From Microbacterium sp. (GTDB lineage: Bacteria > Actinomycetota > Actinomycetes > Actinomycetales > Microbacteriaceae): a DNA stretch of 64,000 nt. How positions within the stretch are numbered: the stretch's first letter is position 1; each line of letters begins with the position of its first letter. The notes under the pieces are model-generated. The model saw only the letters and a program-made list of their open reading frames with translations. It made no database searches and was not told the origin of the DNA. The translations under genes and the position numbers were made by a program. Below, piece after piece: positions 1 to 64,000 of this stretch. Location of the stretch: NCBI RefSeq assembly GCF_047607225.1, contig NZ_JASGDO010000067.1, positions 3,238 through 67,237 of the forward strand, given 5' to 3'.

Positions 1-1315
1 CCATGTCGTCGTGGTCGTCCGACACGAGCGCGATCTCGTGGCTGAAGCCGTCCTTGGCGTCTCCGACGAGGTGATCGTCGTCGATCAGGACGAGATTCCC
101 GGAACCGGGCGCGCGGTGGAGGTCGCGTTGAGTCATCTCCGCGACTTCGAGGGGGACGTGCTCGTGCTCAGCGGCGACGTCCCGCTCCTCGACGCCGACG
201 CCTTGATGCCCTTCCTCGCCGCCCATCGCGCGGCCTCCTCGGCCGCGACGCTCCTGAGCGCGGTGCTGGAGGACCCGACCGGATACGGCCGGGTGCTGCG
301 GGACGAGAACGGTGCCGTCGCGCAGATCGTCGAGCAGAAGGACGCCACGTCAGACCAGGCGGCGGTGCGCGAGGTCAACGCGGGGGTCTACCTGTTCCAG
401 GCCGGGCCCCTCCGTGCGGAGCTCGAGCGGGTCGGGACCGACAACGCGCAGGGAGAGAAGTACCTCACCGACGTGATCGGGATGCTCCGCGCCGATGCGT
501 ACGAGGTGTCCGCCTCGATCGTGGCCGACATCACCTCCGTCATGGGCGTGAACGACCGCGTGCAGCTGAGTGAGGCCGCCCGGGCGCTCAACGCCCGGAC
601 GGTCCGCAAGTGGCAGCTCGCGGGTGTGACGGTGCAGGACCCGGCCTCCACCTGGATCGATGTGACCGCGACGCTCGCCCCCGACGTCACCGTGCTTCCC
701 CACACGCAGATCCTGCGGGCGACCGTCATCGGCGAAGGCGCCGTCGTTGGCCCGGACACCACTCTGGAGGACTGCGAGGTCGGCGCGGGGGCCACGGTGC
801 GGCGCTCTGACGCGACGCTCGCCGTGATCGGCGAAGGGGCCTCAGTGGGGCCGTTCGCCTACCTGCGTCCCGGCACGCAGCTGGGAGCCCGAGGCAAGAT
901 CGGCACGTTCGTGGAGACGAAGAACTCCACGATCGGCGAGGGCAGCAAGGTCCCGCACCTCTCCTACATCGGCGACACCACCATCGGCCGCGGCGTCAAC
1001 CTCGGTGCGGGAGCCATCACCGCCAACTACGACGACATCGCCAAGCACCGCACCGAGATCGGTGACGAGGTCCACTCGGGGTCGCACAACGTGTTCGTCG
1101 CGCCCGTTAGGATCGGAGATGGCGCCAAGACGGGTGCCGGTGCGGTCATCCGCAAGGATGTTCCCGCTGGTGCGCTGGCACTGAGCGTGGCCCCTCAGCG
1201 AAACGTCGAGGGGTGGGTCGAGAACCACCGACCGGGGACTGGAGCGGCCGAGGCCGCGGCCCGTGCTCGGTCTGCAGAGAAAGCGGACGATGTCGCGCAA
1301 GAAGAAAGCCACTGA
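1..1315 (+). CDS. glmU: Bifunctional UDP-N-acetylglucosamine pyrophosphorylase / glucosamine-1-phosphate N-acetyltransferase GlmU (5' end cut by window edge)
   Basis: Frame of ORF 11..1315 stays open to the window edge. Nucleotidyltransferase part (LSGDVPLL, EQKDAT, EVNAGVY) is followed by a long hexapeptide beta-helix region (VGPFAYLRPG, KNSTIGEGSKVPHLSYIGD). prs follows, as in most actinobacteria. Confidence 0.93.
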   Translation, partial: HVVVVVRHERDLVAEAVLGVSDEVIVVDQDEIPGTGRAVEVALSHLRDFEGDVLVLSGDVPLLDADALMPFLAAHRAASSAATLLSAVLEDPTGYGRVLRDENGAVAQIVEQKDATSDQAAVREVNAGVYLFQAGPLRAELERVGTDNAQGEKYLTDVIGMLRADAYEVSASIVADITSVMGVNDRVQLSEAARALNARTVRKWQLAGVTVQDPASTWIDVTATLAPDVTVLPHTQILRATVIGEGAVVGPDTTLEDCEVGAGATVRRSDATLAVIGEGASVGPFAYLRPGTQLGARGKIGTFVETKNSTIGEGSKVPHLSYIGDTTIGRGVNLGAGAITANYDDIAKHRTEIGDEVHSGSHNVFVAPVRIGDGAKTGAGAVIRKDVPAGALALSVAPQRNVEGWVENHRPGTGAAEAAARARSAEKADDVAQEESH

Positions 1316-2321
1316 GCCCGATCGGGACGACATCGCTCCCGGACTGGTCGTGAAGACCAAGAAGCGGCTCGTGGTCGCCGCGGGAAGCTCCCATCCGGAG
1401 CTTGCGCGGGAGGTCGCCTCGGAGCTCGGCTCGACACTCGTGCCCACCGAGCACCGCACCTTCGCATCGGGCGAGATCCTCACCCGCTTCGAGGTGTCGA
1501 TCCGGGGGTGCGACATCTTCCTCATCCAGTCCTTCGGGCCCCCGGTCAACGAATGGCTGATGGAACTGCTCATCATGCTCGACGCCGCAAAGCGCGCCTC
1601 GGCGAAGCGGATCTCCGTGGTCGCGCCGTACTACCCGTACTCGCGGCAGGACAAGAAGGGCCGCGGACGCGAGCCGATCAGTGCGCGACTGGTGGCCGAC
1701 CTCCTCAAGACCGCCGGCGCCGATCGGGTCATGAGCGTCGACCTGCACGCCGCCCAGATCCAGGGGTTCTTCGACGGTCCGGTGGACCATTTGTTCGCCA
1801 AACCGGTGCTGCTGGACTACTTCGAGAAGAGCCTCTCCGCCGAAGACCGTGCCAAGCTCACCGTCGTCTCGCCCGACACCGGCCGGGTTCGCGTGGCTGA
1901 CACCTGGTCCGACAGTCTCGATGCTCCCCTCGCGATCATCCACAAGCGGCGTGACCCGAACGTCGCCAACCAGGTCACCGTCAACGACATCGTGGGTAAC
2001 GTCGAAGGGCGCGTCTGCCTCCTCGTCGACGACATGATCGACACCGGCGGCACGATCGTCAAGGCCGCTCAGGCCCTCAAGAAGGACGGCGCGGAGCGGG
2101 TCATCGTCGCCGCGACACACGCGATCTTCAGCGACCCGGCCACCACCCGTCTTCAAGACGAGGCAATCGACGAGGTCGTGGTCACCGACACGATCCCGCT
2201 GCCGCCGGAGAAGCGGTTCCCAGGTTTGACGGTACTGCCGATCGCCCCGCTTCTGGCCCGGGCGATCAAGGAAGTGTTCGAAGACGGCTCGGTCACGAGC
2301 ATGTTCGACGGCGCGGCCTGA
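1290..2321 (+). CDS. prs: Ribose-phosphate pyrophosphokinase (PRPP synthetase)
   Basis: Motifs HPELA, FASGE..VSIRGCDIFLIQS, DLHAAQIQGFF and PRPP loop VDDMIDTGGT. Start is uncertain: ATG 1290 chosen, GTG 1350 possible, and the ORF opens at 1263 inside glmU. Confidence 0.9.
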   Translation: MSRKKKATEPDRDDIAPGLVVKTKKRLVVAAGSSHPELAREVASELGSTLVPTEHRTFASGEILTRFEVSIRGCDIFLIQSFGPPVNEWLMELLIMLDAAKRASAKRISVVAPYYPYSRQDKKGRGREPISARLVADLLKTAGADRVMSVDLHAAQIQGFFDGPVDHLFAKPVLLDYFEKSLSAEDRAKLTVVSPDTGRVRVADTWSDSLDAPLAIIHKRRDPNVANQVTVNDIVGNVEGRVCLLVDDMIDTGGTIVKAAQALKKDGAERVIVAATHAIFSDPATTRLQDEAIDEVVVTDTIPLPPEKRFPGLTVLPIAPLLARAIKEVFEDGSVTSMFDGAA

Positions 2322-2352
2322 ACGAATCCGTCCCGGGCTCACCGCGGCTGGA

Positions 2353-3696
2353 TCAGCGCGCGACGGTCACCGCGTCCGACGTTCGCGTCTTGGCGACGAA
2401 GTCGTACTTCATCCCGGTCACACGCACCGTGATCTTCTTGCCCTTGTCGGCGGCGACGACCTTGTAGGTGCGACTCCAGCTGTTCTTCGAGATGGCCTTG
2501 CCGTTGCGATACCACTGGTAGTCCACGCGATCGGCATCCGGGGTCCACGCGGCGGCCGTCGCAGCGTCGGCGCGCAACGTCATCCCCACGGTCACCTTCT
2601 TCTTTCCGCCGGGCAGCGTGATGCGCGGCTTCGGCGTCTTGTCGAACTGGTCGAGCACCGTGCGAACGCCGCGCAGCTGGAGGACTGCCTTCCGGGTGCC
2701 CGGTCCCTTGGCGATCAGGAGCACACGGATGACTTTCCCGGTGCTGTCACGTGGCAGCGTGGCGGTCTTCTTCGTGCTGAGGACACGCCAGGTGCCGTCG
2801 AGCTCGCGCAGCTCCCATCGATACGTGAGTGAGGTGGGTTTCGGGGAGAACTTCGACCGGTAATAGAGGTCCTGGAGCTTCGCGGTCAGTTTTGCTCCCG
2901 CCAGCGGCGTCGGGGAGATCGTGATGCCGTAGTTCTTGACACGGCTTCCGTAGCCTCCCGGCACCGAGGCGGAACCCGTCGGAGAGGCGAGATATCCCGC
3001 CCAGATCGGCGATGTGAAGCCGGCGGCATCCTTGGGGTAGAACACGGAGAACCCGTTGCCGACTCCGAACGGCGCCGACCCGTTCCATCCGCCTCCTCCC
3101 GGGCTCACGATGTAGCTGCCGAGTTCCGACATCTGCGGGGCGTTTCCCCGGAAGGTCACCTTGCGGAGCGGATGATTCCACCCGCTAGATCCGGCCATGC
3201 GGTCCTGATCGAACGCGCTGGTGCCGATCCAGGTGACCGTCGTCGGGATCGTCACCGAGGGCAGAGCGTTCCCGTAAAAGGCGAAGTCGTCGATCGATTC
3301 GATGCCCTCGGGGAGGGTGAGCTTCGTCGCAGGGAGGGGAGAGTAGTCCGGGAGCACGTAGGTCACCGGGCCGGCGAAGGCTCCGTAGCCGACGCGCGTC
3401 ACCCGATAGGACCGGTCGGCGACCGTGATCTTCGCCGGGATCGCGATGGTCTTCTTCCGCTTCCCGCTCCAGCCCGTGACGGTCGCCGTGCGCGTGGCGG
3501 TGTCGAGCTGGTATGCGTAGGCCCCCACCTTCTTGGACGTCACGGACGTGGGTGCCGGCGCTGTCGTCGAGGTGGTCGCCGAGGTCGCGGCCGCGGGCGG
3601 AGCGACGGCCGGCGGGGCGAAGCCGACCGCGGCGAGAGTCGCGACGATGAGCACGGGCAGGAGGCGGCCGAAGCGAGCCCGCGGGCGTGAGCGCAT
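2353..3696 (-). CDS. Secreted/surface BspA-type leucine-rich-repeat protein with two C-terminal Ig-like repeats
   Basis: Signal peptide RLLPVLIVATLAAVGFAPPAVA, then an A/T/S-rich linker. LRR_5-like units follow (IPAKITVADRSYRVTRVGYGAF; LPEGIESIDDFAFYGNALPSVTIPTTVTWIGTSAF). Two C-terminal repeats carry the motif (LTYRWELR..; VDYQWYRNGKAIS..KITVRVTG) also found 4x in CDS 60977..63055. Start ATG 3696 is preferred over 3738 because of the signal peptide and a -10 box 7 nt upstream. Confidence 0.75.
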   Translation of the reverse strand: MRSRPRARFGRLLPVLIVATLAAVGFAPPAVAPPAAATSATTSTTAPAPTSVTSKKVGAYAYQLDTATRTATVTGWSGKRKKTIAIPAKITVADRSYRVTRVGYGAFAGPVTYVLPDYSPLPATKLTLPEGIESIDDFAFYGNALPSVTIPTTVTWIGTSAFDQDRMAGSSGWNHPLRKVTFRGNAPQMSELGSYIVSPGGGGWNGSAPFGVGNGFSVFYPKDAAGFTSPIWAGYLASPTGSASVPGGYGSRVKNYGITISPTPLAGAKLTAKLQDLYYRSKFSPKPTSLTYRWELRELDGTWRVLSTKKTATLPRDSTGKVIRVLLIAKGPGTRKAVLQLRGVRTVLDQFDKTPKPRITLPGGKKKVTVGMTLRADAATAAAWTPDADRVDYQWYRNGKAISKNSWSRTYKVVAADKGKKITVRVTGMKYDFVAKTRTSDAVTVAR

Positions 3697-3703
3697 GGAG
3701 CCA

Positions 3704-3709
3704 AAGATA
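3704..3709 (-). promoter_or_regulatory. -10 box TATCTT, 7 nt before ATG 3696 (leaderless LRR gene)
   Basis: TAnnnT hexamer, no SD, correct spacing for a transcription start at the start codon. Confidence 0.45.
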
Positions 3710-3737
3710 CAGTTCGCTGGGCCCGGTTCCACACGCA

Positions 3738-3743
3738 TATGAT
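3738..3743 (+). promoter_or_regulatory. -10 box TATGAT, 6 nt before ATG 3750 (leaderless P-type ATPase)
   Basis: TAnnnT hexamer, no SD. Back-to-back with the divergent LRR promoter in a 53-bp spacer. Confidence 0.45.
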
Positions 3744-3749
3744 CGCGAC

Positions 3750-6467
3750 ATGGGCGCCGCTACGACTTCCTCCGATTTCACTGTCGATGCACCGTTCGCG
3801 CTCGACGTCGATAGCATCGTCGAGGCGCTGGGCACCGCGTCCGGAGGATTGAGCGCCGCGGAGGCGCGATCGCGCCTGGCGTCGGTCGGCCCCAACGTCC
3901 TGCCGGAGCCCCGTCGGGTTCCCGCGTGGCTGCGCTTCCTCGGTCACTTCAACGACACGCTCATCTACATCCTGCTGGGTGCCGCGGCGATCAAGGCGAT
4001 CATGGCCGACTGGCTCGATTTCTGGGTCATCATGGCGGTCGCGATCATCAACGCCGTCATCGGCTTCCTCCAGGAGGGTCGTGCCGAGAAGGCGCTGGCC
4101 GGCATCCGGGGCATGCTGTCCACCGATGCCGACGTGTGGCGGGACGGGGAGTGGGCACGTATCCCCGCAGCCGACCTCGTGCCCGGTGACATCGTCCGCC
4201 TCGCCCCCGGCGACAAGGTCCCCGCCGATGTGCGGCTCGTCCAGGTGGCGCAATTGCGTATCGAGGAGGCCGCGCTCACCGGCGAGTCCGTGCCGTCGTC
4301 GAAGCAGATCGAGGCGGTGCCCAGTGACTCCGGGGTCGGCGACCGGGCCTCGATGGCGTTCTCGGGCACGATCGTCTCGGCCGGGCAAGGCCGCGGCATC
4401 GTGACGGCAACCGGCGCTGCCACCGAGATCGGCAAGATCCAGTCGCTGGTGGGCGGAGCCGGAACGCTGCAGACCCCTCTCACCGGGCAGCTCGCCCGAT
4501 TCGGCAAAGTCCTGACCCTCGTCATCCTCGGCATGGCCGTCGCGATGATGCTCATCGGGCGTTTCCTTCACGCCATGCCGTTCGCCGACCTCATCTCCGC
4601 CACGATCGGCTTCGCCGTCGCGGCGATCCCCGAGGGGCTCCCGGCGCTGGTGACGATCACCCTCGCGATCGGCGTTCAGCAGATGGCGCGGCGCCGCGCG
4701 ATCACGCGCAAGCTGCCGGCGGTGGAAGCGCTCGGCTCGGTCACGACGGTCTGCTCTGACAAGACCGGGACCCTCACCAAGAACGAGATGACCGTTCGCC
4801 GCCTCGTGACACCCGTCGCGCGGTACGAGGCCACCGGTCTCGGGTACGACCCCGCGGGCGAGATCATCGGAGCGTCGTCGGGCGACGACCTGCGGGCCCT
4901 GCTCGCGGTGGCCGATCTCTGCAATGACGCGCACGTCACCCGACGCGAGGACGGATGGACGCTCGTGGGGGAGCCCACGGAGGGCGCGCTGAAGGTCGTC
5001 GCAATGAAGGGAGGCACCGGCGGCAGCCCGCGCTCCCGTCGCATCGGTGTGGTGCCCTTCGACTCGGCGAACAAGTTCATGGCCACCCTCCAGGAATCCT
5101 CCGACGGCGCCCGCGCGATCCTCGTCAAGGGCGCGCCGGATCGCCTCCTCGACCGCTCGCTCACCCAGCGCGGCGCCGATGGGGCGGAGCCCCTCGACCG
5201 GGCCTTCTGGGAAGCGGCGATCGACGAGTTGAGCGGAGAGGGTCTGCGGGTGCTCGCGGCGGCGCGAAAGGCCACCCGCGCCGATGAGGTCACCGAGGAC
5301 GATCTCCAGGACCTCGAGTTCCTGGGCCTCTGGGGCATCCTCGATCCGCCTCGTCCCGAGGCGGTGGAGGCAATCGCCGACTGCCACCACGCCGGGATCC
5401 GCGTCAAGATGATCACGGGGGATCACGCCGGAACGGCCGTCGCGATCAGCCGCGAGATGGGACTCGCCACGGGTGAGGTCGCCGTGCTCACGGGGGCCCA
5501 GCTCGAAGAGATGTCGCAGGAGCAGCTGAAGGCCGCCGTCGTCGACGTCGACGTCTACGCCCGGACCAGTCCCGAGCACAAGATCCGCATCGTCCGTGCT
5601 CTCCAGGCGCGTGGCGAAGTGGTCGCGATGACCGGCGATGGCGTCAACGACGCTCCCGCCCTCACCCGCGCCGACGTCGGCATCGCCATGGGGATCAAGG
5701 GCACCGAAGCCACCAAGGAGGCGGCCGAGATCGTCCTGGCCGATGACAACTTCGCGACGATCCGCAGCGCCATCCGCGAGGGCCGCCGCATCTACGACAA
5801 CCTGCGCAAGTCGGTCGTGTTCCTCCTCCCCACCAACGGCGCCCAGTCCCTGGTCATCCTCGTCGCCGTGGTGTTCGGCCTCACGCTTCCGCTCACGCCC
5901 GTGCAGGTGCTGTGGGTCAACATGGTCACCGCGGTGACGCTCTCCTTGGCCCTCGCCTACGAGCCGGCCGAACGCGGGATCATGGACCGCCCGCCGCGCC
6001 CGACGGGCGGCTCGCTGATCGATCGGCGGGAACTGGGCTTCGTCCTGGTGGTCTCTCTCCTGATCGGCGGCGCGACGCTGGCGGTGTTCTGGATCGCGAC
6101 GGGCCGGGGTGTCGACCTCGACACGGCACGCACGGAGGCCGTCACCATGCTAGCGCTCGGCCAGCTCGCCTATCTGCTCAACTGCCGGTTCCTCGGTCGC
6201 AGCTCGCTCACGCTGGATGTGGTGCGAGGGAACCCTGTGGTGTGGATCGCCGCGGGAGCCCTCGTGCTGTTCCAGCTGCTCTACACCTACGTGCCCTTCC
6301 TGAACGACCTGTTCGGCTCGCGACCGCTCGATCTCGTGGGATGGCTCCTGCCGGTGGTGTTCTCGGTCGTCGTCTTCCTCGCGGTCGAAGTGCTCAAGGC
6401 ACTCCGGCGTGGGGGAGCCCGGCGCACCGGAGCGAACGCCTCCTCGGCGTTCACTGCAAATGCATAG
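3750..6467 (+). CDS. Cation-transporting P-type ATPase (type II, Ca2+/Mg2+-like)
   Basis: TGES, PEGLPA, DKTGTLT (phospho-Asp), KGAPD, MITGD and TGDGVNDAPAL are all present. N-terminal cation-ATPase-N segment (LSAAEARSRLASVGPNVLPEP). About 10 TM segments. Transported ion cannot be assigned from sequence alone. Confidence 0.92.
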   Translation: MGAATTSSDFTVDAPFALDVDSIVEALGTASGGLSAAEARSRLASVGPNVLPEPRRVPAWLRFLGHFNDTLIYILLGAAAIKAIMADWLDFWVIMAVAIINAVIGFLQEGRAEKALAGIRGMLSTDADVWRDGEWARIPAADLVPGDIVRLAPGDKVPADVRLVQVAQLRIEEAALTGESVPSSKQIEAVPSDSGVGDRASMAFSGTIVSAGQGRGIVTATGAATEIGKIQSLVGGAGTLQTPLTGQLARFGKVLTLVILGMAVAMMLIGRFLHAMPFADLISATIGFAVAAIPEGLPALVTITLAIGVQQMARRRAITRKLPAVEALGSVTTVCSDKTGTLTKNEMTVRRLVTPVARYEATGLGYDPAGEIIGASSGDDLRALLAVADLCNDAHVTRREDGWTLVGEPTEGALKVVAMKGGTGGSPRSRRIGVVPFDSANKFMATLQESSDGARAILVKGAPDRLLDRSLTQRGADGAEPLDRAFWEAAIDELSGEGLRVLAAARKATRADEVTEDDLQDLEFLGLWGILDPPRPEAVEAIADCHHAGIRVKMITGDHAGTAVAISREMGLATGEVAVLTGAQLEEMSQEQLKAAVVDVDVYARTSPEHKIRIVRALQARGEVVAMTGDGVNDAPALTRADVGIAMGIKGTEATKEAAEIVLADDNFATIRSAIREGRRIYDNLRKSVVFLLPTNGAQSLVILVAVVFGLTLPLTPVQVLWVNMVTAVTLSLALAYEPAERGIMDRPPRPTGGSLIDRRELGFVLVVSLLIGGATLAVFWIATGRGVDLDTARTEAVTMLALGQLAYLLNCRFLGRSSLTLDVVRGNPVVWIAAGALVLFQLLYTYVPFLNDLFGSRPLDLVGWLLPVVFSVVVFLAVEVLKALRRGGARRTGANASSAFTANA

Positions 6468-6554
6468 CCCTGCATAGGCTTTTGCCGACCTGGCGCCGGA
6501 TAGCGTGGATTTCGCCCCCGCGACGCGGCCGGGCACGACAGAAGGAGGACCGTC

Positions 6555-7061
6555 ATGATCCGCACCACCGCCGTTCCCCGCTCCGTTCGCGTCGGCACAG
6601 CCGCTGCCTCCGTCGTCGGCATCGCCGTGCTGGCCGGCTGCGCCGCCTCCACGACTCCGGCGACCTCGGAGACCGACCCCTCGGCGTCCGCGACATCGCC
6701 CTCCACGACATCACCGAGCTCGGCAACGACCGAGTCCGGAACCGACGGCACCGCGACGACGTCGGCGTACACCGATGGGACCTATACCGCTGAGGGTTCC
6801 TACGCGACTCCGGAGTCGGTGGAGACCATTTCGGTCACGGTCACGATCGCCGATGACGTCGTTACCTCCGTCGAGGTCACCGGAAACCCGACCAAGCGCG
6901 AGTCGGAGGAGTACCAGGCGAAGTTCATCGGGGGAATCAAGGACGAGGTCGTCGGCAAGAACATCGACGAGATCTCCGTGTCCCGCGTGGCGGGCTCCTC
7001 GCTCACCAGTGGCGGATTCAACGAGGCGATCGACACGATCAAGGCCGAAGCGGCCGCGTGA
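6555..7061 (+). CDS. FMN-binding-domain lipoprotein (NqrC/RnfG-type FMN_bind, probable ApbE substrate)
   Basis: SD GAAGGAGG upstream. Lipobox LAGC (Cys29), S/T-rich linker, then a C-terminal domain ending in SRVAGSSLTSGGF, which aligns to the flavinylation consensus D..SGAT.TS. Followed by apbE with overlapping stop/start. Confidence 0.8.
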   Translation: MIRTTAVPRSVRVGTAAASVVGIAVLAGCAASTTPATSETDPSASATSPSTTSPSSATTESGTDGTATTSAYTDGTYTAEGSYATPESVETISVTVTIADDVVTSVEVTGNPTKRESEEYQAKFIGGIKDEVVGKNIDEISVSRVAGSSLTSGGFNEAIDTIKAEAAA

Positions 7062-7927
7062 TGAGCGCGGCCGCCGGCGGCCGGTGGGAGTTCTCGGCGA
7101 TCGGCACGCAGTGGCAGATCGACACTGCCGTCGCGTTGTCGGCACAGGCCCGCAGGCGCGTCGAGCGGACGATCGACGAGTTCGACCGCGACTGGTCGCG
7201 CTTTCGTGACGACTCGCTGGTGTCGGCGCTCGCAGCGGTTCCCGGCCGCGTGCCCGCGCCCGCGGACACCGAGGCGTTGCTCGACCTCTACCGGGAGCTC
7301 GATGTCGCCACGCACGGCGCGGTGAACCCGTTGATCGGCGACGTGCTGCACCGGCGGGGGTATGGGGCCGGATACACGCTCGTCGACCACGGTGCGGCGC
7401 CTGCGCGACCGTGGCGGGAGATCGTGCGGTGGGGTGAGGGCCGTCTCGAACTGTCGGAGGCGGCGACCCTCGATGTCGGCGCCATCGGGAAGGGGCGGCT
7501 CGTCGACCGCGTGGTCGCCGACCTGCGCCGTGAGGTGTCGGGGCCGCTCACGGTCGACGCGAGCGGGGACATCGCCGTGCACGGTCATTCCGAGCGGATC
7601 GCCCTCGAGCACCCCTTCGACCCCGCGCGTGCCATCGGGACCTGGACGGTGCAGGATCGGTCGCTCTGCGCGTCGGCGGTCAACCGCCGGGCGTGGGGAG
7701 ACGGCCTCCACCATGTGCTCGATGCCCGCACAGGCCAGCCGGTACGGGCGATCGCCGCGACCTGGGCCGTCGCGCCGGACACGATGGTGGCCGACGCCGT
7801 CGCCACCGCCCTCTTCTTCGACGGGGGACCCGCCTTCGCTCACCGCAGGGGAGTGGAATGGGTCCGTATGACCACCGACGGCCGCCTGGAGTGGTCGCCC
7901 GACTGTAAGGCAGAGTTGTTCTCGTGA
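7058..7927 (+). CDS. apbE: FAD:protein FMN transferase (ApbE family)
   Basis: ApbE-type motifs FSAIGT, DVGAIGKG, DASGD, HHVLDARTGQP and ADAVATA. GTG 7058 overlaps the upstream stop (GTGA); ATG 7061 is an alternative start. Confidence 0.88.
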   Translation: MMSAAAGGRWEFSAIGTQWQIDTAVALSAQARRRVERTIDEFDRDWSRFRDDSLVSALAAVPGRVPAPADTEALLDLYRELDVATHGAVNPLIGDVLHRRGYGAGYTLVDHGAAPARPWREIVRWGEGRLELSEAATLDVGAIGKGRLVDRVVADLRREVSGPLTVDASGDIAVHGHSERIALEHPFDPARAIGTWTVQDRSLCASAVNRRAWGDGLHHVLDARTGQPVRAIAATWAVAPDTMVADAVATALFFDGGPAFAHRRGVEWVRMTTDGRLEWSPDCKAELFS

Positions 7928-9477
7928 TCTCCTCCCTCACTGCGGCCTGGAATCGCCTGTTCGCCGTCCTCGGCCGCATCTCGATGTACCGGCTCGTGCT
8001 CTTCTCGCTCGCCTGCCTGGCGGTGATCGCGTTCGTCATCTCCTTCTTCGGCGTGCTCGCCCCCACGCCCCTCGACCTGCTCGCGACGTACGCCGTGCTC
8101 GCCGTCGCCTGCACGGTCACCGACGCCGTCGCGCACCGCGTGCTGCGCACCTCGTGGCGGTGGGAATCCACCCTCATCACGGTTCTCATCCTGCTGTTCG
8201 TGCTGCGGCCGACGGTCGATCCCCTCGCTCTGTGCGGGGTCGCGGTGGCCGGTGTCGTGGCCTCCGCCTCGAAGTACCTCCTCGCCTGGCAGGGCCGTCA
8301 CATCTTCAATCCGGCCGCCGTCGGTGCCACCGTCCTCACGATTCTGAGCATCTGGTTCCCCGGGCTGGGTTCATCGGCCTGGTGGGTGGGCTCACCGGCC
8401 CTCGCCGGACCCGTGGTGCTGCTCGGCCTCCTCGTGCTCATACGCACGGAGAAGGTGCGCGTGGTGGCGGTCTTCCTCGTGATCGCCGTCACGGTCGCGC
8501 TCTTGCGCACCGCCACCCAGTTCCAAGCGGCGGGGCTGGAGGTCGACGGCGGGACGCTGTTCTGGCAGATCCTGTGGTCTTCGCCGTTCCTCTTCCTCGG
8601 TGCGTTCATGCTCTCCGAACCGTTGACGCTCCCACCGCGACGTTGGCAGCAGTTCGCCGTCGCCGTGGTCGTCGGTGCCCTGGCTGGATGGCCCCTCACC
8701 ATCGGGGAGATCACCCTCGGTCAGGAGCGCGCGCTCCTGGTGGGCAACCTCCTGGCCTTCGTGTTCGCATTCCGCTCCGCCGTGCGCCTGACGCTCGTCG
8801 AGCGCGTCGTCCTCACTCCCACCGTGCGAGAGCTCGTCTTCCGCGCGGGTCGGCGCTTCCGCTTCACGGCGGGTCAGTACCTCGAGCTCGAGGTGCCGCA
8901 TTCCCGGCCCGACGCGCGCGGGACGCGGCGCGAGTTCAGCATCGTCTCGGCGCCGGAGGAGCTGCCGACCGTCCGGATCGCGTTGCGCGAGGGTTCGCAG
9001 TCCAGCTACAAGAAGGCCCTCGCCCTCGTCGAGCCGGGGCAGTCCCTGGCCGTCACCGGGGTCTGGGGTGACTTCGTCCTTCCGGCCAAGCCCACGAGCC
9101 CGGTCCTCATGGTGGCCGCCGGGATCGGCGTCACCCCCTTCGTGTCGCAGTTGCGCCATCTGCGGCTCTCTGGCGAGGATCGTGACGTCGTCTTCGTCTA
9201 CGTCGCCTCCGATGCCGAGGAGCTCGCTTTCCGGGACGAACTCGAATCGTCCGGCGTCCCCGTGATCGTCTTCACGCGCAACGAGCCGGCCACCCTCCCG
9301 CCGCACTGGCGGTGGGGACAGGGGGCGCGCCTGGACGCGACCGCGCTCGTGACCATGGTCCCCGACATCGGCGCACGGCACGCCTACGCCTCGGGTCCGC
9401 CACGCCTGATCGCCGAGCTCGCACCGGCGCTCGAGAAGGCGCGGTCGCTCACGACGGACGCGTTCTCGGGATACTGA
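7924..9477 (+). CDS. Fusion protein: polytopic RnfD/NqrB-like membrane domain + ferredoxin-NADP-reductase-type FAD/NAD(P) domain
   Basis: N-terminal ~290 aa has multiple TM helices and a GRHIFNPAAVGATV motif, which from memory resembles the FNPA motif of RnfD/NqrB. The C-terminus has FNR-type sites RREFSIVS (FAD) and MVAAGIGVTPF (NAD(P)). GTGA overlap with apbE. Confidence 0.75.
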   Translation: MISSLTAAWNRLFAVLGRISMYRLVLFSLACLAVIAFVISFFGVLAPTPLDLLATYAVLAVACTVTDAVAHRVLRTSWRWESTLITVLILLFVLRPTVDPLALCGVAVAGVVASASKYLLAWQGRHIFNPAAVGATVLTILSIWFPGLGSSAWWVGSPALAGPVVLLGLLVLIRTEKVRVVAVFLVIAVTVALLRTATQFQAAGLEVDGGTLFWQILWSSPFLFLGAFMLSEPLTLPPRRWQQFAVAVVVGALAGWPLTIGEITLGQERALLVGNLLAFVFAFRSAVRLTLVERVVLTPTVRELVFRAGRRFRFTAGQYLELEVPHSRPDARGTRREFSIVSAPEELPTVRIALREGSQSSYKKALALVEPGQSLAVTGVWGDFVLPAKPTSPVLMVAAGIGVTPFVSQLRHLRLSGEDRDVVFVYVASDAEELAFRDELESSGVPVIVFTRNEPATLPPHWRWGQGARLDATALVTMVPDIGARHAYASGPPRLIAELAPALEKARSLTTDAFSGY

Positions 9478-9638
9478 CGAGTGGGGGCGAGCCCGCGACC
9501 GGACCGGCAAGGGAATCGTTCGCGGGGATGCGAGGGTGACCTCGCCGCACGACATCTCCCTGCCGCGGACGCTGCTGCGAACGGGACACTCCCGGGCCTC
9601 GGCATCGGCGGTCGGTACGAGTGGCAGAGCTCGCCGTC

Positions 9639-11153
9639 TCAGGCGGCGGAGAGATCGTTCGTGGCGGGTTCGGCCGGACGGGCGGGAAGGCGAACCTCGA
9701 ACGTCGTCGATCCGGGCTCGCTGAAGACCTCGATCGTGCCGGCGTGGGCAGAGACGATCGCCTTGACGATGGACAGCCCGAGACCGCTTCCGCCGGTCTG
9801 GCGAGCGCGCGAGGTATCGGCGCGGGAGAACCGTTCGAACAGTTCATCGGCGACGGCAGGGTCGATGCCCGGGCCGTTGTCGTGGACGCGGATCACCGCC
9901 TCCGATCCCTCGCGCTCCACGGCCGCCGTGACCCGGGTGCCGCCAGGGGTGTGGATCCGGGCATTGGTCAGCAGATTGGCCACGACCTGGTGGAGTCTCG
10001 CCTCGTCGCCGGCGACCACCACGGGATCTTCCACGGCCTCGACCTGCCAGGCGTGATCGGGCCCGGCGGCCTGCGCGTCGGCAGCGGCCTCGATGACGAT
10101 GCGGGTGAGGTCGACCGCGCCGTAGACGAGCTCCTTGCCCTCGTCGAGTCGCGCCAAGAGCAGGAGGTCTTCCACGAGCGTCGTCATCCGCAACGACGCG
10201 GCCTGAATACGTTCCAGTCCCTGTTCGGACTGCGCCGTTCCGGCGGCCAGGACGGCCTTCGTGGGTCGCGGTCCCGCGATTCGCAGAGCCCGCAGGGACA
10301 ACTCCGAGTAACCGCGGATGGCGGCGAGCGGTGTCCGCAGCTCATGGCTGGCATCCGCGACGAACGCGCGCATGCGGTCCTCATTGCGTTGCCGAGCCGA
10401 CAGGGAGGAGTCGACGTGATCGAGCAGCGTGTTCAGCGCGGCGCCGACCCGGCCGATCTCATCGGAGGCATCGGACTCGTGAGCCGGAACGCGCTCGGTG
10501 ATCGTGACCTCACCGGAAGACAGCGGCATTGCGGCCACGCGGGTCGCGGTGTCGGCCACCGCGCGGAGGGGCGCGAGCGCGCGACGGATCACGAAGGCGA
10601 TCACCGAGGCGAGCACGAGGAGGCCACCCAGGGTGAGGAGGGACACGGTGGTGAGGATTTGGGTGACCATGAGGGTCAGCTCCGACGTCGGCATTCCCAC
10701 CGCGTAGGCCGTGTTGCCGCCCGCTCCAGCCAGTCGGAGCCGGTAGTCACCCAGTCCCGGCACCCGCGCGTTGACCCACCCTTGAGGGTCGGGGCGGCGG
10801 AGCTTGCCGATGAGGGTCGTCACCTCGTCGGATGAGAGGGCGACGACCGTGCCGTCCTCCGCCACGTACGCGGCACTCTCGCCGGTGAAGCTGCTGCTGA
10901 CCACCAGGAGCGTTCCTGCGTCCTGAGGGCCGGACAGGGCGTCGGCGGCGGTGCTGGTCGGCATGACGTGCAGCCGATCGGCGGCTGCACGCACTTGCGC
11001 ATCGAGGTTCTCGACCATCATCGAGCGGAGGATGGTCCCGGTGGCGAGTCCCACCATGACGAGGATGAGCGCGACGAAGGACACCACCGCGACGATCAAC
11101 CTCGTCTGCAGGCTCCAGCGGCGGGCGCGTGTGCGTCGAAGAGGCCCGCTCAC
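9639..11153 (-). CDS. Sensor histidine kinase (2 TM + HAMP + HisKA + HATPase_c)
   Basis: H-box SHELRTPLAAIRGYSEL, N-box LLTNARIHTP, G1 DNGPGI, G2 GGSGLGLSIV. GTG start overlaps the response-regulator stop (GTGA). Confidence 0.92.
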   Translation of the reverse strand: MSGPLRRTRARRWSLQTRLIVAVVSFVALILVMVGLATGTILRSMMVENLDAQVRAAADRLHVMPTSTAADALSGPQDAGTLLVVSSSFTGESAAYVAEDGTVVALSSDEVTTLIGKLRRPDPQGWVNARVPGLGDYRLRLAGAGGNTAYAVGMPTSELTLMVTQILTTVSLLTLGGLLVLASVIAFVIRRALAPLRAVADTATRVAAMPLSSGEVTITERVPAHESDASDEIGRVGAALNTLLDHVDSSLSARQRNEDRMRAFVADASHELRTPLAAIRGYSELSLRALRIAGPRPTKAVLAAGTAQSEQGLERIQAASLRMTTLVEDLLLLARLDEGKELVYGAVDLTRIVIEAAADAQAAGPDHAWQVEAVEDPVVVAGDEARLHQVVANLLTNARIHTPGGTRVTAAVEREGSEAVIRVHDNGPGIDPAVADELFERFSRADTSRARQTGGSGLGLSIVKAIVSAHAGTIEVFSEPGSTTFEVRLPARPAEPATNDLSAA

Positions 11154-11884
11154 TGGGGTGCTTTGATCATGTAGCCGACGCCACGCACCGTGTGGATGAG
11201 CGGATCGTGGCCCGCGTCGATCTTCTTGCGGAGGTAGGAGATGTAGAGCTCCACGACGCTGGACCTCCCTCCGAAGTCGTAGTTCCAGACGCGGTCGAGG
11301 ATCTGAGCCTTGGAGACCACGCGTCGCTGATTGCGCATCAGGAATCGCAGCAGCTCGAACTCCGTCGCGGTCAGCTCGATCTCGTCGCCCGCGCGATTGA
11401 CTTCGTGCGAGTCCTCGTTCAGGGTCAGATCGCCCACGCGCAGGATCGGGTCGGCACCGGCCGCGGTCGCCGTGCCGGCCCGGCGCATGAGTCCGCGGAG
11501 ACGAGCGACGACCTCTTCGAGGCTGAACGGCTTGGTGACGTAGTCGTCGCCGCCCGCCGTGAGGCCTGCCACGCGATCCGCGACGGCGTCCTTGGCGGTG
11601 AGGAACAGCACCGGGACGTCGTTGCCGCCGTGTCGCAGGCGCTGAAGCACCGACATGCCGTCCAGGTCGGGCATCATGATGTCCAGCACGAGCGCGTCGG
11701 GATCGAACTCGCGCGTCGCCGTCAGCGCGTCATAGCCGGACCCCGCGGTGCGGACGTCCCATCCCTCCATCCGCAGCGCCATCGACAGGAGGTCGGTCAG
11801 CATCTGCTCGTCGTCGACGACGAGCACGCGCAGGGGGGACCCGTCGGCGCGGCGGAGGGCGATGGGCGAGGGCGAAGTGGTCAT
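11150..11884 (-). CDS. OmpR/PhoB-family response regulator
   Basis: Receiver motifs VVDDE, LDIMMPDLDG and LTAKD. Winged-helix C-terminus (LTATEFELLRFL, TVRGVGY). Confidence 0.93.
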   Translation of the reverse strand: MTTSPSPIALRRADGSPLRVLVVDDEQMLTDLLSMALRMEGWDVRTAGSGYDALTATREFDPDALVLDIMMPDLDGMSVLQRLRHGGNDVPVLFLTAKDAVADRVAGLTAGGDDYVTKPFSLEEVVARLRGLMRRAGTATAAGADPILRVGDLTLNEDSHEVNRAGDEIELTATEFELLRFLMRNQRRVVSKAQILDRVWNYDFGGRSSVVELYISYLRKKIDAGHDPLIHTVRGVGYMIKAPQ

Positions 11885-11926
11885 GACATCCAGTGTCCGC
11901 CTCTTCCTGTGGGTCCGCTATGGAGA

Positions 11927-11932
11927 AGCCTA
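11927..11932 (-). promoter_or_regulatory. -10 box TAGGCT for the response regulator/kinase operon (about 42-nt leader)
   Basis: TAnnnT in the AT-richer divergent region. A mirror copy CATAGGC lies at 11987..11993 on the plus strand. Confidence 0.3.
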
Positions 11933-12105
11933 TGTGATTTCTGTGAGAGGGATCCGCCCTTTCCCGGCGGGCGATGCCCGCGGCCGCATAGGCATCCCTT
12001 AAGTGCGTCACATGACCTCCAGAAGCGCCGCTCCTAACGTCGGGACATCGGCGCCATGGCTGTCGAGAGCGTGCCGGAGGAGCGCACGCCCGAGCCGGCG
12101 CGCGA

Positions 12106-13605
12106 ATGAGGAGAGACATGTACTGGACGTACTTGCGACGCGAGCTTTCCGGTCGCACCAAGCAGACCGTGATCGTCGCGCTCGGGCTGGCGATCGCCGT
12201 GGCGCTCGTCATCATCGTCAACGCGTTGTCGGCGGGCGTCCGCGATGCGCAGGCCCAGACCCTCGAGTCCGTCTACGGCGTTGGCACCGACCTCACCGTC
12301 ACCGGTGCACAGGCCGAGCCAGGAGGACGGGGAGGAGGAGGTCCGCAGTTCGACTTCGACGAAGACGGCGGTGCCACTGACGACGACGGAACGACCACCC
12401 TCAGCCAGTCTCGCCTGATGACCGACTTCCGCCGCGGAACGCTCGAGGCCGGCACTGTGCAGACGGTCGCCTCCGTCGACGGCGTCTCTGCCGCCGCCGG
12501 TGCGCTGAGCCTGACCAACACGACGTTCGACGGCGAGCTGCCGCAGCGTCCCGACTCCTCCGATGGAGAGTCTGGCCAGACTCCGCCCGAAGGCGATCCC
12601 GGCGACCAGTCGGGCGGCATGGGCGGGTTCGGCGGCGGCTCGTTCGACGTGGACTCCTTCAGCGTGCTGGGCATCGACGCGGCCGCCTCGGATGTCGGCC
12701 CGCTGTCGGCCGTGGAGCTGACCGAGGGTCGCGCCCTCGCCGACACCGATGCCGGCGCCGACGTCGCCGTGTTGGATGCCACGTACGCCGCGAGCTCGGA
12801 GCTCGCCGTGGGCGACACGATCGACGTGGGCGGTACCTCGTTCGAGATCGTCGGAATCATCGCGTCGACCTCCGCCGACGCCGACACCGCCGCGAACGTC
12901 TACATTCCGCTGGACGTGGCTCAGGATCTCTCGGGTGCGGGGGACGTGGTCTCCACCATCTACGTGCAGGCCGCCTCCAGCGACCAGATCTCTGCGGTGC
13001 AGACGGCCGTCGAGGAGGCCCTTCCCGACGCGACGGTCAGCTCGCAGGCCGAGCTCGCCTCGACGGTCTCCGGTTCGCTCGCCAGCGCAAGCTCCTTGAT
13101 CACGAGCCTCGGCACGTGGCTGTCGATCATCGTGCTGGCCGTGGCGGTCGCACTGGCCGTGCTGTTCACGATCTCGGGGATCTCCCGGCGGACGCGTGAG
13201 ATCGGCACCCTCAAGGCCATCGGCTGGTCCAACCGTCGCGTGATCGGCCAGGTCGCGGGCGAGTCGATCGTCCAGTCGCTGATCGGCGGAATCGCCGGCG
13301 TCCTGCTCGGCGTGGCCGGTGCGGTGGCGATCACCCTCGCCGCTCCGACCATCTCCTCGACCGGCGCCGATTCGGCCGGCGGCATGGGCCCCGGCGGAAT
13401 GGGAGGAGGAGGTGGCGGCATGGGTGGCGGGTTCGGCCAACTCGCTCAGAACACCGCCGACATCACGTTGAGCGCACCGCTGTCGGTGGGAATCGTCGCC
13501 GCCGCGCTGCTGCTCGCCGTCGCAGGGGGACTGGTCGCCGGTTCCTTCGGGGGTTGGCGCGCCGCTCGACTCAGTCCCGCCGAAGCCCTTCGCGCCGTCG
13601 CATGA
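12106..13605 (+). CDS. ABC transporter permease, MacB/FtsX family, with Gly/Met-rich insertions
   Basis: TM1, a ~290-aa extracytoplasmic domain, then the FtsX 3-TM module (REIGTLKAIGWS). Low-complexity GGMGGFGGG and GGMGPGGMGGGGGGMGGGFG segments. Start ATG 12106 or ATG 12118. Confidence 0.85.
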   Translation: MRRDMYWTYLRRELSGRTKQTVIVALGLAIAVALVIIVNALSAGVRDAQAQTLESVYGVGTDLTVTGAQAEPGGRGGGGPQFDFDEDGGATDDDGTTTLSQSRLMTDFRRGTLEAGTVQTVASVDGVSAAAGALSLTNTTFDGELPQRPDSSDGESGQTPPEGDPGDQSGGMGGFGGGSFDVDSFSVLGIDAAASDVGPLSAVELTEGRALADTDAGADVAVLDATYAASSELAVGDTIDVGGTSFEIVGIIASTSADADTAANVYIPLDVAQDLSGAGDVVSTIYVQAASSDQISAVQTAVEEALPDATVSSQAELASTVSGSLASASSLITSLGTWLSIIVLAVAVALAVLFTISGISRRTREIGTLKAIGWSNRRVIGQVAGESIVQSLIGGIAGVLLGVAGAVAITLAAPTISSTGADSAGGMGPGGMGGGGGGMGGGFGQLAQNTADITLSAPLSVGIVAAALLLAVAGGLVAGSFGGWRAARLSPAEALRAVA

Positions 13606-14357
13606 CCACCCAACCCACTCAGGAGACAGAGATGACGATGACACAGACCGATTCGGTCGGCGAGGTTGCCTCGCCGTCCACTCCCGCCTACCGACTCGTG
13701 TCGGTGACGAAGACCTACCGGCAAAAGGAGCGGGAGGTCCGGGCGCTCGCCGCTGTCGACCTCGAGATCGCCCAAGGCGACTTCGTCACGATCCAAGGGC
13801 CGACCGGGGGAGGGAAGTCCACGCTGCTCCAGATGCTCGGCGCGTTGGATACTCCGACCAGCGGTCACGTGTTCATCGGCGGGACCGACCTGGCCAGCGC
13901 CTCCTCGGCTGTGCTGGAGCGCGTACGGGCGACGGAGATCGGGTTCGTCTTCCAAGCGTTCAACCTCATCCCGACGCTGACGGCGGCCGAGAACGTCGGG
14001 ATGGGGCTGGAACCACTCGGCCTGGACCGTGCCGAACGTTCCGCCCGCGTCGCCGATGCACTCGACCGTGTCGGTCTGGGGGAGCGATCCGACCACCTCC
14101 CGGGGGAGCTGTCGGGCGGTCAGCAGCAACGCGTGGCGATCGCTCGTGCCATCGCCAAGCGCCCCCGGGTGCTGCTGGCCGACGAGCCCACCGGCAACCT
14201 CGACGAGTCGATGCGCGACGAGATCCTCGCCGTGCTCGACGCCCTCAACGCCGACGGGCTGACGCTCGTCGTCGTCACCCACGACTCCGCCGTGGCGCGC
14301 CGGGCGCGCCGTCGACTGCGGCTGGAGAAGGGCACGGTCCGCGACATCACCCGCTGA
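13602..14357 (+). CDS. ABC transporter ATP-binding protein
   Basis: Walker A GPTGGGKST, signature LSGGQQQRVAIARA, Walker B VLLADEPTGNLD, H-loop THD. ATG 13602 overlaps the permease stop (ATGA); the upstream part of ORF 13554.. lies inside the permease. Confidence 0.92.
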   Translation: MTTQPTQETEMTMTQTDSVGEVASPSTPAYRLVSVTKTYRQKEREVRALAAVDLEIAQGDFVTIQGPTGGGKSTLLQMLGALDTPTSGHVFIGGTDLASASSAVLERVRATEIGFVFQAFNLIPTLTAAENVGMGLEPLGLDRAERSARVADALDRVGLGERSDHLPGELSGGQQQRVAIARAIAKRPRVLLADEPTGNLDESMRDEILAVLDALNADGLTLVVVTHDSAVARRARRRLRLEKGTVRDITR

Positions 14358-14450
14358 CCGGAAGACTCCTCGCGTCCCCGTCGCTCCCGCGCTCGCTTCC
14401 TTTCCTCCCCCTGGGGGCCGAGCGCGGCAGGCGGCGGGGATGCGGGGTTC

Positions 14451-14963
14451 TCAGCGCCGTGGGCGAGAGGAGGACAGCAGGAAGGCGAGCAGAAGCATCA
14501 ACAGCATGCCGATGATCGCCCCGAGCGTATTGGAGACGAGGTCGCGCACGTCGGCGACGCGAGTGTCCAGGAACGCCGCCTGGGTCAGCTCGATCGCCCC
14601 GCTGGCGAGGAAGCCGAGCACGGGTGCCGCCCACCAGCGTCGCACGCCGAACCAGAGCACGGCGAAGATGCCGAGCGGGACGAACATCGCCACGTTGGCG
14701 GCGAACTCGATGCGGTCGAACGTGATCCAGGCCGTCGACGGCCGCTCGGCCAACCACGCGAGAAGCCGGTCGAGCGCCGCGCCGATGTCCGACCCGTACG
14801 GGGCGGCGCGGAGGGTCATCCACGCGACTGCCCAGAGGTACGCCGCCGACAAGAGTGCGAGCACGACCCGCGCCGCGACTCGCTGGACGCGGAACGCAGT
14901 CGTATCGATGGTGCCGCTCAGTGGGTGTCCTCGGCCTCGACCTCGGAGCGGTCGCCCGACCAC
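14451..14963 (-). CDS. VanZ-family membrane protein
   Basis: Four hydrophobic helices and VanZ-like motifs (NVAMFVPLG; ELTQAF..R.ADV.D...N..G). ATG 14963 overlaps the gnd 3' end by 46 nt, so an internal GTG 14864 start is possible. Confidence 0.7.
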   Translation of the reverse strand: MVGRPLRGRGRGHPLSGTIDTTAFRVQRVAARVVLALLSAAYLWAVAWMTLRAAPYGSDIGAALDRLLAWLAERPSTAWITFDRIEFAANVAMFVPLGIFAVLWFGVRRWWAAPVLGFLASGAIELTQAAFLDTRVADVRDLVSNTLGAIIGMLLMLLLAFLLSSSRPRR

Positions 14964-16372
14964 AGGGTGTGGAAGGTGCCGGCCGCATCGGTGCGTCGAT
15001 AGGTGTGCGCCCCGAAGAAGTCTCGCTGTCCCTGGATGAGGGCGGCCGGCAGGCGCTCGGCCCGCAGCCCGTCGTAGTACGCCAGCGACGACGAGAACGC
15101 CGGCGCGGGGATCCCCGCCTCTGCGGCGATCGTCACCGTCTTACGCCACGCGTCCTGCGCACGGGTGAGCGCGTCGACGAAGTAGGGGGCGGTCAGCAGC
15201 ACGGGCAGATCGGGCTGGGCGTCGTAGGCGTCGGCGATGCGGTTGAGGAACTGCGCCCGGATGATGCAGCCCGCACGCCAGATCTTCGAGATGGCGCCGA
15301 GGTCGATGTTCCAGCCGTACTGCGCCGCTCCGGCACGGATCTCGTCGAAGCCCTGCGAGTAGGCGACGATCTTGGAGGCGTAGAGGGCAAGGCGCACCTG
15401 CTCGACGAACGCGTCGACGTCTTCGACCGTGAACGAGTCCTCGCTCGGACCCGGAAGCGATCCCGCGACATCGCGCTGTTCGCGGTGACTGGACAACGAC
15501 CGGGCGAAGGTGGCCTCCGCGATGCCCGAGACCGGCACGCCCAGATCCAGCGCGGTCTGTACGGTCCACGCGCCGGTGCCCTTGGCGCCGGCCTCGTCGA
15601 CGATGACGTCGACGAGCGGGAGCCCCGTCGCGGCGTCGTTCTGTCGCAGGACCTCCGCGGTGATCTCGATCAGGTAGGACTCGAGCTCGCCCTGGTTCCA
15701 CTCGGCGAAGATGTCCGCGATCTCGGCGGGGCTCTTGCCAGTGCCGCGACGGATGAGGTCGTACGCCTCCGCGATCAGCTGCATGTCGGCGTACTCGATG
15801 CCGTTGTGGACCATCTTGACGAAGTGCCCGGCCCCGTCGTGTCCGACGTGGGTGACGCAGGGCTCGCCCTCCGCGACCGCCGCGATCGAACGGAGGATCG
15901 GACCGAGCGTGACCCAGGAGGCGTCGGGGCCTCCGGGCATCAGGGACGGGCCGTGCAGGGCTCCCTCCTCGCCGCCGGACACGCCCATGCCGACGAAGTT
16001 GAACCCGCGCTCGCCGACCGCCTTCTCGCGGCGGATCGTGTCGGTGAACAGCGAGTTGCCGCCGTCGACGATGATGTCGCCGGGCTCGAACACGTTCATG
16101 AGCTCTTCGATGACGGCGTCGGTCGGCCGGCCCGCCTTGACCATGATGATCGCGGTGCGGGGCTTCTGGAGCGAAGCGGCGAACTCCTCGTAGGAGAAGG
16201 CCGGCACGAAGCCGGCTTCGGGGTGGGCGGACACCAGCTCGTCGGTCTTGGAGCGGCTGCGGTTGTACACCGCGACGGTGTTGCCCTCCCGCGAGGCGAG
16301 GTTGCGCGCCAGGTTGGATCCCATGACGGCGAGTCCGACGACTCCGATGTTGGCGACAGGCTGGTCCGGCAC
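14918..16372 (-). CDS. gnd: 6-phosphogluconate dehydrogenase (decarboxylating)
   Basis: Full-length 484 aa. NADP site IGVVGLAVMGSNLARN and a typical 6PGD core. GTG start with SD GAGGAGA. Confidence 0.95.
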   Translation of the reverse strand: MPDQPVANIGVVGLAVMGSNLARNLASREGNTVAVYNRSRSKTDELVSAHPEAGFVPAFSYEEFAASLQKPRTAIIMVKAGRPTDAVIEELMNVFEPGDIIVDGGNSLFTDTIRREKAVGERGFNFVGMGVSGGEEGALHGPSLMPGGPDASWVTLGPILRSIAAVAEGEPCVTHVGHDGAGHFVKMVHNGIEYADMQLIAEAYDLIRRGTGKSPAEIADIFAEWNQGELESYLIEITAEVLRQNDAATGLPLVDVIVDEAGAKGTGAWTVQTALDLGVPVSGIAEATFARSLSSHREQRDVAGSLPGPSEDSFTVEDVDAFVEQVRLALYASKIVAYSQGFDEIRAGAAQYGWNIDLGAISKIWRAGCIIRAQFLNRIADAYDAQPDLPVLLTAPYFVDALTRAQDAWRKTVTIAAEAGIPAPAFSSSLAYYDGLRAERLPAALIQGQRDFFGAHTYRRTDAAGTFHTLWSGDRSEVEAEDTH

Positions 16373-16492
16373 AGAGATCTCCTCAGATAGACGCTCGGGG
16401 CGACGACACGCGGCGGGGCGCCGTCACACGCTCGGGGTACCTCTCAGCGTAGTCGGATGCGTGTGGGCGCGTGGCCGGATGTCGTCAGCGCC

Positions 16493-16498
16493 TAGGCT
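16493..16498 (+). promoter_or_regulatory. -10 box TAGGCT upstream of gntK
   Basis: TAnnnT hexamer 85 nt before ATG 16584, inside a repeated GCGTGGCCGGATG.CGTCAG element. Confidence 0.3.
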
Positions 16499-16583
16499 CG
16501 ACATCGGGCGGCCGAGCCGAAGGGCCCCCGACGGGACGCGTGGGCCGGATGCGTCAGATCGCGCGTAGGAGAGAGGAACCGGA

Positions 16584-17078
16584 ATGACCCGGATCGTCGT
16601 GATGGGACCGAGCGGATCGGGAAAGTCGCTCGTCGGTGCGGCACTGGCCGCCCGGCACGGCGCACGGTTCGTCGACGGTGACGACCTCCACCCGCGGGCG
16701 AACGTCGCCAAGATGGCGGCGGGGGTCCCGCTCGACGATGTCGACAGGGCACCGTGGCTCGACGCCGTGGCCCTTGTTCTCGTGCGACAGGCACCCGTGG
16801 TGGTGGCGTGCTCGGCGCTGCGGCGCTCCTACCGCGATCGGATCCGCGCGACCTGTGGCGACGCCTGGTTCGTCGAGCTCGTCGTCGGCGAGGGGGAGCT
16901 GAAGACCCGCATGTCGCGGCGCGATCACTTCATGCCGCCGTCGCTGCTGGACTCCCAGCTGGCCACCCTCGAGCCGTTGGCCACCGACGAGGCCGGGATC
17001 CGCGTCGCCAATGATGCCGACCTGGAATCGGTGGTCGGCCGGATCGCGTCGCTCCGCGAGGCTCAGTCCTTGCGGTAG
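16584..17078 (+). CDS. gntK: Gluconokinase
   Basis: 164 aa. P-loop GPSGSGKS and FVDGDDLHP..N..KM..G.PL.D.DR.PWL, typical of GntK. Divergent from gnd. SD GGAGAGAGGA. Confidence 0.85.
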   Translation: MTRIVVMGPSGSGKSLVGAALAARHGARFVDGDDLHPRANVAKMAAGVPLDDVDRAPWLDAVALVLVRQAPVVVACSALRRSYRDRIRATCGDAWFVELVVGEGELKTRMSRRDHFMPPSLLDSQLATLEPLATDEAGIRVANDADLESVVGRIASLREAQSLR

Positions 17079-17185
17079 TTGGAGCGTCCCATCGACCACA
17101 GCGCGCCGAGCGCTCCCAGCGTGGCTCCGATCGACATGAGGCCGATCAGCCACAGAAGTGCGTGCGACATCCAGCCGTAGTCCAT
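17063..17185 (-). CDS. Small hydrophobic protein (40 aa, one TM helix)
   Basis: MDYGWMSHALLWLIGLMSIGATLGALGALWSMGRSNYRKD. Strong SD AGGAGG 4 nt before ATG 17185. It is the 3' tail of the otherwise artefactual ORF 17063..18268. Overlaps the gntK end by 16 nt (convergent). Confidence 0.5.
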   Translation of the reverse strand: MDYGWMSHALLWLIGLMSIGATLGALGALWSMGRSNYRKD

Positions 17186-17235
17186 GGTTCCTCCTGGTCG
17201 GTGCGGGCTCGTCCCCATCGTAGCGGGCGTCCTGG

Positions 17236-17241
17236 TAGACT
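17236..17241 (+). promoter_or_regulatory. -10 box TAGACT (extended TGGTAGACT) for ctc/rplY, implying a leader of about 175 nt
   Basis: Same TAGACT hexamer as at the mfd, AI-2E and eno promoters. Confidence 0.4.
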
Positions 17242-17320
17242 CAGGGTGTCCTTCGGCGAGGGGTGCGTTCTCGCATCCGTGATCGACGCGGTGATTCGGC
17301 CTGGAGATGTAGGCGGCGGG

Positions 17321-17339
17321 TTTCCTCCTTCCTCCTCTT
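17321..17339 (+). promoter_or_regulatory. CU-rich anti-SD-like tract (TTTCCTCCTTCCTCCTCTT) in the ctc leader
   Basis: Contains CTCCTT, perfectly complementary to the ctc SD AAGGAG at 17410..17415. Confidence 0.3.
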
Positions 17340-17422
17340 GATGGCTTCCTCACGCGCGTGCGTTCGAGTCGAAACCACAGACCCCACATCCGGGCCGGTA
17401 GCGGTCCACAAGGAGAACAACA

Positions 17423-18052
17423 ATGTCGACCGAGACCGACACCAAGGTCATCGCCGAGACCCGCGAGAACTTCGGCAAGGGCTTCGCGCGTCGCCTTCGC
17501 GCCGCCGGCAAGATCCCCGCCGTCATCTACGGCCACGGCACCACTCCCGTCCACGTGGCCCTCCCCGGCCACCAGGTCTCCCTGCTCGTCCGCCGCGCCA
17601 ACGCGGTCCTCGAGCTCGAGGTCGACGGCAAGGAGCAGCTCACGCTCGTCAAGGACGTCCAGAAGGACCCGGTGCGCCAGATCATCGAGCACATCGACCT
17701 CCTCGTCGTGAAGAAGGGCGAGAAGATCCAGGTCGACGTCCCCGTCGTCGTCGTCGGTGAGCCGTTCTCCGGAACGATCGCCAACCTCGACAACACGACG
17801 GTTCTGCTCGAGGTCGAGGCCACCCACATCCCCGAGAACATCGAGGTCGATGTCGAGGGCCTCGAGGACGGCACGCACATCACCGCCGCCGACCTCACGC
17901 TGCCGCGGGGCGCGTCGCTCGTGACCGACGCGGAGACGCTCATCGTCGCGATCTCGGTCCCGGCCGCGACGATCGCCGAGGCCGATGAGATCGAGGCTGC
18001 CGACGGGGCCGTGGCCGAGGGCCAGGCAGAGTCGGCGGAGGACAGCGAGTAA
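17423..18052 (+). CDS. rplY: 50S ribosomal protein L25 / general stress protein Ctc (long form)
   Basis: N-terminal L25 motif RENFGKGFARRLRAAGKIPAVIYG, central beta domain, acidic C-tail. SD AAGGAG. TAA stop. pth follows. Confidence 0.93.
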   Translation: MSTETDTKVIAETRENFGKGFARRLRAAGKIPAVIYGHGTTPVHVALPGHQVSLLVRRANAVLELEVDGKEQLTLVKDVQKDPVRQIIEHIDLLVVKKGEKIQVDVPVVVVGEPFSGTIANLDNTTVLLEVEATHIPENIEVDVEGLEDGTHITAADLTLPRGASLVTDAETLIVAISVPAATIAEADEIEAADGAVAEGQAESAEDSE

Positions 18053-18131
18053 TCGCGACCTCCCTCTCGTGTGACGATGCCCGCCGACGCCGCTCCTGGC
18101 GACGGCGGGCACTGTCATGAAAGGCATGCGC

Positions 18132-18716
18132 ATGGCTGACACCTGGCTCGTGGTGGGACTGGGCAACCCCGGCCCGCGATACGAGCGCACACGCCACAAC
18201 ATCGGACAGCTCGTGGTGGATGAGCTCGCGGCTCGACGTTCCGAGGCACTCCGCTCCCACAAGGCCAACGCTCGCGTCGCGGAAACGTGGCTGCGCCCGG
18301 GCGCCTCGAAGATGGTCCTCGCTCAGCCGAACTCCTTCATGAACGTATCGGGCGGCCCGGTGTCGGCATTGACGGCGTTCTACGGCATTCCGGCCGACCA
18401 CGTGATCGTCGTGCACGATGAACTGGACATCCCGTTCGACACGCTCAAGCTCAAGGTCGGCGGCGGCCACGGCGGGCACAACGGGGTCCGCGACGTCGCC
18501 AAGGCTCTCGGCACGCCGGAGTTCACTCGTGTGCGGGTGGGCATCGGGCGGCCCCCCGGCCGCCAGGACCCCGCAGACTGGGTGCTCGATCCGTTCTCGG
18601 CGACCGAGCGCGCCGTGCTCCCCTCGCTCGTCTCCGACGCCGCGGACGCCGTCGAGCAGGTGGTCGGTGAGGGCCTTCTGGCCGCGCAGCAACGCTGGCA
18701 CGCCCCCCGGGCCTAG
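18132..18716 (+). CDS. pth: Peptidyl-tRNA hydrolase
   Basis: [33 protein letters not shown] 18132 chosen (SD GAAAGG, canonical N-terminus); ORF opens at 18117. Confidence 0.93.
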
Positions 18717-18794
18717 AGTCGCGCCACCGGCCGACGCAGGGCCCGACGCGCCGGCCGACCCACCGGCCGACGCGACGTCGTCGAGGCGGGACTC

Positions 18795-19913
18795 TCAGGG
18801 CCGTATCGCGGTTCGGAGGCGCAGGGGCGACGTGGCCGCGAACGCGCGAGGCGCCTCGCGCAGCGGCACGGTCTCACCGACCGCCTCCGCGAACACGGCG
18901 GCGTCGGCGCGCTCGAGGAACGCCAGCGCCCGGCCGACGTGTGCCGGGTCCGCCCTCTCGACGACCCGCACGCGAAGCCCGCGCGAGATGACCGAGGCGG
19001 TCTCGGTGAGACGTCTCTGCGGCGGGGCGGCGTCGCCCGACACGACGATCAGGCCACCGTGTCGCGTCCCGGCGGCGACGGCGTCCAGAGCCTCGGCGCT
19101 TCCGACGAAGTCCAGTGCGACGTCGTGCCCCGCCGGAGGGGCGTCGGGGGTGGAGACGGCGGCGGCACCGAAACGGAGCGCACGCTCCCGGCGGACGGGG
19201 TCTGCGTCCAGCACGGTGACCACCGCACCACGGGCCGCAGCCATCGCCGCCGCGGTCACCCCGCGCATCCCTGCGTCGGAGATCACGACGCGGGCGCCCT
19301 CCAGTGGGTGCTCCCGGGCGGCGCAGGCGAGCGCGGCGGATGCCGCGGCGCCGGCGCAGGAGGCGGGGGCGAGCACTTCGGCCGGGACCCAGTCACGCGC
19401 GCGAAAGACGACGGTTCCGGCGAGCAGATGCACGTGAGTGGCAATGCCGCCCGAGAGCTCCCACCCTCGTGTCGCCCGCTCGTTCCCGTAGCGGTGAGGC
19501 CGGAGGCACGCCGTCGTCCGCTCGGTTCCTCCCGACGAGCTGGTGCGGCACGCGTCGCACCGCCCGCACGCGACCTCGCGCGCCCAGAGCACCCGATCTC
19601 CGAGCGCGAGGGCGCGCCCGTCGGCGGTGACGGCCGGAGCGCCCGGGCCGAGCGCGACGATCCGGCCGACCTGCTCATGACCGAGGATCTGGGGGACCGT
19701 CGCTGCGCGCGAGGAGCCCGTCGTGCGGAGATCGCACTCACAGACCGTCGCGAGCTCGACGGCGGCCAAGGCTTCGCCCTCCTGGAGGGTGACCTCCAGG
19801 ACGGCGATGGGTTGGAGGGGCTGGTCCGCGCCGATGAACGCGTAGGCCTCGGCGGGAGGGCGCAGCCCCACGCGCACGCCCACCGGGGTGCGCGTCAGGG
19901 TCTGCGTGCTCAT
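18795..19913 (-). CDS. Zinc-dependent alcohol dehydrogenase-like (MDR family) oxidoreductase, substrate unknown
   Basis: ILGHEQVGRIVALG (GHE motif), Cys cluster CGRCDACR, Rossmann-like central segment. SD GAGAGG. Confidence 0.7.
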   Translation of the reverse strand: MSTQTLTRTPVGVRVGLRPPAEAYAFIGADQPLQPIAVLEVTLQEGEALAAVELATVCECDLRTTGSSRAATVPQILGHEQVGRIVALGPGAPAVTADGRALALGDRVLWAREVACGRCDACRTSSSGGTERTTACLRPHRYGNERATRGWELSGGIATHVHLLAGTVVFRARDWVPAEVLAPASCAGAAASAALACAAREHPLEGARVVISDAGMRGVTAAAMAAARGAVVTVLDADPVRRERALRFGAAAVSTPDAPPAGHDVALDFVGSAEALDAVAAGTRHGGLIVVSGDAAPPQRRLTETASVISRGLRVRVVERADPAHVGRALAFLERADAAVFAEAVGETVPLREAPRAFAATSPLRLRTAIRP

Positions 19914-20065
19914 CGGTCGGCCTCTCGAGTCCAGCGCGGGGGTCTGGCGGGGATGTCGGACGAGCGACGCTACGCAGCGGGGGTGACGGCGTGGTGAACG
20001 GCGAGAGGATGCCGGATGTCGCCGGGGGAGACGCTCCCGCGCGACGCGATGTCGGACCCGGCGCC

Positions 20066-20071
20066 TAGACT
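20066..20071 (+). promoter_or_regulatory. -10 box TAGACT, 6 nt before ATG 20078 (leaderless mfd)
   Basis: TAGACTGGAGGGATG. The GGAGGG is too close to the ATG to act as an SD. Confidence 0.45.
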
Positions 20072-20077
20072 GGAGGG

Positions 20078-23000
20078 ATGACAGTCGCCGGGATCGTGCG
20101 CGCCCTTTCGCAGTCCGATTCCTTCGCAGAGGTCCTCCGAAACGCCCGCCGCGATGCCGACTTCTCCGTCGTCGCTGGCCTCGACGCGCCGCTGATCGCC
20201 GCCCTCCTCGACGCGCGTACCGCCGATGGCGGGGCGCCGTCGCTCCTGGTGATCACCCCGACCGGACGCCGTGCCGAGAGCGTAGGGGCGGCGCTGCGTT
20301 CGCTCATCCCGACGGCGGACGTGCGAGAGTTCCCCGCCTGGGAGACCCTTCCCCACGAGCGGCTGAGTCCAAGCGCTGAGACCGTCGGACGCCGTCTGGA
20401 GGTGCTTCGTCGTGCGGAGGCGTGGGACGGCTCGGTACCCCTCATCGTGGTGGCCTCGGTGCGAAGCGCCCTGCAGCCGCTGGCGGCCGGGCTCACCGCC
20501 GCCGGTGCCGTCGAGCTGACCGTCGGGGCTCGCGGTCAAGAGCTCGACGGCGTCGTTCGCCGGTTGATCGATCTGGCCTATCACCGCGTGGACATGGTGT
20601 CGCGGCGCGGCGAGTTCGCGGTGCGAGGGGGGATCCTCGACGTCTTCGCGCCGTCGGCCGACCATCCCGTGCGCGTCGAGTTCTTCGGCGACGAGATCGA
20701 CCAGATCCGCGCCTTCTCCGTCGCCGACCAGCGCTCTCTCCCCGGCGAGATCGCCTCGGCGACCTTCGTCCCCAGCCGGGAGCTCCTGCTCACTCCGAGC
20801 GTGCGGGAGCGGGCCGCCGGTCTTCAGGACGCGTTTCCGGGCCTGCGCACGATGCTCGAGAAGATGAGCGAGGGGATCCCCGTCGAAGGAATGGAGTCGC
20901 TCCTTCCCGCCGTCGCCGACGCCGTCGTGCCCCTCCTCGACTACCTTCCTCGCGGGACGGCGACGGCCGTGGTCGACCCGGAGCGCGCCGTGACGCGGGC
21001 GATGACCCTGGGGGAGACCAACCAGGAGTTCCTGGAGGCGGCCTGGAGTGCGGCGACCGCGGGAGCAGACACCCCCGTCGACCTGGGGTCGGGCGACTTC
21101 CTGACGCTTCCCCAGCTTCGGGAGACGGCAACCGAACGCGGCGGAGTCTGGTGGACGTTCAGCGGGTTCGACTCGGGTGCCGCCGACGCGCATGCCGAGG
21201 GGCTCGTCGAGGCCGACGGATCGGTTCGGGTGCCGGCAACGGCCGTCCCGGCGTTCCAGGGCAATGTCGAGGGCGCGACGGGTCACGTCGCCGGACTCGT
21301 CGCCGAGGGGTGGAGCGTCGTCATCGCCGCGAGTGGCACCGGCCTCGTCGACCGCGCGCGGGACGTCCTGGCCGAGCGCGGCGTCGCCGCCCGCACCGTC
21401 GCGGAGCTCGAGGCGGCGCCGGAGCCGGGGGTCGCCACCGCGGTGGTGGCCTCCTTGGAGTCGGGCTTCCAGTCCTCCGACGCACGGCTCGCCGTCCTCA
21501 CCGAGAACGAGTTCTACGGCCGGACGATCGGCGGCGACTCCCGCGTCGTCAAGAAGCTCGCCTCGCGCCGCCGCAACGTCGTCGATCCGCTGCAGCTCAA
21601 GCCCGGCGACGTCGTCGTGCACGCGACCCACGGGATCGGACGCTTCGTGGAGCTCGTTCAGCGCGAGGTCTCCAGCGGCGGACGCCACGCGGTCAAGACG
21701 CAGCGTGAGTACCTCGTCCTGGAATACGCCCCGTCCAAGCGCGGGTTCCCGGGCGACAAGCTCTTCGTCCCCACCGATCAGCTCGACCAGCTCTCCCGCT
21801 ACGTCGGCGGTGAGGCTCCGACCCTCTCGAAGATGGGCGGGAGCGACTGGGCGGCGGCCAAGGGGCGCGCGCGAAAGGCGGTGCGCGACATCGCCGTCGA
21901 GCTCGTCAAGCTCTACTCCGCGCGCATGGCGGCGAAGGGACACGCCTTCGGGCCCGACACACCGTGGCAGCGCGAGCTGGAGGAGGCCTTCCCCTTCGCC
22001 GAGACGCAGGATCAGCTCCAGACGATCGATGAGATCAAAGCCGACATGGAGCGTCCCATCCCGATGGACCGTCTCCTGAGCGGCGACGTCGGCTTCGGGA
22101 AGACCGAAGTGGCCGTCCGCGCCGCGTTCAAAGCCATCCAGGACGGCAAGCAGGTTGCGATGCTCGTGCCTACGACCCTCCTCGTCAAACAGCACCTGGA
22201 GACGTTCACGGAGCGCTTCGCCGGGTTCCCCGTGAAGGTGCGCCCTCTGTCGCGGTTCCAGTCCGAGAAGGAGGCGCGCGCGACGATCGCCGGGCTCCTG
22301 GACGGCACGATCGACATGGTGATCGGCACGCACCGTATCCTCACCGAGAAGGTGGTCTTCCGCGACCTGGGACTCATGATCATCGACGAGGAGCAGCGTT
22401 TCGGTGTCGAGCACAAGGACCAGCTGAAGAAGCTCAAGACCAACGTCGACATCCTCGCGATGAGCGCAACGCCGATCCCGCGCACCCTGGAGATGGCGGT
22501 CACCGGCATCCGGGAGATGTCGACCCTTCAGACGCCGCCCGAGGATCGCCATCCGATCCTCACCTATGTCGGTCCGCGCAGCGACAAGCAGGTCGCCGCC
22601 GCCATCCGGCGTGAGCTCCTGCGCGAGGGACAGGTCTTCTACGTCCACAATCGGGTGCAGTCGATCCAGCGGGTCGCCGCTCATCTGGCCGAGCTCGTGC
22701 CGGAGGCCCGGATCGCGGTGGCCCACGGGCAGATGGGTGAGCACGCGCTCGAGCAGGTCGTCGATGACTTCTGGGAGCGTCGCGCCGACGTCCTGGTCTC
22801 GACCACGATCATCGAGACCGGGCTGGACATCTCCAACGCCAACACGATCATCATCGACCGCGCCGACAAGTACGGGCTCAGCCAGCTCCATCAGCTGCGC
22901 GGCCGGGTCGGCCGTGGGCGCGAACGCGCGTACGCCTACTTCCTGTACGACGAGTTGAAGCCGCTCAGCGAGACCGCCGCGGATCGCCTGGAGACCATCG

Positions 23001-23665
23001 CGGTCAACAACGATCTCGGCTCGGGCATGCAGGTCGCACTCAAGGACCTCGAGCTGCGCGGAGCGGGGAACCTTCTGGGCGCCGAGCAGGCCGGACACAT
23101 CGCCGGCGTCGGGTTCGATCTCTACCTGCGGATGATCGGCGAGGCGGTCGCCACGTTCCGTGGCGAGGACACCGAGGGGCCGGCCGAGCTCCGGCTGGAA
23201 CTGCCGATCGAGGCGCGCATCCCCGAGTCGTACATCGACAGTGAGCGCCTGCGGTTGGAGGCGTATCAGAAACTGTCGGCGGCAGCCTCGGTCACCGCCG
23301 CGCCAGACGCCATCGACCTCGTCGCCGAAGAGCTGCGCGACCGCTACGGCGCGACGCCTCGTGAGGTCGAGGCGCTGTTCGCCGTGGCGCGCCTGCGTCG
23401 CCGGGCCGCGCAGTCCGAGCTGACGGACGTCGTGGCGATGGGACCGAACTTGCGGATCGCGCCCGCTCACCTACCCGACTCCCTGCGGGTGCGTCTGCAG
23501 CGCCTGCACCCGAAGGCGAAGGTCCTCGCCGGCGGCGAGGCGATGATCGTCCCGCTGCCGACGGCGGGAGGGGAGCCGGTGGCTCCCGACGATCTGCTGG
23601 CGTGGACGCGGCAGCTGCTCGACCAGATGTTCCCGATTCCGGAGCGTCGTGCGGCGGACGAGTGA
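20078..23665 (+). CDS. mfd: Transcription-repair coupling factor
   Basis: 1195 aa. UvrB-homology N-terminus, CarD-like RNAP-interacting region, SF2 translocase motifs GDVGFGKTEVA and DEEQRFG, C-terminal autoinhibitory domain. Confidence 0.96.
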   Translation: MTVAGIVRALSQSDSFAEVLRNARRDADFSVVAGLDAPLIAALLDARTADGGAPSLLVITPTGRRAESVGAALRSLIPTADVREFPAWETLPHERLSPSAETVGRRLEVLRRAEAWDGSVPLIVVASVRSALQPLAAGLTAAGAVELTVGARGQELDGVVRRLIDLAYHRVDMVSRRGEFAVRGGILDVFAPSADHPVRVEFFGDEIDQIRAFSVADQRSLPGEIASATFVPSRELLLTPSVRERAAGLQDAFPGLRTMLEKMSEGIPVEGMESLLPAVADAVVPLLDYLPRGTATAVVDPERAVTRAMTLGETNQEFLEAAWSAATAGADTPVDLGSGDFLTLPQLRETATERGGVWWTFSGFDSGAADAHAEGLVEADGSVRVPATAVPAFQGNVEGATGHVAGLVAEGWSVVIAASGTGLVDRARDVLAERGVAARTVAELEAAPEPGVATAVVASLESGFQSSDARLAVLTENEFYGRTIGGDSRVVKKLASRRRNVVDPLQLKPGDVVVHATHGIGRFVELVQREVSSGGRHAVKTQREYLVLEYAPSKRGFPGDKLFVPTDQLDQLSRYVGGEAPTLSKMGGSDWAAAKGRARKAVRDIAVELVKLYSARMAAKGHAFGPDTPWQRELEEAFPFAETQDQLQTIDEIKADMERPIPMDRLLSGDVGFGKTEVAVRAAFKAIQDGKQVAMLVPTTLLVKQHLETFTERFAGFPVKVRPLSRFQSEKEARATIAGLLDGTIDMVIGTHRILTEKVVFRDLGLMIIDEEQRFGVEHKDQLKKLKTNVDILAMSATPIPRTLEMAVTGIREMSTLQTPPEDRHPILTYVGPRSDKQVAAAIRRELLREGQVFYVHNRVQSIQRVAAHLAELVPEARIAVAHGQMGEHALEQVVDDFWERRADVLVSTTIIETGLDISNANTIIIDRADKYGLSQLHQLRGRVGRGRERAYAYFLYDELKPLSETAADRLETIAVNNDLGSGMQVALKDLELRGAGNLLGAEQAGHIAGVGFDLYLRMIGEAVATFRGEDTEGPAELRLELPIEARIPESYIDSERLRLEAYQKLSAAASVTAAPDAIDLVAEELRDRYGATPREVEALFAVARLRRRAAQSELTDVVAMGPNLRIAPAHLPDSLRVRLQRLHPKAKVLAGGEAMIVPLPTAGGEPVAPDDLLAWTRQLLDQMFPIPERRAADE

Positions 23666-23709
23666 TCTCGCGCGCGATTCGGCCCGCCGGAGCGAGCGAC
23701 GCGTCGGGG

Positions 23710-25173
<1,464 letters not shown>

Positions 25174-25201
25174 TCACCTCGACGCAGATGACGACGGGCC
25201 C

Positions 25202-25207
25202 TACGCT
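25202..25207 (+). promoter_or_regulatory. -10 box TACGCT, 6 nt before ATG 25214 (leaderless gamma-CA-like gene)
   Basis: TAnnnT + GGCGGC + ATG. Confidence 0.4.
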
Positions 25208-25213
25208 GGCGGC

Positions 25214-25816
25214 ATGCGAATCGAGCACCTCGGGACACAGCCCCGAATCCACCCCGATGCCGTCGTCGCTCCCACCGCCGTCATCTCCGGGGATGTGACG
25301 ATCGGTCCGGGATGCCAGATCCTGCACGGCGCTGTTCTCACCGCCGAGGGCGGCCCGGTGACCCTCGGTGCGTCGGTCATCGTGATGGAGAACGCCCTCG
25401 TTCGCGCGAGCGCGAGTCACCCCGTCCATATCGGCGATCATGTGCTCGTCGGGCCGATGGCGAGCGTGTCGGGAGCGGTGGTGGAGGACGAGGTCTTCCT
25501 CGCCACGGGCACGCGCGTGTTCAACGGGGCGCGTATCGGCACCGGCAGCGAAGTGCGCATCAATGCGGTCGTGCACCTGCGCACGGTCCTGCCGCCGCGC
25601 ACCGTCGTGCCCATCGGCTGGGTCGCGGTGGGTGACCCGGCCGAGGTCCTCTCGCCCGACCGTCACGAGGAGATCTGGGAGCGTCAGCACGACCTGGACT
25701 TCCCGGGGTTCGTCTTCGGCCTGGACCGTGACACGCCCGACCTGATGACGCAGCTCACCGAACGCTACGCGTCATCGCTCTCCCGCCACTCCGGCGACCG
25801 GCGGCTCGAGGACTGA
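25214..25816 (+). CDS. Gamma-carbonic-anhydrase-like / hexapeptide-repeat (LbH) family protein
   Basis: Left-handed beta-helix hexapeptide repeats (VISGDVTIGPGCQILHGAVL..). Size and layout match the gamma-CA/YrdA/PaaY family. Start fixed by -10 TACGCT 6 nt upstream. The upstream part of ORF 24824.. is antisense to gdhA. Confidence 0.8.
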   Translation: MRIEHLGTQPRIHPDAVVAPTAVISGDVTIGPGCQILHGAVLTAEGGPVTLGASVIVMENALVRASASHPVHIGDHVLVGPMASVSGAVVEDEVFLATGTRVFNGARIGTGSEVRINAVVHLRTVLPPRTVVPIGWVAVGDPAEVLSPDRHEEIWERQHDLDFPGFVFGLDRDTPDLMTQLTERYASSLSRHSGDRRLED

Positions 25817-25834
25817 CGCGGCAGAGGCCACCCG

Positions 25835-28501
<2,667 letters not shown>

Positions 28502-28508
28502 GGCTTCA

Positions 28509-28514
28509 ACGGTA
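28509..28514 (-). promoter_or_regulatory. -10 box TACCGT, 7 nt before ATG 28501 (leaderless ppc)
   Basis: Minus strand reads TACCGTTGAAGCCATG. Confidence 0.4.
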
Positions 28515-28531
28515 ACGGCAGGTTGTTACCG
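28510..28531. promoter_or_regulatory. Inverted repeat CGGTAAC-N8-GTTACCG overlapping the ppc -10 box (candidate operator)
   Basis: Perfect 7-bp arms in the 86-bp ppc/mazG divergent spacer. Confidence 0.35.
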
Positions 28532-28575
28532 GCTCGTCACGTGTGACGTCGGATGCCGCGGTGACGGCGACGATC

Positions 28576-28581
28576 TAGGGT
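28576..28581 (+). promoter_or_regulatory. -10 box TAGGGT, 6 nt before ATG 28588 (leaderless mazG)
   Basis: TAGGGTGGCCGCATG. Confidence 0.45.
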
Positions 28582-28587
28582 GGCCGC

Positions 28588-29241
28588 ATGGACACCGACC
28601 CCGATCCGCTCCGCCGTGCCGTCGCGACGATGCAGGCGGTCCGCGAGCGCTGTGTGTGGAGCGCCCGGATCAGTCACCGCGACCTCGTGCCCTACCTGCA
28701 GGAGGAGGCCGCCGAGCTCGTCGACGCGGTGGAGGCCGGCACCCGTGAGGATCTGCGGGAGGAGCTGGGCGACCTGCTGTGGCAGGTGCTCTTCCATGCC
28801 CAGATCGCCGCCGAGGACCGCGACGACCCGTTCGACATCGACGATGTGGCCCGCACGCTCACCGAGAAGATGGTGCGCCGGCATCCCCACGTGTTCGGCG
28901 ACGCCGTCGCGAGGACGCCGGAAGAGGTGCTCGTGCACTGGAACGCGGCGAAGGCCGCGGAGAAGAGCGCGCGGACGAGCGTGCTCGACGGCCTCTCGCC
29001 CCACATGCCCGCGCTGGCGTTGGCACAGAAGATGCTCGGGCGTGTCGGGGCGACGATCGACCCGCCGGCGCCGCCCTCCCCGGCTCCCGCATCCGAAGCG
29101 GAGCTCGGTGACGCTCTCCTGGCGTTGGTGGCTGCTGCCCGCGTGCACGGCTGGGACGCCGAGCGGGCGCTTCGTGAGCGGTTGCGCGGGGTCGAGGCCG
29201 ACGTGCGCCGGGCCGAGTCATCCGGGGGCCGTGGCGCCTGA
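28588..29241 (+). CDS. mazG: MazG-family nucleoside triphosphate pyrophosphohydrolase
   Basis: EEAAELVDAVE....EELGDLLWQVLFHAQIA motif. Conserved position downstream of mfd in actinobacteria. Confidence 0.88.
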   Translation: MDTDPDPLRRAVATMQAVRERCVWSARISHRDLVPYLQEEAAELVDAVEAGTREDLREELGDLLWQVLFHAQIAAEDRDDPFDIDDVARTLTEKMVRRHPHVFGDAVARTPEEVLVHWNAAKAAEKSARTSVLDGLSPHMPALALAQKMLGRVGATIDPPAPPSPAPASEAELGDALLALVAAARVHGWDAERALRERLRGVEADVRRAESSGGRGA

Positions 29242-29334
29242 TCCCTCCAGAACCCGCTCCGTCATCGGCGGCCCGGCTCTCCCCAGCCCACGACACGGAC
29301 CGGGGGAGCCGCACAGACCTGGGAGAATGGTCGG

Positions 29335-30654
29335 GTGGCATCCGTGAACCCGCCGCGCGGCATGCGCGACTTCCTCCCCGCTGACAAGGCCCGTCGCGAG
29401 CGCGTGCTCGCCGTCATCCGTGACCGCTATCGGGCGCACGGATTCGACGAGATCGAGACGCCCGTCGTCGAGGAGTACGCGCGTTTGCACGCTGGGATCG
29501 GCGGCGACAACGAGAAGCTCTCCTTCAGCGTGCTCAAGCGGGGGATGGATGCCGACGCGATCCGGGCGAACGCCGACGATCCCGCCGCGCTGTCGGACCT
29601 CGGGCTGCGCTACGACCTGACGGTGCCCCTGGCGCGCTTCTATGCGAGCCACCGCGCGGAGCTCCCCGCGGTCTTCCGCTCCATCCAGATCGCTCCCGTC
29701 TGGCGCGCCGAGCGCCCCCAGAAGGGCCGGTACCGGCAGTTCCTGCAGTGCGACATCGACATCATCGGCGACGCGTCGGCGCGCGCCGAGGCCGAGCTTC
29801 TCGCGGCGAGCCTCGACACGCTGGACGCCCTCGGCCTCGACGGGGGCACGATCCGCGTCAACGACCGCCGCATCCTGCGGGGCATGCTGAACCTGCTCGG
29901 CATCGGCGACGACGTCTCCGCCTCCGCGCTGATCACCCTCGACAAGCTCGACAAGATCGGCCCCGACGGCGTGGTCGCAGAACTGCGGGACAACGGCGTG
30001 CCGGCAGATGCCGCCGCGGAGTATCTGCGGACCCTCCTGCCCGGCACCGACGGTGCCTCGTCGACGGGGTTGTCGGTCCCGGTCACGCTCGAGGCGATCC
30101 TGCGGGTGCTCCCTCCTGTCAATCTCCTGCCGGAGGAAGTGCGGCAGGCCGCCGCCGACCTCGCCGGCATCGCCGAAGCGGTGGCCGCCGCCCGCGGCAT
30201 CCCGGTCGCCGACGTCCCCCTCGTGTTCGATCCGTTCCTCGTGCGCGGAATGGGCTACTACACCGGCACGATCTTCGAGCTCGCCCACCCCTCCGTCGGC
30301 TTCTCCCTCGGTGGCGGCGGGCGTTACGACGGGATGATCGGGCGTTTCCTCGGGCAGGACGTGCCCGCGGTCGGTTTCTCCCTCGGGTTCGAGCGGATCG
30401 TCGACCTCGTGTCACCCGGCACCGCGACGGCGTCCGACGCCGTCGTGCTCGTCCACGACCGAGACGTTCCGGTGGCACAGCTCGCGCGGCTCAAAGCGGC
30501 CTTCGTGGGGGAGGGGGCCCGCGTTCGCCTCGAGCAGCGGACGAAGAACCTCAAGGGTCTCCTCGAGCGCGCCACCGCCGACGGCTACACCTCCTTCGCG
30601 ACGGTCACCGCCGGCCAGGAGCGCGCCGACCTCCAGGTCAAGACGCTCGACTGA
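29335..30654 (+). CDS. hisS: Histidine--tRNA ligase
   Basis: RGMRDFLP, class II motif 2 WRAERPQKGRYRQFLQCD, HisA RGMGYYTG, motif 3 GGGGRYDGM, and a C-terminal HGTP anticodon-binding domain. GTG 29335. Confidence 0.9.
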   Translation: MASVNPPRGMRDFLPADKARRERVLAVIRDRYRAHGFDEIETPVVEEYARLHAGIGGDNEKLSFSVLKRGMDADAIRANADDPAALSDLGLRYDLTVPLARFYASHRAELPAVFRSIQIAPVWRAERPQKGRYRQFLQCDIDIIGDASARAEAELLAASLDTLDALGLDGGTIRVNDRRILRGMLNLLGIGDDVSASALITLDKLDKIGPDGVVAELRDNGVPADAAAEYLRTLLPGTDGASSTGLSVPVTLEAILRVLPPVNLLPEEVRQAAADLAGIAEAVAAARGIPVADVPLVFDPFLVRGMGYYTGTIFELAHPSVGFSLGGGGRYDGMIGRFLGQDVPAVGFSLGFERIVDLVSPGTATASDAVVLVHDRDVPVAQLARLKAAFVGEGARVRLEQRTKNLKGLLERATADGYTSFATVTAGQERADLQVKTLD

Positions 30655-30670
30655 CCCGTCTCTCTGGCGG

Positions 30671-30699
30671 CTCCGTCTCCTCGTGTCGGGGGAGCGGAG
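30671..30699 (+). terminator. Possible hairpin terminator after hisS (no U-tract)
   Basis: CTCCG(T)CTCC ... GGAG-CGGAG imperfect stem, 16 nt after the hisS stop. Confidence 0.3.
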
Positions 30700-30707
30700 T
30701 GCGGTCC

Positions 30708-30743
30708 GTTGTCGCACTCTCGTTGTTCTAGTTGTCATAGAAT
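30708..30743 (+). promoter_or_regulatory. GntR-gene promoter: three GTTGT direct repeats and -10 TAGAAT 6 nt before ATG 30750
   Basis: GTTGT at 30708, 30722 and 30731. TAGAAT at 30738..30743. AT-richer than the surroundings. Likely an autoregulatory operator plus leaderless promoter. Confidence 0.4.
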
Positions 30744-30749
30744 GGATGC

Positions 30750-31106
30750 ATGATCGTTCGTGTCGACCCGGCGAGCAGCGCACCGCTGTTCGAGCAGATC
30801 GCCGCATCGATCCGGATGGACGCCGCCGCCGGGCGGATGAGGCCCGGCGATCGTCTTCCCGCCGCGCGCGAACTCGCGCGGGCTCTCGAGGTCAATCTCC
30901 ACACGGTGCTCCACGCGTATCAGCGACTGCGTGACGAGGGCCTCGTCGATCTGCGCCCGGGACGGGGCGCCGTCGTGACCGGCGCCGTCGCCCCCCTCGC
31001 CGACCTCCACGACGACATCACCGCGCTCGCCGCACGCGCACGCGCCCTCTCGCTCTCGCCCGACACCCTCGCCGCTCTCGTGAAGGAGGCAGCCCATGAC
31101 CGCTGA
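30750..31106 (+). CDS. GntR-family transcriptional regulator (short YtrA-like subfamily)
   Basis: wHTH motif LPAARELARALEVNLHTVLHAYQRLRDEGLV. 118 aa with a short C-terminal helix pair. Leaderless-looking start. Confidence 0.88.
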   Translation: MIVRVDPASSAPLFEQIAASIRMDAAAGRMRPGDRLPAARELARALEVNLHTVLHAYQRLRDEGLVDLRPGRGAVVTGAVAPLADLHDDITALAARARALSLSPDTLAALVKEAAHDR

Positions 31107-32142
31107 GCCCTCGACCCCCCAGGCGGGAACGCCTCGCGCGGCGGTCGGCCGTTTCGTCCTCGTCGCCATCGTGCTTCCGCTCCTCACGGTCGCCGCGGGT
31201 CTGGTGGTCCTGCTCTCGGTGGCCGACGCACTGCCCGACCCGATCGCCGTGCACTGGGGTGCGAGTGGAAGGCCGGACGGGTTCGGGCCCCTGTGGCTCG
31301 TGATCGTCGTTCTCCTCGCCGTCGTCGTCGCGACCTCGCTGTTGCTGGCGATCACGACGCTTCCCGCGCTGCGGCGTGGCCGGATCGGGAGCTCTCCGCG
31401 GCTTCTCGGCGCGGTGTCGTGGGGGCTCGCCGCGTTCCTCACGGCTCTCGTGACGGTCGCGACCGCGGCTCAGGCGGGACTCCCCGAGGCCGCCGACGGT
31501 CCGGCGATCTGGGTGCCACTTCTCGCGGGCGTGGTCGCGGGCGCCGTCGCCGGTGCGGCCGGCTTCGTGATCCAGCCTCGCGTCGACTTCGTCCCGACGC
31601 GGCTCGGTGATGCCGCGCCGTTCGAGGTCGACGACGGGGAACAGGTCGTCTGGCTCCAGCGGGCCGTGATGGCGCGGGGTGGCATCGTTGTCCTGCTGGC
31701 GGCGACCGCTCTCATGGTGGTCATCACGGTCATCACGTGGTTCGCCGGCATCGACCCGGTCGGCCAGGCGGTGATGCTCGGCGCCACCGTGCTCATCGTC
31801 CTCCTCGTCGGCATGAACCTCGTCTTCCATGTGCGCGTGGATGACGCAGGTCTGGCCGTCACCTCGGCGCTCGGATGGCCGCGGTTGCGCGTCCCCCTCG
31901 CGGATGTCGCCGAGGCGGTCGTCGTTCAGGTCGACCCGATGGCGGAGTTCGGTGGGTGGGGGCTCCGTTGGGCGCCCACCGGGCGCTTCGGGGTCGTGAT
32001 GCGCGCAGGCGAGGGCATCGAGGTGCGTCGCCGGAATGGCAAGACCTTCACGGTGACCGTCGACGACGCGGCGGCCGGGGCCTCGGTGCTGACCGCACTC
32101 GCCGCCCGTGCGGCTCGCCGCTCCGATCGCGGTGCGGCTTGA
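31096..32142 (+). CDS. Membrane protein, DUF1648/SdpI-like N-terminus + C-terminal soluble (bPH-like) domain
   Basis: LPDPIAVHWGASGRPDGF after TM1 (DUF1648-like, from memory), then about 6 TM helices and a C-terminal ~110-aa soluble segment. Overlaps the GntR gene by 11 nt. Confidence 0.7.
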   Translation: MTAEPSTPQAGTPRAAVGRFVLVAIVLPLLTVAAGLVVLLSVADALPDPIAVHWGASGRPDGFGPLWLVIVVLLAVVVATSLLLAITTLPALRRGRIGSSPRLLGAVSWGLAAFLTALVTVATAAQAGLPEAADGPAIWVPLLAGVVAGAVAGAAGFVIQPRVDFVPTRLGDAAPFEVDDGEQVVWLQRAVMARGGIVVLLAATALMVVITVITWFAGIDPVGQAVMLGATVLIVLLVGMNLVFHVRVDDAGLAVTSALGWPRLRVPLADVAEAVVVQVDPMAEFGGWGLRWAPTGRFGVVMRAGEGIEVRRRNGKTFTVTVDDAAAGASVLTALAARAARRSDRGAA

Positions 32143-32173
32143 CGGGGTGACCAGGCGGAACGACGCTGGGGGC

Positions 32174-34244
<2,071 letters not shown>

Positions 34245-34278
34245 CGGAGCGCCTGCCGCGGCGCGTGCACCCGCGACG

Positions 34279-34284
34279 TAGGCT
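34279..34284 (+). promoter_or_regulatory. -10 box TAGGCT, 7 nt before ATG 34292 (leaderless ftsB-like gene)
   Basis: TAGGCTGGAAGACATG. Confidence 0.45.
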
Positions 34285-34291
34285 GGAAGAC

Positions 34292-34777
34292 ATGAACGAA
34301 GAGGGAGCCCGACGCACCGCGTCGGCTCCCTCTTCGCCGTCCCGGTCCCAGGTGGATGTCCGCGACTGGGTGGGGCGTCTGCGCCTCACCGCCTTCACCG
34401 GGATCATGCTGGGGCTTGTCGTGCTCGCGGCGTTGGTCCTCGTGCCATCGGTGGGCACGTATCTCGATCAGCGGCAGCAGATCGCGGCCCTGCGTCAGGC
34501 CGTCACGCTCGGCAAGGACGAGATCGCCGAGCTCCGGCTGGAGCGGGAGCGCTGGGCGGATCCCGCCTATGTCACGGCGCAGGCACGGGAGCGGCTCTAC
34601 TACTACCGGCCCGGTGAGGTCGTCTATCTCGTCGACGACGATCTTCCCCCCTCCGCGATCCCGCAGGAGCAGGCCCCCGTGAGCGAGGACGTGGAGGAGG
34701 CGCGCACCGACTGGATGGCGCAGCTCGTACGGTCCGTCGCTGCCGCAGGCCTCGCGCGGCCCGCCGTGGGTGAGTGA
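34292..34777 (+). CDS. ftsB: Septum formation initiator family protein (FtsB/DivIC-like)
   Basis: One TM (FTGIMLGLVVLAALVLV), then a coiled coil (QIAALRQAVTLGKDEIAELRLERERW) and YV...AR..L.Y..PGE. Conserved position after eno. Confidence 0.8.
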   Translation: MNEEGARRTASAPSSPSRSQVDVRDWVGRLRLTAFTGIMLGLVVLAALVLVPSVGTYLDQRQQIAALRQAVTLGKDEIAELRLERERWADPAYVTAQARERLYYYRPGEVVYLVDDDLPPSAIPQEQAPVSEDVEEARTDWMAQLVRSVAAAGLARPAVGE

Positions 34778-34859
34778 GCGGAGGGAGCGGCCGTCGGTCC
34801 GTCTTCGCCGCCACGCCCGTCACGACCGAGGGCGCAGCGGGGCCCCAGGTGCGGCCGGG

Positions 34860-34865
34860 TAGCCT
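34860..34865 (+). promoter_or_regulatory. -10 box TAGCCT, 6 nt before GTG 34872 (leaderless DUF501 gene)
   Basis: TAGCCTGGACGGGTG. Confidence 0.4.
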
Positions 34866-34871
34866 GGACGG

Positions 34872-35393
34872 GTGCCTTTGACGCCTGCCACCGACCGCGA
34901 CCTCGACATCATGCGCGAGCAGCTCGGTCGGCCCATGCGCGGCGTCATCGGGATCGCCGCACGGTGCGTGTGCGGCAATCCGACGGTCGTGGCCACGGAG
35001 CCGCGGCTTCCCGACGGCACTCCGTTCCCGACGTTCTACTACCTGACCCACCCGGGCGCGACCGCCGCGATGAGCGCTCTGGAGGCGACGCAGGTCATGC
35101 GCGAGTTCTCCGAGCTGCTGGCGGTGGACGACGAGGTCGCGCGCGCGTACGCGGCTGCGCACGCGGCGTACCTGGCCGATCGTGCGGTCTACGGCGAGGT
35201 GCCCGAGATCGCGGGTGTCTCGGCCGGTGGCATGCCCTCGCGCGTCAAGTGTCTTCACGCGCTCGCGGGGCACGCCCTGGCGGCAGGTCCCGGCGTCAAC
35301 CCCATCGGCGACCGGGCGCTCGAGCGCGGTGACTGGTCGCCGTCGACGTGCACGTGCGCGCGGCCCGGTCCCCTCACGGAAGGCGCCGCATGA
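34872..35393 (+). CDS. DUF501 domain-containing protein
   Basis: C.CG.P.V..T.PRL.DGTPFPT.YYLT and VKCLH motifs. Canonical position after eno-ftsB. GTG start 6 nt after -10 TAGCCT. Confidence 0.85.
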   Translation: MPLTPATDRDLDIMREQLGRPMRGVIGIAARCVCGNPTVVATEPRLPDGTPFPTFYYLTHPGATAAMSALEATQVMREFSELLAVDDEVARAYAAAHAAYLADRAVYGEVPEIAGVSAGGMPSRVKCLHALAGHALAAGPGVNPIGDRALERGDWSPSTCTCARPGPLTEGAA

Positions 35394-36682
35394 CGGCCCG
35401 GTGGAGCCGGTGGGTGCGCTGGAGCGCGGCGGCCGTGGCGTTCCTCATCGTCCTCGGGGGGACGACGGCCGCGACGGTGCCGCCCGACGACGAGGCTGAC
35501 ATCGATCCCGTGCAGTCGCTGGAGTACTGGCTCGATGACTACGGGATCCGCACCGCGTGGGAGACCACGCGGGGCGAGGGGGTCACGATCGCCGTCATCG
35601 ACACCGGTATCGGCAAGGGCCCGGTGGAGTTCGACGGGGTGCGAGGCGGCGCCGACTTCTCGGGCGTCGGCGCGCAGGACGGACGCAATCCTGTCGGAGC
35701 CGTCGACTCGAACCACGGCAGCTGGGTGGCCTCGCTCGCCGCGTCGCGGGGCACCGGGGACGGGGCGGGGATGCTCGGGGTCGCCCCCGAGGCGACGCTC
35801 CTGTCGCTGTCGGTCGGTTTCGGCTCATCGGCGGCCGTGCCATTCGTCGACCAGATCGCCGACGCCATGCGCTGGGCGGTCGATCACGGCGCCGATGTCA
35901 TCAATCTGTCCTTCACCACGAACACCCTGGAGTGGGATCCGAGCTGGGACGAGGCATTCCTCTATGCGTTCCAGCACGACGTGGTCGTCGTGGTCGCCGC
36001 AGGGAACCGGGGCACCGGTACCGACGAGGTGGGTGCCCCCGCGACGATCCCCGGCGTGCTCACGGTGGGCGGCGTCGACCGATCCGGGAAGGCCAGCGTC
36101 GAAGCGTCGACGCAGGGGATCTCGATCGGGATCATGGCCCCGAGTGAGGAACTGCTCGGGGTGTCGCCCGACGGTCAGATCGTGATCTGGGACGGCACGA
36201 GCGGGGCGGCCCCCATCGTGGCCGGGATCGCCGCGCTCGTCAGGGCGGCCCACCCCGAGCTCGACGCCGACAACGTCATCAACCGGATCATCCGCACGGC
36301 ACGATCGACTCCCGAATCCCGGGCCAAGCCGGCGCTGTACGGCTACGGCCTGGTCGATGCCGCCGCCGCGGTGTCGGCGAAAGTGGCCCGGGTCGATGAG
36401 AACCCGATGGGGAGCCTGACGGAGTGGATCCGGCTGTACCGGCGCCAGGAGGTCAAGCCGCAGCCGACGCCCACCGTGGCGCCTGTCGTCGTCCCGCCGC
36501 TTCCCGCTCCGGAGGCGGCGACGCCGCCGGAATCGGCGCTCCTGCCCAGCGCGGACAGCCTGAGGTACGGCACCGTGCCGCTCTTGGCCGGTACCGTGGT
36601 GGCTATAATGGTGGGGCTCGGCGTCACCGCTGCTGCCCGGCGAGTTAGATCGGCGCGCGCCTCCCGCACGTCGAGCCGTTGA
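35390..36682 (+). CDS. Membrane-anchored S8 (subtilisin-family) serine peptidase, mycosin-like architecture
   Basis: Signal/TM region at the N-terminus. Catalytic triad contexts VIDTGIG (Asp), NHGSWVAS (His), GTSGAAPIVAG (Ser). Pro-rich linker and C-terminal TM anchor LLAGTVVAIMVGLGVTAAARR. ATGA overlap with the DUF501 stop. Confidence 0.88.
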   Translation: MTARWSRWVRWSAAAVAFLIVLGGTTAATVPPDDEADIDPVQSLEYWLDDYGIRTAWETTRGEGVTIAVIDTGIGKGPVEFDGVRGGADFSGVGAQDGRNPVGAVDSNHGSWVASLAASRGTGDGAGMLGVAPEATLLSLSVGFGSSAAVPFVDQIADAMRWAVDHGADVINLSFTTNTLEWDPSWDEAFLYAFQHDVVVVVAAGNRGTGTDEVGAPATIPGVLTVGGVDRSGKASVEASTQGISIGIMAPSEELLGVSPDGQIVIWDGTSGAAPIVAGIAALVRAAHPELDADNVINRIIRTARSTPESRAKPALYGYGLVDAAAAVSAKVARVDENPMGSLTEWIRLYRRQEVKPQPTPTVAPVVVPPLPAPEAATPPESALLPSADSLRYGTVPLLAGTVVAIMVGLGVTAAARRVRSARASRTSSR

Positions 36683-36702
36683 TTCAAGGAGTTCCGCGTC
36701 CT

Positions 36703-38163
36703 GTGACCAGCACCGCGACCAGCCCTGCGTTCGCCCCCGCGACCAGCGCTGTGCCCAAGATCCTCATCGTCGGAGGCGGCTACGCCGGCTTCTACACCGC
36801 GTGGAAGCTCGAGAAGCACCTCCGGAAGGGCGAGGCGGAGGTCACGATCGTCGACCCGCTGCCGTACATGACGTACCAGCCCTTCCTTCCCGAGGTGGCC
36901 GCGGGGGAGATCGAGGCGCGTCACGTTGTCGTCGGCCTGCGTCGACACCTCAAGAAGACCCGTGTCGTGGTGGCGAAGGTCACCGGCATCAACCACGCCA
37001 CGCGTACCGCGACCATCACGCCCGAGGTGGGCGAGCCGTGGACCGAGACGTACGACCAGATCGTCGTGACCGCCGGAGCGGTCTCGCGTACGTTCCCGAT
37101 TCCCGGCATCGCCGAGAACGCGATCGGTCTGAAGACGATCGAGGAGGCCGTCGCGATCCGTGACCGCATCCTCACGAACTTCGATCGCGCCGCCAACCTG
37201 CCGGCCGGCCCGGAGCGCGACCGCCTGCTCACCGTCGTCGTCGTCGGCGGCGGCTTCGCCGGTATCGAGGTGTTCGCCGAGACTCGCGCGCTCGCGTCGT
37301 CCCTTCTCAAGCTCTACCCGCAGCTGCGCTTCGAGGACACGCACTTCCACCTCATCGAGGCGATGGGGCGCATCATGCCCGAGGTGTCGCTGAAGACCAG
37401 CGAGTGGGTCCTCAAGGACCTCGCCAAGCGGGGCGCGAACGTCCACCTCGACACGCAGGTGACCGGTGCCGTCGACGGCAACGTCGAGCTCTCCACCGGC
37501 GAGGTCATCCCCACCGACCTCATCATCTGGACCGCCGGTGTCATGGCGAACCCGACCGTCGTGCGCGGCGGTGACCTCCCCGTCGAGGAGCGCGGCCGGA
37601 TCCGCACCCGTGCCGACCTCCGCGTCGGCACGCCCGACGAGGCCGTCGAGGGCGCCTGGGCGGCGGGAGACGTCGCGGCCGTTCCCGACCTCACCGGCGC
37701 CGGAGTCGGCGGATACTGCGTGCCCAACGCTCAGCACGCCGTCCGTCAGGCCAAGCTGCTCGCCAAGAACCTCGTCGCCGTCATGCGCGGCGAGGTGCCC
37801 CGTGAGTACATCCACAAGAACCTCGGTGCGGTGGCCGGTCTCGGTCTCTACAACGGTGTCTTCCAGTCCGGCAAGATCGCGCTCAAGGGCTTCATCGCCT
37901 GGGTCGCCCACCGGGGCTACCACGGCTTGGCGATGCCGTCGTGGGAGCGCAAGTGGCGCGTGATCGGCGACTGGTGGCACAACTTCTGGCTCAACCGCGA
38001 CAACGTGTCTCTGCAGACCGTGCAGAATCCGCGGTACGTCTTCGAAGAGTTCGCCGCTCGCCCGCGTCCGGCGGTGGCAGAGGCCCCGGCTGAGCCCGCG
38101 GCGAAGAAAGCACCCGCCAAGAAGGCGGCCGCCAAGGAGCCCGCCGAGACCACCGCGCGCTGA
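36703..38163 (+). CDS. ndh: Type II NADH dehydrogenase (NDH-2)
   Basis: Two Rossmann motifs ILIVGGGYAGF and VVVVGGGFAGIE. C-terminal membrane-association region with an Ala/Lys/Pro tail. GTG 36703 downstream of SD AAGGAG; TTG 36679 is an alternative start. Confidence 0.9.
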   Translation: MTSTATSPAFAPATSAVPKILIVGGGYAGFYTAWKLEKHLRKGEAEVTIVDPLPYMTYQPFLPEVAAGEIEARHVVVGLRRHLKKTRVVVAKVTGINHATRTATITPEVGEPWTETYDQIVVTAGAVSRTFPIPGIAENAIGLKTIEEAVAIRDRILTNFDRAANLPAGPERDRLLTVVVVGGGFAGIEVFAETRALASSLLKLYPQLRFEDTHFHLIEAMGRIMPEVSLKTSEWVLKDLAKRGANVHLDTQVTGAVDGNVELSTGEVIPTDLIIWTAGVMANPTVVRGGDLPVEERGRIRTRADLRVGTPDEAVEGAWAAGDVAAVPDLTGAGVGGYCVPNAQHAVRQAKLLAKNLVAVMRGEVPREYIHKNLGAVAGLGLYNGVFQSGKIALKGFIAWVAHRGYHGLAMPSWERKWRVIGDWWHNFWLNRDNVSLQTVQNPRYVFEEFAARPRPAVAEAPAEPAAKKAPAKKAAAKEPAETTAR

Positions 38164-38172
38164 CCCGCGGGC

Positions 38173-38178
38173 TATCGT
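38173..38178 (+). promoter_or_regulatory. -10 box TATCGT, 8 nt before the tRNA 5' end
   Basis: TAnnnT hexamer directly after the ndh stop codon. Would give a tRNA precursor with almost no 5' leader. Confidence 0.4.
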
Positions 38179-38186
38179 GGGCGCAG

Positions 38187-38259
38187 GCCCCCGTAGCCCA
38201 ATGGCAGAGGCAGGCGACTTAAAATCGCTTCAGTCTGGGTTCGAGTCCCAGCGGGGGTA
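38187..38259 (+). tRNA. tRNA with anticodon UAA (nominally Leu, decodes UUA) but class-I geometry (5-nt variable loop)
   Basis: Hand-folded cloverleaf: GCCCCCG-TA-GCCC-AATGGCAG-AGGC-A-GGCGA-CTTAAAA-TCGCT-TCAGT-CTGGG-TTCGAGT-CCCAG-CGGGGGT-A. Canonical T-loop GTTCGAGTC, U33, anticodon at 38220..38222, A73, G1:U72, no encoded CCA. -10-like TATCGT lies 8 nt upstream. Isotype is uncertain because bacterial tRNA-Leu normally has a long extra arm. Confidence 0.7.
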
Positions 38260-38350
38260 CGTCCGTTCTCTGCCGAGGAGCGCGCAGCAGTGTGATCTCC
38301 TCGACCGCGTGGTGTGTGGAGAGCGTCGCGGGCGGAGGTCACGCTTTCGA

Positions 38351-38356
38351 TAGGCT
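38351..38356 (+). promoter_or_regulatory. -10 box TAGGCT for orphan gene 38375..39139 (18-nt leader with SD GGGAGGA)
   Basis: TAnnnT hexamer plus an SD-containing short leader. Confidence 0.4.
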
Positions 38357-38374
38357 CCCACGCGGGAGGAAGAG

Positions 38375-39139
38375 ATGCCGGTGCGCACGGTACGTCAGGA
38401 GTTGGAGGCCGCGCCCAGCCGGTTCGAGGCGCTGGAGGTCTTCGCGGCGGTGGCGACCGAGGCTCGTCTCGTCTCTGAGGACGGGACGCAGTGGTACACG
38501 GCCTGGGATCGGGCGATGCAGGAGCTGGCGCCGATTGGGTTCGTCCCCGAGTGGGGGCCGGTGATGCTGAGCCACCTCGGCGACTTCTGCTCCGATGTCG
38601 CGGGGAGCGCGGAGCGTGGACATGGCGTGCGGCGCACGACGACGGTGGTGCGGGGACGCTCGGCCTTTCCGTTCCACGAGTTCGAAGCGCTGACGGCCAG
38701 TCCGACACTCGCGCACGCCGACGCCGTCGACGCCATACGCGGCGTACGGGGCGAGCTGGAGACCTGTGGTCTCATCTTCGCCGAGCGCTGGGCACGGATG
38801 ATCCATATCGACATGGCGGAGGAGACGGCGTTCGTCCCCGATCCGAGCCCCGTCGGAGGGATGACGTTCTCGCCGCACGCGCACGAGCTCGGCGATTGGC
38901 TCGAGCTCAGCGTCGCGGAGTTGGCGGAGGGTCGGGGGAACCTCGTCGTCTTGGGCAAGCGTTTCGCCCACGACACGGAGCTCATCGAAGACCCGCACGA
39001 CGAGGGAGCCCTGCTCTCCGCGCATCCCGTCACCGGGGACCCGTGGATTTTGTGGCTCGTCAGCGGGGGAGTGCTGTTACGATTCCAGCTCCTCACGTCC
39101 CCGGTGTCTGAGCGCGACGAGTCCCGCCGGCTCACCTAG
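38375..39139 (+). CDS. Hypothetical cytoplasmic protein (254 aa, no recognised domain)
   Basis: Chosen over three competing long ORFs here because its composition is balanced (E/L/A/V/D) while the antisense frames are Ser/Arg-rich. SD GGGAGGA 5 nt before the ATG and -10 TAGGCT 18 nt upstream. Contains the only in-frame TTA codon I found in the window (39077..39079). Confidence 0.65.
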   Translation: MPVRTVRQELEAAPSRFEALEVFAAVATEARLVSEDGTQWYTAWDRAMQELAPIGFVPEWGPVMLSHLGDFCSDVAGSAERGHGVRRTTTVVRGRSAFPFHEFEALTASPTLAHADAVDAIRGVRGELETCGLIFAERWARMIHIDMAEETAFVPDPSPVGGMTFSPHAHELGDWLELSVAELAEGRGNLVVLGKRFAHDTELIEDPHDEGALLSAHPVTGDPWILWLVSGGVLLRFQLLTSPVSERDESRRLT

Positions 39140-39942
39140 TCGTCGGAGGAGGGTTCGCTCACGAAGACACCGACGATGTCACCATCCAGCACGAACTGCG
39201 CCCCGTTCCCCTCGCCGACGGAATCCCGTAGTTCCGCAGGGTCGTCGGCGCTCACCGTGAACTGGACTGTCGCGGGGAAGTCGCCGGCACGGCAGCCGTA
39301 GTAGGTCGGGCCAGTGATCGCGTCGCCCGAGGCGGACGCGTTCAGGGACGGGTAGGCCATGATGCACTCGCCGGCCGTCCCATAGAAGGAGCCTTCGGTG
39401 CGAACGATCGTCATGCCGCGGAACTCGTACACGCGTGTTCCTTCGCCCGCGGAACTGAAGAATCCGGGCACCGGCTGACCCGATTGCTCGAGCGTCGCGA
39501 CCTGGCGTGCACCGCTCGAGGTGACGACGGGCGCGACGGTCGACAGCGACCAGGTGACCGCTGCCGAGACCGCCGCGACCAGAACCAGCGACGCGGCATA
39601 GAGCCATCGGCGTCGGCGGACACCGCGTCGGGATCCCGGGCCTTCGATCACCGTCGCGGAGGGCGCGCGGAGAGAATCGGCGTCGGGCGAGTGCCCCGGC
39701 GCAGGCGATGCCTCGGCGGCATCCCCGTCTGGCTGATCCCGGTTCCGGTCGCCCTGATCCGGCTCCCCACCGTCGGCGCCCGCCGGGCCCACCGCAGCGG
39801 GAGCACTCGATCGCGCCGTTCGCTCGAGCGCCTCCAGTTCTTCGAGTCGGTGTCGCCCGGCGGCATCGAGATCGGCGTGGCGGCCGTACGCGCGCTGGCG
39901 GAGCTGGCGGAGCTCGGCATCGGGAGAGGACATCCTACGCAT
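39136..39942 (-). CDS. Hypothetical single-pass membrane protein (268 aa)
   Basis: Cytoplasmic helix (PDAELRQLRQRAYGRHADL..LEELEALER), acidic/Pro-rich low-complexity region, RRGVRRRRW stop-transfer plus TM LYAASLVLVAAVSAAVTWSL. About 150-aa extracytoplasmic domain with two Cys. Only the 3' third of ORF 39136..41211 is retained. ATG 39942 or ATG 39933. Confidence 0.6.
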   Translation of the reverse strand: MRRMSSPDAELRQLRQRAYGRHADLDAAGRHRLEELEALERTARSSAPAAVGPAGADGGEPDQGDRNRDQPDGDAAEASPAPGHSPDADSLRAPSATVIEGPGSRRGVRRRRWLYAASLVLVAAVSAAVTWSLSTVAPVVTSSGARQVATLEQSGQPVPGFFSSAGEGTRVYEFRGMTIVRTEGSFYGTAGECIMAYPSLNASASGDAITGPTYYGCRAGDFPATVQFTVSADDPAELRDSVGEGNGAQFVLDGDIVGVFVSEPSSDD

Positions 39943-39969
39943 CGTCCCACATCGTCCGACATCGTCAGC
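39940..39969 (-). repeat. Three phased 10-bp direct repeats (minus strand GACGATGNNN) at the start of CDS 39136..39942
   Basis: Plus strand reads CATCGTCCCA CATCGTCCGA CATCGTCAGC. Each unit carries a -10-like GACGAT and an ATG on the minus strand. Confidence 0.8.
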
Positions 39970-40014
39970 GCGCGCCGCCGGCGACGGATGCGGGTGCCCG
40001 GTGCCGCTGGCGTC

Positions 40015-40020
40015 TAGGCT
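40015..40020 (+). promoter_or_regulatory. -10 box TAGGCT for the PLP enzyme / FAD oxidase operon (27-nt leader with SD GAAGGAG)
   Basis: TAnnnT hexamer in the 105-bp divergent spacer. Confidence 0.4.
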
Positions 40021-40047
40021 GAGCCTCGACGTGCGAAGGAGCCTCAC

Positions 40048-41280
40048 ATGGTCCTCGATCTCCTCTCCGAACCCGCGGGTGCGCTCGCGCCGTGGCGCGA
40101 CCCGGAGGCGTACTGGACGGCCCGCAGCCGCGCGGTCGCGCCGCTGTCGGGGCCGATCGCGACGATCGATCTCGACGCCTTGCGCTACAACGCCCTCGAC
40201 CTCGTCGTCCGTTCCAGCGGAGTCCCGATCCGGGTCGCGAGCAAGTCCATCCGCGTGCGGGAGGTGCTCGATGCGACCCTGGCGCTCGACGGGTACGCGG
40301 GCATCCTCGCCTTCACCCTGCCCGAGGCACTCTGGCTTGCGCAGTGGTACGACGACATCGTCCTGGGATATCCGACGGCGGACCGTGCGGCGATCGCCTC
40401 GCTCGCCGCCGACGAGACGGCGGTTGCCCGCATCACGCTCATGGTCGACGACCTCGCCCAGCTCGACCTCATCGACGCGGTCGCCGCTCCCTCGCACCGC
40501 GGGACGCTTCGGGTGGCGATCGACGCCGACGCCTCGTGGCGGGCACCCGTGCTGGGGCACATCGGGGTGCGCCGGTCGCCCGTGCACGATGCCGCCGAAG
40601 TCTCCCGGCTCGCGCGGGGAATCGTCGCGCGGCCCGGATTCCGGCTCGTCGGCCTGATGATGTACGAGGCGCAGATCGCCGGTCAGCCCGACGACGTCGG
40701 CCCCGGCGACCCGGTGATCCGGTGGATGCAGCGGCGCAGCGACCACGAACTGCGTGACCGCCGCGCGGCGATCGTGGCCGCACTGCAGGAGATCGCACCC
40801 CTGGAGTTCGTCAACGGGGGTGGGACCGGCTCGCTGGAGTCGACCTCCGCGGACCAGGCGGTGACCGAGACAACGGCGGGGAGCGGGCTGCTCGCGGGCC
40901 ACCTCTTCGATGGCTACCGCGCCTTCGATCCGGCGCCCGCGGCAGCCTTCGCCCTCGAGGTCGTGCGCCGTCCGACCACCGACATCGCCACCGTGCTCGG
41001 TGGCGGCTGGGTGGCCTCCGGCCCGCCGGTGTCCTCTCGCCAGCCGCGTCCCGTCTGGCCGACGGGCCTGCGCACACTCGGACGCGAGGGCACCGGAGAG
41101 GTGCAGACCCCCCTGCAGGGCGCCAACGCCCGAGGCCTGCGCGTGGGGGATCGCGTCTGGTTCCGGCACGCCAAGAGCGGGGAGCTCGCCGAGCGCTTGG
41201 ATCGATACCACCTCACGCGGGGGTCGGAGCTGGTCGGCGAGACACCGACGTACCGGGGCGAGGGGAGGTCCTTCCTGTGA
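40048..41280 (+). CDS. Alanine-racemase-fold PLP enzyme (D-serine dehydratase / D-threonine aldolase-like family)
   Basis: N-terminal TIM-barrel with PLP-lysine context IRVASKSIRV. C-terminal beta domain. SD GAAGGAG. Confidence 0.75.
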   Translation: MVLDLLSEPAGALAPWRDPEAYWTARSRAVAPLSGPIATIDLDALRYNALDLVVRSSGVPIRVASKSIRVREVLDATLALDGYAGILAFTLPEALWLAQWYDDIVLGYPTADRAAIASLAADETAVARITLMVDDLAQLDLIDAVAAPSHRGTLRVAIDADASWRAPVLGHIGVRRSPVHDAAEVSRLARGIVARPGFRLVGLMMYEAQIAGQPDDVGPGDPVIRWMQRRSDHELRDRRAAIVAALQEIAPLEFVNGGGTGSLESTSADQAVTETTAGSGLLAGHLFDGYRAFDPAPAAAFALEVVRRPTTDIATVLGGGWVASGPPVSSRQPRPVWPTGLRTLGREGTGEVQTPLQGANARGLRVGDRVWFRHAKSGELAERLDRYHLTRGSELVGETPTYRGEGRSFL

Positions 41281-42590
41281 CGCGGCCCGGAGGCGCGTGG
41301 CGGAACTGGGCGCGCACCGAGAGCGTCCGCCCCCAGCGAGTGGAGTATCCGCCGACTCTCGATGCGGTCCGTCGCGCCGTCCGATCCGCCGCCGCGCGCA
41401 GCCTCGCCGTCAAAGCCGTCGGAGCCGGGCACAGTTTCAGCGGGATCGCGGTCGCTCCGGGCGTGCTGCTCGACCTCTCCGATCTGACCGGCATCGTCTC
41501 GGTCGACGTCGACCGGGGCCGGGTGCGGCTGTGGGCGGGGACCCGGCTCCATCAGATCCCGGCGCTGCTCGCACCGCACGCATTGGCCATGGAGAATCTC
41601 GGCGACATCGACCGACAGTCGCTCGCCGGCGCCCTGTCCACCGGTACGCACGGGACGGGCCTGGCGTTCGGGGGCATCGCGACGCAGGTGCGCGCCGTGA
41701 CCCTGGTCACCGCCGACGGTGAGCTGCTCACGATCGACGAGGATCACGAGCCCGAGCTCCTTCCGGCCGTCGCTCTCAGCCTCGGTGCGCTGGGCGTCAT
41801 CGTGGACGTGACGCTGCAGTGCGTGCCCGCGTTCGGGCTCCGAGCGGTCGAGCGCCCCGAACCGCTCGATGACGTCGTCGCTGGACTCCTCGGCCGCGCA
41901 GAGGCGGTCGACCATTTCGAGTTCTATTGGTTCCCCCATACCGATGTCGCGCTCACCAAGACCAACACCCGTCTCCCACCCGGCGAGCCGACGGCGCCCC
42001 TCCCGCCCGTGACGCGATGGATCGATGACGTCGTCGTCGGGAACGGCGTGCATCAACTGGTCTGCAGCGCGGGGAGGGTCGTGCCCCCACTCGTTCCCGT
42101 GATCAATCGGCTGTCCGCGCGGGTGTGGGGCGACCGGACCTTCTCCGACGCCTCGTCGCGCGTCTTCACGACGGCGCGGAGCGTGCGATTCCGCGAGATG
42201 GAGTACGCGGTTCCCCTCGAACGCGTCGCATCTGCCTTCACCGAGGTCCGAGAACTGGTGCGCGCCCGCGGATGGCGCATCGAGTTCCCGATCGAGGTGA
42301 GGACGGCCGCGGCGGACGACCTCTGGCTGTCCACTGCGTCCGGACGACGCACCGGCTACATCGCGGTCCACCGCTATTGGCGTGCCGACCATCGCGAGTA
42401 CTTCGCCGCGGTCGAGCAGATCATGCGCTCCCACGGCGGGCGGCCGCACTGGGGGAAGATGCACACCCGGACGGCCGACGACCTGCGGACCGAGTATCCG
42501 CGCTTCGACGACTTCGTGGCGCTACGCGACCGCCTGGACCCCGATCGGCGCTTCCGCAATGCCTATCTCGACCGCGTCCTCGGTGAGTAA
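41277..42590 (+). CDS. FAD-dependent D-arabinono-1,4-lactone / L-gulonolactone oxidase-family oxidoreductase
   Basis: PCMH FAD domain (VKAVGAGHSFSGIA) and ALO C-terminal domain (GRPHWGKMH). GTGA overlap with the upstream gene. Confidence 0.85.
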   Translation: MTRPGGAWRNWARTESVRPQRVEYPPTLDAVRRAVRSAAARSLAVKAVGAGHSFSGIAVAPGVLLDLSDLTGIVSVDVDRGRVRLWAGTRLHQIPALLAPHALAMENLGDIDRQSLAGALSTGTHGTGLAFGGIATQVRAVTLVTADGELLTIDEDHEPELLPAVALSLGALGVIVDVTLQCVPAFGLRAVERPEPLDDVVAGLLGRAEAVDHFEFYWFPHTDVALTKTNTRLPPGEPTAPLPPVTRWIDDVVVGNGVHQLVCSAGRVVPPLVPVINRLSARVWGDRTFSDASSRVFTTARSVRFREMEYAVPLERVASAFTEVRELVRARGWRIEFPIEVRTAAADDLWLSTASGRRTGYIAVHRYWRADHREYFAAVEQIMRSHGGRPHWGKMHTRTADDLRTEYPRFDDFVALRDRLDPDRRFRNAYLDRVLGE

Positions 42591-42637
42591 CGGCTGGGAG
42601 TGAGGCGGTCGCGGTTCGTGCGCCTTCGACGCCTGGA

Positions 42638-42643
42638 TAGGAT
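42638..42643 (+). promoter_or_regulatory. -10 box TAGGAT upstream of lemA (24-nt leader with SD GGGAG)
   Basis: TAnnnT hexamer in a locally AT-richer stretch. Confidence 0.35.
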
Positions 42644-42667
42644 GAGCACATAACCGTTGGGAGTGCT

Positions 42668-43234
42668 ATGGAGTGGCTGATCCCCGTCCTCATCGTCGTG
42701 GGACTCGTCGTCATCGTCGGAATCTACCTCTGGGCGACGTACAACTCGCTCGTGGCGCTGAACGTCCGCGTCGATGAGGCGTGGAGCGACATCACCGTCC
42801 AGCTGAAGCGTCGCGCCGATCTTCTGCCGAACCTGATCGAAGCGGTCAAGGGATACGCGGCGCACGAGAAGGCGGTCTTCGAGAACGTGACGCGCGCGCG
42901 GGCCGAGACCTTGACGGCCTCCACGCCCGCCGATGCCGGGGTGGCCGAGGGACACATGCAGCAGGCGCTCAAGTCGCTGTTCGCCGTCGCGGAGGCCTAC
43001 CCGCAGCTGCAGGCGAGCCAGAACTTCTTGCAGCTGCAGCAGGCCGTGGTCGACACCGAGGACAAGATCCAGGCGTCTCGGCGGTTCTACAACGGCGGAG
43101 TGCGTGAGCTCAACACGAAGATCAAGGTGTTCCCGAACAACCTTTTCGCGCGCAACCTCGGCTTCAGCGAGCGCGAGTTCTTCGAGGTCGTCGACGGCGC
43201 CGCCATCGCCGAGCCTCCGCGCATCCAGTTCTGA
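42668..43234 (+). CDS. lemA: LemA family protein
   Basis: N-terminal TM, then YNSLVALNVRVDEAWSDITVQLKRRADLLPNL..VKGYAAHE. Confidence 0.9.
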   Translation: MEWLIPVLIVVGLVVIVGIYLWATYNSLVALNVRVDEAWSDITVQLKRRADLLPNLIEAVKGYAAHEKAVFENVTRARAETLTASTPADAGVAEGHMQQALKSLFAVAEAYPQLQASQNFLQLQQAVVDTEDKIQASRRFYNGGVRELNTKIKVFPNNLFARNLGFSEREFFEVVDGAAIAEPPRIQF

Positions 43235-43273
43235 GGTCAGCGATGAGCGCCGCGGGAAACCGCAGGTGATGAG

Positions 43274-44158
43274 GTGTACTCGGCGATCGCGCGCAACAAG
43301 CGCAACACGTGGTTCATCCTCATCGGATTCGTGCTCGTGCTCGGGGCGATCGGTCTGCTGGCGGGCTGGTTGGCCGGCAACAATTGGTGGATCACCGCCT
43401 TCGTCCTGATCTTCTCGGCCGGGTACGCGACGGTGCAGTACTTCGTCGCCGACAAAGAGGCTCTCGCTCTCGCCGGCGCCCAACCGGTGACCCGCGAAGA
43501 GGCGCCCCGCTATTACCGTCTCGTCGAGAACCTGTGCATCACCACGGGCACCCCGATGCCTCGCCTCTACGTCGTGGACGACCCCGCGCCCAATGCGTTC
43601 GCGACGGGCCGCACGCCGGAAGAGGCCTCCATCACGGTGACGACCGGTCTGTTCGAGCTCATGACCGACCGGGAACTGGAGGGGGTGCTCGGCCACGAGC
43701 TCGGCCACATCCGCAACTACGACATCCGCGTCTCGCTGATCGTGTTCGGGCTCGTCGTGGCCGTCGGGATCCTCGCCGACGTCATGATGCGGGTCGCCTT
43801 CTTCGGAGGGCGGGGGCGCGGCAACAACCAGGCGCAGATCGTCTTCCTCATCTTCGGCGTCGTCGCGGCCGTCGTCGCGCCTCTGCTGGCCGGACTCGTG
43901 CAGGCCGCGATCTCGCGGCAGCGGGAGTACCTGGCCGACGCGACGAGCGCGCTCACGACGCGTGACCCCGACGGACTGGCATCGGCGCTGGCCAAGCTCG
44001 CCGATCAGGGTCGCCCTCTCGCGAAGGAGAGCACGTCGATGGCGCACTTGTGGTTCAGCGACCCCCTGCGTCCGGGGGCGATGTCACGCTTGTTCGCGAC
44101 GCACCCACCGCTGCCCGACCGCATCTCACGGCTGCACGAGATGGGCGGTCGCTTCTAG
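43274..44158 (+). CDS. htpX: M48-family zinc metalloprotease HtpX
   Basis: HEXXH in LGHELGHIRNYD, 4 TM helices, C-terminal THPP..RI. GTG start. Confidence 0.9.
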   Translation: MYSAIARNKRNTWFILIGFVLVLGAIGLLAGWLAGNNWWITAFVLIFSAGYATVQYFVADKEALALAGAQPVTREEAPRYYRLVENLCITTGTPMPRLYVVDDPAPNAFATGRTPEEASITVTTGLFELMTDRELEGVLGHELGHIRNYDIRVSLIVFGLVVAVGILADVMMRVAFFGGRGRGNNQAQIVFLIFGVVAAVVAPLLAGLVQAAISRQREYLADATSALTTRDPDGLASALAKLADQGRPLAKESTSMAHLWFSDPLRPGAMSRLFATHPPLPDRISRLHEMGGRF

Positions 44159-44196
44159 TCGTGTCGCGCGTTCCCGGTGACGCATACACCCGGTCG

Positions 44197-44202
44197 TAGA
44201 CT
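44197..44202 (+). promoter_or_regulatory. -10 box TAGACT, 6 nt before ATG 44209 (leaderless AI-2E transporter gene)
   Basis: TAGACTGGCGGGATG, nearly identical to the mfd promoter/start. Confidence 0.45.
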
Positions 44203-44208
44203 GGCGGG

Positions 44209-45411
44209 ATGACCGGCTCAGCCCCGAAGTCGTCGGATCCGAAGCCCCGCGGCACGTTCCGGGATGCGCTGCGCAATCGCACGGTCTCCACCGAGATCGG
44301 CGAGTCGATCCCGCGGGGGCTGCGGATCGCGACCGCCTACTCGTGGCGTTTCGTCGTCATCGCCGCCGCCTTCGCGATCTTCGTGTGGCTGGTCATCCAG
44401 CTGAAGCTCCTCGTCATCCCGCTGCTGGTCGCCCTGCTCATCACGGCACTGGTCTGGCCGGCCTTCACCTGGATGCTGCGCCACCGGGTTCCGCGGTGGC
44501 TGTCGCTCGTGATCAGCGTGCTCGGTACGATCGCGATCGTCTCCGGACTGCTCTACCTCGCGATCTGGCAGATCACACGCGAGTGGCCGCGCGTGCGTGC
44601 GAGCACCGAGGCCTCGGTCGGACAGTTGCGCCAGTACCTGATCGACGGTCCTCTGCATCTGACTGCTCAGCAGATCGACGATCTCCTCGCCCAGGCCGGC
44701 ACGTTCCTCCAGCAGCAGGCCGAGACGCTGTGGTCGGGAGCCCTTGCGATCGGATCCACGGTCGGGCACGTGGCGACGGGCGCCCTGCTCACTCTGTTCA
44801 TCCTGCTCTGCACGCTCGCCGACGGCAGTGGCATCTGGCGCTGGGTGGTGCGTCTGTTCCCCTCCGCCGCACGACCGGCGGTCGACGGAGCCGGTCACGC
44901 CGGATGGAAGACGGTCGTGACGTACGCCCGCACCCAGCTGTTCGTCGCGACGATCGATGCGATCGGCATCGGGCTCGGAGCATTCTTCCTGGGCGTTCCG
45001 CTGGCGATCCCGATCGGGGTCCTCGTCTTCCTCGGCTCGTTCATCCCGTTCGTCGGAGCGGTGGTCACGGGGAGCCTCGCGGTCTTCCTCGCGCTCGTCT
45101 ACAACGGTCCCTGGATCGCGCTGTGGATGCTCATCGTCGTGCTCGGCGTGCAGCAGCTGGAAGGGCACGTCCTGCAGCCCCTCATGATGGGCGCAGCCGT
45201 CAAGGTCCACCCGCTCGCGGTGGTGCTGGTGGTGGCCGGTGGCGCCATGATCGCCGGCATCCCCGGCGCGCTTTTCGCCGTGCCGCTGGCCGCATTCGTC
45301 AATGTCGTCACGCTGTACTTGTCGCGCCGTCAATGGGAGACCGGGGCGCGGCTGGGACCCGACGACCTGATCTGGAGTACCGTGCCCCGCGCGAAGAGGA
45401 GTGCCCTGTGA
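44209..45411 (+). CDS. AI-2E family (PerM/UPF0118) transporter
   Basis: About 8 TM helices with a family-typical C-terminal half (FIPFVGAV..G..QQLEGHVLQP..MG). Leaderless-looking ATG. Confidence 0.85.
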   Translation: MTGSAPKSSDPKPRGTFRDALRNRTVSTEIGESIPRGLRIATAYSWRFVVIAAAFAIFVWLVIQLKLLVIPLLVALLITALVWPAFTWMLRHRVPRWLSLVISVLGTIAIVSGLLYLAIWQITREWPRVRASTEASVGQLRQYLIDGPLHLTAQQIDDLLAQAGTFLQQQAETLWSGALAIGSTVGHVATGALLTLFILLCTLADGSGIWRWVVRLFPSAARPAVDGAGHAGWKTVVTYARTQLFVATIDAIGIGLGAFFLGVPLAIPIGVLVFLGSFIPFVGAVVTGSLAVFLALVYNGPWIALWMLIVVLGVQQLEGHVLQPLMMGAAVKVHPLAVVLVVAGGAMIAGIPGALFAVPLAAFVNVVTLYLSRRQWETGARLGPDDLIWSTVPRAKRSAL

Positions 45412-46652
45412 CCGACCCCCGCACCGCGACCCACCCGTCGCTTGCCGAGTTCCACGATGCCGCGGCGTTCCTCCGCGACGTCGCCGCGCGCACGCCGCTG
45501 GAGGACTCCGAGTTCCTCAGTGACGTCCTCGGTGTGCCGGTCTCCCTCAAGCTCGAGAACCTGCAGCGCACCGGGTCGTTCAAGATCCGCGGCGCGGCCT
45601 ATCGGATGTCGCGGCTGACCGACGACGAGCGCGCGCGCGGCGTGGTGGCCGCCTCCGCCGGCAACCACGCACAGGGTGTCGCCCGCGCCGCGCAGAAGCT
45701 CGGCATCCCGGCCACGATCTTCATGCCTCTCGGCGTTCCGGTGCCCAAGCTCCTCGCCACCCGCGGATACGGTGCCGAGGTCGTGCTGGAAGGCGCGACC
45801 GTCGAGACGCCGCTGCGGCTGGCGGCCGAGTTCGCCGAGCGCACGGGGGCCGTCCTCATCCACCCGTTCGATCACCGTGACGTCATCATCGGGCAGGGAA
45901 CCGTGGGTCTGGAGATCTACGACGAGGTGCCCGACGTCGAGACGGTGATCCTCGGCATCGGAGGCGGCGGCCTCATCGCCGGCGTGGCGGCGGCCATCAA
46001 AGCGCGCGCGGCGGCCGACGGACGCGTCGTACGGATCATCGGCGTCCAGGCGGCCAACTCGGCGCCGTATCCGATCTCGTTGGCGGCGGGGGAGCCCGTC
46101 ACCATCGAGACCACACCCACGATCGCGGACGGCATCGCGGTGGCCCGCCCGGGCGCGGCGCCGTTCGAGGTGATCCGGGACCTCGTCGACGAGGTCGTCA
46201 CCGTCACCGACGACGACATCGCGCGTGCCCTCCTCGTCCTCCTCGAGCGCGCCAAGCAGGTCGTGGAGCCCGCCGGCGCGGTCGGGGTGGCGGCCATCCT
46301 CTCCGGAAAGGTCGTGGCCAACGGCCCGACCGTCGTGATCCTCTCCGGAGGGAACATCGACCCGCTTCTGTTGCAGCGCGTCGTCGCCCACGGTCTCGCC
46401 GCCTCCGGGCGGTACATGACCCTCCAGATCCCGCTCCCGGATCGCCCGGGCCAGCTGGCCCGCGTCTCCGAGCTGCTGTCGGTGGCCGGGGCCAACGTCA
46501 TCGAGGTCCTGCACACCCGGCACGGACAAGGGCTCCAGATCAGCGAGGTGATCCTTCAGCTCAGCGTGGAGACCCGCGGCGAGGACCACCGCGCCCACGT
46601 GATCTCCGTCCTCGAAGACGCGGGCTTCCAGCCGCGGGTCGTCTCCGACTGA
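45408..46652 (+). CDS. ilvA: Threonine ammonia-lyase (short form, one ACT-like domain)
   Basis: PLP lysine in SFKIRGAAY, GGGGL glycine loop, C-terminal regulatory domain. GTG 45408 overlaps the AI-2E stop (GTGA). The upstream part of ORF 44343.. is out of frame inside the transporter gene. Confidence 0.9.
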   Translation: MTDPRTATHPSLAEFHDAAAFLRDVAARTPLEDSEFLSDVLGVPVSLKLENLQRTGSFKIRGAAYRMSRLTDDERARGVVAASAGNHAQGVARAAQKLGIPATIFMPLGVPVPKLLATRGYGAEVVLEGATVETPLRLAAEFAERTGAVLIHPFDHRDVIIGQGTVGLEIYDEVPDVETVILGIGGGGLIAGVAAAIKARAAADGRVVRIIGVQAANSAPYPISLAAGEPVTIETTPTIADGIAVARPGAAPFEVIRDLVDEVVTVTDDDIARALLVLLERAKQVVEPAGAVGVAAILSGKVVANGPTVVILSGGNIDPLLLQRVVAHGLAASGRYMTLQIPLPDRPGQLARVSELLSVAGANVIEVLHTRHGQGLQISEVILQLSVETRGEDHRAHVISVLEDAGFQPRVVSD

Positions 46653-46656
46653 CGGG

Positions 46657-47148
46657 CTACTGACCCGCGTAGGTCTCCACCTTGATGATCTCCACCGAGA
46701 TCTCGCGCCCGTTCGGGGCCGTGTACGAGGTCTTCGCCCCTTCCGCCAGTCCCAGGATGGCCGCGCCGAGGGGGGAGGCCTCGCTGTAGACGTCAAGCTC
46801 GGAACCGGCCGCGATCTCGCGGTTGCCGAGGAGGAACACCTCCTCACCTCCCGCAACGACGGCGGTGACGACGGTTCCCGGCTGCACGGTGCCGTCGGAC
46901 TCGGGTGCTTCGCCCACCTGGGCGTCCTTGAGTAGCTGCTGGAGGGTGCGGATGCGAGCCTCCTGCTTGCCCTGCTCGTCCTTCGCGGCGTGATATCCGC
47001 CGTTCTCCTTGAGGTCACCCTCCTCGCGGGCGGCTTCGATACGCTTCGCGATCTCCTCGCGGCCCACCGTCGAGAGGTGCTCGAGCTCCGCGGCGAGCCG
47101 GTCGTAGGCATCCTGCGTGAGGAAGGTCACAGTGCTGTCGCTGGACAC
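46657..47148 (-). CDS. greA: Transcription elongation factor GreA
   Basis: GTG 47148 with SD AGGAGA. FLTQDAYDRLAAELEHL coiled-coil N-domain and C-terminal globular domain. The extension to 47223 contains a TTA codon and is unlike GreA. Confidence 0.92.
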   Translation of the reverse strand: MSSDSTVTFLTQDAYDRLAAELEHLSTVGREEIAKRIEAAREEGDLKENGGYHAAKDEQGKQEARIRTLQQLLKDAQVGEAPESDGTVQPGTVVTAVVAGGEEVFLLGNREIAAGSELDVYSEASPLGAAILGLAEGAKTSYTAPNGREISVEIIKVETYAGQ

Positions 47149-47238
47149 GTCGTCTCCTAGGGGGAAGAGGCCCGATGGGATCGGACCTAAACCGAACGCC
47201 CCGGCAGCCGAGCCGGGGCGCATGAGTGTCGACTCAGC

Positions 47239-47640
47239 CTACGGGATCCAGCAGGAGGTGACCAAACCGGTCGTCGCGAGCGCTGTCGTCGGCACGGTCT
47301 CACTGAAGCGACGTGTGTGAGCGGGGTCGGCCGGATACTCCACGACCTTCCAGCCGACGATGCCGTGCTCGGTGTCCTGGGCCTCGATGGCGCAAGCCAC
47401 GGCGGTGTCGGGCTGCGCCGTGACCTGGAAATCGACCGTGATCTGATGGTCGTCGACCTTTCGGAAGCCCGTCGTGTCGTAGTCAACCTGATTCATCGTG
47501 CGGGCGATCGTCGTCCAACCGAGGTAGCCCACCAGCGCTGCCGCGATGACACCCAGAACGATCCACCGCGTTCGGCGGCTCCGGGCGGAGGAGCGCCCGT
47601 ACCGGTCGTCGAGCATCGCCTGCGTGGATTCGGTGGTCAT
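47239..47640 (-). CDS. DUF4307 domain-containing membrane protein
   Basis: N-terminal basic segment plus one TM (WIVLGVIAAALVGYLGW), then a beta-rich domain. Conserved partner upstream of greA in actinobacteria. Confidence 0.8.
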   Translation of the reverse strand: MTTESTQAMLDDRYGRSSARSRRTRWIVLGVIAAALVGYLGWTTIARTMNQVDYDTTGFRKVDDHQITVDFQVTAQPDTAVACAIEAQDTEHGIVGWKVVEYPADPAHTRRFSETVPTTALATTGLVTSCWIP

Positions 47641-47748
47641 CGTCTTCCGTCGGTCGTGGTCGCTCCCCGACGACGCGGTCGGGACGCGCGGAGGGATCTT
47701 CTAGGCTGGAGTTCCAGGCTATGCGCTCCGCGCGCAGAACGAGGACAG

Positions 47749-48027
47749 ATGTACGCGCTCCTGTGGCTCGCGACGGCGACTCCGACTCCTTCGCCGTCCC
47801 CGACCCTCATCGACCCCGACCGGGTCACTCCCGGCGTCGCCGGCTTCATCGGGATCGCGGTGATCGCGATCGCCGTCGTGCTCCTGCTGATCGACATGCA
47901 GCGACGCATCCGTCGGGCTCGCTACCGTTCCGAGATCGCCGAACAGCTCGACGCGGAGGCGGCGGACGCGCGGGATGGCGACGCCGACGGGACGAGCCTC
48001 ACCCCGCCCAGCCCAGCGAAGGAGTGA
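47749..48027 (+). CDS. Small membrane protein (92 aa), hypothetical
   Basis: Pro/Thr/Ser N-terminus, one TM (GFIGIAVIAIAVVLLLI), RRIRRARYR stop-transfer, acidic tail. SD-like GAGGAC 3 nt before the ATG (short spacing, so weak support). The 3' end overlaps the hemolysin III gene by 29 nt (convergent). Confidence 0.45.
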   Translation: MYALLWLATATPTPSPSPTLIDPDRVTPGVAGFIGIAVIAIAVVLLLIDMQRRIRRARYRSEIAEQLDAEAADARDGDADGTSLTPPSPAKE

Positions 48028-48730
48028 GGGGCGACAGCGCGATCAGCAGGCAGGCCGTCCAGTGGCACAGGAAGGCCAAGACCGTGCAGACGTGGAAGAT
48101 CTCGTGGAAGCCGAAATGCCCCGGCCACGGGTTCGGACGCTTGAGGGCGTAGACGATCGCCCCGCCCGTGTAGAGAAGACCGCCCACGATGACCAGGATC
48201 ATCATCGGCACGCTCGCCTGGAACAGGTCGACCATGTACATGACGGCCGCCCAGCCCAGCAGCAGGTAAAGCGCGACGTACAGCCAGCGCGGGGCGTTGA
48301 TCCAGAACACGCGGAAGAGGATCCCCAGGAGTGCCCCTGTCCACACGAGCGTGAGCAGGAGCACGCCCTTGTCGCGTGGGAGGGCGAGCACCGCGATGGG
48401 GGTATAGGTTCCCGCGATGAGGAGCAGGATGTTCGCGTGGTCGATGCGCTTGAGGACCGCCTTGGTCCGCGGGCCCCAGTGGAAGCGGTGATACAGCGCG
48501 GAGTTTCCGAACAAGAGGAGTGAAGTCGCCATGAACACCGCGCTGGCCCACTTGGCGGCCGCGCCGTGGGCGAGGACGATGAGCACGACTCCGGTGGCGA
48601 TGGCCACGGGGAAAGTCGCCGCGTGGATCCAGCCGCGCCACGACGGCTTCAGCTCGACCTGGGCGCCGGCCGCAGCGGCATCGAGGAGCGGGAGCTGAGG
48701 CATCTCAGCACCCTCGGGTGGGGTGGTCAC
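47999..48730 (-). CDS. Hemolysin III / PAQR family membrane protein
   Basis: 7 TM helices. Family motifs (NS..H..H; H..IFHV). GTG start 6 nt after -10 TAGGCT. Confidence 0.88.
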   Translation of the reverse strand: MTTPPEGAEMPQLPLLDAAAAGAQVELKPSWRGWIHAATFPVAIATGVVLIVLAHGAAAKWASAVFMATSLLLFGNSALYHRFHWGPRTKAVLKRIDHANILLLIAGTYTPIAVLALPRDKGVLLLTLVWTGALLGILFRVFWINAPRWLYVALYLLLGWAAVMYMVDLFQASVPMMILVIVGGLLYTGGAIVYALKRPNPWPGHFGFHEIFHVCTVLAFLCHWTACLLIALSPLTPSLGWAG

Positions 48731-48736
48731 GACCCG

Positions 48737-48742
48737 AGCCTA
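48737..48742 (-). promoter_or_regulatory. -10 box TAGGCT, 6 nt before GTG 48730 (leaderless hemolysin III gene)
   Basis: Minus strand reads TAGGCTCGGGTCGTG. Confidence 0.4.
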
Positions 48743-48814
48743 CGCCGCGCCGTATGCCCACCCTCACATACGCCCGCGCTGCGAAGAGCCCGTCGAGACG
48801 GAGGATTCCGAGTC

Positions 48815-49621
48815 GTGAGGGGTACGGTAGACCTCGTGACGGCGAACGGTTCGGGGGAGGGGCGCGGTCCCCTCTACCGGCTGTACATCTCTCGTCTGCG
48901 CCGACGTCTCACGCCGCAGACGGTCCCGCATCACGTGGCGATGATGATCGACGGTAACCGTCGATGGGCCCGTCAGGCCGGATATCCGACCGTCGCCGAG
49001 GGACACCGCGCGGGAGCCGCGAAGATGCGGGAGTTCCTCCGCTGGTGTGACGAACTGGGCATCCGGGTCGTGTCGCTCTACCTGCTGTCGACCGACAACC
49101 TCACCAAGCGCGACTCGCGCGAGCTCGCCGACTTGATCGAGATCATCGCCGAGCTGGCCGATGCCATCTCCCTCGAGCCCGAGTGGCGCGTGCAACACGT
49201 CGGCCGTGCCGATCTCCTCCCCACCGATCTCGCCCGCGCCTTGCGTACGGCCGAGGAGCGCACCGCCGGGCACCGGGGACTCCACGTCAACCTCGCGGTG
49301 GGCTACGGGGGGCGGAGCGAGATCGTCGACGCCGTCCGCCGTATCGTCGCCAAGCACCAGGAGCGCGGGGGATCGCTGGAGGAGCTGGCGGCTCACCTCA
49401 CTCCTGAGCAGATCGGAGAGCACCTGTACACGGGCGGTCAGGCCGACCCCGACCTCGTCATCCGAACGTCCGGCGAGCAGCGGCTCAGCGACTTCCTGCT
49501 CTGGCAGTCGGCCCACTCGGAGTTCTACTTCGTCGAGGCGTTGGGTCCCGACCTGCGGGAAGTGGACTTCCTGCGAGCGATCCGGGACTACGCCTCCCGA
49601 GACCGTCGCTACGGCGGGTGA
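48815..49621 (+). CDS. uppS: Isoprenyl transferase (cis-prenyltransferase, UppS family)
   Basis: HVAMMIDGNRRWA, IRTSGEQRLSDFLLWQSA. GTG 48815 with SD GGAGGA 9 nt upstream. The upstream part of ORF 48566.. is antisense to hemolysin III. Confidence 0.9.
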   Translation: MRGTVDLVTANGSGEGRGPLYRLYISRLRRRLTPQTVPHHVAMMIDGNRRWARQAGYPTVAEGHRAGAAKMREFLRWCDELGIRVVSLYLLSTDNLTKRDSRELADLIEIIAELADAISLEPEWRVQHVGRADLLPTDLARALRTAEERTAGHRGLHVNLAVGYGGRSEIVDAVRRIVAKHQERGGSLEELAAHLTPEQIGEHLYTGGQADPDLVIRTSGEQRLSDFLLWQSAHSEFYFVEALGPDLREVDFLRAIRDYASRDRRYGG

Positions 49622-49663
49622 GACCGTCGTCTCCGGCGGCGCGCCCCGTGACAGACTGGAAGG

Positions 49664-50812
49664 GTGAGCGCGCTGGAGTCGTTTCTCGACAGCTTCGATG
49701 AGGAACCGGGATACCTGAACTGGCCGGCCTTCGGTCCGTTGTCGCCGACGGTGCTGGAAGAGAGCCGCGCCGACGCGCAACTGCTCGCGTCGGGCCGGGC
49801 CTCCGGGATCGCGCTCGTCTCGGCCCACCGCGACGAGGCGCGCCGTGCGCTCGGCGACCTCCTGACAGTGCCCGCCGAGGAGATCTCGCTTCAGCCCTCG
49901 ACCACCTATGGCCTCATGCACGCCCTGTTCGGGCTCACCGGAACCGTCCTCGTCTCCTCCGCCGAGTACCCGGCGCTGCCGGTCACGGCCCGCCGGGCAG
50001 GCGAGGCGCGTGGCCGTCTCCACGTGCGCGACTTCGCCCCGTCCGACGGGATGCTCCGACCCGAGACGGTGCGCGAGGCGCTCACCGACGACATCGATGC
50101 GGTGCTCGTCAGTCTCGTCGACTACCGCACCGGGTACACGGTCGACCTGAGCGCCCTGCGGGAGGTCATCGGCGATCGCCTCCTCATCGTCGACGCGGTC
50201 CAAGCCGTCGGTGTCGTCGATGCCGACTACGCGGCTGCCGACGTGCTCTGCGGCAACGGGTACAAGTGGCTGCGTGCCGGATACGGCACGGGATTCGTTC
50301 GGTTCTCCCCGGCCGCGCGTGAACGCATCGAGCCGGTTCTGGCCGGTTTCGCGGGGCTCGAGGGAGAGCTCGGTGCCGGCGAGTTCGGCGCCCCCCGGGC
50401 GGGAGCGGATGCGTTCGCCGTGACGGGGACCGATTCCCTCGCCGCGGGACGGCTCGCCGTGGCCGCCTCCGAGCTCGTCGACGCGGGCATCGCGGCAGTC
50501 GCTGCGGAGGTCGCCGATCGCGCGCGCCACGTGATGGCACTGGCGGACCGGTATCAGATCCCCGTCCTGACGCCTCGGAATGCGCATTCGGGCATCGTGG
50601 CGCTCGAACCCGACCCCGCCGACGCCGGTCCGCTCGCGGCGGCTCTCGCCAACCACGGCGTGACGGCCACGGCGCGCGGCGGCGTGGTGCGCGTGGGGGC
50701 CCACGCCGGCACGGGAGCGGACACCCTGCAACTGCTCGGGGATGCGCTCGCCGAGGTCGCGGCGCGTCGGACCGTACTCGCTCCTCCCACGGTCGTCGCT
50801 CTGGAGAGTTAA
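49664..50812 (+). CDS. Class V aminotransferase-fold PLP enzyme (cysteine desulfurase-like)
   Basis: PLP lysine context CGNGYKWLRAGYGTGF. Fold-type I layout. GTG start 6 nt after CAGACT. Confidence 0.75.
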   Translation: MSALESFLDSFDEEPGYLNWPAFGPLSPTVLEESRADAQLLASGRASGIALVSAHRDEARRALGDLLTVPAEEISLQPSTTYGLMHALFGLTGTVLVSSAEYPALPVTARRAGEARGRLHVRDFAPSDGMLRPETVREALTDDIDAVLVSLVDYRTGYTVDLSALREVIGDRLLIVDAVQAVGVVDADYAAADVLCGNGYKWLRAGYGTGFVRFSPAARERIEPVLAGFAGLEGELGAGEFGAPRAGADAFAVTGTDSLAAGRLAVAASELVDAGIAAVAAEVADRARHVMALADRYQIPVLTPRNAHSGIVALEPDPADAGPLAAALANHGVTATARGGVVRVGAHAGTGADTLQLLGDALAEVAARRTVLAPPTVVALES

Positions 50813-50945
50813 CGAGAAGGACATCTGCGCCCGCGTGTCGCGTCGCGAACCCGACGACGGGGCGACGTACGTTCATCTCATCGGGCAAGGCGCCCGTTCG
50901 AGTCGGCCATCCACTGACTCGTGGCCCCTGGTCGACTCGTGACTG

Positions 50946-50964
50946 CCGGGTGAGACTCACCCGG
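50946..50964. promoter_or_regulatory. Perfect 19-bp palindrome CCGGGTGAG-A-CTCACCCGG, 14 nt upstream of the phoH2 start
   Basis: 9-bp arms around a single central base. Preceded by GACTCGTG direct repeats at 50916 and 50934 and an inverted CGAGTC at 50899. Confidence 0.4.
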
Positions 50965-50978
50965 GGCGGGAGTGGGTT

Positions 50979-52334
50979 GTGACCACACGAGCACCAGAGA
51001 AGCAGCGCTCCACCAGCACGAGCGGCTCGGCCGCCGCGGCTCAGGATCTTCGCACCTACGTGCTGGACACCTCCGTCTTGCTGAGTGATCCCCGAGCCTT
51101 CTTCCGATTCGCCGAGCACTCGGTGGTCGTCCCGATCGTCGTCATCGGCGAACTGGAGGGAAAGCGTCACGATCCCGAGATCGGCTACTTCGCACGGCAG
51201 GCCCTCCGTCATCTCGATGAACTCCGCGTCGAGCATGGCCGGCTGGACTTCCCGGTGCCGGTCGGCGACGGAGGCACATTGCGTGTGGAGCTCACCAACA
51301 CGGACCCGTCGATCCTCCCCGTGGGCATGCGCTTGGCCGACAACGACACGCGGATCCTCTCGGTCGCGATGCACTTGGCGCAGGAGGGCCACGCGGTCAC
51401 CGTCGTCTCCAAGGACATGCCGATGCGAGTCAAGGCCGCCTCGCTCGGCCTCTATGCCGAGGAGTACCTGGCCGAGCAGGCCGTGGACTCGGGATGGACG
51501 GGAATCGCGACCGTCGATGTGTCCGGCGACGACATGAGCGACCTCTATGAGACCGAGCTCGCGCTGAGCGACGATGTCCGGGGGCTCCCCGTCAACACGG
51601 GCCTCGTCATCCACTCCGAGCGCGGATCCGCGCTGGGCCGGGTGACCGGTGACGGCGAGTTCCGCCTCGTCCGCGGCGACCGGGACGTGTTCGGCCTCCA
51701 CGGACGATCGGCGGAGCAGCGGATCGCCATCGATCTGCTCCTGGACCCCGAGGTGGGCATCGTCTCCCTCGGCGGCCGGGCCGGAACCGGAAAGTCCGCG
51801 CTCGCCTTGTGCGCGGGTCTGGAGGCGGTGCTCGAACGACAGCAGCAGAAGCGCATCATCGTCTTCCGCCCCCTGTTCGCCGTGGGCGGGCAGGAGCTCG
51901 GCTACCTCCCCGGCGACCAGGCGGAGAAGATGAACCCGTGGGGGCAAGCCGTCTTCGACACACTCGGCTCGGTCGTCTCGGGAAACGTGCTGGAAGAGGT
52001 CGTCGCGCGCGGACTGCTCGAGGTGCTGCCGCTCACGCACATCCGTGGTCGTTCGTTGCACGATGCGTTCGTCATCGTCGATGAAGCGCAGTCACTCGAA
52101 CGCAACGTCCTCCTCACCGTCTTGAGCCGCATGGGGCAGAACTCGCGTGTCGTGCTCACTCATGACGTGGGCCAACGAGACAACCTCCGAGTGGGGCGCC
52201 ACGACGGCGTCGCCTCCGTGATCGAGACCCTCAAGGGCCACGGTCTGTTCGGACATGTGACGCTGATGCGCTCGGAGCGCTCGGCGATCGCGGCACTGGT
52301 GACCGACCTGCTGGAGCAGGGAGAGCTCAGCTGA
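50979..52334 (+). CDS. PhoH2: PIN-domain RNase fused to PhoH-like ATPase
   Basis: PIN acidic motif YVLDTSVLL. PhoH Walker A GRAGTGKS and Walker [12 protein letters not shown] start. Confidence 0.9.
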
Positions 52335-53232
52335 TCGAGTCGGCGCTATGCGCGCGGTCGTCCTCATGGGCGACCGCGCGCGTGTGCATGACGAGCTCCA
52401 GACCGCCCTCGACCTCCCGCCGTTCCAGATCGACGTGCACCGACAAGAGCCGTGCGAGGGAGTCCACGTGCGTCCCACCGCAGGGGATGCGGATGTCGGT
52501 GCCATCCAGGCGGCAGCTCCATGCCCGCCGGGCCGACAGCTCGTCGGCGTCGCGCTCGATGCGGACGTCTGAAGCCTGCGAGAGCCACCGTCCCAGAGCC
52601 TCGTCGACGCGAGCGGCAACGGCGTCGAGGTCGTCGAGTCCCGATGGGTCGAATCCCTTGCGGCGGAGTGACTTGCCGATGCGATACGTGTCGACCGACC
52701 CCCGGGGCTCGATGCGGGAACGCTGGATCGCGAGCGCATCGAAGGCGGGGCTTCCGAGACCGTCACGCGGAGGTTCTTTCGTCCACGAGTCGCGCAGAGC
52801 GAGGTCGAGCGCGAGCGACGCGAGATGACACGCGGTGTGCCCGAGCGACAACTCCGTCCGGAGCACCGGGTCCGCCTCGACCCGCACCGGCGTGCCGACG
52901 GTCGGTGCCGATTCCTCGAGGACATGGCCGACGACGAAGACCCACCCCTCCGTTCCGGTGCGAACGGGCAGGTCGGCGCCGAGGAAGAGCTCACCCTCGT
53001 GGACTCCTCCCGTGACCGCCTCCGGCACGCTCCAACGATGGACGCCGTCGCTCATGCTGCCACGGTCAGAGGGCTGGTCGGGCCAGGCCGTGTCCACGGG
53101 GTGGAACGCGGTGCGGTCGAGGAGGACGATCTTGCGTCCGTCACCACTGTCGCTGACGTGGAGCACGGTCGCCTCGCTGACCACGGCGCCGTCGGGATAG
53201 GTGACACGCGTGTCACGGGAGGGAAGCGTCAC
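52327..53232 (-). CDS. AlaX-like protein (threonyl/alanyl-tRNA synthetase editing-type metal-binding domain)
   Basis: HxxxH ([10 protein letters not shown]) and CxxxH (PCGGTHV) zinc motifs of the tRNA_SAD/editing fold. GTG 53232 lies 4 nt after the response-regulator stop. Confidence 0.75.
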
Positions 53233-53236
53233 GAGG

Positions 53237-53890
53237 TCAATCCCACCGGTAGCCTTCGCCGCGGACCGTCACGATGTGATCCGGCCCGAGCTTGGAGCGC
53301 AGATAGCGCACGTAGACGTCGACGACGTTGGAGCCCGGGTCGAAGTCGAGCCCCCAGACGCGGCTGAGGAGAACCTCCCGCGTGAGCACCTCACCGGGGT
53401 GGCGGAGGAACTGCTCGGCCAGGGTGAACTCGCGGGCGGACAGGTCGACCTCCCGGTCACCCACGGTGACGCGGCGGGCGAGGACATCGAGACTCACATC
53501 GCCCCGCGTGAGCACGACGGGGGTCGCGGGAGACTCGCGCAGACGCGACCGCACGCGCGCGAGGAGCTCGGCGACGGCGAACGGCTTGGACACGTAGTCG
53601 CTCGCACCGGCATCGAGGCCTTCGATCGTGTCACTGGTTCCGCTGCGCGCTGTCAGCATGATCACCGGAACGGTGTTGCCTCGGGCGCGCAGATGGCGGA
53701 GCACGTCGAAGCCGTCCATCGTGGGCAGGCCGACATCCAGGATGATCAGGTCGAGATCGGGCTCCATCGCGAGCTCCAGGGCTTCCGCCCCGTCCTCGGC
53801 CACGACGGTCTCGTATCCCTCCGACGCGAGACCTCGCGTCACGAGTGAGACGATGTGCGGTTCGTCGTCGACGACGAGGATACGAGTCAT
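53237..53890 (-). CDS. OmpR/PhoB-family response regulator
   Basis: VVDDE, ILDVGLPTMDG, LTARS and a winged helix ending VRGEGYRW. Overlaps the kinase stop by 4 nt. Confidence 0.93.
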   Translation of the reverse strand: MTRILVVDDEPHIVSLVTRGLASEGYETVVAEDGAEALELAMEPDLDLIILDVGLPTMDGFDVLRHLRARGNTVPVIMLTARSGTSDTIEGLDAGASDYVSKPFAVAELLARVRSRLRESPATPVVLTRGDVSLDVLARRVTVGDREVDLSAREFTLAEQFLRHPGEVLTREVLLSRVWGLDFDPGSNVVDVYVRYLRSKLGPDHIVTVRGEGYRWD

Positions 53891-54864
53891 GCGGAGGCCT
53901 CCCGTTGCAGCAGTACATCACCGGCGCGCACCGGTGAAGGGACGTGTGCTCGGGTCCCCACGGGGATCTCGAGCGTGAACGTCGCACCGCCGCCGGGGGT
54001 CTCAGCGATGGAACAGTGCCCGCGATGGGCTTTGGCGATCGCGTCGACGATCGCCAGGCCCAGTCCCGACCCGCCCACCGCGCGCTTCCCGGCGCCGCGA
54101 TCGAAGCGGCGGAAGATCCGGTGGCGCATGGCCGGCGGGATGCCAGGACCGTGATCGCGCACCCACAACTGGACGCCGCCGGGGTGGACGGCGCTGCCCA
54201 CCTCGATCGAGCTTCCGGCAGGGGTGTACTTGGCGGCGTTGTCGGCGAGCTGGAGCCAGGCCTGCAGCAGTCGATCCCCGTCGCCACGGATGACAGCGGC
54301 GGCGCTGTGCTCGACCCGCCAGAGATGGTCGGGGATGACGGTCACGAGCTCTCCGACGCGTTGCGTCAAGAGAGCGAGGTCGACGTCGGTCATCGTGAAC
54401 TTGTCGGTCTCCACCGCCGCGAGCAGGTCGATGTCACCGATCAGCCGGGTCATCCGGTCGAGCTCTGCGATCCCGAGCTCACGGATGGCCGCAACGTCGG
54501 CGGGATCTTGCGGGTTCATCACCTCGAGATGGCCGCGCACGATCGTGATGGGTGTCTTGAGCTCGTGACGCACGTCGTCCAAGAGCCGGCGCTGGGCCTC
54601 GTAAGCGGTCTCGTCGCCGTCGGCGGGGAAGCCGCCCAGCGGAACGGCAGGAATCACGGCCCACCCGACGACGGCGGTCACGACCATCGTCGCCACGGCG
54701 ATCACGATGTACACCGGGACCGCTGCCCAGGGCAGCGGCTGGTCCGTGAGGACGTGGACGACGGCGTCGCCCAGGCCTGCGAGTGCAAAGCCCGCCGCGA
54801 CGACGGCGACCAGGAGCCCCAGAGTGCGCGTACGGCGGGAATGCACGGAGTTCGTGCGGTTCAC
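53887..54864 (-). CDS. Sensor histidine kinase (small, 2 TM, no obvious sensor domain)
   Basis: H-box VRHELKTPITIVRGHLEV, N-box LADNAAKYTP, G1 DHGPGI, G2 GGSGLGLAIV. GTG 54864; an internal GTG 54849 is possible. Confidence 0.9.
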   Translation of the reverse strand: MNRTNSVHSRRTRTLGLLVAVVAAGFALAGLGDAVVHVLTDQPLPWAAVPVYIVIAVATMVVTAVVGWAVIPAVPLGGFPADGDETAYEAQRRLLDDVRHELKTPITIVRGHLEVMNPQDPADVAAIRELGIAELDRMTRLIGDIDLLAAVETDKFTMTDVDLALLTQRVGELVTVIPDHLWRVEHSAAAVIRGDGDRLLQAWLQLADNAAKYTPAGSSIEVGSAVHPGGVQLWVRDHGPGIPPAMRHRIFRRFDRGAGKRAVGGSGLGLAIVDAIAKAHRGHCSIAETPGGGATFTLEIPVGTRAHVPSPVRAGDVLLQREASA

Positions 54865-54874
54865 TCTCCGATTA

Positions 54875-56278
54875 TCAACCCGGGTGGGTCATCGACAGGA
54901 GATCGAGTTTCTCGTCGAGCTGCGACTCGGTCAGCTCGCCCCGCTCGATGTACCCGAGGTCGATCACCGCTTCCCGCACCGTGATGCCCTTGGCCACCGA
55001 GTGCTTGGCGATCTTGGCCGCCGCTTCGTACCCGATGAGCTTGTTGAGCGGCGTCACGATCGAGGGCGACATTCCGGCGTAGGCCGCGGCGCGATCGAGG
55101 TTGGCCTGCAGGCCGTCGATGGTCTTGTCGGCGAGCACGCGCATGGCGTTGGAGAGGAGGCGGATGGACTCCAGCAGGGCGGTTCCCATCACCGGGATGG
55201 CGACGTTCAGCTCGAACGCGCCGGATGCTCCCGCCCACGCGACCGTGGCGTCGTTGCCGATGACGCGCGCACAGACCATGAGCGTCGCTTCCGGGACGAC
55301 GGGGTTCACCTTGCCCGGCATGATCGAGGAGCCCGGCTGCAGATCGGGGATGTGCAGTTCGGCCAGACCCGTGTTGGGTCCGGAGCCCATCCAGCGGATG
55401 TCGTTGTTGATCTTCGTCAGCGAGACCGCGATCGTGCGGAGCGCTCCCGACGCCTCCACGAGGCCGTCCCGGTTGGCCTGGGCTTCGAAGTGGTCCTTCG
55501 CCTCGACGATCGGCAGCTCGGTCTCCTCCTGGAGCAACGCGATGACCTTCTGCGGGAAGCCGAGCGGCGTGTTGATCCCCGTGCCCACCGCCGTTCCTCC
55601 CAGCGGCACTTCGCCCACCCGGGGGAGGACGGCCTGCACACGCTCGATGCCCAGTCGCACCTGTCGGGCATACCCGCCGAACTCCTGGCCGAGCGTCACC
55701 GGCGTCGCGTCCATGAGGTGCGTGCGCCCCGACTTGACGGCGTCCTTCCACAGGTCGGCCTTGGCCTCCAACGCCACGGCGAGGTGGTCGAGGGCAGGGA
55801 TCAGGTCGTCGACGAGCGCCTGGGTGACCGCGATGTGCACCGAGGTGGGGAAGACGTCGTTGGAGGACTGCGAGGCGTTGACGTGATCGTTCGGATGCAC
55901 GGGCGCCCCGAGGTGCTGAGTGGCGAGGGTCGCCAACACCTCGTTCATGTTCATGTTCGACGAGGTGCCGGACCCCGTCTGGTACGTGTCGACGGGGAAC
56001 TGGTCGTCGTAGCGGCCACTGGTGACCTCGTCGGCCGCCCAGGCGATCGCGTCGGCGATCGCCGCGTCGAGGGTGCCGAGCTCCTTGTTGGCGAGCGCGG
56101 CGGCCTTCTTGATCCGCGCGAGGGCCGCGATCTGAGTGGACTCCAAGCCGCTCCCCGAGATCGGGAAGTTCTCGACCGCGCGCTGGGTCTGGGCGGCGTA
56201 CAGGGCATCCTTCGGGACGCGCACCTCGCCCATGGTGTCGTGTTCGATGCGGTACTCGGTGTCGGTCATGGCGGTCAC
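54875..56278 (-). CDS. fumC: Class II fumarate hydratase
   Basis: 467 aa. Signature [11 protein letters not shown] and a typical aspartase/fumarase core. Confidence 0.96.
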
Positions 56279-56344
56279 GTCCTCGTTTCCTCGTGCGGGT
56301 GTGTTGTCAGGGGCCGTTGTGGTGGCTCCGGGAGTCGGGGAGGG

Positions 56345-56986
56345 TCAGTCGTCGATGCCGACGCTCACCTGCGCGATGGCGGTTCCCTCGCCCAAGCGGT
56401 AGTTCGCCCCGACGATGGCCAGGCGGCCTTCGGTCACGGCATCGCTGATGAGGCGCGACGAGGCCATCAGCTCATCGACGGTGTTGCGCAGGTGTTCCCG
56501 TCCGACCAGTTCCGCGTCGACCGTGTCGGGTGTGGCGCCCTCGGTGGAGCGCAGGACCCGTCGTACGGCCGGAACGATCTTCGCGATCAACCGCCAGATG
56601 TGGGGCGGGAGCTCGGGGGCGTCCAGGGCTGTGGAGTCGATCGCGGCGCGTACGGCGCCACACTGATCGTGTGCCAGCACGATGATGAGCGAGACGTCGA
56701 GCACCGCGACGGCGTACTCGATGCTCGCGATGGCGGAATCGGAGACGACCTGGCCGGCATTGCGGACGACGAACAGGTCGCCGAGGCCCTTGTCGAAGAT
56801 GATCTCGGCCGCCAAGCGGGAGTCGGAGCAGCCGAACAGCACCGCGCGCGGCTTCTGGGCGGCCTCCAGCTCGTGGCGGCGTTCGACGTCTTGGCGGGGA
56901 TGGCGCGGTTCGCCGGCGACGAAACGTGCGTTGCCGCGGCGCATCTCTTCCCAGACGGTCGCCGGGGCGGGGCGGGGTGCGGTCAT
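56345..56986 (-). CDS. Beta-class carbonic anhydrase
   Basis: Zn ligand motifs CSDSR and HDQCGAV. ATG 56986 with SD GGGAGGAG overlaps the upstream stop (ATGA). The extension to 57214 lies inside the DUF4245 gene. Confidence 0.9.
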   Translation of the reverse strand: MTAPRPAPATVWEEMRRGNARFVAGEPRHPRQDVERRHELEAAQKPRAVLFGCSDSRLAAEIIFDKGLGDLFVVRNAGQVVSDSAIASIEYAVAVLDVSLIIVLAHDQCGAVRAAIDSTALDAPELPPHIWRLIAKIVPAVRRVLRSTEGATPDTVDAELVGREHLRNTVDELMASSRLISDAVTEGRLAIVGANYRLGEGTAIAQVSVGIDD

Positions 56987-57600
56987 GGCGTCTCCTCCCG
57001 GAGTCGGCGGATCTGGTCGGTCAATCCCTCTGCGGCGGTCTCGGCAGTCTCGGCCGACATCGACCCGTACACGACCACGGTGTCGGCTCCGGCGTCGGTC
57101 GCCAGGGCGTAGCTGAGTCGCGCCGTGCCGGGGAGATCGTAGACGTCCCACTGGATGCCATCGACGGTGGTCGTCCCGGTGGGGGCGAACCCGCCCAACA
57201 GGCTTGCGGCCCATTGCTCGTCGGCGTCGAATCCCTGTGCGATCCGGACGAAGCCATCACCCGGTGCATACACCGTCACCCAGGCCCCGGCATCCATCTG
57301 TGCCGAGTTGGCGCGCCAGCCCGCCGGCACCTCAGGCACCAGCACGGTACGGTCCAGGGAGGCGGACACCCGAGCGGCAGCGGCGGCGACATCGGCGGGC
57401 TCCGGCTCCGGCGGAGTGCCCCGAGGCACACCGAAATAGACGATCGCGACGACGGCGACGGTGACCACGAGCGCGGCCACGAGATTGCGGAGAGTCTGAC
57501 TGGAGCGGTAGACGCGCGAGGACTCCGCCTTGCGGGCGGCTGTCTCCTCCGGAGTCTCGGGGCGCCCGAGCTCCGCGACGACGCGCGGGCCGGATGCCAT
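56983..57600 (-). CDS. DUF4245 domain-containing membrane protein
   Basis: N-terminal PETPEETAARKAE, one TM (LVAALVVTVAVVAIVYF), extracytoplasmic domain. Usual position after xseB in actinobacteria. ATG 57600 shares one nt with the xseB stop (TGATG). Confidence 0.8.
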   Translation of the reverse strand: MASGPRVVAELGRPETPEETAARKAESSRVYRSSQTLRNLVAALVVTVAVVAIVYFGVPRGTPPEPEPADVAAAAARVSASLDRTVLVPEVPAGWRANSAQMDAGAWVTVYAPGDGFVRIAQGFDADEQWAASLLGGFAPTGTTTVDGIQWDVYDLPGTARLSYALATDAGADTVVVYGSMSAETAETAAEGLTDQIRRLREETP

Positions 57601-57821
57601 CAGGACTCCGCGTCGGCGGCTCGCGCCGCGTCGAGTCGGCGCTTGGCCCCGAGGAGCCACTCCTCGCAACGTGCCGCGAGCGCCTCGCCGCGCGTCCACA
57701 AGGTGAGGGATTCCTCGAGCGTGGGGGCGCCCTGCTCGAGCTCGGCGACGACGCGGACGAGCTCGTCGCGCGCCTGTTCGAAAGACAGGTCGGCGATGTC
57801 GGCGGTGCCGTCGCTGCTCAT
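57600..57821 (-). CDS. xseB: Exodeoxyribonuclease VII small subunit
   Basis: 73 aa. [34 protein letters not shown] overlap with xseA. Confidence 0.92.
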
Positions 57822-59155
57822 GCGTCCATCCTATGTTCCCGCGACGACGTCGCTTTCGATCCGGAGGGAGCGTCGTCGTGGCTTCCGGGGTCCTGCGTCA
57901 GCTCACCCGCCGAGCGCGCCGCGAACGACCCGCGCGCCACCGTGACGACCACCTCGGTCCCTGCGGGCGCTTGCGCCGCGTCGCGGACGATCACGCCGTC
58001 GTCGACGTGGGCGATCGCGTATCCACGGGCCAGGGTCGCCCCCGGCGAGAGGGCTCGGAGTGCGGCGCGGAGCTCGGCCGTCGTCGCACGCGCGTCGTCC
58101 AGTCGCGTGCGCACCTGCTCTCGCCCCCGCGACGCCCACGTCCACACCTCCTGGGCGCGACCGGTCAGCATCGTCTCGGGATCGCGCAGCACGGGGCGGG
58201 AGCGCAGCTGTTCGAGCTGTCCGATGTCGTGCGCGACCCGCTGCGAGAGGCGGGTCCCCGCTCGACTGCGCAGTTGTCGGACGAGCGCGCGTTGCTCGGC
58301 GACGTCGGGCACGACGCGCTTGGCCGCGTCGGTGGGGGTCGACGCCCGGAGATCGGCGACGTCGTCGAGGAGCGGGTGGTCGTTCTCGTGTCCGATGGCC
58401 GAGACGACGGGTGTCTGGGCTGCCGCGACGGCGCGCAGGAGCCGCTCGTCGGAGAAGCCGAGAAGGGTCTGCGGATCGCCTCCTCCCCGAGCGATGACGA
58501 TGACGTCCACCTCGGGATCGGCGTCGAGTGTCGTCAGCGCGGCGATCGTCTCAGGGACGCAACGGTCGCCCTGCACCGCCGCGTGGATCGTGCGGAACCG
58601 GACGTGCGGCCAGCGCAGCTCGGCGTTTCGGTGGACGTCTTTCTCTGCGTCACTGCGCTCGCCCGTGATGAGGCCGATGACATGCGGGAGGAAGGGGAGA
58701 GGGCGCTTCCGCGACGGATCGAACAGTCCCTCCGACCGCAGCTGCGCGCGAAGTCGCTCGAGCCGCTCCAACTGGTCGCCGAGCCCCGTGTGGCGCATCG
58801 CCGACACTGTGAAGGTGAAGTCACCGGTCTTGACGAAGTAGTCGGGCTTGACGCACGCCACGACTCGATCGCCGACCGCCAAGCGTTCGGGGAGGCGCTG
58901 CAGGGTCGAGGCCCACAGGCGGAAGGAGATCACCGCGTCGAGGGAGGAGTCCTTGAGGCGGCCGAACACGTGGCCGCCGCGGACGTTCCAGGAGGTGATC
59001 TCGCCCTCGACCCACACCGAGTTCCATCGCTGCACGAAGTCACGGATGGTCTCGTTCAGGCGGGAGACGGAGGTGGGCGCCTGCGGGCTCGAGTCCCGAG
59101 GATGCACGGCATCCGGCGGAGCGGCGTCGCCCGTTGCCGTCTCGAACGCGGTCAC
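57818..59155 (-). CDS. xseA: Exodeoxyribonuclease VII large subunit
   Basis: N-terminal OB fold ([23 protein letters not shown]) plus catalytic domain (VIARGGG). GTG start with SD GAAGGAGGA. Confidence 0.93.
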
Positions 59156-59234
59156 TCGTCCTCCTTCGCCCGGCGGCTCCGCACGCGAGGTCGCCCCGAT
59201 CGGGACGTTCAGGCCTTTGCCGACCGGCGACTCG

Positions 59235-59240
59235 TAGAAT
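59235..59240 (+). promoter_or_regulatory. -10 box TAGAAT, 6 nt before GTG 59247 (leaderless ispH)
   Basis: TAGAATCAAGGGGTG. Confidence 0.45.
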
Positions 59241-59246
59241 CAAGGG

Positions 59247-60308
59247 GTGAGCACTTCCGCCGTCCCCCTGCCCTTGCCCCGCATTCCCGGGGCCCGTGGG
59301 CGGCTCCAGGATAACCCGGTCGCCGGACACAAGAGGGTGCTGTTGGCGGCGCCCCGGGGCTACTGCGCGGGCGTCGACCGTGCGGTCGTGGCCGTCGAGA
59401 AGGCGCTCGAGCGCTATGGCGCGCCGGTGTACGTGCGCAAGCAGATCGTCCACAACATTCACGTCGTCACCGAGCTCGAGGCCAAGGGGGCGATCTTCGT
59501 CGAGGAGGTCGACGAGGTCCCCTCCGGAGCGCACGTCGTCTTCAGCGCGCACGGTGTGTCCCCGGCTGTCGTCGGTGCGGCCGAAGAGCGGGGGCTCCGC
59601 GCGATCGATGCCACCTGTCCGCTCGTGACCAAGGTGCACCGCGAGGCGGTCCGGTTCGCGCGCAGTGACTACGAGATCCTCCTCATCGGTCACGAGGGGC
59701 ACGAAGAGGTCGAGGGAACCGCTGGCGAGGCGCCGGAGCACGTGACGGTCGTGAACTCGCCGGAGGAGGCCGACCGCGTGGAAGTGCGCGACCCGAGCAA
59801 GGTGGTCTGGCTGTCGCAGACGACCCTGTCGGTCGACGAGACGATGGAGACGGTGCGGCGGCTGCGGTTGCGCTTCCCGGAGCTGCAGGATCCGCCTTCC
59901 GACGACATCTGCTACGCGACCCAGAACCGTCAGGTCGCCATCAAGAAGGTCGCCCGCGATGCGGACCTCGTGATCGTGGTGGGGTCCGCGAACTCGTCCA
60001 ACAGCGTGAGGCTCGTCGAGGTGGCACTCGAGTACGGCGCCAAGGCGGCCTATCGGGTCGATTACGCGCACGAGATCGATCAGGCGTGGCTCGACGACGT
60101 CGAGACCGTCGGGGTGACCTCCGGTGCCTCCGTTCCGGAAGTACTGGTTCGCGAGGTGCTTGCGGAGCTCTCCGGCGCCGGCTACCGCGACGTCGAGGAA
60201 GTGCGCACCGCCGAGGAGGATCTCATGTTCTCCCTTCCGAAGGAGCTGCGTCAGGACGCCGCCGGTCGCCGTGACGAGCGTGCGTTGGGTGGCCGGGGTC
60301 GCGCGTGA
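59247..60308 (+). CDS. ispH: 4-hydroxy-3-methylbut-2-enyl diphosphate reductase
   Basis: Three cluster cysteines (GYCAGV, ATCPLV, DICYAT) and HEGHEEV. GTG start 6 nt after -10 TAGAAT. Confidence 0.95.
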
Positions 60309-60868
60309 GCGACCAGGATCAGGCGCCCCCGCCGAGGTACGGGGAGTACGCGACGCCCGAGCAGCAGGCACGCTTCCGTGACGGCGAGGACAGCCCGGGG
60401 GCGCCGCGGCAGGCGGAGCCCGCAGGAGCGGGGCGGACCGGATCACCCCTGCCGCGTCCGGCTGCCGGGGGAGTGGCCGAGGTCTCGGAGGCGACCCCGG
60501 TGCGCCGGGGTGATCGGTTCGTCACGATCGCACTCCTCGCCTACGGGCTGTTCGTCGTCGTCTCCACGATGGGTCAGCTCATCGACTACGGCGGCTTCGT
60601 GAAGACCTGGATGGAGCTCGCCCAGATCGATGCGACCTTCGAGGTCACCGCGTCAGGGCGCGCGTGGGGCATCACGGGCGCCGTGGCCTTCGCCGTCGGG
60701 TGGGTGCTCACGGCCCTCGCGTCGTGGCGTGCGATCCGGCGCGGCCGGCGGTCGTGGTGGATACCGATCGTCGGGGCGGTCGTGTCCTTCCTCGTCGTCA
60801 GCCTCTGCCTGAGCGTTCCCCTGGTCACCGACCCCGCTCTGATGGGCGAACTGGCCCGCACGCGCTGA
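60305..60868 (+). CDS. Membrane protein with Pro-rich cytoplasmic N-terminus and 4 TM helices (DUF6264-like, from memory)
   Basis: [15 protein letters not shown]-terminus, then four hydrophobic helices. GTGA overlap with the ispH stop. Confidence 0.7.
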
Positions 60869-60976
60869 CGTCACGGGAGACAACTTCCGCTTCATTCGTC
60901 ACACCAGCCCCACGGGTCTGGTACGGTGACGCTGCGCTCAGGCGTGCGCCCCGAGACCCCCCGAAGGGAGCGAGCA

Positions 60977-63055
60977 ATGCCCCGTGCCCTCCGTCGTCGT
61001 GCCCTGACGCTCTCGCTGGCGCTGCTCGCGGCATCGAGCGTGGTGCTCGGTGTCGTTCCCGCGCAGGCCCTTTCCGGCGTCGCCGTGACCACGATCGCAT
61101 CGAACAACGTCGCGACCGCCTCCACGCCTACCCCTCGGCCCACAACGACCTCCTCGCCGTCGCCCACTCCCTCGCCGACGCCGAGCCCCAAGCCGTTCGC
61201 CGCGGTCGGGGAGCCGACGCTGTCGGGCACGGCCACGGTGGGACGCACCCTCCGTGTCGCGCCGGGGACATGGAAGCCCACGCCCAGCGTCTTCAGTTAT
61301 CAGTGGCTGCGATCCGGCAAGGCCATTTCCGGAGCCACCGCTTCGACCTACACGCTCACCGCCGCCGATGCAGACGCGACCGTCTCCGCCAAGGTCACTG
61401 CCACGCGAGACGGCTACGTCACGGCGTCGGCCACGACGGAGGGCAAGAAGGTCGGCCGCGCCTTCACGGATGCGCCCGTTCCCACCATCTCGGGGACGGT
61501 CGCCGTCGGCAAGAAGCTCACGGCGAGCCACGCGGCATGGGCGCCGGCACCCGTCACCCTCTCCTACCGCTGGTATCGAGGGTCGAGCGTCATCTCCGGA
61601 GCCGACGGCAAGACCTATACCCTCGTCGCGGCGGACGCCGGCAAGAAGGTGTCGGTACGGGTCACCGCGACCAAGAGCGGCTACACGACGGTGACCACGG
61701 CCTCCGACGCCGTCAGCGTGCCCAAGGTCCTGACGGTCCCGTCCACTGTTTCCTTCAGCGGCACACCGACGGTCGGTTCCGTGCTCACTGCCAAGCCCGG
61801 GACGTGGGGGCCGTCGCCGGTCACCTTCCGCTACGAGTGGCTCCGCGGCGGCAAGACGATCAGTGGTGCCACCAAGAAGACGTACACGCTCGTGTCGGCG
61901 GACGCCGGCCACGAGATCTCCGTGCGGATCACCGGTTCCAAGTCCGGGTACACCACTGTCACCCGCACCAGCGGCACGGTAGACGCCAAGTGGGGCTTCA
62001 CCGCCTCGCCCTCTCCCAAGGTCACGGGAACCGTCGCCGCGGGCCGGCAACTGCGTGCCGATGTCGGGACGTGGAAGCCGGCGCCGACCTTGAGCTATCA
62101 GTGGCGCGTCGACGGTTCCGACGTCGCCGGCGCGACCTCCTCCACCTGGACCGTCCCCGAGTGGGCGGCGGGTCGGCTGGTGACCGTCGAGGTGACGGCG
62201 AAGAAGAGCGGCTACCTCACCGTGACCCGTCAATCCGCCAAGCGGTCCGCGTCGTGGTCGCTCGGCGACGTGCTGCGACCGGGAACGGCCATGCGCACCG
62301 GCACCTATCTCGCTTCACCCAACGGCACGTACCGCCTCACCGTGCAGGGGGATGGGAACGTGGTCCTCACGAAGAACGGCACACCGCTTCGGTCGACGAA
62401 GACGACGGGGACGATCGACCCGATTCTCGTCCTGCGCGAAGACGGGCTGCTGGCGGTCTACTCGTCGTCGGACCGGCCGGCGTGGCAGTCGGGCACCACG
62501 GGGTACGCCGTGAGCGCGCTGACCCTCGACAACAGCGGGAATCTGCGCTTGGTCGAAGTCGACGGTCTGTGGACCTGGGACCACAAGAAGCTCCCGGTCT
62601 ACTCCGACGCGACCGCCGCCACCGGCAGCACTCCCGGCCGATACGGCTGGGCCTATCCGATCCGTCCGTCCGCGACCATGACGACGTACTCGGGCCACAG
62701 CGGCGACGACTTTCCCGAGCCGACCGGCACCCCCGTCTACGCGATGCGCGGGGGCAAGGCGAAGGTGGAAGAAGTGTGGATCACGTCGGGCTGTCCCTCA
62801 TGGGCACCCAACAACACCCGCCAGAAGCAGGTGCGTATCACCTCGGTGATCGATGGGACCGAGTTCGAGCTCAACTACGCGCACCTGAGCAAGTTCTCGG
62901 TCAAGAACGGCCAGACGGTCAAAGCGGGACAGAAGATCGGTGAGGTCGGTTCCACGGGCTGTTCCACGGGGCCGCATCTCCACCTCGGCGTCAAGGTCGA
63001 TGGCGTCGCGAAGATCCTCTACCCGCGCGACCTCTTGGGCACGGCCTCGTACTGA
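60977..63055 (+). CDS. Secreted multidomain protein: signal peptide, PT-linker, 4 x 89-aa Ig-like repeats, bulb-type (MMBL) lectin domain, M23 metallopeptidase
   Basis: Signal peptide LTLSLALLAASSVVLGVVPAQA; TPTPRPTTTSSPSPTPSPTPSPKP linker. Four repeats carry ..G.W.P.P...SYQW.R.G..ISGAT..TYTL...D.G..VSV.VTA.K.GY. Lectin motif QGDGNVVL plus two degenerate copies (REDGLLAVY, DNSGNLRLV). M23 motifs HSGDD and HLH with YAHLS. SD GAAGGGAG upstream of ATG 60977. Confidence 0.85.
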   Translation: MPRALRRRALTLSLALLAASSVVLGVVPAQALSGVAVTTIASNNVATASTPTPRPTTTSSPSPTPSPTPSPKPFAAVGEPTLSGTATVGRTLRVAPGTWKPTPSVFSYQWLRSGKAISGATASTYTLTAADADATVSAKVTATRDGYVTASATTEGKKVGRAFTDAPVPTISGTVAVGKKLTASHAAWAPAPVTLSYRWYRGSSVISGADGKTYTLVAADAGKKVSVRVTATKSGYTTVTTASDAVSVPKVLTVPSTVSFSGTPTVGSVLTAKPGTWGPSPVTFRYEWLRGGKTISGATKKTYTLVSADAGHEISVRITGSKSGYTTVTRTSGTVDAKWGFTASPSPKVTGTVAAGRQLRADVGTWKPAPTLSYQWRVDGSDVAGATSSTWTVPEWAAGRLVTVEVTAKKSGYLTVTRQSAKRSASWSLGDVLRPGTAMRTGTYLASPNGTYRLTVQGDGNVVLTKNGTPLRSTKTTGTIDPILVLREDGLLAVYSSSDRPAWQSGTTGYAVSALTLDNSGNLRLVEVDGLWTWDHKKLPVYSDATAATGSTPGRYGWAYPIRPSATMTTYSGHSGDDFPEPTGTPVYAMRGGKAKVEEVWITSGCPSWAPNNTRQKQVRITSVIDGTEFELNYAHLSKFSVKNGQTVKAGQKIGEVGSTGCSTGPHLHLGVKVDGVAKILYPRDLLGTASY
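61214..62254 (+). repeat. Four tandem coding repeats, period 267 nt (89 aa) for units 1-3
   Basis: Units start at 61214, 61481, 61748 and 62015. Shared motif SYQW/SYRW/RYEW + R.G..ISGA....TYTL...DAG..VSV.VT..KSGY. Confidence 0.85.
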
Positions 63056-63110
63056 GCGACGCCGCGAGGTGGATCGGGGCCTGCCACGCGCGGGGATCAC
63101 CTCTCCGACG

Positions 63111-63155
63111 CCGAAAAGACGATGCCGTGGTCACCCCGAAGGGCGCCACGGCATC
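63111..63155 (-). terminator. Intrinsic terminator of fbaA (10-bp perfect stem + U-tract); the hairpin may also serve the convergent M23 gene
   Basis: GATGCCGTGG (63121..63130) pairs with CCACGGCATC (63146..63155). On the minus strand the hairpin is followed by GTCTTTTCGG. Confidence 0.7.
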
Positions 63156-63167
63156 GGCGTGAGGGGA

Positions 63168-64000
63168 TCAGGACGTGGACTTGCCGTACGATCCGAGCTG
63201 CTGAGTCGCCTCGACGACACGGGCGGCCATGGCGGACTCGGCGATCTTGCCCCAGGCCCGCGGGTCGTACGCCTTCTTGTTGCCCACTTCGCCGTCGACC
63301 TTGAGGACGCCGTCGTAGTTCTGGAACATGAAGCCGGCCACCGAGCGGGTGAAGGCGTACTGCGTGTCAGTGTCGATGTTCATCTTGACCACGCCGTTGG
63401 CCACCGCGAGGGCGATCTCTTCATCCGTCGAACCGCTGCCACCGTGGAACACCAGGTCGAGGGGCTTCGGGCCGGTGCCGAACTTCTCGGCGATTCCTGC
63501 CTGGATCTCGCCGAGGAGTTCGGGGCGGAGCTTCACGTTGCCCGGCTTGTAGACGCCGTGGACGTTGCCGAAGGTCAACGCGGCGATCCAGCGCCCCTGG
63601 TCGCCCAGCCCGAGGGCCTCGACGGCCTTGGCGACATCGGCGGTGGTCGTGTACAGGGCTTCGTTGGAACCCTCGTGCTTGACGCCGTCCTCCTCGCCGC
63701 CGACGACGCCGATCTCGACCTCGAGGATGGCGTTGATCGCCTTGATCCGGGGGAGCAGTTCCTTCGCGATCTCGATGTTCTCATCGAGCGGCACGGCCGA
63801 TCCGTCCCACATGTGCGACTGGAAGATCGGCTGGCCGCCGTCGGCTACGACCTTCTCCGACTCGGCGATCAGCGGGAGGACGAAGTCATCGAGCGCGGGC
63901 TTCGGGCAGTGGTCGGTGTGGAGGGCGACCGTGATCGGGTAGCTCTTGGCGACTTCGTGCACGTAGGCGGCGAAGGCGAGTGCCCCCGTGGCGCGGGCCT
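63168..64000 (-). CDS. fbaA: Class II fructose-bisphosphate aldolase (5' end beyond window edge)
   Basis: VALHTDHCPK, FQSHMWDGS, FGNVHGVYKPGNV, VFHGGSGS. The frame stays open upstream of the listed ATG 63962 to the window end. Confidence 0.94.
   Translation of the reverse strand, partial: ARATGALAFAAYVHEVAKSYPITVALHTDHCPKPALDDFVLPLIAESEKVVADGGQPIFQSHMWDGSAVPLDENIEIAKELLPRIKAINAILEVEIGVVGGEEDGVKHEGSNEALYTTTADVAKAVEALGLGDQGRWIAALTFGNVHGVYKPGNVKLRPELLGEIQAGIAEKFGTGPKPLDLVFHGGSGSTDEEIALAVANGVVKMNIDTDTQYAFTRSVAGFMFQNYDGVLKVDGEVGNKKAYDPRAWGKIAESAMAARVVEATQQLGSYGKSTS

Follow-up and report, generated by a model that had tools for sequence, protein, structure and literature searches.

The stretch analysed here, from a Microbacterium sp. 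contig, carries a 73-nt tRNA gene with a UAA anticodon and a variable loop of five nucleotides. The earlier note on this DNA took bacterial tRNA-Leu species to be class II, with a long extra arm, and raised the possibility that this tRNA is specialised or regulatory, is charged with something other than leucine, or is a decaying copy. The question is therefore what such a gene is and what it decodes. Our analysis indicates that the gene is very probably functional and vertically inherited and encodes the normal leucine tRNA for UUA in Microbacterium, a type I tRNA-Leu(UAA) with a short variable loop. Below, the window means the whole 64,000-nt stretch of DNA that was analysed, which has a G+C content of 69.6%.

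Structure and detection of the tRNA gene

The features of the locus, in window positions, are the following.

36679..38163, + strand: ndh, type II NADH dehydrogenase (Pfam Pyr_redox_2), the conserved 5' neighbour; start codon uncertain.
38173..38178, + strand: TATCGT, a possible -10-like hexamer (TANNNT), 8 nt upstream of the tRNA; weak evidence.
38187..38259, + strand: predicted type I tRNA-Leu(UAA) gene, 73 nt, no encoded CCA; called from ARAGORN, Rfam RF00005, orthologues, covariation and the match to Leu-TAA of M. tuberculosis (Mtb).
38196..38211, + strand: Leu-type D arm, with a 3-bp stem (G10-C25, C11-G24, C12-G23), a C13/A22 mismatch and the loop A14 A15 U16 G18 G19 C20 A20a G21.
38220..38222, + strand: anticodon TAA (U34 A35 A36) in the loop CTTAAAA, read from the sequence and by ARAGORN (position 34), with a concordant Rfam alignment.
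38231..38235, + strand: variable loop TCAGT, 5 nt (U44 C45 A46 G47 U48), with a U48-A15 trans-Levitt pair.

The acceptor stem is GCCCCCG/CGGGGGT with a G1:U72 pair, the D arm is GCC(C)-AATGGCAG-(A)GGC, the anticodon stem is GGCGA/TCGCT around the loop CTTAAAA, and the T arm is CTGGG-TTCGAGT-CCCAG. The discriminator A73 at 38259 is followed by CGT, and hence CCA is not encoded. ARAGORN calls a tRNA-Leu(taa) at 38187..38260, the sole tRNA in the 64-kb window. The full-model match to Rfam RF00005 (positions 1-71) reaches 57.0 bits (E=1.2e-9) against a gathering score of 29, and it places the anticodon at the same nucleotides; in its alignment, 13:22 in the D stem is the sole non-standard pair. 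On the class II criterion of a variable region longer than 10 nt with a stem-loop, the tRNA has no long arm: its variable loop measures 5 nt, and that of all 78 orthologues described below 5-6 nt. The sequence, ARAGORN and Rfam thus bear out everything the earlier note had read from the letters, that is, the cloverleaf and its stems, the UAA anticodon, the 5-nt loop, A73 and the missing CCA.

The single-sequence MFE fold of the tRNA did not reproduce the cloverleaf (z = -2.5), and we therefore judged the structure by the covariance model and by covariation. Failure of MFE folding to give the cloverleaf is common for single tRNA sequences.

Conservation at the ndh locus and across Actinomycetota

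The earlier note had proposed looking for the gene at the 3' flank of ndh in relatives. The best 120 ndh homologues are 80-94% identical and, where the source names the organism, come nearly all from Microbacterium. For comparison we took the region around ndh from a close MAG (L001/L002), from M. lacticum (L003/L004), from M. jejuense (L005) and from M. terrae (L006); all four share the gene order eno, divIC, DUF501, S8 peptidase, ndh. In each of them ARAGORN finds a tRNA(UAA) of 73-75 nt directly after ndh, and with L181 the tRNA follows ndh in five Microbacterium genomes, the anticodon being UAA throughout. The tRNA body is ~97% identical across the Microbacterium loci, whereas the flanks have diverged and are unalignable. 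Those changes that do occur include a T-stem pair turned from U:A to C:G in L001, with pairing kept, an alternation of G:U and G:C at pair 1:72, and a D loop one nucleotide longer in M. terrae.

For a wider view, viral and cellular genome collections were scanned with a pattern of class-I geometry in which CTTAAAA is followed, after 12-14 nt, by GGTTCRANTCC. The proportions from the two scans (at least 120 matches each) are those of a sample and not of a census; among the cellular matches listed, 91 of 120 belong to Actinomycetota. Nearly all of these listed Actinomycetota matches are single-copy chromosomal genes with the body GCCCCCRTAGCCCAAYYGGCAGAGGCA...CTTAAAA...A73. Represented among them are Mycobacterium, Mycolicibacterium, Nocardia, Rhodococcus, Gordonia, Tsukamurella, Dietzia, Williamsia and Corynebacterium, and also Arthrobacter, Pseudarthrobacter, Rothia, Citricoccus, Nocardioides, Intrasporangium, Nonomuraea and Kibdelosporangium. 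Further listed matches come from Nakamurella, Actinomyces, Arcanobacterium, Bifidobacteriaceae, Microbacteriaceae genera, Acidimicrobiia and low-GC freshwater lineages.

In tblastn searches with the window proteins, the tRNA adjoins ndh and/or the DUF501/S8 block, within a few kb, in dozens of genomes. This linkage to ndh, the S8 peptidase or DUF501 extends over Microbacteriaceae, Micrococcaceae, Nonomuraea, Kibdelosporangium, Nocardia, Rhodococcus, Corynebacterium, Nocardioides, Bifidobacteriaceae and others. The persistence of the linkage across many families argues that the tRNA is an ancient, vertically inherited core gene. By these genomic comparisons, the window tRNA is a phylum-wide orthologue kept at a conserved locus, and within its lineage its structure is not atypical.

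To measure the support for the fold, 78 distinct single-copy orthologues were aligned on a cloverleaf with a 3-bp D stem. Paired cells amount to 99.7%, and 14 of the 20 pairs change on both sides. Double-change cells number 236, against 64 in shuffles; not one of 500 shuffles reached any observed measure, and slid controls drop to 33-53% paired. Positions whose identity was left free by the pattern, among them U8, C12, C13, A14, A15, G18, G19, A20a, G21, A22, G23 and U48, are invariant in the 78 orthologues, and A73 is found in 77 of them; C32, A37, A38 and the TTCRANT T loop were forced by the pattern, so their invariance is uninformative. Judged from this alignment, the covariation support for the cloverleaf is far beyond chance, and the gene can be regarded as a genuine cloverleaf under strong purifying selection.

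Leucine identity, and probable expression and decoding

E. coli LeuRS relies on the determinants A73, U8-A14, A15-U48, G18G19 and A20a (PMC9976931, PMC6614811), all of which are present in the window tRNA. The acceptor end also resembles that of E. coli tRNA-Leu(UAA), as the earlier note had stated, and the E. coli tRNA indeed has G1-U72 (PMC6614811). Similarity of the D arm to phage tRNAs was not discriminating by itself, and we used instead a panel of 40 Mtb tRNAs with the anticodon masked, drawn from the tRNAscan-SE sets of M. tuberculosis and M. smegmatis (Msm; PMC11541572 supplement). The best Mtb match is Leu-TAA (59/69 identical, D arm 19/19, score 43) and the second is Leu-CAA (55/70, score 38); Lys-TTT comes third at 25.6. 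The D arm is of the 3-bp Leu type, as opposed to the 4-bp GCTC/GAGC stem of the other class I tRNAs, and the AATGGCAGA D loop occurs also in the class II Leu-CAG and Leu-GAG of Mtb. As far as the sequences tell, the body of the window tRNA is common only to other Leu isoacceptors.

Published work already holds precedents for a leucine tRNA of this shape. In both M. tuberculosis and M. smegmatis, Leu-TAA and Leu-CAA are 74 nt long, the mycobacterial Leu-CAG, Leu-GAG and Leu-TAG measure 83-89 nt, and each Leu anticodon has a single gene (PMC11541572). Among the Leu tRNAs of M. tuberculosis, the MenT3 paper assigns long variable loops only to tRNA-Leu-2, -3 and -5, and it detected 45 of 45 Mtb tRNAs by 3'-OH tRNA-seq. 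In mycobacterial tRNA clusters, Kirsebom's group described a Leu(TAG) whose loop is short. The tRNA-Leu(CAA) of Streptomyces coelicolor is type I, its variable loop being 5 nt long, and the single ScoLeuRS charges it with leucine (Fan, Huang, Ji & Wang, NAR 2019, PMC6614811); the minimum variable loop for this reaction is 5 nt including nt 48, and E. coli LeuRS did not charge Streptomyces type I tRNA-Leu in vitro (PMC6614811).

The literature nevertheless treats the short form as an exception. The 2019 paper calls it rare, confined to 'some Streptomyces and human mitochondria' (PMC6614811), and the 2023 identity review gives Leu tRNAs a long arm everywhere but in animal mitochondria (PMC9976931). 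A study of MtbLeuRS that used the long-arm isoacceptor alone argued that arm recognition is important for the class II CAG isoacceptor. We found no explicit statement in the literature that type I is the form of the UAA isoacceptor throughout Actinomycetota. In the UUR-box isoacceptors of Actinomycetota (UAA, and CAA where examined), a 5-nt variable loop replaces the long arm, and the rule that bacterial tRNA-Leu is always class II, on which the earlier note had relied, fails for the whole phylum including M. tuberculosis. In this last species, LeuRS serves as a drug target.

Transcription of the gene could start in either of two ways. The TATCGT hexamer does lie 8 nt upstream of the tRNA, as the earlier note had pointed out, but it is a weak argument for expression: a TANNNT at that distance is confined to the nearest relatives, being TATCGT in the window and L001 and TAGCCT in M. 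lacticum, and both M. jejuense and M. terrae lack it; a sigma-70 consensus promoter scan gave no match. The ndh stop codon is 23 nt upstream of the tRNA, with no hairpin or terminator between them in the window, which makes co-transcription with ndh possible. Terminator-like hairpins precede the tRNA in M. lacticum, M. jejuense and M. terrae. A weak promoter of its own and co-transcription with ndh followed by RNase P processing are, on this evidence, equally possible.

The codon that this tRNA should read is extremely rare. TTA accounts for 2 of ~15,300 window codons, UUG for 79, which makes UUG ~40 times commoner. In ~55,700 GC3-filtered ORF codons from the window and 13 Microbacteriaceae loci we counted 10 TTA triplets, most of them in spurious 5' ORF extensions and one being the tRNA's own anticodon loop. 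A Codetta-style reading of UUA found only two TTA codons with aligned orthologue residues, and these conflict (A/A/R and L), which leaves the comparison without power to give the codon a meaning.

Such rarity, together with the precedent of bldA, is what makes a regulatory role worth weighing, in which the abundance or maturation of the tRNA would gate the translation of a small number of genes with UUA codons, as happens in Streptomyces development. The TTA codon at 39077..39079, among the few that are plausible, does lie in a species-specific gene directly 3' of the tRNA. No conserved TTA or TTA-bearing regulator set was seen among the 10 triplets, a small sample, and a tRNA(UAA) that is universal and positionally conserved in non-developmental Actinomycetota is best read as a housekeeping decoder. 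From the lack of positional bias of TTA in other groups, Chandra & Chater concluded that the developmental role of bldA is probably limited to Streptomycineae. With TTA almost absent and unpatterned here, we consider the specialised role put forward in the earlier note improbable. The strong purifying selection on a tRNA whose codon has nearly vanished may also be explained if the gene is kept mainly for something outside bulk UUA decoding, either as the principal reader of the far commoner UUG (should there be no Leu-CAA) or as a non-ribosomal aminoacyl donor. The former sits poorly with Mtb and Msm, which retain both Leu-TAA and Leu-CAA, and no transferase gene is linked to the tRNA in the window, so that the chance of either seems slim. 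The known non-proteinogenic tRNAs lack the canonical T arm and elbow that the window tRNA has.

An identity other than leucine would make this a Phe-, Lys- or Asn-type class I tRNA, for example, whose acquired UAA anticodon or mischarging reassigns or mistranslates UUA. Mistranslating tRNAs are known in Streptomyces, the window tRNA has the class I shape, and its best non-Leu Mtb matches are Lys-TTT and Asn-GTT; these score at most 25.6, however, against 43 and 38 for Leu, and the 3-bp D arm is again of the Leu type. G3:U70, the Ala identity pair, is absent. Five Leu anticodons from two codon boxes occur on the same body, a combination that fits only a synthetase which ignores the anticodon, namely LeuRS. 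With the LeuRS determinants in place, we judge charging with another amino acid very unlikely. There is, finally, the view that the gene is a decaying or phage-derived remnant beside an integration hot spot, a canonical tRNA elsewhere doing the decoding. Unrelated genes do lie 3' of the tRNA in different Microbacterium species, and very similar tRNAs are common in phage contigs, but no att-like repeat of the tRNA 3' end was found within the window, the gene occupies the same locus across the phylum, and in Mtb and Msm the short form is the only Leu-TAA gene. A near-invariant sequence set against diverged flanks, in which the changes preserve structure, rules out a decaying copy, and the remnant reading as a whole is hardly credible.

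We then propose a working model for the preferred reading, that of an ordinary type I tRNA-Leu(UAA). The tRNA would be transcribed from a weak promoter of its own or together with ndh, the transcript would be trimmed, and CCA, because none is encoded, would be added post-transcriptionally. Leucylation would be carried out by the single actinobacterial LeuRS, an enzyme that would neither read the anticodon nor need the arm; besides a variable loop no shorter than 5 nt, it would depend on the acceptor end and on the tertiary core (U8-A14, A15-U48, the G18G19/T-loop elbow and A20a). The window itself has no LeuRS gene. The charged tRNA would decode UUA and probably also UUG by wobble. By analogy with the characterised actinobacterial tRNAs, we infer that in Microbacterium it is expressed, charged with leucine and the sole reader of UUA.

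Short-arm leucine tRNAs in phages and in known systems

The short-arm Leu body of the window tRNA is also found widely in the tRNA arrays of phages. There it occurs with UAA, CAA, UAG, GAG and AAG anticodons, and the Ser tRNAs and almost all Tyr tRNAs of these arrays keep long arms (79-94 nt). The cultured Pseudomonas syringae phage PE09, for instance, encodes a Leu(UAG) tRNA of 74 nt, whose variable loop is likewise TCAGT, beside an 85-nt Tyr tRNA. Our scans suggest that type I is the ancestral and universal form of the UUR box in Actinomycetota, that it is present in some Planctomycetota, Rokubacteriota and other genomes, and that phage arrays, among them those of cultured Pseudomonas, Vibrio, cyanobacteria and Firmicutes phages, commonly contain it with Leu anticodons of every kind.

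It is tempting to speculate that type I tRNA-Leu is much more widespread than the literature states, a proposal that we hold tentatively and with some doubt. In that case, either arm-less tRNA-Leu must be a substrate for many LeuRS enzymes outside Actinomycetota, or phages profit from the arm-less form, possibly through a smaller gene or by evading host defences that target tRNAs. The window gene would then be one case of an under-described short-arm Leu class, whose breadth in phages and some other phyla seems to have received little description.

The locus itself is of little consequence. It holds a routine actinobacterial tRNA-Leu(TAA) that any annotation pipeline would call, and it should therefore not be listed among candidates for recoding or regulation.

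Comparison with known systems places the gene more closely. Animal mitochondrial tRNA-Leu(UUR) shares with it the class I shape, the UUR box and the A73 and A14 determinants; it is, unlike the window tRNA, organellar and structurally floppy, is served by a dedicated mitochondrial LeuRS and has no sequence relationship to it. ScoLeuRS does not charge this mitochondrial tRNA (PMC6614811). bldA has in common with the window tRNA the UAA anticodon, a rare codon and a high-GC actinobacterial host, but neither its long variable arm nor its documented developmental role applies here. The class II Leu(UAA) of the E. coli leuZ type shares the GCCC.../...GGGU-A73 acceptor end with G1-U72 (PMC6614811), and likewise the 3-bp D stem, the 13:22 mismatch, A15-U48, G18G19, A20a and the A37A38 loop; it differs in having an extra arm of more than 10 nt where the window tRNA has a 5-nt variable loop.

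The type I tRNA-Leu(CAA) of S. coelicolor is, like the window tRNA, actinobacterial and has a 5-nt loop (ACAGC versus TCAGT). It coexists with class II Leu tRNAs under a single LeuRS and relies on U8-A14. The leucylation data concern the CAA isoacceptor, whereas the window tRNA is a UAA isoacceptor, which in Streptomyces (bldA) is class II. The closest counterpart is Leu-TAA of Mtb and Msm (Mtb trna12, 1177396-1177469, 74 bp), which agrees with the window tRNA in the D arm, the 5-nt loop class, the CUUAAAA loop and A73, and differs from it by compensatory stem changes. The window D loop is 1 nt shorter (AAT-GG versus AATTGG), pair 1:72 is G1:U72 rather than G1:C72, and the neighbouring genes in Mtb are different. 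This is the sole Leu-TAA gene of those genomes and is detected by tRNA-seq in Mtb. The kind of gene seen in the window is thus already known, its mycobacterial orthologue being annotated and expressed in model mycobacteria.

Codon use and surroundings of the Microbacterium tRNA

TTA is almost unused in the window, with 2 occurrences in ~15,300 codons versus 79 for TTG. The count was extended from the whole window to its closest relative (L001), M. lacticum (L003), M. jejuense (L005), M. terrae (L006), L181 and other Microbacteriaceae loci, in which only 10 TTA triplets were found among ~55,700 ORF codons, most of them within spurious ORF extensions. Despite this near-absence of TTA, the UUA-reading tRNA is strictly conserved.

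The spacer between ndh (type II NADH dehydrogenase gene) and the tRNA gene was compared in the following regions:

Window, 38164-38186: ndh-tRNA spacer
M. lacticum, L003:11615-11675: hairpin region
M. jejuense, L005:11455-11515: hairpin region
M. terrae, L006:11442-11502: hairpin region

In the latter three species, a G+C-rich hairpin lies between the two genes and is likely the ndh terminator. The spacer of the window and its closest relative is only 23-32 nt long and contains no hairpin, so that in these two ndh and the tRNA may share a transcript. Two ndh homologues (P0010 and P0018) share 87-92% identity with the protein from Microbacterium but carry the names "Sphingomonas sp. BLCC-B65" and "Coraliomargarita sp. 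W4R53 (plasmid, 3.15 Mb)"; contamination or mislabelling of the two public records is the probable cause.

Directly 3' of the tRNA, the slot is filled by unrelated genes across Microbacterium species:

Window, 38260-39139: gene for a 254-aa protein without a Pfam match
Closest relative, L001: NlpC/P60 gene and a 200-aa gene
M. lacticum: DEAD-box helicase gene
M. terrae: empty

Insertion hot spots next to tRNA genes typically show such varying gene content, but the window contains no att-like repeat of the 3' end of this tRNA. The window gene in this slot carries a TTA codon at 39077-39079, one of the very few TTA codons.

Short-arm Leu-type tRNAs outside Actinomycetota and in phages

Among the cellular matches listed from the genome-collection scan, 29 of the 120 fall outside Actinomycetota. 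These include Planctomycetota (L131, L167, L194, L206 and L243), Rokubacteriota (L172), a Deltaproteobacteria MAG (L200), and L151, L143 and others. Several of them also have the Leu-type short-arm body, e.g. GGGGGAGTAGCCCAATTGGCAGAGGCA... Some are located within tRNA arrays, with 25 tRNAs in Nostoc (L149), 20 in L243, and 10 each in L218 and L235, and the matches inside such arrays may be prophages.

Short-arm Leu-type tRNAs of 73-77 nt, with the anticodons UAA, CAA, UAG, GAG and AAG, were also observed in phage tRNA arrays, namely on the viral contigs L007, L016, L021, L022, L079 and L112 and in Pseudomonas phage PE09 (L247:1501-1577). The Ser and almost all Tyr tRNAs of these arrays retain long arms. 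Full-length matches annotated as tRNA-Leu occur in cultured phages of Pseudomonas syringae, Vibrio, Myxococcus, Synechococcus/Prochlorococcus, Lactobacillus and Bacillus. E. coli LeuRS failed to charge one type I tRNA-Leu from Streptomyces (Fan et al., PMC6614811), a finding that bears on the charging of these phage tRNAs in Gram-negative hosts.

Other class I tRNA(UAA) bodies

Blautia schinkii encodes a class I tRNA(UAA) (L174:1417-1447) whose D arm is an ordinary one of 4 bp (AGCTCAGTGGGTAGAGC); its body is not of the Leu type. The 75-nt short-arm tRNA(UAA) of Streptomyces olivoverticillatus (L142:1740-1771) has a different body (GCCCGAGTGGCGCAACTGGAAGACGC...). The known UUA reader of Streptomyces, bldA, is a class II tRNA; this short-arm tRNA could decode UUA in addition to it and so circumvent bldA control.
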